Shown: positions 1 through 8,921 of the stretch, piece after piece
How the letters are laid out: each line of letters opens with the position of its first letter
How positions within the stretch are numbered: position 1 is the stretch's first letter
Origin: a virus
Lineage: Duplodnaviria; Heunggongvirae; Uroviricota; Caudoviricetes
DNA: 8,921 nt
Reading direction: 5' to 3' (one strand)
Virus record (IMG/VR): IMGVR_UViG_2671180636_000006
Notes under the pieces: generated by a model
Database searches by the model: none
The model's input: only the letters and a program-made list of their open reading frames with translations
What the model was told of the DNA's origin: nothing
Translations under genes and position numbers: made by a program

Positions 1-33
<33 letters not shown>

Positions 34-67
34 GCGAGATTTGAGACGAAGGTTGTTATTTGCACTG

Positions 68-81
68 ACACAATATTGTGT
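68..81. repeat. 14-bp perfect palindrome ACACAATATTGTGT, candidate protein-binding site
   Basis: The sequence equals its own reverse complement and has an AT-rich centre; it lies 35 bp downstream of the tRNA 3' end. Function unknown. Confidence 0.4.
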
Positions 82-151
82 GGGAATGTCTGACTCCTTA
101 CCATCTCCTGTTCTGTGATGTTGTTTTGTTGCAGTTCCAGTGCTCTTTTTT

Positions 152-232
152 CAGCACCAGAATGGTGCATTGTCGGTCAGGTTACGTAGTGAACCTCTGG
201 CAGGGGACTGATAATGCATCATTCTGGTGTTG
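152..232 (+). other. Long imperfect inverted repeat, predicted ~27-bp RNA hairpin with an internal stem-loop; candidate structured RNA or regulatory element
   Basis: Arms 152-178 and 206-232 pair at all 27 positions if G-T is allowed. The 4 non-Watson-Crick positions are all G/T on the + strand (G-U in + strand RNA, C/A on the other strand). The loop contains a nested hairpin AGGTT (179-183) / AACCT (192-196). Confidence 0.45.
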
Positions 233-480
233 TAAATATCTCTTCGGACAACTTACAAAATATTCTAAGCAAACCCCGGGAACACACTCTTAACTGCCTT
301 GGCTGGCGGTTTTTTGTACAGCGCTCGGTATGTGTGAGCTGGAAATCAGATTTTGCATGGACTGGAATCATGCTGTTATTTAGGGGCGAAGAACTGGCTT
401 TTTCTTCCGCCTTCTCACCAGTAACGATTAGAAAAATAATGAAATGCCCCCCTCCGGGGAGGAGGACCGTAGAAAAAAGG

Positions 481-538
481 ACCCGCCAGCAAAAACATTG
501 GGGATGAACAGCTTTCGCTACTCAGATTGCTGGCGGGT
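481..538. repeat. 11-bp perfect inverted repeat (ACCCGCCAGCA / TGCTGGCGGGT) separated by 36 nt
   Basis: Arm 481-491 is the exact reverse complement of arm 528-538. GC-rich stem, no downstream T-run, so not a classical terminator. Confidence 0.4.
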
Positions 539-646
539 AAAGTTCCTCATGAATTAAGAATGCTACGCGATCTTTTTTAATGGAAATGAAAATTATTGTC
601 AATTAGTCGTGCGTGTTTTTTCATACAATATTGGTAAAGGTGATTC

Positions 647-682
647 AGGCCATCAGAGTTTTGCTGATGGCCTTTTTTCTTT
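647..682 (+). terminator. Rho-independent terminator immediately upstream of the holin gene
   Basis: 10-bp stem AGGCCATCAG (647-656) / CTGATGGCCT (664-673), 7-nt loop AGTTTTG, followed by TTTTTTCTTT (673-682). On the opposite strand the hairpin is not followed by a T-run, so it is + strand specific. Confidence 0.75.
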
Positions 683-713
683 CCGATAGCACAGGTCTGT
701 CGGGGGGCGGGAT

Positions 714-989
714 ATGTATCAGATGGAAAAAATATCAACAGGCATTGCCTACGGCACCTCCGCCGGCAGTGCCGGCTACTGGTTTTTGCAGTGGTTGGAT
801 CAGGTCAGTCCATCACAGTGGGCTGCGATTGGTGTGCTGGGAAGTCTGCTTCTGGGGCTTCTGACTTATCTGACGAATCTGTATTTCAAAATAAGAGAAG
901 ATAAGCGTAAGTGGATTTGCCCCTATATTTCTCGCCATCATTACGCAAGGCTGTTGCAGTTGCTATTGGTGGCGGGGCTGTTGCTATAG
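714..989 (+). CDS. S: Class II holin / pinholin, phage 21 S-like, with a C-terminal extension relative to the ~71-aa form as I recall it
   Basis: [69 protein letters not shown]... closely resembles the phage 21 S pinholin as recalled. Two TM segments, dual start Met1/Met4, purine-rich SD (GGGGGCGGGA) before ATG 714. Stop TAG 987-989. Confidence 0.85.
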
Positions 990-1426
990 CATCTGTGTTA
1001 ATCACTGGCCCAGGTGGTAACGATGGTCTGGAAGGTGTCAGCTACATACTATACAAAGATATCATTGGTGTATGGACTGTATGTCACGGACACACCGGAA
1101 AAGACATCATGCTCGGTAAAACGTATACCGAAGCAGAATGCAAAGCCCTCCTGAATAAAGACCTTGCCACTGTCGCCAGACAAATTAACCCGTACATCAA
1201 AGTCGATATACCGGAAACAACGCGCGGCGCTCTTTACTCGTTCGTTTACAACGTGGGCGCTGGCAATTTCAGAACATCGACGCTTCTTCGCAAAATAAAC
1301 CAGGGCGATATCAAAGGCGCATGTGACCAGCTACGTCGCTGGACATATGCTGGCGGTAAGCAATGGAAAGGGCTGATGACCCGTCGTGAGATTGAGCGTG
1401 AAGTCTGTTTGTGGGGGCAGCAATGA
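911..1426 (+). CDS. R: SAR endolysin (phage 21 R-like lysozyme, T4-lysozyme/GH24 type)
   Basis: Translation ...[78 protein letters not shown]...REVCLWGQQ matches phage 21 R / DLP12 RrrD as recalled: Gly/Ala-rich N-terminal signal-anchor-release TM, then an E...D...T catalytic region. The frame opens at GTG 911 directly after TAA 908-910 and has no in-frame ATG upstream of the conserved region, so the start is GTG 911 or TTG 917. Stop TGA 1424-1426. Confidence 0.85.
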
Positions 1427-1752
1427 GCAGAGTCACCGCGATTATCTCCGCTCTGGTTATCTGCATCATCGTCCGCCTGTCATGGGCTGTTAATCATTAC
1501 CGTGATAACGCCATTACCTACAAAGAGCAGCGCGACAAAAACGCAAGAGAACTGAAGCTGGCGAACGCAACCATTACTGACATGCAGCAGNATGCACTCG
1601 ATGCTAAATACACGAAGGAGTTAGCTGATGCGAAAGCTGAAAATGATGCTCTTCGGCGCAAGCTTGATAATGGTGGTCGGGTGCTCGTCAAAGGAAAATG
1701 CCCTGTGCCATCCTCAGCCGAAACCTCCAGCGCCTCCGGCATGGGCAATGAT
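1423..1752 (+). CDS. Rz: Rz i-spanin (inner-membrane spanin subunit), 3' end masked
   Basis: ATG 1423 overlaps the endolysin stop (ATGA). [81 protein letters not shown]... is strongly similar to lambda Rz as recalled: N-terminal TM then a coiled-coil region. Runs into the N mask at 1753; contains one ambiguous base at 1591. Confidence 0.85.
1628..1752 (+). CDS. Rz1: Rz1 o-spanin (outer-membrane lipoprotein) embedded in the +1 frame of Rz, 3' end masked
   Basis: ATG 1628 preceded by AAGGAG at 8-nt spacing. [41 protein letters not shown]... has a signal peptide with lipobox (VVGC) followed by a Pro-rich segment ending PPAWAM, like lambda Rz1. Lies entirely inside Rz in a different frame. Confidence 0.8.
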
Positions 1753-2744
1753 NNNNNNNNNNNNNNNNNNNNNNNNNNNNNNNNNNNNNNNNNNNNNNNN
1801 NNNNNNNNNNNNNNNNNNNNNNNNNNNNNNNNNNNNNNNNNNNNNNNNNNNNNNNNNNNNNNNNNNNNNNNNNNNNNNNNNNNNNNNNNNNNNNNNNNNN
1901 NNNNNNNNNNNNNNNNNNNNNNNNNNNNNNNNNNNNNNNNNNNNNNNNNNNNNNNNNNNNNNNNNNNNNNNNNNNNNNNNNNNNNNNNNNNNNNNNNNNN
2001 NNNNNNNNNNNNNNNNNNNNNNNNNNNNNNNNNNNNNNNNNNNNNNNNNNNNNNNNNNNNNNNNNNNNNNNNNNNNNNNNNNNNNNNNNNNNNNNNNNNN
2101 NNNNNNNNNNNNNNNNNNNNNNNNNNNNNNNNNNNNNNNNNNNNNNNNNNNNNNNNNNNNNNNNNNNNNNNNNNNNNNNNNNNNNNNNNNNNNNNNNNNN
2201 NNNNNNNNNNNNNNNNNNNNNNNNNNNNNNNNNNNNNNNNNNNNNNNNNNNNNNNNNNNNNNNNNNNNNNNNNNNNNNNNNNNTGAGNNNNNNNNNNNNN
2301 NNNNNNNNNNNNNNNNNNNNNNNNNNNNNNNNNNNNNNNNNNNNNNNNNNNNNNNNNNNNNNNNNNNNNNNNNNNNNNNNNNNNNNNNNNNNNNNNNNNN
2401 NNNNNNNNNNNNNNNNNNNNNNNNNNNNNNNNNNNNNNNNNNNNNNNNNNNNNNNNNNNNNNNNNNNNNNNNNNNNNNNNNNNNNNNNNNNNNNNNNNNN
2501 NNNNNNNNNNNNNNNNNNNNNNNNNNNNNNNNNNNNNNNNNNNNNNNNNNNNNNNNNNNNNNNNNNNNNNNNNNNNNNNNNNNNNNNNNNNNNNNNNNNN
2601 NNTTTAGGCTTAAACACCTTACATTTACAAGGTACTCCTGTGGGGGGCCCTGCCACGGAGCGTCGCAGGAGTGAGTGATGAGGAAGAATTAAAGCAACCT
2701 ATTGTGACAGGCAGCGATAACAGTAAATCACAGGAAGCATAATC

Positions 2745-3509
2745 ATGGCAAAACCGGACTGGGAGGCCATCGAATCGGCATACCGGGCCGGAGTCCTTAG
2801 CCTCCGTGATATAGGCGAGAAATACGGCGTTACAGAAGGGGCTATCAGGAAGAGGGCCAAAAAGCTTGGTTGGGCACGCAGTGGCGGTACGCAGGTTTGC
2901 AAAAATGGTACGCAAAAAAGGAAAGTGCGTACCAGCAGAAAGCCTGCCATTACTGGCCTTACACAAAAAAGTACGCAACTAAAAACAGAATCTACACCGG
3001 ATACGAAACCGATACGCGGAATGCGTACCGATCCCCCGACTAACCCATTCCAACCCGGTAACCAGCAGGCATTAAAACACGGTGGTTATGCCCGTCGCCT
3101 TCTGCTCAAAGATGAGGTGATAGAGGACGCTAAAGCGTTGACGCTCGAGGACGAATTATTTCGCCTTCGTGCTAACAACCTTGTCGCTGCAGAGAATATT
3201 GGTCGGTGGTTGGTGTCGCTGGAAGATGCTAATGGGGACCAGGAAAGGAAGATGCTGATTGAAAATATCAGCGCCGCCGAGAAAGCAATGATGCGCAATA
3301 CAGTTCGTATTGAGTCCATCGTTGGCACGCTTGCGACGGTAGGAAAAATATTTGCTGATACAGCCTACCGCAAGGCCGCCACTGATAAGGTGTCTCTGGA
3401 GGCTGATCGTCTTCGCCGTGATGCAGGTATTGATGATGGCAATGGAGAGCGTGACCTCAATGACTTCTACTCTGACATCCAAACCGACGCTGAATCCGGC
3501 TTTACGTAG
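2745..3509 (+). CDS. Terminase small subunit (N-terminal HTH DNA-binding type)
   Basis: Complete 254-aa ORF with SD AGGAAG 7 nt before the ATG. N-terminus MAKPDWEAIESAYRAGVLSLRDIGEKYGVTEGAIRKRAKKLGW is the helix-turn-helix signature recalled from terminase small subunits that precede PBSX-type large terminases in enterobacterial prophages. Position directly upstream of the large terminase. Stop TAG 3507-3509. Confidence 0.75.
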   Translation: MAKPDWEAIESAYRAGVLSLRDIGEKYGVTEGAIRKRAKKLGWARSGGTQVCKNGTQKRKVRTSRKPAITGLTQKSTQLKTESTPDTKPIRGMRTDPPTNPFQPGNQQALKHGGYARRLLLKDEVIEDAKALTLEDELFRLRANNLVAAENIGRWLVSLEDANGDQERKMLIENISAAEKAMMRNTVRIESIVGTLATVGKIFADTAYRKAATDKVSLEADRLRRDAGIDDGNGERDLNDFYSDIQTDAESGFT

Positions 3510-5000
3510 TTTCTGGACTATGCGGGCACGTAACAAAGTGCTTTATGGTGGTCGGTCATCGTCAAAATCATGGGATGCCGCTGGCATTGCCATATTTCTG
3601 TCGAATAAATACACCCTGCGTTTTTGTTGTGCCCGTCAGATCCAGAATAAAATCGAAGAGTCGGTGTATACCCTGCTCAAAATTCAGATAGACAGGTTTG
3701 GTCTGCGGCACCGTTTCCGTATTCTGAACAACAAAATCATTAACCGGGTTACTGGCTCGGAATTTGTTTTTTATGGATTANNNNNNNNNNNNNNNNNNNN
3801 NNNNNNNNNNNNNNNNNNNNNNNNNNNNNNNNNNNNNNNNNNNNNNNNNNNNNNNNNNNNNNNNNNNNNNNNNNNNNNNNNNNNNNNNNNNNNNNNNNNN
3901 NNNNNNNNNNNNNNNNNNNNNNNNNNNNNNNNNNNNNNNNNNNNNNNNNNNNNNNNNNNNNNNNNNNNNNNNNNNNNNNNNNNNNNNNNNNNNNNNNNNN
4001 NNNNNNNNNNNNNNNNNNNNNNNNNNNNNNNNNNNNNNNNNNNNNNNNNNNNNNNNNNNNNNNNNNNNNNNNNNNNNNNNNNNNNNTAAGGTTATCGACG
4101 CGGCGCGACGCCGTGATCCGGATGGTTTTAAACATGTGTATGNNNNNNNNNNNNNNNNNNNNNNNNNNNNNNNNNNNNNNNNNNNNNNNNNNNNNNNNNN
4201 NNNNNNNNNNNNNNNNNNNNNNNNNNNNNNNNNNNNNNNNNNNNNNNNNNNNNNNNNNNNNNNNNNNNNNNNNNNNNNNNNNNNNNNNNNNNNNNNNNNN
4301 NNNNNNNNNNNNNNNNNNNNNNNNNNNNNNNNNNNNNNNNNNNNNNNNNNNNNNNNNNNNNNNNNNNNNNNNNNNNNNNNNNNNNNNNNNNNNNNNNNNN
4401 NNNNNNNNNNNNNNNNNNNNNNNNNNNNNNNNNNNNNNNNNNNNNNNNNNNNNNNNNNNNNNNNNNNNNNNNNNNNNNNNNNNNNNNNNNNNNNNNNNNN
4501 NNNNNNNNNNNNNNNNNNNNNNNNNNNNNNNNNNNNNNNNNNNNNNNNNNNNNNNNNNNNNNNNNNNNNNNNNNNNNNNNNNNNNNNNNNNNNNNNNNNN
4601 NNNNNNNNNNNNNNNNNNNNNNNNNNNNNNNNNNNNNNNNNNNNNNNNNNNNNNNNNNNNNNNNNNNNNNNNNNNNNNNNNNNNNNNNNNNNNNNNNNNN
4701 NNNNNNNNNNNNNNNNNNNNNNNNNNNNNNNNGTTTAACGCCATTAACAACGGAGAACAGTATCCTGTGGATGAGCTGATCAGCATAGATTCTCGTTGTC
4801 CGTTGCTTGAAAAGCTGAAACTGGAACTGACAACACCTCATCGTGATTTCGACCGTAACGGACGTGTGATGGTCGAAAGTAAAAAAGACCTCGCAAAACG
4901 CGAGATACCGTCACCAAACGTTGCTGATGCATTCATTATGGCCTTCGCGCCAATCGATACATCGCTGGATATCTGGGAACAGCTGGGGAGACAGGCCTGA
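3460..5000 (+). CDS. Terminase large subunit (PBSX/Terminase_3-like ATPase-nuclease), interrupted by two N-masked runs; visible fragments are in three different frames
   Basis: N-terminal fragment MTSTLTSKPTLNPALRSFWTMRARNKVLYGGRSSSKSWDAAGIAIF... has a Walker-A-like motif (GGRSSSKS). Middle island 4088-4141 reads KVIDAARRRDPDGFKHVY. C-terminal fragment 4733-5000 ends ...NVADAFIMAFAPIDTSLDIWEQLGRQA with stop TGA 4998-5000. Start ATG 3460 (SD GGAGAG upstream) is tentative; ATG 3442 or 3520 are alternatives. Confidence 0.75.
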
Positions 5001-6101
5001 TGGCACGAAACAAACAAGCCCTGCGGCGAACTGTGCAGGCCACAGCTGATGGTTATGAGAATTTTATTGCCCGCGTAGGGATGCAGACACCTAACCAGCA
5101 CTCAGCATCCACCTACCGGGCTAATTTCACCAGTCGTAACCGCATGCTGGTGGAATGGTCCTATCGTTCATCCTAGATCATCGGCGAAGCAGTCGATGCT
5201 ATCCCGGATGATATGACCCGCAAAGGCATTCGCATCACTTCGGAAATTGATGCAAAAGATCGTGGCATTCTCGAATCACAACTGGATGAGTTGCAAATCT
5301 GGGATGCGCTGAATGACGTGCTGAAATGGTCGCGCCTCTACGGCGGCGCGGTGGGTTTCATCATGATTGAGGGGTAGGCACCAATGACCCCGCTGCGACC
5401 CGAAACCATCGGTAAGGGCAAGTTTAAGGGGATTCTCCCGCTCGACCGCTGGATGGTCGACCCGGCACTGACCCGCCGCATTAAAGATATGGGGCCGGAC
5501 CTGGGTAAACCTGAGTTTTACGATGTGGTGACCACAGCAACGGGAATTCCTGCCTGGCGCATTCATCACAGTCGCCTGATTCGCTTTGATGGCGTCACGT
5601 TGCCATTTCAGCAGAAGATGACCGAGAACGAATGGGGAATGTCGGTTGTAGAGCGTATCTGGGATCGTCTTACCGCGTTCGACAGCGCTACTGTCGGCGC
5701 GGCGCAGCTGGTCTACAAGGCGCATTTGCGTACCTACAGCGTGGAGAAGCTACGCGAGCTTATCGCACTTGGTGGTCCTGCGTATGAAGCGTTGCTGAAG
5801 AATATCGACCTGATTCGACAGTTCCAGAGTAATGAAGGCATGACGCTCATGGACTCGCGGGATAAGTTTGAAACCCATCAGTACAGCTTCAGTGGTCTGG
5901 ATGACATCCTTTCGCAGTTTGTAGAACAGATTAGTGGCGCTGTTGGTATCCCACTGGTGCGGTTGTTCGGACAGTCCCCGAAAGGATTTTCTACCGGTGA
6001 TGCAGACCTTGCCAACTATTACGATCGCATCAGTTCGTTGCAGGAGAGGCGTTTACGTCTTCCGGTGCGGCGGATACTGGACATCATGCATCGTTCGGAA
6101 C
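5000..6101 (+). CDS. Portal protein, 3' end masked; ORF is interrupted by two in-frame TAG codons (5174-5176, 5375-5377), so possibly a pseudogene, or the functional start is the ATG at 5384
   Basis: ATG 5000 overlaps the terminase stop (ATGA). The same frame yields MARNKQALRRTVQATADGYENFIARVGMQTPNQ...WSYRSS, then a stop, then IIGEAVDAIPDDMTRKGIRITSEID...GFIMIEG, then a stop, then APMTPLRPETIGKGKFKGILPLDRWMVDP...RRILDIMHRSE. Protein-like throughout, and in the position expected for a portal between terminase and the Mu-F-like gene. Family assignment is by gene order and general resemblance, not a verified alignment. Confidence 0.7.
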
Positions 6102-6771
6102 NNNNNNNNNNNNNNNNNNNNNNNNNNNNNNNNNNNNNNNNNNNNNNNNNNNNNNNNNNNNNNNNNNNNNNNNNNNNNNNNNNNNNNNNNNNNNNNNNNN
6201 NNNNNNNNNNNNNNNNNNNNNNNNNNNNNNNNNNNNNNNNNNNNNNNNNNNNNNNNNNNNNNNNNNNNNNNNNNNNNNNNNNNNNNNNNNNNNNNNNNNN
6301 NNNNNNNNNNNNNNNNNNNNNNNNNNNNNNNNNNNNNNNNNNNNNNNNNNNNNNNNNNNNNNNNNNNNNNNNNNNNNNNNNNNNNNNNNNNNNNNNNNNN
6401 NNNNNNNNNNNNNNNNNNNNNNNNNNNNNNNNNNNNNNNNNNNNNNNNNNNNNNNNNNNNNNNNNNNNNNNNNNNNNNNNNNNNNNNNNNNNNNNNNNNN
6501 NNNNNNNNNNNNNNNNNNNNNNNNNNNNNNNNNNNNNNNNNNNNNNNNNNNNNNNNNNNNNNNNNNNNNNNNNNNNNNNNNNNNNNNNNNNNNNNNNNNN
6601 NNNNNNNNNNNNNNNNNNNNNNNNNNNNNNNNNNNNNNNNNNNNNNNNNNNNNNNNNNNNNNNNNNNNNNNNNNNNNNNNNNNNNNNNNNNNNNNNNNNN
6701 NNNNNNNNNNNNNNNNNNNNNNNNNNNNNNNNNNNNNNNNNNNNNNNNNNNNNNNNNNNNNNNNNNNNNNN

Positions 6772-7256
6772 AAAGCGCTCCTGTGGGCCAGGTGATGCAA
6801 TCCATCATCGCCGAACAGGTCAAGTACATCAAATCTCTGCCTCTCGAGGCCGCAGACAGGGTGTANNNNNNNNNNNNNNNNNNNNNNNNNNNNNNNNNNN
6901 NNNNNNNNNNNNNNNNNNNNNNNNNNNNNNNNNNNNNNNNNNNNNNNNNNNNNNNNNNNNNNNNNNNNNNNNNNNNNNNNNNNNNNNNNNNNNNNNNNNN
7001 NNNNNNNNNNNNNNNNNNNNNNNNNNNNNNNNNNNNNNNNNNNNNNNNNNNNNNNNNNNNNNNNNNNNNNNNNNNNNNNNNNNNNNNNNNNNNNNNNNNN
7101 NNNNNNNNNNNNNNNNNNNNNNNNNNNNNNNNNNNNNNNNNNNNNNNNNNNNNNNNNGACGGCATGACCGGCCACGCGGGCGAGCTGCCAAACTGCCGCT
7201 GCTATAAAGAGATCGTGTTTGTTCGCGTTCCATTCGCAATGAAAAGGGCAGCATAA
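6772..7256 (+). CDS. Head morphogenesis protein, Mu F-like / SPP1 gp7 family; C-terminal part only, largely masked
   Basis: Frame-0 fragments SAPVGQVMQSIIAEQVKYIKSLPLEAADRV (6774-6863) and DGMTGHAGELPNCRCYKEIVFVRVPFAMKRAA (7158-7253) with stop TAA 7254-7256. The H..ELPNCRCY segment resembles the conserved C-terminal NCRC motif of Mu F-like head morphogenesis proteins as recalled. Both fragments are in the same frame given the exact N-run length. Confidence 0.6.
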
Positions 7257-7304
7257 CCCATNNNNNNNNNNNNNNNNNNNNNNNNNNNNNNNNNNNNNNN
7301 NNNN

Positions 7305-8513
7305 TTTGAGACCAGGCTCGGGGAAACCCGATACCGCCTGGCTGACGGCTCGTTGCTGTGCAAAGACGTGCCGATAGGACGAACAGGTAAGCAGCTCTAT
7401 GGTGCTGATGACCTGCCAAAACTGAAACCCGATAAGTTCGGTGAAATAGTCGTCACGCGTTCTCCTGAGCAGGTATTCCATCCGGCCACGCTTGCCTCAT
7501 TCGAAGGGATGAGCATCACGATCCTGCATCCTGAAGATGAAAACGGGAATGTGCGGCTGGTAAATCCCGAGAACTGGAAAGAGCTTGCTGTCGGGCACCT
7601 CCAGAATGTCCGGCGCGGGACGGGTGAGCAGTCTGATTTGATGCTGGCTGACCTTATCGTCAAAGACGAAAGCGCCATTCAGCTTATCGAAGATGGCCTG
7701 CGCGAAGTGTCGTGCGGCTATGACGCGGAGTACGAGCAGACCGAGCCAGGTAAAGCCGAGCAGGTCGATATTACCGGAAACCATGTGGCTCTTGTCCCTA
7801 AAGGCAGAGCCGGAAATCGTTGTGCAATTGGAGACAGAGACACAATGGCAAATCAAAAGAAAAACTGGTGGAACCGCATGCGTGCGGCCATCAAGACAGG
7901 AGATGCCGACACCATGAACGAACTGGTGGAGTCGGCTCCCGCATCGGTTACAGGAGATGAGGGGGATTTGCCGCAGGGCGTTAATCTCAACATCAACCTG
8001 TCCCCGCAGCAACCACTACCGGACAAAGCACCAGAGATGGGCGGAGATCCAACCGGCGACAGTGATGATGACCTCAAAACATTACTGAAAGCCCTGCTGG
8101 CTAAGCTGGAAAGAAATGCCACGGGCGATAACGATAATAAGCCTGACGATAATCCGACCGGTGACGGCGAGGACGATGAAGAGGAAACCACGATTACTGG
8201 TGACTCAGCCTGGCGTGCCGAAGTTATCGTTCCGGGTATCGATCTGAGCCGTAAGATGAAACCGACCGCGTTCAAACGCGAGGTTCTGGCTTCTGCTGAC
8301 AAAACGCTGGTTCGCCAGATAGTCGGTGATGCGGATATCCGCAAATTACCGAAACAATCGGTCGACATGGCGTTTAATGCCGTGTCTGAGGTTGCCAAAG
8401 GGCGAAACACCCGCGCCACCACCGGCGATGCACAGCGCCTAAACATGGGCATGACCAGTATCGCTTCCCTGAACAAACAAAACGCTGAATTCTGGGCAAA
8501 CCGTAAAGGGTAA
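7305..8513 (+). CDS. Head assembly protein, probable scaffold (possibly scaffold/protease-type) with a conserved N-terminal domain and an acidic repeat-containing C-terminal half; true start is in the masked run upstream
   Basis: Open frame from the first unmasked base (FETRLGETRYRLADGSLLCKDVPIGRTGKQ...) to TAA 8511-8513. The 7353 start in the ORF track is a TTG and the frame is already open before it. Position between the Mu-F-like gene and a capsid-associated gene. Acidic, low-complexity C-terminal half (GDSDDDLKTLLKALLAKLERNATGDNDNKPDDNPTGDGEDDEEE) is typical of scaffolds. Confidence 0.55.
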   Translation, partial: FETRLGETRYRLADGSLLCKDVPIGRTGKQLYGADDLPKLKPDKFGEIVVTRSPEQVFHPATLASFEGMSITILHPEDENGNVRLVNPENWKELAVGHLQNVRRGTGEQSDLMLADLIVKDESAIQLIEDGLREVSCGYDAEYEQTEPGKAEQVDITGNHVALVPKGRAGNRCAIGDRDTMANQKKNWWNRMRAAIKTGDADTMNELVESAPASVTGDEGDLPQGVNLNINLSPQQPLPDKAPEMGGDPTGDSDDDLKTLLKALLAKLERNATGDNDNKPDDNPTGDGEDDEEETTITGDSAWRAEVIVPGIDLSRKMKPTAFKREVLASADKTLVRQIVGDADIRKLPKQSVDMAFNAVSEVAKGRNTRATTGDAQRLNMGMTSIASLNKQNAEFWANRKG

Positions 8514-8516
8514 AAA

Positions 8517-8921
8517 ATGAATAATGTATTTCTGTACCGGATGCCTGTTGGCATTGCCGGGGCTGTCTCTCGCCCGCAGGACTTAACCGTCGAACCGGTG
8601 GTCCTTAAATCCGATAACGCCTTCGCTGCCTATGGCCTGGCTGGTAAATACGATGATGACGGTTTTTTCGTGCCGCTGGCAGATGGTGATACCGCAGACA
8701 AGGTGAAGGGGATCTACGTGCGCCCTTATCCGACCACGTCGCAGCCGGACATGGTTCGCCAGGTGGGAACAGGCAAGAACTTCCCGGGCGACGCCATGAA
8801 GCGTGGCTACGTGACCGTTAATCTCGGTTCTGATTTTGATGCCAGCACTATCAAAAAAGGCGATCCGGTATACGTTGTCGTCTCCACTGATGAATCCATC
8901 AAAGTGCCGCTGGGTGGATTC
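8517..8921 (+). CDS. Phage capsid-associated structural protein (head decoration-like or capsid protein), N-terminal 135 codons; continues past the window end
   Basis: ATG 8517 preceded by AAGGG at 6-nt spacing, 4 bp after the scaffold stop. Open to the window end: MNNVFLYRMPVGIAGAVSRPQDLTVEPVVLKSDNAFAAYGLAGKYDDDGFFVPLADGDTADKVKGIYVRPYP... Product inferred mainly from position in the head module. Confidence 0.5.
   Translation, partial: MNNVFLYRMPVGIAGAVSRPQDLTVEPVVLKSDNAFAAYGLAGKYDDDGFFVPLADGDTADKVKGIYVRPYPTTSQPDMVRQVGTGKNFPGDAMKRGYVTVNLGSDFDASTIKKGDPVYVVVSTDESIKVPLGGF

Follow-up and report, generated by a model that had tools for sequence, protein, structure and literature searches.

A conserved plus-strand RNA hairpin behind the tRNA genes of lambdoid prophages

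A long hairpin located behind the tRNA genes in the late region of a lambdoid prophage is a plus-strand-specific RNA structure under selection, not a DNA palindrome, and is best explained as part of a structured, non-coding 3' trailer of the prophage tRNA operon, in which it is the best conserved helix. The window, that is the whole 8,921-nt stretch of DNA that was analysed, belongs to the Caudoviricetes record IMGVR_UViG_2671180636_000006 of IMG/VR, and positions given without another source refer to it. The stretch from Q to the lysis genes in the intensively studied lambdoid prophages of Escherichia coli is the seat of toxin genes and of small RNAs (StxS, Pas), and a conserved structured RNA tied to prophage tRNA arrays was not found described in the literature searched. 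Long processing-type hairpins in untranslated phage regions are familiar, and the present one joins them as part of a larger trailer RNA that is undescribed. The element is carried by a common laboratory strain, E. coli W (NC_017664, positions 1515281-1515387), which makes the question of its role directly testable.

A plus-strand RNA hairpin under selection

Read from the sequence, positions 152-178 pair with positions 206-232 of the plus strand over 27 consecutive pairs, four of which are G-U (G154/T230, G165/T219, G172/T212 and G175/T209, each with G opposite T on the plus strand). The first-pass annotation had described exactly this helix, with its four deviations all of one kind and a nested 5-bp hairpin at 179-183/192-196, and both helices are present. 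Beyond the core, a U151/U233 mismatch is followed by three A-U pairs, giving a stem of approximately 31 bp, and a repeat search placed the arms at 148-178/206-236 (Table 1). Folding of positions 140-245 as RNA, proposed in the same annotation for both strands, returned this hairpin at -48.0 kcal/mol for the plus strand (mean of 200 shuffles, -24.6 kcal/mol; z = -6.99; none of the shuffles as good) and a structure of -31.0 kcal/mol (z = -4.78) for the minus strand, with bulges where the G-U pairs become C/A.

Homologues of window 120-260 were found in 152 of 5,426 complete E. coli genomes, nine of them near-identical and 143 with 74-78% identity. The element was also found in two phage records and, by pattern scans of IMG/VR, in many more prophage contigs. 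From these sources, 141 sense-strand instances were extracted, corresponding to 57 distinct sequences. A gapped pattern scan of the GTDB species-representative genomes gave real matches only in E. coli and Shigella flexneri and chance matches in six other records; the pattern was strict, and the element may therefore be missed elsewhere. E. coli K-12, the strain of the published maps, is without the element. In a comparison with the most divergent class, represented by E. coli W (L008), alignment with the window is confined to the tRNA end (1-37) and to the hairpin (128-236), and since the flanks fail to align, the hairpin is selectively conserved.

Pairing statistics were calculated on an alignment of 55 distinct rows with a main stem of 31 pairs. 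In this alignment 91.8% of the stem cells are paired, as compared with 32-58% when the 3' partners were slid by 1-3 columns, and neither the paired fraction nor the covariation score was reached by any of 500 column shuffles. Changes on both sides were observed at eight pairs, the clearest being column pair 25/92 with A-U in 25, G-C in 23 and G-U in 3 sequences. The covariation analysis over homologues that the first-pass annotation had called for thus shows pairing to be kept. The apical hairpin behaves in the same way: its first pair (columns 44/64) is G-C in 32, A-U in 14 and U-A in 3 sequences, and in L007 the hairpin is GGGCU/AGCCC, with two pairs changed on both sides. RNAalifold independently gives the same main stem and apical hairpin. 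A covariance model built from the alignment scored the window at 73.7 bits on the plus strand and 42.3 bits on the minus strand, and it also detected the more diverged copy of L240, with 51 bits.

The strand of the structure follows from the kind of mismatch that was tolerated. G-U cells number 316 and A-C cells 22, with means of 5.7 and 0.4 per sequence, whereas a DNA palindrome would decay symmetrically, and the structure was therefore assigned to plus-strand RNA. The asymmetry that had been read as selection on RNA from the window by itself is thus borne out by the homologues, in the paired fraction, the two-sided changes, the RNAalifold structure and the covariance model alike. An inverted repeat acting as DNA, for example as the site of a dimeric protein, a recombination site or a cruciform, with RNA pairing merely incidental, could draw on the length of the arms and on the stem centre ATGCAT, which is a perfect DNA palindrome. 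Equal loss in both directions would be expected of it, however, and the two-sided changes preserve RNA pairing while the apical hairpin keeps its structure as its sequence changes, so that a DNA-level origin is strongly disfavoured and given next to no weight.

Conservation is unevenly distributed over the hairpin. Pairs that never or almost never vary are concentrated in the middle of the stem, at columns 28-36 (AUGGUGCAU paired with AUGCAUCAU), and most of the variation falls in its lower and upper thirds. The sequence of the unpaired CUGGCAGGG is kept across classes while the adjoining apical hairpin varies, and no partner or complement of CUGGCAGGG was found within the window.

The tRNA operon and the rest of its trailer

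The locus is the late region of a lambdoid prophage. Pfam matches in the window are to holin, lysozyme, Rz, Rz1, terminase, portal and DUF2213, and the prophage of E. coli VL40 (L003), which is 98.5% identical to window 1-1500, has the full tRNA array visible. Its order is a Q-like antiterminator gene (DUF1133), an ORF6N gene, tRNAs Ile-Arg-Thr-Gly, approximately 680 unannotated nucleotides, a class II holin gene, the lysozyme gene rrrD and an Rz-type lysis gene. ARAGORN located the end of a tRNA 113-132 nt ahead of the hairpin in 100 of 113 distinct contexts (Gly-UCC in 98, Glu-UUC in 2), and the arrays are of the types Thr-Gly, Ile2(CAU)-Arg-Thr-Gly, Ile2-Lys-Thr-Gly and others. Promoter scans placed a sigma-70-like site upstream of the first tRNA in several arrays, mostly about 10-70 nt away; in VL40 it reads TTTGCA-18-TATTAT and ends 10 nt before tRNA-Ile. 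On the 3' side of the hairpin, a terminator (ACCGCC-loop-GGCGG followed by T6-8) is found in 93 of the 100 tRNA contexts at a distance of either 53-80 nt ('short', the class to which the window belongs) or 140-167 nt ('long').

Table 1. Coordinates of the tRNA end, trailer helices and terminator-like sites in the window.
Feature	Position	Strand	Basis or remark
3' end of prophage tRNA-Gly(UCC), last gene of an Ile-Arg-Thr-Gly array	1-34	+	100% identity to annotated tRNA-Gly 3' ends; remainder of the array upstream of the window
Helix P1, 5' strand GCACUG; proposed long-range helix closing the spacer domain	62-67	+	pairs with 138-143; RNAalifold on 72 distinct spacers
Spacer hairpin P2, ACACA/UGUGU, loop AUAU	68-81	+	read from the sequence
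Spacer hairpin P3, CUGUGAU/GUUGCAG	113-134	+	RNAfold structure of 35-322
Helix P1, 3' strand CAGUGC; conserved motif, with the U run a few nt downstream	138-143	+	same prediction and homologues
5' arm of the long hairpin	148-178	+	reported core 152-178; U148-U150 extend it past the U151/U233 mismatch
Apical 5-bp hairpin AGGUU/AACCU, 8-nt loop	179-196 (179-183/192-196)	+	fold and homologues
Conserved unpaired CUGGCAGGG	197-205	+	nine bases on the 3' side, between apical hairpin and 3' arm
3' arm of the long hairpin	206-236 (core 206-232)	+	G/U-rich; the more conserved of the two arms
Intrinsic terminator-like site AACUGCC...GGCGGUU + U6; predicted end of the tRNA-operon trailer	292-318	+	terminator scan and equivalents in homologues
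Second terminator-like hairpin, strong, 10 pairs + T run	647-679	+	holin start (714) about 35 nt further on

Both terminator-like sites of the window (Table 1) sit between the hairpin and the start of the holin gene at 714, and because they separate the two, the hairpin was assigned to the 3' trailer of the tRNA operon. The first-pass annotation had placed it in a leader between the tRNA and the lysis genes; the location between tRNA-Gly and holin holds, but the notion of an uninterrupted lysis-gene leader does not, with the terminators at 292-318 and 647-679 intervening. The unit is therefore composed of a promoter-like site, tRNAs, a structured trailer and a terminator, embedded in the late operon 3' of the Q gene and 5' of the cargo and lysis genes, and the hairpin takes up the location of a 3'ETS-type RNA, between the last tRNA and the operon terminator. 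A terminator-like hairpin analogous to that at 647-679 also stands ahead of the holin gene in E. coli E2348/69.

The long hairpin itself does not have the make-up of an intrinsic terminator, in which a G+C-rich hairpin is directly followed by a U run. The U run at 146-151 precedes the stem and pairs with the AAA behind it, UAUCUC comes after the stem, and the sites listed by the terminator scan were 292-318 and 647-679, the long hairpin being absent. A promoter right upstream of the hairpin was considered and rejected as weak: in the conserved CTGACT-N18/19-TGTAAT (TGTGAT in the window) the second base of the -10 hexamer, a critical one, is G, and a properly spaced equivalent is lacking in the L008 class.

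Seven contexts with ample upstream sequence have no tRNA by the same search. Decayed or truncated tRNAs were recognized in three of them, and none at all in the other four, namely L160, L176, L223 and one of the two copies in L198. The promoter-like sequence TTGAAG-16-TATTAT is shared by L160, L176 and L223 with the tRNA arrays of L012 and L018, and all four wholly tRNA-less copies retain the terminator and a hairpin with compensatory changes. L198 carries two trailer modules in tandem on its minus strand, about 1 kb apart, with 3' arms starting at 4331 and 5334 on the reverse strand; one module stands behind tRNA-Thr and tRNA-Gly and the other is without a tRNA.

The spacer ahead of the hairpin also looks structured, as judged from predicted folds and their counterparts in homologues. 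The pairs of the proposed helix P1 are kept in all intact sequences, with a U-A pair replaced by C-G on both sides in L018 and L173 and several other changes that are wobble-compatible; support for P1 is modest, since most of its columns are invariant. At the position of P2, every class holds a hairpin of different sequence, such as GGCGUA...UACGU(G) in the L008 class, and P3 has its counterpart in CUGUAAU...AUUACAG or GAGGCC...GCCUC among the homologues. In the 'long' class (L008 1308-1476, L015, L017, L160 and others), hairpin and terminator are separated by a second structured domain, also conserved and about 100 nt in length, which is absent from the 'short' class of the window. The closing helix of this domain covaries (GAGGUGU...ACACCUC versus GAGAUGU...ACAUCUC), and inner hairpins are contained within it.

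Proposed function and competing explanations

Among the earlier candidates, which were a phage small RNA, a processing or termination signal for the upstream tRNA transcript and a part of an antitermination leader, the context favours a processing signal or a trailer RNA, and the strong terminator found 3' of the hairpin in nearly all tRNA contexts argues against an antitermination leader. Cleavage by host RNase III is regarded as the most likely function, because the helix has at least 20 uninterrupted base pairs and an invariant centre. On the basis of helix length and analogy, the hairpin may be such a cutting site with somewhat less than an even chance; the estimate was held there because CUGGCAGGG, the shape of the apical hairpin and the tRNA-less copies point to an RNA that is functional in its own right. 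The helix accommodated by RNase III is about 22 bp long, and at least one of the two positions that lie between the cuts is usually a G-C pair (PMC6212723). Set against the size of about 20-22 bp from the same source, pairing is unbroken over 20 bp in every class (alignment columns 24-43) and over 27 bp in the window. The pairs U-A, G-C and C-G (U166/A218, G167/C217 and C168/G216 in the window) are invariant in the middle of the helix; in the alignment, columns 33/84 and 34/83 hold invariant G-C and C-G pairs, central within the 20 bp.

In lysogens, a cut by RNase III would part the tRNA precursor from the distal RNA that the terminator protects, and would open the trailer to 3' exonucleases. 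Under read-through by Q-modified polymerase, the tRNA portion of the late transcript would be split from the downstream lysis-gene mRNA. Cleavage would further release a hairpin of about 50 nt together with a 3' fragment starting with the G/U-rich arm. If RNase III does cut here, the hairpin would show how tRNAs within a late transcript of tens of kilobases become uncoupled from the mRNA of the lysis genes. The trailers of E. coli tRNAs are normally removed by RNase E and exonucleases, so that an RNase III site would be unneeded for tRNA maturation. Counting against a plain RNase III site are the conserved unpaired CUGGCAGGG and the conserved apical structure, which it leaves unexplained, and the 3' arm, which is more conserved than pairing requires, although partner-tolerant G and U may account for the latter. 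The copies in L160, L176, L223 and L198, which have kept hairpin, promoter-like site and terminator without any tRNA, point to a role beyond tRNA processing.

Transcriptional control of the downstream terminator, either by an antitermination RNA like the put RNAs of HK022 or by an attenuator setting the flow into the cargo and lysis genes, would fit the location of the hairpin downstream of a promoter-like site and 53-167 nt before a conserved intrinsic terminator. In its favour is also a complementarity, read in the window, of the loop sequence GGCAG to the terminator 5' arm CUGCC. This complementarity is lost in homologues, however; L004 has the terminator arm UCGCC with the same loop motif, and pairing of GGCAG with either the terminator arm or the acceptor end of tRNA-Gly was rejected, since neither the homologues nor the tRNA-Glu contexts preserve it. 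Hairpin and terminator are spaced by either 53-80 or 140-167 nt, two distinct ranges, and the intervening sequences are unrelated; constitutive read-through into the holin and lysozyme genes would harm the lysogen. Furthermore, put RNAs are found near promoters and consist of two short stem-loops, whereas here a single stem of 31 bp stands behind tRNAs, at a distance from the promoter-like site of some 430 nt or more. Control of transcription is thus considered improbable, and control of translation still more so. For the latter, the purine-rich loop GGCAGGGG would serve as the Shine-Dalgarno sequence of AUG214, buried in the 3' arm, and both AUG214 and a purine-rich stretch 6-8 nt upstream of it are conserved in most copies. 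The open reading frame from ATG214 is 10-108 aa long in the homologues, with nothing in common beyond the stem-encoded MHHSGVV, and a variant with ATT for ATG occurs at 19 places; the first-pass view that the small open reading frames here are not protein-like is in keeping with both. ATG214 falls within the palindromic centre AUGCAU, so that pairing accounts for its conservation.

Of greater weight than either form of control, and the main rival of an RNase III site although somewhat less likely, is the explanation of the trailer as a trans-acting 3' external-spacer RNA freed by tRNA processing. Such an RNA would act as a sponge of a host small RNA or bind a protein, for example ProQ, Hfq or a phage factor, with the hairpin as its scaffold or stability element. 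Its multi-domain build (P1, P2, P3, the long hairpin, the additional 100-nt domain of the 'long' class and a U-rich terminator), the single-stranded and conserved CUGGCAGGG, and the tRNA-less copies with TTGAAG-16-TATTAT, hairpin and terminator retained all point in this direction. Precedents exist in the same prophage region, namely StxS, derived from PR' (PMC7547250), and the Pas RNAs beside holins (bioRxiv 10.64898/2026.05.13.724894). On the other hand, the segment from hairpin to terminator differs between the short and the long classes, which speaks against a universal seed near the terminator, and the window gave no complement to the conserved loop motif. Action in trans and cleavage by RNase III are compatible if RNase III matures such an RNA. 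If the trailer does act in trans, it would represent a new class of prophage RNA made in lysogens. As a more speculative proposal, with roughly one chance in a handful or slightly better, the trailers of E. coli and Shigella prophage tRNA operons may form an undescribed family of multi-domain RNAs of about 280-430 nt, with the hairpin as their core, that are made constitutively in lysogens and act in trans, by titration of RNase III or another protein, as a sponge of small RNAs or as a decoy against tRNA- or RNA-directed defence, and are not merely discarded.

Described RNAs and other features of the locus

The Rfam scan advocated in the first-pass annotation found no described family matching the hairpin. 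At gathering thresholds, the window and 10 homologous loci gave only tRNAs near the element, and a permissive scan against Rfam 15 gave only sub-threshold matches to microRNA precursors (33.6 bits against a threshold of 70), a generic signal of long hairpins. The arm sequences are absent from a full-text literature search.

Structured non-coding RNAs that are co-transcribed with phage tRNAs have an analogue in the stable RNAs C and D (species 1 and 2), which are encoded in the tRNA cluster of phage T4; T4 belongs to an unrelated phage group, and the likeness is one of analogy only. In E. coli, the glyW-cysT-leuZ tRNA operon has a trailer, 3'ETS-leuZ, which is a sponge of small RNAs, about 50 nt long, that acts via a single-stranded region. 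Like 3'ETS-leuZ, the present trailer is a segment between the last tRNA and an intrinsic terminator that could be released by tRNA processing, but it measures about 280-430 nt and is dominated by the 31-bp stem. The leuZ trailer appears as 3'ESTleuZ in the supplement of PMC8550237.

StxS (PMC7547250), AgvB/AsxR (PMC4104026) and PasA-D (PMC8550237; bioRxiv 10.64898/2026.05.13.724894) are likewise non-coding and situated between Q and the lysis genes of E. coli lambdoid prophages. StxS differs in its origin, PR'/tR', which is situated on the upstream side of the tRNAs. In EPEC, the Pas small RNAs adjoin holin genes of similar prophages (PMC8550237; bioRxiv 10.64898/2026.05.13.724894), and identity of the trailer with PasA, PasC or PasD was rejected. 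In a fuzzy search, the published fragments of PasA and PasD1 were found in E2348/69 (L236) and not in the window, and the E2348/69 loci with PasA, PasC and PasD2 are without the hairpin, giving no match to the covariance model. A separate feature of the window recalls PasA of EPEC E2348/69 in position, strand and a GCCAGCA...UGCUGGC stem, with no significant similarity by BLAST: at 473-538 on the minus strand, a perfect 12-bp inverted repeat (481-492/527-538) is followed by a U run, which looks like the intrinsic terminator of a minus-strand RNA about 200 nt upstream of the holin gene.

Processing hairpins of RNase III are represented by the sites in the lambda late leader (as indicated by the title of Daniels et al. 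1988, Virology 167:568, cited in PMC7547250), lambda sib, T7 R1.1 and the stems that flank 16S and 23S rRNA. The present hairpin, a putative site of this kind, resembles them in its long near-perfect stem of at least 20 bp, in its location in an untranslated part of a polycistronic phage transcript and in lying beside stable-RNA genes, where it would separate RNAs of different fates. It is unlike them in the conserved unpaired CUGGCAGGG and the structurally conserved apical hairpin. Homology to the lambda late leader was rejected, given that the covariance model finds nothing there and the similarity is limited to a 12-nt identity, CCAGTGCTCTTT (E = 2.4, not statistically significant), which falls at window 137-148. 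In lambda, a long imperfect hairpin comes directly after tR' (L324 479-572, corresponding to lambda 44778-44871), and since GUUGUGCUG can pair with either the upstream CUGCACAAC or the downstream CAGCACAAC, two mutually exclusive helices are possible.

A different conserved hairpin is found in L239 (693-765) and in about 25 other IMG/VR trailers, approximately 60 nt past the 3' end of tRNA-Gly. It is composed of UUAUGAAUGAUCGC, a loop of about 43 nt and GCGAUCAUUCAUAA, has the covarying variant UUUUGAAUGGGCGCUG...CAGCGCUCAUCCAAAA, and its loop ends in GGGCAGGC, recalling CUGGCAGGG. This second class (TTATGAATGATCGC...GCGATCATTCATAA, with GGGCAGGC, 60 nt after the same tRNA-Gly in other prophages) was rejected as a distant homologue, the covariance model giving no match. 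An attachment site of a satellite was likewise dismissed, as nothing relevant is contained in PMC10111431.

Several further features of the locus were recorded. At window 912-932, the 21 nt containing the holin stop and the lysozyme start (GCTGCGAGAGGTGAATAATGT in L003) are swapped for another 21 nt, of which the first 20 (TGGATTTGCCCCTATATTTC) equal the IS2 terminal repeat. Because of this replacement, the holin open reading frame extends to 989 and the lysozyme gene is without an ATG; the replacement could be an IS2 scar or an assembly artefact. Within window 1411-4089, an Rz-like open reading frame of 291 aa matches only profile positions 1-87 of 126, the match to Rz1 falls in an open reading frame of 348 aa, and the terminase and portal matches are partial, so the prophage of the window may be degraded or its sequence may contain frame errors. 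Upstream of the window equivalent in L003, positions 2701-2898, directly after the DUF1133 gene, match Rfam isrK (72 bits) and C4 antisense RNA (75 bits) with an a1/b1 target and are followed by the ORF6N gene. This is an antisense-controlled antirepressor module of the P1/Gifsy type, in the place where PR'/tR' was first guessed, and a hok/sok pair is located further upstream, at L003 354-678.

Follow-up and report, generated by a model that had tools for sequence, protein, structure and literature searches.

The unusual junction between the holin and endolysin genes of this viral record most probably does not exist in the organism that the record came from. We estimate at about 90% the probability that it is an in-silico chimera, that is, a false join made in a draft assembly. 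The 20 nucleotides that make the junction anomalous are the tip of the insertion sequence IS2, closed genomes carry a complete IS2 at this very position, the shift relative to those genomes conserves length, the breakpoint moves between drafts, and the flanking endolysin gene is a mosaic of 2 paralogues; it is from these observations that we infer the making of the join in silico. As judged from the closed genomes, the real biology of the locus is ordinary: IS2 has inserted into the lysis cassette of a cryptic lambdoid prophage in decay.

The holin–endolysin junction as recorded

The window, i.e., the whole stretch of 8,921 nucleotides that was analysed (IMG/VR record IMGVR_UViG_2671180636_000006), is a scaffold of a fragmented Shigella sonnei draft that was assembled from short reads, and S. 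sonnei chromosomes are 100% identical to it from position 2603 onward. Its lysis cassette is referred to here as cassette A and the prophage to which it belongs as prophage A. A second prophage, carrying cassette B, is present in S. sonnei isolates (L014, L018, L019, and L020); its holin (71 aa) is intact, its endolysin has 165 aa, its junction is uninterrupted and nearly identical to that of cassette A, and its packaging module is different. The features of the window are as follows.

1–33, plus strand: 3' part of tRNA-Gly(TCC); the window starts inside the gene
714–911, plus strand: genuine codons 1–66 of a phage-21-type class II holin (pinholin), MYQMEKIS...KIREDKRK; PF04971
907–911: GTAAG, the 5-bp IS2 target site, duplicated across the full IS2 in closed genomes
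912–931, minus strand: terminal 20 bp of the right inverted repeat of IS2, element reversed
931/932: probable chimeric join, with endolysin codon 2 directly after IS2 bp 20; 1336 bp lie between these bases in closed genomes
932–1426, plus strand: SAR-endolysin (R21/RrrD-type lysozyme), codon 2 to stop; PF00959; cassette A/B mosaic
1423–1752, plus strand: 5' part of an Rz-type spanin (annotated as "lysis protein"), with a single N at 1591
2603–8921, plus strand: packaging and head genes of prophage A (hypothetical protein, Terminase_3, portal with premature stops, Mu_F-like, DUF2213)

The tRNA-Gly gene is the last of a cluster of 4 (Met/Ile-CAT, Arg-TCT, Thr-TGT, and Gly-TCC; L014 3729–4039), which in these prophages separates the antiterminator region from the lysis genes.

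The junction sequence, as recorded, is confirmed. The holin ORF (714–989) encodes 91 aa, the first 66 of which are of the phage 21 type and the last 25 an added tail; the endolysin frame is closed by TAA 902–904 and TAA 908–910, has GTG at 911 and no ATG before SPSLRK, and overlaps the holin frame by 79 nt. All of this had been described in an earlier note on this DNA, and the phage 21 arrangement given there is also correct: in phage 21 and its close E. coli relatives, the holin ends in ...KRKAARGE-stop, overlapping the ATG of R. The note had left it to an alignment to tell an indel from substitutions. Aligned with phage 21, E. coli FDAARGOS_944 and CFSAN029787 (closest public relatives), the junction displays neither an indel nor a frameshift; the entire anomaly is a single equal-length block of 20 nt (912–931), with flanks identical to FDAARGOS_944. 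The block reads TGGATTTGCCCCTATATTTC in the window and GCTGCGAGAGGTGAATAATG in the closest relatives, where these 20 nt encode the last 5 holin codons, the stop, the GAGAGG Shine–Dalgarno (SD) sequence and the endolysin ATG. On inspection, the composition of the block does not fit the replaced bases in inverted, complemented or shuffled form; the block is IS2. In a search by exact sequence, the 91-aa protein was found in no species other than S. sonnei.

Both genes retain their family signatures outside the block. Holin residues 5–66 match PF04971 (P21 holin S, Phage_holin_2_1; E = 1.5e-34, 118 bits against a cut-off of 26, profile positions 1–62 of 64), and the match ends where the IS2-derived block begins. 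Class II holins have 2 transmembrane (TM) segments, a short charged C-terminus and a total length of about 71 aa, which is also the length of the intact paralogue in cassette B; the window ORF has 91 aa, with the AARGE tail replaced. The downstream ORF matches PF00959 (Phage_lysozyme; E = 7e-45), and its alignment with R21 revealed conservation of E35, D44, and T50, which we take to be the catalytic Glu-Asp-Thr triad, together with the SAR N-terminus. The endolysin's own ribosome-binding site and the ATG overlapping the holin stop (TAATG) are absent from the window, whereas the SD and ATG are present to the right of IS2 in closed genomes and in cassette B.

Read at face value, the recorded arrangement could represent a functional variant cassette, in which a pinholin with a long hydrophobic tail, possibly forming a third TM segment, is paired with a SAR endolysin initiated at GTG 911 or TTG 917. 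Both ORFs are open, the Pfam domains are kept, the endolysin retains E35, D44, and T50 as well as its SAR segment, and the tail was called hydrophobic in the earlier note. The third TM segment suggested there is not borne out, however: TMD2 is detected, with a score of 1.6–1.75, but the best 19-residue Kyte–Doolittle window in the tail reaches 0.92, and the tail is uncharged over a run of just 12 residues. Moreover, the tail is simply the endolysin SAR region in another frame plus the IS2 tip, the SD sequence is destroyed, the arrangement is conserved in no phage or finished genome, and the structure of the closed genomes contradicts it; the arguments for an artefact apply here as well. We regard a functional variant as scarcely credible.

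A complete IS2 at the locus in closed genomes

Block 912–931 has the look of an IS2 end, and the match was tested: all 20 of its 20 positions are identical to the outermost right end of the IS2 annotated in FDAARGOS_943, which is bordered by a 5-bp duplication. Given the exact match to the IS2 tip, the 20-mer is not a chance sequence. In 6 closed or near-closed S. sonnei chromosomes (L008–L013), a complete IS2 of 1331 bp is present at 911/912 with GTAAG duplicated, the locus reading ...AAGCGTAAG, then the 1331-bp IS2 in reversed orientation, then GTAAG GCTGCGAGAGGTGAATAATG, then TCGCC.... To the right of IS2, these genomes have the GAGAGG SD sequence, the ATG and a 165-aa endolysin, with the genes further downstream as in the window, and the IS2 ORFs at the locus carry the HTH_Tnp_1 and rve domains. 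The locus in closed genomes is thus a canonical IS2 insertion with GTAAG target duplication. Consistently, the common S. sonnei form of the holin (P0002; 234 contig blocks, 18 of which are longer than 1 Mb) has the same breakpoint after KRK as the window, followed by LLSLNPLQARCRRYSRGER and read-through into the complete IS2.

These results recast 2 further claims of the earlier note. Its alternative suggestion, a lesion in a degraded lysis cassette, was right as to the decay of the cassette but not as to the lesion, which is the insertion of a 1.3-kb IS2 after holin codon 66 and ahead of the endolysin SD/ATG rather than a 20-nt substitution. Close homologs with the same 91-aa holin, which the note had regarded as potential evidence for a normal variant, do exist, but they represent either the same artefact or the IS2 read-through form and not a conserved functional arrangement.

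Compared with the closed structure, the window is without IS2 bp 21–1331 (1311 bp), the 5-bp duplication and a further 20 bp, in total 1336 bp. The missing length is exactly that of IS2 plus its target duplication, with the cut shifted by 20 nt, and the window therefore amounts to a same-length substitution of the uninterrupted sequence. No microhomology was found at the window breakpoint. Among E. coli complete genomes, no full IS2 was found at this site, and the chimeric junction is in no E. coli genome; over the junction, E. coli sequences reach at most 88.6% identity, owing to the mismatch in the block. Transposition or excision of IS2 (IS3-family copy-out-paste-in) is not known to leave a lone 20-bp tip behind.

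In the closely related prophage of FDAARGOS_943, an independent IS2 insertion (duplication GCTGG; L005 4358–5686) splits the large terminase gene, and the head morphogenesis gene of this prophage has an internal stop.

Draft assemblies, paralogous cassettes and the origin of the join

The same join is present in 5 further draft assemblies (L006, L007, L022, L023, and L024). One of them is L024, in which the IS2-derived part is 22 nt long (…TATATTTCCA followed by GCCATC…) and the endolysin resumes at 934, with the total length conserved. The L024 contig ends at 1183, compared with 1181 for the contigs L006 and L007, which have the 20-nt form; both ends lie downstream of the A/B single-nucleotide difference at 1147, which suggests that they were set by the k-mer length of the assembler (1147 + k − 1 gives k = 35 and 37). 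Join and contig end move together by 2 nt in L024, and the breakpoint thus tracks an assembly parameter. In a deletion that is inherited, the breakpoint cannot be displaced by 2 nt with the length left unchanged.

In the listed part of the cluster (15 of 18 members), the window-type protein is found only on contigs of at most 10 kb from a single accession series (CXDT, CXBY, CXCI, CXBR, and CXBC) and is absent from closed genomes, Logan assemblies and other submitters. The idea of a non-canonical, possibly functional junction put forward in the earlier note is not supported; the in-register overlay is present only in one series of draft assemblies. A real genomic feature is expected to recur in finished genomes or independent pipelines; the closed or near-closed genomes (n = 6) carry the full IS2 instead. 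In other drafts of this series, the right junction is rendered correctly, by contigs whose first base lies inside the IS2 left end.

Had a minor S. sonnei clade lost IS2 by an illegitimate deletion that left the terminal 20 bp in place, the junction would be a real scar, and removal of the holin stop and of the endolysin SD/ATG would have doubly inactivated the lysis cassette. Evidence in this direction, which also runs counter to an artefact, is that the identical 20-nt form occurs in 5 assemblies and the window, inside contigs without N, as an inherited allele would; de Bruijn contigs normally hold only k-mers found in reads, and the prophage is already decaying. Nevertheless, such a deletion would have to match IS2 and its target duplication in length to the base, at a 20-nt offset and without microhomology, and the length-neutral +2-nt breakpoint of L024 would require a second, independent and equally improbable event. 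Furthermore, the form is absent from closed genomes, Logan and other submitters (among the listed cluster members), and the A/B mosaic flanking it varies between isolates. Both parts of this reading, the deletion and the double inactivation, appear unlikely to us. Even less likely, in our view, is that the IS2-tip substitutions of 20 and 22 nt are real DNA, made by a process that recurs, preserves register and replaces target bases one-for-one with the transposon tip; the candidates for such a process, aberrant IS2 strand transfer or repair templated on the uninterrupted paralogous cassette, are improbable to the same degree. Replication slippage, gene conversion with cassette B and the figure-eight chemistry of the IS3 family were also considered, and, by reasoning, none of them yields a length-neutral product without microhomology.

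The flanking mosaic is apparent when the window is compared with the 2 cassettes. The window holin (714–911) carries the cassette A alleles G875 and T902. The window reads as cassette A at 875, 902, and 1050 (T1050), as cassette B at 1113, 1114, 1147, 1307, and 1334, and again as cassette A at 1474 (C1474) and 1647–1752, so that the window endolysin is an A-B-A mosaic; the mosaic of L006 and L007 differs, with the B allele at 1050. In the spanin gene, the single N at 1591 (1590–1592) stands for 16 nt of Rz/spanin, in which A and B differ at 4 close positions. This N marks a place where contigs were joined across a paralogue bubble that the assembly had not resolved; it is not a real 15-nt deletion.

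Other marks of scaffolding are found throughout the window. Positions 1–167 are present in prophage B (L014 4007–4173) and not beside cassette A in closed genomes, where an IS abuts position 168. With 1–167 from prophage B and 2603–8921 from prophage A, the window is of mixed origin. Between the N runs that interrupt it, 2603–8921 matches closed S. sonnei genomes at 100% identity. The N runs of the window (1753–2283, 2288–2602, and others) exceed by 15–141 nt the sequence that closed genomes have in their place, and a 4-nt island, TGAG (2284–2287), stands between 2 of them; these runs are scaffold gaps of the draft assembly, not masking. A DedA/VTT-domain gene on the minus strand lies wholly inside N runs. 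In L022 (541–591), an IS110-family element is rendered as its left flank, N and its last 50 nt, and the first base of L024 is the first base after this element; the element itself is an extra insertion in some S. sonnei lineages, about 10 bp upstream of the holin start (window about 704–707; L008 8532–9981).

Two side observations concern draft contigs. L006 (CXDT01000176.1), a 10-kb draft contig, comprises early genes of prophage B, IS1, regulatory genes of prophage A and another IS (features at 134–3939, 6637–7048, and 8369–10181), uses the same prophage B stretch twice, and is probably a composite scaffold. A holin variant found on 14 draft contigs (P0004) has the tail …SRHLFEVYWQ*, in which 29 nt of IS2 tip sequence run into the end of a pRha-like gene located elsewhere in the prophage region (on the minus strand of L012, around plus-strand position 2480), and may be a second short IS2-tip chimera.

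Under the explanation that we favour, the false join, the real chromosome would hold a cryptic lambdoid prophage with cassette A, a full IS2 after pinholin codon 66, and, beyond IS2, an endolysin with its own SD and ATG. Multicopy IS2 and the 2 paralogous cassettes would have been left unresolved by the assembler, which may have extended the left flank, specific to A, by a few bases of IS2 and then carried on in register along the uninterrupted path. In the outcome, 20 nt of the real junction would be overwritten by the IS2 tip and the rest of IS2 skipped. Both the 91-aa holin and the endolysin with GTG and no ATG would be reading-frame consequences of such a join.

A pipeline combining Velvet, SSPACE, and GapFiller has been used for 299 S. 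sonnei assemblies with an accession style and contig counts similar to those of the present drafts, and its authors state that greedy scaffolding and gap-filling can give false joins (PMC5320598). Several routes by which it could have produced the join were considered. GapFiller closes gaps only with an overlap of at least 10 nt (PMC3446322), and closure by this program is ruled against, as the start of the endolysin gene and the tip of IS2 were found to have no overlap of that length. That gap sizes were tracked exactly is contradicted by L015, in which 61 N stand in place of 1 nt, and by the over-long N runs of the window. A de Bruijn overhang of k − 1 with k = 21 or 23 fits the left side, but the right boundary is then expected at the target duplication (907), not at 932, and these values are also outside the range of k used in the pipeline, 66–90% of read length (PMC5320598). 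In Velvet bubble merging, the IS2 path would be far beyond the bubble limit and would not reconverge. No documented assembler rule that we tried reproduced the join.

The lysis cassette of prophage A and its relation to known systems

Judging from the closed genomes, the pinholin of prophage A would have lost its last 5 residues and gained 28 IS2-encoded residues, and the endolysin would be cut off from the late transcript by IS2. The endolysin beside IS2 in closed genomes (L008 11543–12040) differs from that of cassette B by 4 missense changes (P41L, L62P, D127Y, and R136C). The window endolysin has P41L alone of the 4, since the remainder of the gene is of the cassette B type (sites 1050, 1112–1114, 1307, and 1334). 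Decay extends to the portal gene (DUF1073/Phage_portal_3; window 5000–5384), which is split by 2 premature stops into ORFs at 5000–5176, 5213–5377, and from 5384 onward, the intact portal of E. coli FDAARGOS_944 being 488 aa long; the same stops are present in closed S. sonnei genomes, indicating that the pseudogenisation of the portal is real.

An IS-inactivated lysis cassette is expected in the IS-rich S. sonnei and is not novel, and the biological consequence of the finding is small. The case is rather a data-quality warning. The apparently false junction has already entered RefSeq/UniRef protein records, e.g., WP_252650247.1, a 91-aa "class II holin family protein", and such records might be mistaken for evidence of a novel holin topology or of an endolysin that starts without ATG. 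A same-length block that matches an IS tip and lies beside a paralogous repeat could serve as a signature for flagging errors of this type in draft genomes.

Among known lysis systems, the locus belongs with the phage 21 cassette (S21/R21/Rz-Rz1) and the DLP12 essD-rrrD-rzpD type, with which it shares the holin-endolysin-spanin order. Nucleotide identity to phage 21 is 90.5% over window positions 700–1450, and the PF04971 and PF00959 matches, the SAR N-terminus and E35/D44/T50 are likewise shared; the canonical ...KRKAARGE-TAATG overlap is kept in paralogue B and E. coli FDAARGOS_944. Unlike in phage 21, the real S. sonnei holin is without its last 5 residues and reads 28 codons into IS2, and the real endolysin is split from the holin and the late promoter by the 1.3-kb IS2. 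The N-terminus differs too, being MYQMEK (714–725) compared with MKSMDK in phage 21: the 2 Met codons are kept, with no Lys or Arg between them, and MYQMEK is common to the intact cassette B and E. coli FDAARGOS_944. With MYQM in place of MKSM, there is no equivalent of the Lys found in the antiholin form of the S21 dual start; in S21, the MKSM motif presumably gives an antiholin with an extra N-terminal positive charge.

As an assembly error, the junction departs from the false joins of short-read de Bruijn pipelines (Velvet, SSPACE, and GapFiller) in that we could not derive this in-register overlay from the published rules of these programs. It resembles them in the paralogue mosaics, the single-N joins at clusters of nucleotide differences, the over-long N runs, the 4-nt island, the contigs that start at or inside IS ends and the breakpoint that moves with the contig end. 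Compared with IS2 (IS3 family) insertions in Shigella prophages, the terminal inverted repeat in the window matches exactly, but the window has the 20-bp tip alone, with no second end, transposase ORFs or duplication. In closed genomes, the full set of features of a complete IS2, namely, both ends, the transposase ORFs and the 5-bp duplication, is present at the same site.

What the first reader, a model, noticed from the sequence alone, without database searches (positions are those of the whole stretch)
3460..5000. Terminase large subunit fragments lie in three different reading frames
The N-terminal fragment (Walker A, 3460-3780) is in frame 1; the island 4088-4141 (KVIDAARRRDPDGFKHVY) is protein-like only in frame 2; the C-terminal fragment (4733-5000) is in frame 3. 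The first masked run is 306 nt (a multiple of 3) and the second is 590 nt, so if masking is 1:1 the gene needs two +1 shifts. Combined with the portal stops this would fit a degraded, non-inducible prophage. It could equally mean the masked runs do not preserve length or the island is misassigned.
Basis: seen in the sequence. Interest (0 to 1): 0.45.

Follow-up and report, generated by a model that had tools for sequence, protein, structure and literature searches.

The report
Terminase frame shifts are N-gap artefacts
The three reading frames of the phage large-terminase gene arise only because the runs of N in this draft sequence are the wrong length; in gap-free genomes identical at every readable base downstream of position 1591 (Shigella sonnei 53G and others) the gene is one ordinary, intact 467-codon reading frame.

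Summary
The arithmetic of the finding is right. In window coordinates the three terL fragments sit in frames 1, 2 and 3.

The cause is the N runs, not the gene. Every readable base from 1592 to 8921 is 100% identical to gap-free records: Shigella sonnei 53G (HE616528.1), two other NCBI assemblies and, over the parts they cover, two IMG/VR contigs. In those records the two terL gaps are 257 and 502 nt, not 306 and 590. All eight N runs in the window have the wrong length (by -15 to +141 nt). No indel occurs in the 4,579 readable bases.

With the true lengths, the fragments are codons 1-107, 194-211 and 380-467 of one 1,404-nt ORF. This is a PBSX-family large terminase (TIGR01547, 142.5 bits) whose closest solved relative is phage Sf6 gp2 (E 9e-79). 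The exact protein occurs on at least 1,000 public contigs.

The prophage is still a dead remnant, but for other reasons:
- IS2 sits in the end of the holin gene.
- The portal gene has two amber codons.
- IS1 truncates the prophage after the cement-protein gene.

There is no real frameshift and nothing novel. I did not find the window's source record; it looks like a scaffolded short-read S. sonnei draft.

The parts
3460..3780 (+). terL N-terminal fragment, codons 1-107 (Walker A GGRSSSKS at 3547-3570)
   Evidence: Lies in a readable segment (2603-3780) that matches S. sonnei 53G (L031) exactly and starts at the terL start, L031 4598. Falls within the PF04466 match at aa 24-213. Aligns to Sf6 gp2 GGRGSGKS.
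3781..4086 (.). N run of 306 that stands for 257 real bases (49 too long, so an apparent +1 shift)
   Evidence: Gap length is 257 in L001, L005, L006, L028, L029, L030, L031 and L034. In L002 the same gap is 1,593 nt because of an IS2 insertion.
4087..4142 (+). terL island, codons 194-211 (KVIDAARRRDPDGFKHVY) plus one flanking base on each side; end of the ATPase domain
   Evidence: Exact 56-nt match. The K codon is at L031 5177, which is frame 0 and codon 194 of terL. Aligns to Sf6 gp2 residues about 206-223.
4143..4732 (.). N run of 590 that stands for 502 real bases (88 too long, so a second apparent +1 shift)
   Evidence: Gap length is 502 in L001, L002, L005, L006, L028-L031, L033 and L035.
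4733..5000 (+). terL C-terminal fragment, codons 380-467 plus the TGA stop (end of the RNase-H-like nuclease domain)
   Evidence: Exact match. The F codon is at L031 5735, frame 0 and codon 380; the stop is codon 468. Matches the Sf6 gp2 nuclease-domain chains 8dkr and 5c10.
2745..3509 (+). Presumed small-terminase gene (254 aa, no Pfam family), overlapping terL by 50 nt
   Evidence: ORF list. Annotated as a hypothetical protein immediately upstream of terL in relatives, and as terminase small subunit in Klebsiella phages GZ7 and ST405-OXA48phi1.2. No Pfam match.
5000..6101 (+). Portal gene (DUF1073 / Phage_portal_3) with two real in-frame amber codons at 5174-5176 and 5375-5377
   Evidence: G>A at 5175 and C>T at 5375 relative to E. 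coli relatives. Not present in any of the E. coli complete genomes listed or inspected: none of the 382 records that match this portal stretch reaches 100% identity, and the best three are 99.7%. Present in S. sonnei records, with the resulting 58-aa fragment listed in 2,737 blocks of the collection.

Best explanation
The window comes from a gapped, scaffold-like draft of the Shigella sonnei lineage. Its runs of N are placeholders whose lengths do not equal the missing sequence. The terL gene underneath is an ordinary intact PBSX-family (Sf6 gp2-like) large terminase of 467 codons: an N-terminal packaging ATPase and a C-terminal RNase-H-like nuclease. The apparent +1/+1 frame changes arise because 306 N replace 257 nt and 590 N replace 502 nt.

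Shown: the length mismatch of every N run; the single ORF in gap-free sequences that are identical at all readable bases downstream of 1591; the family membership.

Inferred: the window's own strain has the same sequence under the Ns; the Ns are scaffolder gap-size estimates rather than masks added later.

The gene sits in a dead prophage remnant, so it is intact but almost certainly not used to make phage.
For: 1. All seven readable segments from 1592 to 8921 (4,579 nt) occur as exact strings in S. sonnei 53G HE616528.1 (L031) and in L028 and L029. IMG/VR contigs L005 and L006 match at 100% over the parts they cover. None of these records contains an N. HE616528.1 is identified as S. sonnei 53G in PMC5447701.
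2. True versus window gap lengths are 16/1, 461/531, 314/315, 257/306, 502/590, 529/670, 277/292 and 10/43. Every N run is wrong, and no indel lies outside an N run.
3. terL is 1,404 nt with a single stop at codon 468 in L001, L005, L006, L028-L032 and L035. The window fragments map to codons 1, 194 and 380, all in frame 0.
4. The exact 467-aa protein is on at least 1,000 contigs and is named 'PBSX family phage terminase large subunit [Shigella sonnei]'.
5. All 17 E. coli relatives listed at 98.6-98.8% identity (H4-H20) show the same 137-nt excess of the window over the record. The gene length is therefore constant across alleles.
6. TIGR01547 scores 142.5 bits against a cut-off of 105; PF04466 scores 131.5 against 23.2; Sf6 gp2 (4idh) gives E 9.4e-79 over residues 10-449.
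7. Other signs of a poor draft: a single N replaces 16 nt; there is an IS2 junction with 1,336 nt missing and no N; the lysis region mixes alleles of two paralogous cassettes. Related Sanger drafts contain N runs of 21 and 1.
Against: The window's own source record was not found, so the bases under its N runs are inferred from identical relatives, not read. Three assemblies of the lineage (L034, L036, L037) have terL lengths of 1,403, 1,403 and 1,402 nt. They also fail exact matching in several other segments, which looks like error-prone long-read assembly. The window's left 1.6 kb differs from 53G at several sites, so the strain or assembly is not literally 53G.
Confidence: 0.96

Rival explanations
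1. The N runs are 1:1 masks and this strain's terL really carries two frame-changing insertions (+49 and +88 nt). The gene would then be a doubly frameshifted pseudogene in a decaying prophage.
For: The prophage is degraded elsewhere: the portal gene has amber codons, and complete genomes of the lineage carry IS2 in the holin gene and an IS1 truncation. A relative, FDAARGOS_943, has an IS2 inside terL, so terL can be hit.
Against: It would require length changes at all eight masked places and none in 4,579 readable bases that are 100% identical to 53G. It would also require insertions of 141, 15 and 33 nt in the portal/Mu-F region and a 15-nt deletion under a single N. No record among the relatives examined has such a terL length.
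Confidence: 0.02
2. The Ns are not assembly gaps in a public record. They are masks inserted downstream by whoever prepared the window, with run lengths not tied to the hidden sequence. terL is intact under this reading too.
For: The description of the related-loci tool says that a few stretches of its genome-contig collection are masked and read as runs of N. A 4-nt island (tgag, 2284-2287) and a 56-nt island are odd for contigs. The source record could not be found by exact protein or DNA look-ups.
Against: Related Sanger S. sonnei drafts (CXDT01000176.1) contain the same kind of short and single-N runs. They also share the window's peculiar IS2 junction. The chimeric lysis region points to a short-read draft. 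This rival changes only the origin of the Ns, not the verdict on terL.
Confidence: 0.25
3. The island 4087-4142 is not part of terL (misassigned), so only one frame change is at issue.
For: The island is short (56 nt), and frame 3 is also open across it.
Against: The 56 nt match terL codons 194-211 exactly in all relatives, at the expected distance from both flanking fragments. They also align to the end of the ATPase domain of Sf6 gp2.
Confidence: 0

Closest known systems
Large terminase gp2 of Shigella phage Sf6 (PDB 4idh, 4iee, 4ife; nuclease domain 5c10, 5c12)
   Same: Alignable over residues 10-449 with E 9.4e-79. Same two-domain layout: N-terminal ATPase with a Walker A, and a C-terminal RNase-H-like nuclease. 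The island maps to the end of the ATPase domain.
   Different: A distinct protein of lower identity (the alignment shows many substitutions). The Walker A reads GGRSSSKS rather than GGRGSGKS. It is encoded in a prophage remnant, not a live phage.
PBSX-family phage terminase large subunit (NCBIfam TIGR01547; Pfam Terminase_3 PF04466)
   Same: Scores above both curated cut-offs. Annotated as such in E. coli VL40 and S. sonnei records.
   Different: Nothing of note. The C-terminal Pfam model PF17288 scores just below its cut-off (20.8 against 26.7 bits).
The intact version of this prophage in E. coli VL40 (NZ_CM177011.1, 1630324-1641984)
   Same: 99.7-100% nucleotide identity over the readable segments from 2603 to 8921 (98.1% over 1592-1752), with the same gene order: holin, rrrD, Rz, dedA, terS, terL, portal, Mu-F, DUF2213, cement protein. 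terL differs by 2 nt and 1 aa, R157G.
   Different: VL40 has an uninterrupted portal gene and continues into the DUF2184 capsid gene. The S. sonnei copy has two portal amber codons, IS2 in the holin gene, and IS1 followed by chromosomal genes after the cement-protein gene.

Membership tests
PBSX-family large terminase (TIGR01547 / Pfam Terminase_3) | Whole-protein score above the curated NCBIfam equivalog cut-off | tested here: met
   TIGR01547 scores 142.5 bits against a cut-off of 105.05, over residues 25-425. This was tested on the gap-free S. sonnei protein, which is identical to the window wherever the window is readable.
PBSX-family large terminase (TIGR01547 / Pfam Terminase_3) | N-terminal ATPase domain with Walker A | tested here: met
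   PF04466 scores 131.5 bits against a cut-off of 23.2, over residues 24-213. GGRSSSKS at aa 30-37 aligns with Sf6 gp2 GGRGSGKS. This part is readable in the window itself (3547-3570).
PBSX-family large terminase (TIGR01547 / Pfam Terminase_3) | C-terminal RNase-H-like nuclease domain | tested here: met
   Pfam PF17288 alone is below its cut-off (20.8 against 26.7 bits). However, residues 213-453 match the solved large-terminase chain 8dkr_B, a 255-residue chain aligned over its residues 1-246, at E 1.3e-66. Residues 212-449 match the Sf6 gp2 nuclease-domain chain 5c10 at E 1.9e-24.
PBSX-family large terminase (TIGR01547 / Pfam Terminase_3) | One continuous reading frame of about 460-500 codons | tested here: met
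   terL is 1,404 nt with a single terminal stop in L001, L005, L006, L028-L032 and L035. In the window itself 759 of the 1,404 nt are hidden by N, so this can only be tested through identical relatives.
Frameshifted pseudogene | A frame break located in read bases (an indel relative to intact homologues) | tested here: not met
   There are zero indels in the 645 readable terL bases and in all 4,579 readable bases from 1592 to 8921. Both frame changes coincide with N runs whose lengths are demonstrably wrong.
Programmed ribosomal frameshift / recoded gene | Homologues also need a frame change at a conserved slippery site | tested here: not met
   All gap-free, high-quality homologues are single ORFs.

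The most novel reading that the evidence does not exclude
An intact terS-terL pair is kept in an otherwise wrecked prophage remnant across thousands of S. sonnei genomes because it has been co-opted, for example to package satellite or host DNA or to interfere with incoming phages, rather than simply not having decayed yet. The data do not exclude this. They give no positive support either: S. sonnei is a young clonal lineage (own knowledge, Holt et al. 2012), and terL differs from a live E. coli prophage copy by only 2 nt, so there is no power to detect selection.
Probability: 0.03. Interest if true: 0.4.

Novelty: not a real feature. Interest (0 to 1): 0.04.

Why it matters
It matters mainly as a caution. 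In this window, and probably in others from the same kind of source, N-run lengths cannot be used for frame bookkeeping. Every one of the eight runs is off, by -15 to +141 nt. Biologically the gene is a routine, already annotated PBSX/Sf6-gp2-type large terminase in a known defective prophage of Shigella sonnei. Nothing new follows from it.

Tried and rejected
1. I looked for the window's own record and did not find it.
- An exact 35-mer carrying the portal amber codon had no hit in genome contigs. It had 4 hits in viral contigs, none with Ns and none identical to the window's left end.
- The odd IS2-junction 39-mer had no hit in viral contigs.
- Exact look-ups of the window's lysozyme ORF with either start codon found nothing on record.
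- The holin-fusion ORF 714-989 led to two Sanger drafts, CXDT01000176.1 and CXBY01000351.1. They share the junction but end at window position 1181 and differ at 1 and 3 sites respectively. They are close relatives, not the source.

2. Searches of complete E. coli genomes gave relatives at up to 99.7% identity. None carried the portal stops, because Shigella is not in that collection.

3. The phage collection gave only 83-98% partial matches over parts of the query.

4. ARAGORN found no tRNA in 1-700. The first 34 nt are only the 3' end of a tRNA gene that lies upstream in relatives.

5. I tested whether the tgag island (2284-2287) fits a 1:1 layout. It fits from the right to within 1 nt (315 N for 314 nt) but not from the left (531 N for 461 nt).

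6. I considered and rejected programmed frameshifting and a misassigned island; see the rival explanations and the membership test.

7. I did not use structure prediction, the large protein searches or the metagenome scan. The question was already settled by exact DNA identity.

Full report
**Observation.** The window carries eight N runs: 1, 531, 315, 306, 590, 670, 292 and 43 nt.
- 3460-3780 is exactly 107 codons in frame 1, starting at an ATG and including GGRSSSKS.
- 4088-4141 reads KVIDAARRRDPDGFKHVY in frame 2. Frame 1 has three stops there; frame 3 is also open.
- 4734-5000 reads in frame 3 to a TGA.

With N runs of 306 and 590 nt taken at face value, two +1 shifts are needed.

**What the N runs hide.**
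- Megablast against complete E. coli genomes found 454 records. The best are at 99.7% identity, and in every full-length hit listed, apart from H1 with its IS2 insertion, the window span is 137 nt longer than the record span.
- Segment-by-segment alignment to E. coli VL40 (L001) and FDAARGOS_943 (L002) showed no indel in any readable segment from 1592 onward, but a length discrepancy at every N run.
- A 35-mer carrying the window-specific portal amber codon then led to IMG/VR contigs.
- The 58-aa portal fragment led to NCBI assemblies, including the complete genome HE616528.1. PMC5447701 lists that accession as Shigella sonnei 53G.
- L028, L029 and L031 (53G) contain all seven readable segments from 1592 to 8921 (4,579 nt) as exact strings. 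L005 and L006 match at 100% over what they cover. None has an N.

Placing tgag at the one of its three occurrences that fits a 1:1 layout from the right, the true lengths against the window's N runs are as follows:

| N run in window | True length (nt) | Difference |
|---|---|---|
| 1 | 16 | -15 |
| 531 | 461 | +70 |
| 315 | 314 | +1 |
| 306 | 257 | +49 |
| 590 | 502 | +88 |
| 670 | 529 | +141 |
| 292 | 277 | +15 |
| 43 | 10 | +33 |

All length discrepancies sit at N runs and none in the roughly 62% of this stretch that is readable. The N runs themselves are therefore the cause.

**terL itself.** In L001, L005, L006, L028-L032 and L035 the gene is 1,404 nt with a single stop at codon 468. The window's fragments begin at codons 1, 194 and 380, all in frame 0:
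- 107 codons, then 257+1 nt (86 codons);
- 18 codons, then 1+502+1 nt (168 codons);
- 88 codons and the stop.

The S. sonnei allele differs from the VL40 allele by 2 nt (one change, R157G). The exact 467-aa protein is on at least 1,000 contigs and is named PBSX family phage terminase large subunit [Shigella sonnei].

Three assemblies (L034, L036, L037) have terL lengths of 1,403, 1,403 and 1,402 nt. They also fail exact matching in several other segments, as error-prone assemblies do.

**Family and mechanism.** The protein passes TIGR01547 (142.5 bits, cut-off 105.05) and Pfam Terminase_3 (131.5 bits, cut-off 23.2; residues 24-213). Its closest solved relative is the large terminase gp2 of Shigella phage Sf6 (4idh, E 9.4e-79, residues 10-449). 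The C-terminal half matches nuclease-domain chains (8dkr E 1.3e-66; 5c10 E 1.9e-24).

From established knowledge of this family, the protein would act with the upstream small subunit (2745-3509, which overlaps terL by 50 nt). It would cut concatemeric DNA and pump it through the portal.

**Context.**
- The portal gene has two real amber codons, at 5174-5176 (TGG>TAG) and 5375-5377 (CAG>TAG). They are absent from the E. coli relatives examined but present throughout the S. sonnei records examined.
- In complete S. sonnei genomes an IS2 sits in the 3' end of the holin gene, with the target duplication GTAAG seen at the same site in L013 and L017.
- The locus ends in IS1 right after the cement-protein gene and is followed by chromosomal lactonase and LysR genes. 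The DUF2184 capsid gene that follows in VL40 is absent.

So terL is intact but stranded in a remnant.

**Nature of the window.** Several features point to a scaffolded short-read draft rather than a clean sequence.
- A single N stands for 16 nt.
- At 912-935 only the first 20 nt of IS2 are present. The sequence then jumps to 25 nt beyond the insertion site, so 1,336 nt are missing with no N. This junction is on record only in two Sanger-series drafts, CXDT01000176.1 and CXBY01000351.1. The first of these contains N runs of 21 and 1.
- Positions 936-1590 mix alleles of the 53G copy (1050, 1474) with alleles of another lysis cassette (1113, 1114, 1147, 1307, 1334).

Accessions of the CXB* series are attributed to Holt et al. 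2012 S. sonnei isolates in PMC5447701. I could not find the window's own record. Whether the Ns are gap-size estimates in a public scaffold (my preferred reading) or were inserted later remains open. It does not affect the verdict on terL.

**Verdict.** The frame pattern is real in the coordinates but is an artefact of N-run lengths. The gene is a known, intact PBSX/Sf6-gp2-type large terminase in a known defective S. sonnei prophage. It is not a real feature, and interest is very low.

Noticed in passing
window 912-935 (context 880-980): The window keeps the first 20 nt of an IS2 end (TGGATTTGCCCCTATATTTC). It then jumps to 25 nt beyond the IS2 insertion site seen in S. sonnei 53G and in IMG/VR contigs L013 and L017. 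1,336 nt are missing and there is no N. This removes the holin stop codon and the lysozyme start codon and creates a 91-aa fusion ORF (714-989). The same junction is on record only in two Sanger drafts, CXDT01000176.1 and CXBY01000351.1, both of which end at window position 1181. It is either a gap mis-closure or a real deletion in a second copy of the cassette.
   Followed up: partly
window 5174-5176 and 5375-5377: The DUF1073/Phage_portal_3 portal gene has two in-frame amber codons, caused by G>A at 5175 and C>T at 5375. None of the 382 complete E. coli genomes that match this portal stretch reaches 100% identity (best 99.7%), and the two relatives inspected lack both changes. Both are present in all S. 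sonnei records examined, and the 58-aa fragment is listed in 2,737 blocks of the collection. These are real nonsense mutations, not artefacts.
   Followed up: yes
window 936-1590: The lysozyme/Rz region mixes diagnostic alleles. Positions 1050 and 1474 match the 53G copy. Positions 1113, 1114, 1147, 1307 and 1334 match a different lysis cassette (the first three as in CXDT01000176.1, all five as in E. coli relatives). This suggests either a collapsed or chimeric assembly of two paralogous prophage cassettes, or gene conversion.
   Followed up: partly
window 1591: A single N in the Rz (lysis protein) gene replaces 16 real bases (CGCCAGCGTGATGCTG in 53G). The frame is preserved only by coincidence (1 and 16 are both 1 mod 3).
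   Followed up: yes
window 1753-2602 (N runs with a 4-nt island tgag at 2284-2287): In relatives this hidden stretch holds the end of the Rz gene and a DedA/VTT-family membrane-protein gene on the minus strand. That gene is a moron-like insert between the lysis cassette and terS. The right-hand run (315 N) is nearly true to length (314 nt); the left-hand run (531 N) is 70 too long.
   Followed up: partly
window 6102-7304: The three N runs in the portal/Mu-F/DUF2213 region are too long by 141, 15 and 33 nt. All three are multiples of 3, so the fragments appear frame-consistent.
   Followed up: yes
window 3460-3509: terS (2745-3509) and the annotated terL start (3460) overlap by 50 nt in different frames. 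A second in-frame ATG at 3520 (codon 21) lies just past the terS stop, and the Pfam match begins only at residue 24. The true terL start is therefore uncertain.
   Followed up: no
L002 5358-8097 (E. coli FDAARGOS_943): In this E. coli relative terL is split by an IS2 insertion and the Mu-F gene has an internal stop. Independent decay of the same prophage type has therefore occurred in another lineage.
   Followed up: no
window 1-34: The first 34 nt are the 3' end of a tRNA gene, the last of a four-tRNA cluster upstream of the lysis genes in relatives. ARAGORN calls nothing because the gene is cut by the window edge.
   Followed up: partly

What the first reader, a model, noticed from the sequence alone, without database searches (positions are those of the whole stretch)
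5000..5386. Portal gene carries two in-frame amber (TAG) codons
From ATG 5000 one frame gives three consecutive protein-like segments separated only by TAG at 5174-5176 and TAG at 5375-5377. The middle segment (5177-5374) has no start codon or SD of its own, which argues for one interrupted gene rather than three genes. Each TAG is one transition from a sense codon (TGG Trp or CAG Gln). Explanations to separate: decay of a cryptic prophage, consensus or sequencing error (the window carries N runs and a single ambiguous base), or an amber-suppressor-dependent phage. The ATG at 5384 has an SD (GAGGGG) and could give a truncated product.
Basis: partly seen in the sequence, partly recalled or inferred. 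Interest (0 to 1): 0.6.

Follow-up and report, generated by a model that had tools for sequence, protein, structure and literature searches.

The report
Dead portal gene in Shigella prophage
The two in-frame TAG codons are real, but they are ordinary inactivating point mutations, fixed in Shigella sonnei, in the portal gene of a prophage remnant that has already lost its capsid and tail genes, so this is routine genome decay rather than sequencing error or amber-suppressor biology.

Summary
Observation confirmed. From ATG 5000 one frame is interrupted only by TAG at 5174-5176 and 5375-5377. The gene is a phage portal: Pfam PF06381, PHROG 146, and homology to solved portal dodecamers. The nearest intact copies (E. 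coli prophages, 99.8% identical) read TGG (Trp59) and CAG (Gln126). The window differs from them in this gene only by G5175A, C5375T and C5922T (Ala308Val). The stops are not errors. The exact 58-aa, 54-aa and 360-aa fragments are each recorded on at least 1000 public contigs named Shigella sonnei, including complete chromosomes (53G, lineage II), and the 360-aa fragment also in Ss046 (lineage III). No copy with either amber appeared in 358 complete E. coli genomes, 42 other IMG/VR proviruses, 11 metagenome contigs or two species-representative genomes, and no single-amber intermediate was found. In complete S. sonnei genomes the prophage has IS2 in the holin 3' end, and an IS1 starts right after the ATG of the major capsid gene, so the capsid and everything downstream are deleted. 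The phage tRNAs carry no CUA anticodon. Verdict: a lineage-fixed pseudogene in a decaying prophage, already visible in public annotation. Interest is low.

The parts
5000..6101 (+). Portal gene (pseudogene), visible part. The intact gene is 1467 nt / 488 aa, and its 3' end and stop codon lie inside the N run 6102-6771.
   Evidence: Pfam PF06381 Phage_portal_3: 3e-106 for the intact orthologue, 6e-15 and 5e-71 for the window fragments. PHROG 146 portal, 1e-174. TIGR01555. Pam3 portal 8hds, 2e-37. Annotated as one 488-aa CDS in E. coli relatives.
5174..5176 (+). Amber 1: codon 59, TGG (Trp) > TAG through G5175A
   Evidence: All 47 panel relatives have G and all 14 S. sonnei-type loci have A. Trp is also conserved in the Pam3 portal alignment and in phages 689R2 and SEN34.
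5375..5377 (+). Amber 2: codon 126, CAG (Gln) > TAG through C5375T
   Evidence: Gln is conserved in the Pam3 portal, 689R2 and SEN34.
5921..5923 (+). Third private substitution: codon 308, GCA (Ala) > GTA (Val) through C5922T
   Evidence: 20 of 20 panel relatives have C and 14 of 14 S. sonnei-type loci have T.
5000..5176 (+). 58-aa N-terminal fragment ORF ending at amber 1
   Evidence: Called as a gene in 2737 blocks of the public collection. Named 'putative bacteriophage protein [Shigella sonnei]' and seen on at least 1000 contigs.
5213..5377 (+). 54-aa internal fragment ORF (Met72 to amber 2)
   Evidence: It is also the basis of PHROG 28295, a 54-position family that matches residues 72-125 exactly.
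5384..6101 (+). Start of the 360-aa C-terminal fragment ORF (Met129 onward). GAGGGG at 5369-5374 is SD-like but is ordinary coding sequence (Glu-Gly) in intact genes.
   Evidence: UniRef Q3Z426_SHISS.
3460..5000 (+). Terminase large subunit gene. Most of it is hidden by N runs, so window coordinates are inflated. Its stop overlaps the portal ATG.
   Evidence: Mapping to L002 3864-5267. PF04466 Terminase_3 in S. sonnei loci, 467 aa and intact.
2745..3509 (+). Terminase small subunit-like gene (254 aa), intact
   Evidence: PHROG 370 terminase small subunit, 2e-94.
714..931 (+). Class II holin gene, whose 3' end is interrupted by IS2. Only the first 20 nt of IS2 remain in the window (912-931), followed by a collapsed junction.
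   Evidence: The IS in L004 4770-6100 is 99.9% identical to the annotated IS2 and has the target duplication GTAAG.
932..1426 (+). Lysozyme (RrrD-like) gene, with its ATG lost at the collapsed junction
7305..8513 (+). DUF2213 / Pa193_gp24-like head protein gene (protease/scaffold-like). Its first codons lie in an N run.
8517..8921 (+). Head cement protein gene, cut by the window end. In complete genomes IS1 follows 11 nt after its stop.

Best explanation
The window is the packaging/head-gene end of a lambdoid, SEN34-like prophage remnant of Shigella sonnei. Two spontaneous G:C>A:T transitions (Trp59 TGG>TAG, Gln126 CAG>TAG) and one missense change (Ala308Val) inactivated its portal gene. All three were fixed before S. 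sonnei lineages II and III split. The stops are read as stops. At most the locus yields 58-aa, 54-aa and 360-aa fragments that cannot build a portal ring, and nothing here could be packaged anyway, because IS1 has removed the major capsid gene and everything downstream and IS2 has split the lysis cassette.

Shown: the identity of the gene, the ancestral codons, the fixation of the stops across independent assemblies, and the IS damage and deletion.

Inferred: that the fragments have no function, and that the mutations were neutral or nearly neutral events fixed by drift in a bottlenecked clonal pathogen.
For: 1. Portal identity.
2. Ancestral TGG/CAG. The nearest relatives differ by only 3 bases in 1369. 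The panel of 47 relatives has G and C at the two sites. Phages 689R2 and SEN34 read through with W and Q.
3. The stops are real and fixed. The 58-aa product is listed in 2737 blocks, and ten complete or near-complete S. sonnei chromosomes show the same 58+54+360 split. Window blocks 1592-8921 are 100% identical to them. Public names are S. sonnei, with at least 1000 contigs for each fragment. HE616528.1 is 53G, lineage II, and Ss046 is lineage III.
4. The alleles are private to this lineage. None was found in 358 E. coli genomes. The two species-representative genomes are both intact. IMG/VR holds 42 intact and 4 double-amber copies. All 11 metagenome contigs are intact.
5. The prophage is defunct. 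A 1331-bp IS2 with a GTAAG target duplication sits in the holin 3' end. IS1 begins immediately after the ATG of the major capsid gene and is followed by host genes pgl, ybhD and a ybhJ-like gene.
6. Context. [quoted passage not shown]
Against: Two nonsense changes among three private substitutions in one gene is more than simple neutrality predicts (P about 0.01). Within the 6.1-kb packaging/head block, all three private changes fall in the portal. The neighbouring terminase, MuF, DUF2213 and cement genes are still intact ORFs. The excess fades once the lysis/DedA region is included: about 9 private changes in 7.7 kb, judged against a small panel. It fades further once ascertainment is taken into account. 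The window itself ends before the IS1 boundary, so loss of the capsid gene is shown for the complete S. sonnei genomes that are identical to the window, not for the window's own source.
Confidence: 0.9

Rival explanations
1. Sequencing, assembly or consensus error: the source strain really has TGG and CAG, and the scaffold, which has many N runs, carries miscalled bases.
For: The window is a poor scaffold. Its N runs are not length-true, one N replaces 16 bases, and an IS2 junction is collapsed. All three differences are G:C>A:T, a class that DNA damage can also produce.
Against: The identical TAG/TAG/GTA haplotype is present in ten independent complete or near-complete chromosomes and four IMG/VR proviruses. 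The fragment proteins are each recorded on at least 1000 contigs.
Confidence: 0.01
2. An amber-suppressor-dependent or recoded phage: the TAGs are decoded (for example Gln by a supE-like tRNA, which would restore Gln126 exactly) and a full-length portal is made.
For: Both stops are amber, and a Gln-inserting suppressor would make Q126am silent. No single-amber intermediate was seen among 70 typed loci. These points are compatible with the idea but do not indicate it.
Against: No relative shares the stops. The tRNA set carried by this prophage type is Ile2-CAU, Arg-UCU, Thr-UGU and Gly-UCC, with no CUA anticodon. The major capsid and tail genes are deleted and IS2 disrupts the lysis cassette, so no virion could be made even with a full-length portal. 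No paper in the library links S. sonnei with amber suppressors.
Confidence: 0.01
3. Selected (adaptive) silencing of the portal: loss of portal protein was favoured in the S. sonnei ancestor, for example because leaky portal expression was toxic or triggered a portal-sensing defence system, and that produced repeated hits in one gene.
For: Within the 6.1-kb packaging/head block, the only three lineage-private substitutions all lie in the portal. They are 2 nonsense, 1 missense and 0 synonymous. P(at least 2 of 3 nonsense) = 0.011 and P(all three in the portal) = 0.014. S. dysenteriae Sd197 also has a truncated 360-aa portal fragment that starts at the same Met129.
Against: The numbers are tiny and the case was selected for having two stops. 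Adding the adjacent lysis/DedA region gives about 9 private changes, only 3 of them in the portal. Once the first stop exists, the second is simply a neutral change. Killing the portal does not protect a cell from prophage induction. No portal-sensing system was looked for or shown.
Confidence: 0.05
4. The 360-aa product from ATG 5384 (SD-like GAGGGG nine bases upstream) is a functional truncated protein retained by the host.
For: The ORF is intact in all S. sonnei genomes examined and has a plausible SD and spacing.
Against: The whole remnant is invariant within this young clone, so intactness carries no information. The SD-like string is ordinary coding sequence in intact genes. The product lacks the first 83 of 357 Pfam portal positions. 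There is no capsid gene for it to work with.
Confidence: 0.03

Closest known systems
Portal protein of SEN34-like (Brunovirus) and related temperate phages/prophages of E. coli and Salmonella: Pfam PF06381 Phage_portal_3 (formerly DUF1073), TIGR01555 HI1409 family, PHROG 146
   Same: Same gene, same position immediately after and overlapping the PBSX-family terminase large subunit gene, and same downstream order (MuF-like, DUF2213, cement, major capsid). Nucleotide identity is 99.8% to E. coli VL40 and FDAARGOS_943 prophages, 97% to phage vB_EcoM-689R2 and 85% to SEN34.
   Different: It carries two premature amber codons and A308V. The prophage around it is truncated by IS1 and interrupted by IS2.
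Fixed pseudogenes of Shigella genome degradation (nonsense mutations, IS insertions, deletions), as described in PMC7373316
   Same: A nonsense-inactivated gene, fixed across lineages, sitting among IS1 and IS2 insertions and an IS-bounded deletion in a clonal human-restricted pathogen.
   Different: It lies in a prophage gene rather than in the metabolic or surface genes usually discussed. Two independent nonsense hits in one gene is somewhat unusual.
Laboratory amber mutants of phage morphogenesis genes, and natural TAG-recoding phages with suppressor tRNAs
   Same: In-frame TAG codons in an essential head gene, made by G:C>A:T transitions at Trp and Gln codons. This is the classic origin of amber mutants (own knowledge).
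   Different: There is no suppressor tRNA in the prophage tRNA cluster. The stops are not shared by relatives, TAG is not spread over other genes of the element, and the element cannot form particles.
Independent decay of the sister prophage in E. coli FDAARGOS_943
   Same: The same prophage type at 99.8% identity, also decaying: IS2 splits the terminase large subunit gene and the MuF head-morphogenesis gene has an internal stop.
   Different: Different genes are hit, and its portal is intact.

Membership tests
Phage portal protein, Pfam PF06381 (Phage_portal_3 / DUF1073) | Match to the family HMM above the gathering score | tested here: met
   The intact orthologue scores 355 bits against a cutoff of 33.8. 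The window fragment 5177-5374 scores 55 bits and 5384-6100 scores 240 bits, covering consecutive parts of the profile (13-76 and 84-321). PHROG 146 portal, 1e-174.
Phage portal protein, Pfam PF06381 (Phage_portal_3 / DUF1073) | Sequence homology to experimentally solved portal dodecamers | tested here: met
   Pam3 portal 8hds, E = 2e-37 over residues 15-413. Further solved portals score 9e-23 to 1e-14.
Phage portal protein, Pfam PF06381 (Phage_portal_3 / DUF1073) | Genomic position directly downstream of the terminase large subunit in a head-morphogenesis module | tested here: met
Phage portal protein, Pfam PF06381 (Phage_portal_3 / DUF1073) | Uninterrupted reading frame able to give the full-length subunit | tested here: not met
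   Stops at codons 59 and 126. It is therefore a portal pseudogene, not a working member of the family.
Lineage-fixed pseudogene in a degraded prophage | The disabling changes are derived relative to intact orthologues | tested here: met
   47 of 47 panel relatives carry TGG and CAG. None of 358 E. coli genomes has either TAG.
Lineage-fixed pseudogene in a degraded prophage | The same changes are present in independent genomes of the lineage, so they are not an artefact | tested here: met
Lineage-fixed pseudogene in a degraded prophage | Other essential phage functions are also lost | tested here: met
   IS1 replaces the major capsid gene and everything downstream, and IS2 sits in the holin/lysozyme junction. 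This is shown in complete S. sonnei genomes identical to the window; the window itself ends before the IS1 boundary.
Stop-codon recoding / suppressor-dependent phage | In-frame stops conserved among related elements or spread over several genes | tested here: not met
   The stops are confined to one haplotype. The other genes of the remnant have none.
Stop-codon recoding / suppressor-dependent phage | Suppressor tRNA (CUA anticodon) encoded by the element | tested here: not met
   ARAGORN finds CAU, UCU, UGU and UCC (or UAC) anticodons only in the tRNA cluster of this prophage type. The window holds only the 3' end of the Gly-UCC tRNA.
Stop-codon recoding / suppressor-dependent phage | Suppressor tRNA in the host genome | not testable with these tools
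   The whole S. sonnei genome was not available to the tRNA tool. No paper in the library links S. sonnei with amber suppressors.

The most novel reading that the evidence does not exclude
The portal was silenced by selection rather than by drift. Repeated inactivating hits (W59am, Q126am, A308V) in an otherwise unchanged packaging/head block, together with a portal fragment in S. dysenteriae Sd197 that starts at the same Met129, would point to convergent or inherited loss of portal protein in Shigella, for example to avoid toxicity or triggering of a portal-sensing immune system. A variant of this reading: the double-amber allele is shared between S. sonnei and S. dysenteriae, and so moved horizontally while already 'dead'.
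Probability: 0.05. Interest if true: 0.5.

Novelty: already known. Interest (0 to 1): 0.1.

Why it matters
It matters little for biology. It is one more fixed pseudogene in the well-documented decay of the S. sonnei genome.

Its practical value is in annotation:
- The three fragments are carried in public databases as separate 'putative bacteriophage proteins'.
- One fragment is labelled 'Alpha/beta hydrolase' in UniRef.
- The 54-aa inter-amber piece seeds its own PHROG family.

The TAG/TAG/GTA haplotype is also a clean S. sonnei-specific marker within a prophage family that is common in E. coli.

Tried and rejected
- Ungapped comparison of the whole window with relatives failed outside 4733-6101, because the N runs are not length-true. 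Per-block BLAST replaced it.
Whether Sd197 shares the ambers therefore remains open.
- One IMG/VR scan was wasted on a pattern with a gap one base too long. It was corrected after a local test.
- align_proteins rejected the window ORF because of its stops, so the alignment was done in Python.
- The window's own source was not found in genome contigs or in JGI metagenomes.
- I considered that the 247-aa versus 152-aa MuF calls in S. sonnei loci showed ongoing decay and rejected it. The DNA is identical and only the called start differs.
- I considered that all private substitutions clustering in the portal showed selection and rejected it as unproven. The lysis/DedA region also carries private changes.
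- The PGAP label 'anti-CBASS protein Acb1 family' attached to one orthologue is not reproduced by NCBIfam, which gives only TIGR01555.
- A literature search for amber suppressors in S. sonnei found nothing.

Full report
**What is in the sequence.** Reading from ATG 5000, one frame gives protein-like sequence broken only by TAG at 5174-5176 and TAG at 5375-5377, then runs on to the N run that starts at 6102. ATG 5000 overlaps the TGA of the upstream ORF (TGATG). The window contains eight N runs. Comparison with complete genomes shows they are not length-true: 670 N stand for 529 bases, and a single N at 1591 stands for 16 bases. The window is therefore a scaffold, but both TAGs lie in the middle of a clean 1369-base block. 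There is an in-frame ATG at 5213 (Met72), which gene callers use, although no convincing SD precedes it.

**What the gene is.** The intact orthologue scores 355 bits on Pfam PF06381 (Phage_portal_3, formerly DUF1073). The window pieces 5177-5374 and 5384-6100 hit consecutive parts of the same model. PHROG 146 'portal protein' matches at 1e-174 and NCBIfam gives TIGR01555. Solved portal dodecamers are clear sequence homologues, the best being Pam3 8hds at 2e-37. The gene follows a PBSX-type terminase large subunit. In intact relatives it precedes MuF-like, DUF2213, cement and major capsid genes. 'Portal' is correct.

**What the TAGs were.** The nearest complete genomes are E. coli VL40 and FDAARGOS_943. 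Over 1369 bases they differ from the window at only three positions:
- G5175A, changing TGG Trp59 to TAG;
- C5375T, changing CAG Gln126 to TAG;
- C5922T, changing GCA Ala308 to GTA Val.

In those genomes the gene is one 488-aa CDS. The isolated phages vB_EcoM-689R2 (98.8% aa identity) and Salmonella phage SEN34 (91%) also have W59, Q126 and A308. Both residues are conserved even in the Pam3 portal alignment.

**Error or real.** The 58-aa product that ends at the first TAG is listed in 2737 blocks of the public gene-position index. Ten complete or near-complete chromosomes were shown, and every one has the same split: the 58-aa product is called in all ten, the 360-aa fragment in all ten and the 54-aa ORF in eight. 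Window blocks from 1592 to 8921 are 100% identical to them. Public names for all three fragments are 'putative bacteriophage protein [Shigella sonnei]', each on at least 1000 contigs, and the 360-aa piece is UniRef Q3Z426_SHISS from strain Ss046. HE616528.1 is S. sonnei 53G, lineage II, and Ss046 is lineage III (PMC5447701). The stops are therefore real and were fixed before those lineages split. Sequencing error is excluded.

**How widely the stops occur.**
- None of 358 complete E. coli genomes holding this stretch has fewer than the two mismatches.
- The only two species-representative genomes with the stretch (S. flexneri SFBU1023 and E. coli ECMA0423) are intact.
- Among IMG/VR proviruses, 42 are intact and 4 carry both ambers. 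All four also carry V308 and match the window exactly.
- All 11 metagenome contigs are intact.
- No single-amber intermediate was seen.

**State of the surrounding element.** In complete S. sonnei genomes a 1331-bp IS2 with target duplication GTAAG sits in the last codons of the holin gene, upstream of the lysozyme gene. The window keeps only the first 20 nt of this IS2 (912-931) at a collapsed junction. On the right, homology with intact prophages stops immediately after the ATG of the major capsid gene. There an IS1 end begins, followed by the host genes pgl, ybhD and a ybhJ-like gene. The capsid gene and everything downstream, where tail genes would lie, are absent at this locus. Further IS copies lie upstream. 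This is a prophage remnant that cannot make particles, whatever happens at the TAG codons.

**Suppression.** The tRNA cluster carried by this prophage type encodes Ile2 (CAU), Arg (UCU), Thr (UGU) and Gly (UCC), with a UAC variant in VL40. The window's first 33 bases are the 3' end of the Gly tRNA. No CUA anticodon is present. No paper in the library connects S. sonnei with amber suppressors. A host-encoded suppressor could not be checked.

**Is two stops more than chance?**
- In the intact gene, 49 of 794 possible G:C>A:T transitions create stops (28 amber), so P(at least 2 of 3) = 0.011.
- After polarising with up to 47 relatives, the only S. sonnei-private substitutions in the 6.1-kb block from the small terminase gene to the cement gene are the three portal changes.
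- That looks like targeted inactivation, but the adjacent 1.6 kb (lysozyme, Rz-like, DedA) carries about six more apparently private changes, judged against a smaller panel.
- This gives about 9 changes in 7.7 kb with 3 in the portal, which is unremarkable.
- The window was also chosen because it has two stops. Once the first stop exists, the second is a neutral change.
- The remnant is invariant among ten S. sonnei genomes apart from homopolymer indels typical of long-read assemblies. The intactness of the neighbouring genes and of the 360-aa ORF therefore says nothing about function.

**Conclusion.** This is a lineage-fixed, doubly nonsense-mutated portal pseudogene in an IS-riddled, truncated prophage of S. 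sonnei. It is an ordinary product of the genome degradation described for Shigella, where nonsense mutations, IS insertions and deletions have inactivated 14% of S. sonnei CDS in at least one genome (PMC7373316).

The split has been visible in public annotation since at least the Ss046 annotation (UniRef Q3Z426_SHISS). I found no paper that discusses it specifically.

**Open lead.** S. dysenteriae Sd197 has a 360-aa portal fragment that starts at the same Met129. It keeps Ala308 and has four missense changes of its own. Whether it shares Gln126am could not be tested.

Noticed in passing
window 905-945 (junction at 931/932): The window holds only the first 20 nt of IS2 (TGGATTTGCCCCTATATTTC) and then jumps straight to codon 2 of the lysozyme gene. 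Complete S. sonnei genomes have the full 1331-bp IS2 plus 25 nt of native sequence at this spot. This is either a collapsed-repeat assembly artefact or a real internal deletion in the source strain.
   Followed up: partly
window 1-167, junction at 167/168: Window 1-33 is the 3' end of a prophage tRNA-Gly (UCC). Window 1-720 is contiguous in several E. coli prophages (99.7% identity). In all ten S. sonnei chromosomes examined an IS abuts position 168 and bases 1-167 are absent nearby. The source either lacks that IS or the scaffold is chimeric with a paralogous lambdoid prophage.
   Followed up: partly
window 1113, 1114, 1147, 1307, 1334 (lysozyme gene): There are five mismatches to all complete S. 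sonnei copies. At 1307 and 1334 the window has the base found in E. coli relatives. IMG/VR double-amber locus L053 differs at 23 positions in the same stretch. The lysis cassette is repeated among lambdoid prophages, so this may be paralogue mixing or recombination.
   Followed up: partly
window N runs 1753-2283, 2288-2602, 3781-4086, 4143-4732, 6102-6771, 6866-7157, 7262-7304, and N at 1591: Every N run is longer than the sequence it replaces in complete genomes, by 15 to 141 bases. A 4-base island (2284-2287) sits between two runs. Coordinates of genes that span these runs are inflated.
   Followed up: yes
window 5213-5377 (54-aa ORF): This inter-amber fragment has become a database entity of its own. 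PHROG 28295 is a 54-position family of unknown function that matches residues 72-125 of the portal exactly, and UniRef names the fragment 'Alpha/beta hydrolase'. Both are artefacts of annotating a pseudogene as genes.
   Followed up: partly
L003-type E. coli relatives (hit H12): RefSeq labels one orthologue of this portal 'anti-CBASS protein Acb1 family protein' and labels the others 'DUF1073 domain-containing protein'. NCBIfam release 20 gives only TIGR01555 (HI1409 family), and Pfam now calls PF06381 a portal family. The Acb1 label looks like a naming inconsistency.
   Followed up: partly
L001 2528-5267 and 6624-7367 (E. coli FDAARGOS_943): The sister prophage (99.8% identical) is decaying independently. 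IS2 splits its terminase large subunit gene and its MuF head-morphogenesis gene has an internal stop, while its portal is intact.
   Followed up: no
protein P0033 (S. dysenteriae Sd197, 360 aa): This portal fragment starts at the same Met129 as the S. sonnei fragment. It keeps Ala308 and has four missense changes of its own (W>R, P>L, P>L, R>W). The upstream lesion is unknown, so it could be the same Q126 amber or an independent one.
   Followed up: partly
L002 2442-2954 / window N run 1753-2602: A DedA-family membrane protein gene lies on the opposite strand between the lysis genes and the terminase genes. It looks like a moron-type insertion in this prophage family and is hidden by N runs in the window.
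   Followed up: no
L004 versus L008, left flanks (locus coordinates 1-4500): S. sonnei genomes fall into two arrangements upstream of the holin gene. One has a cI/Cro-like HTH gene, DUF1391 and IS elements including an IS110-family copy. The other has QueH, hok, Rem, DUF1367, YbcO, a Q-like gene, tRNA-Ile2 and an IS. This indicates IS-mediated rearrangement between lineages.
   Followed up: no
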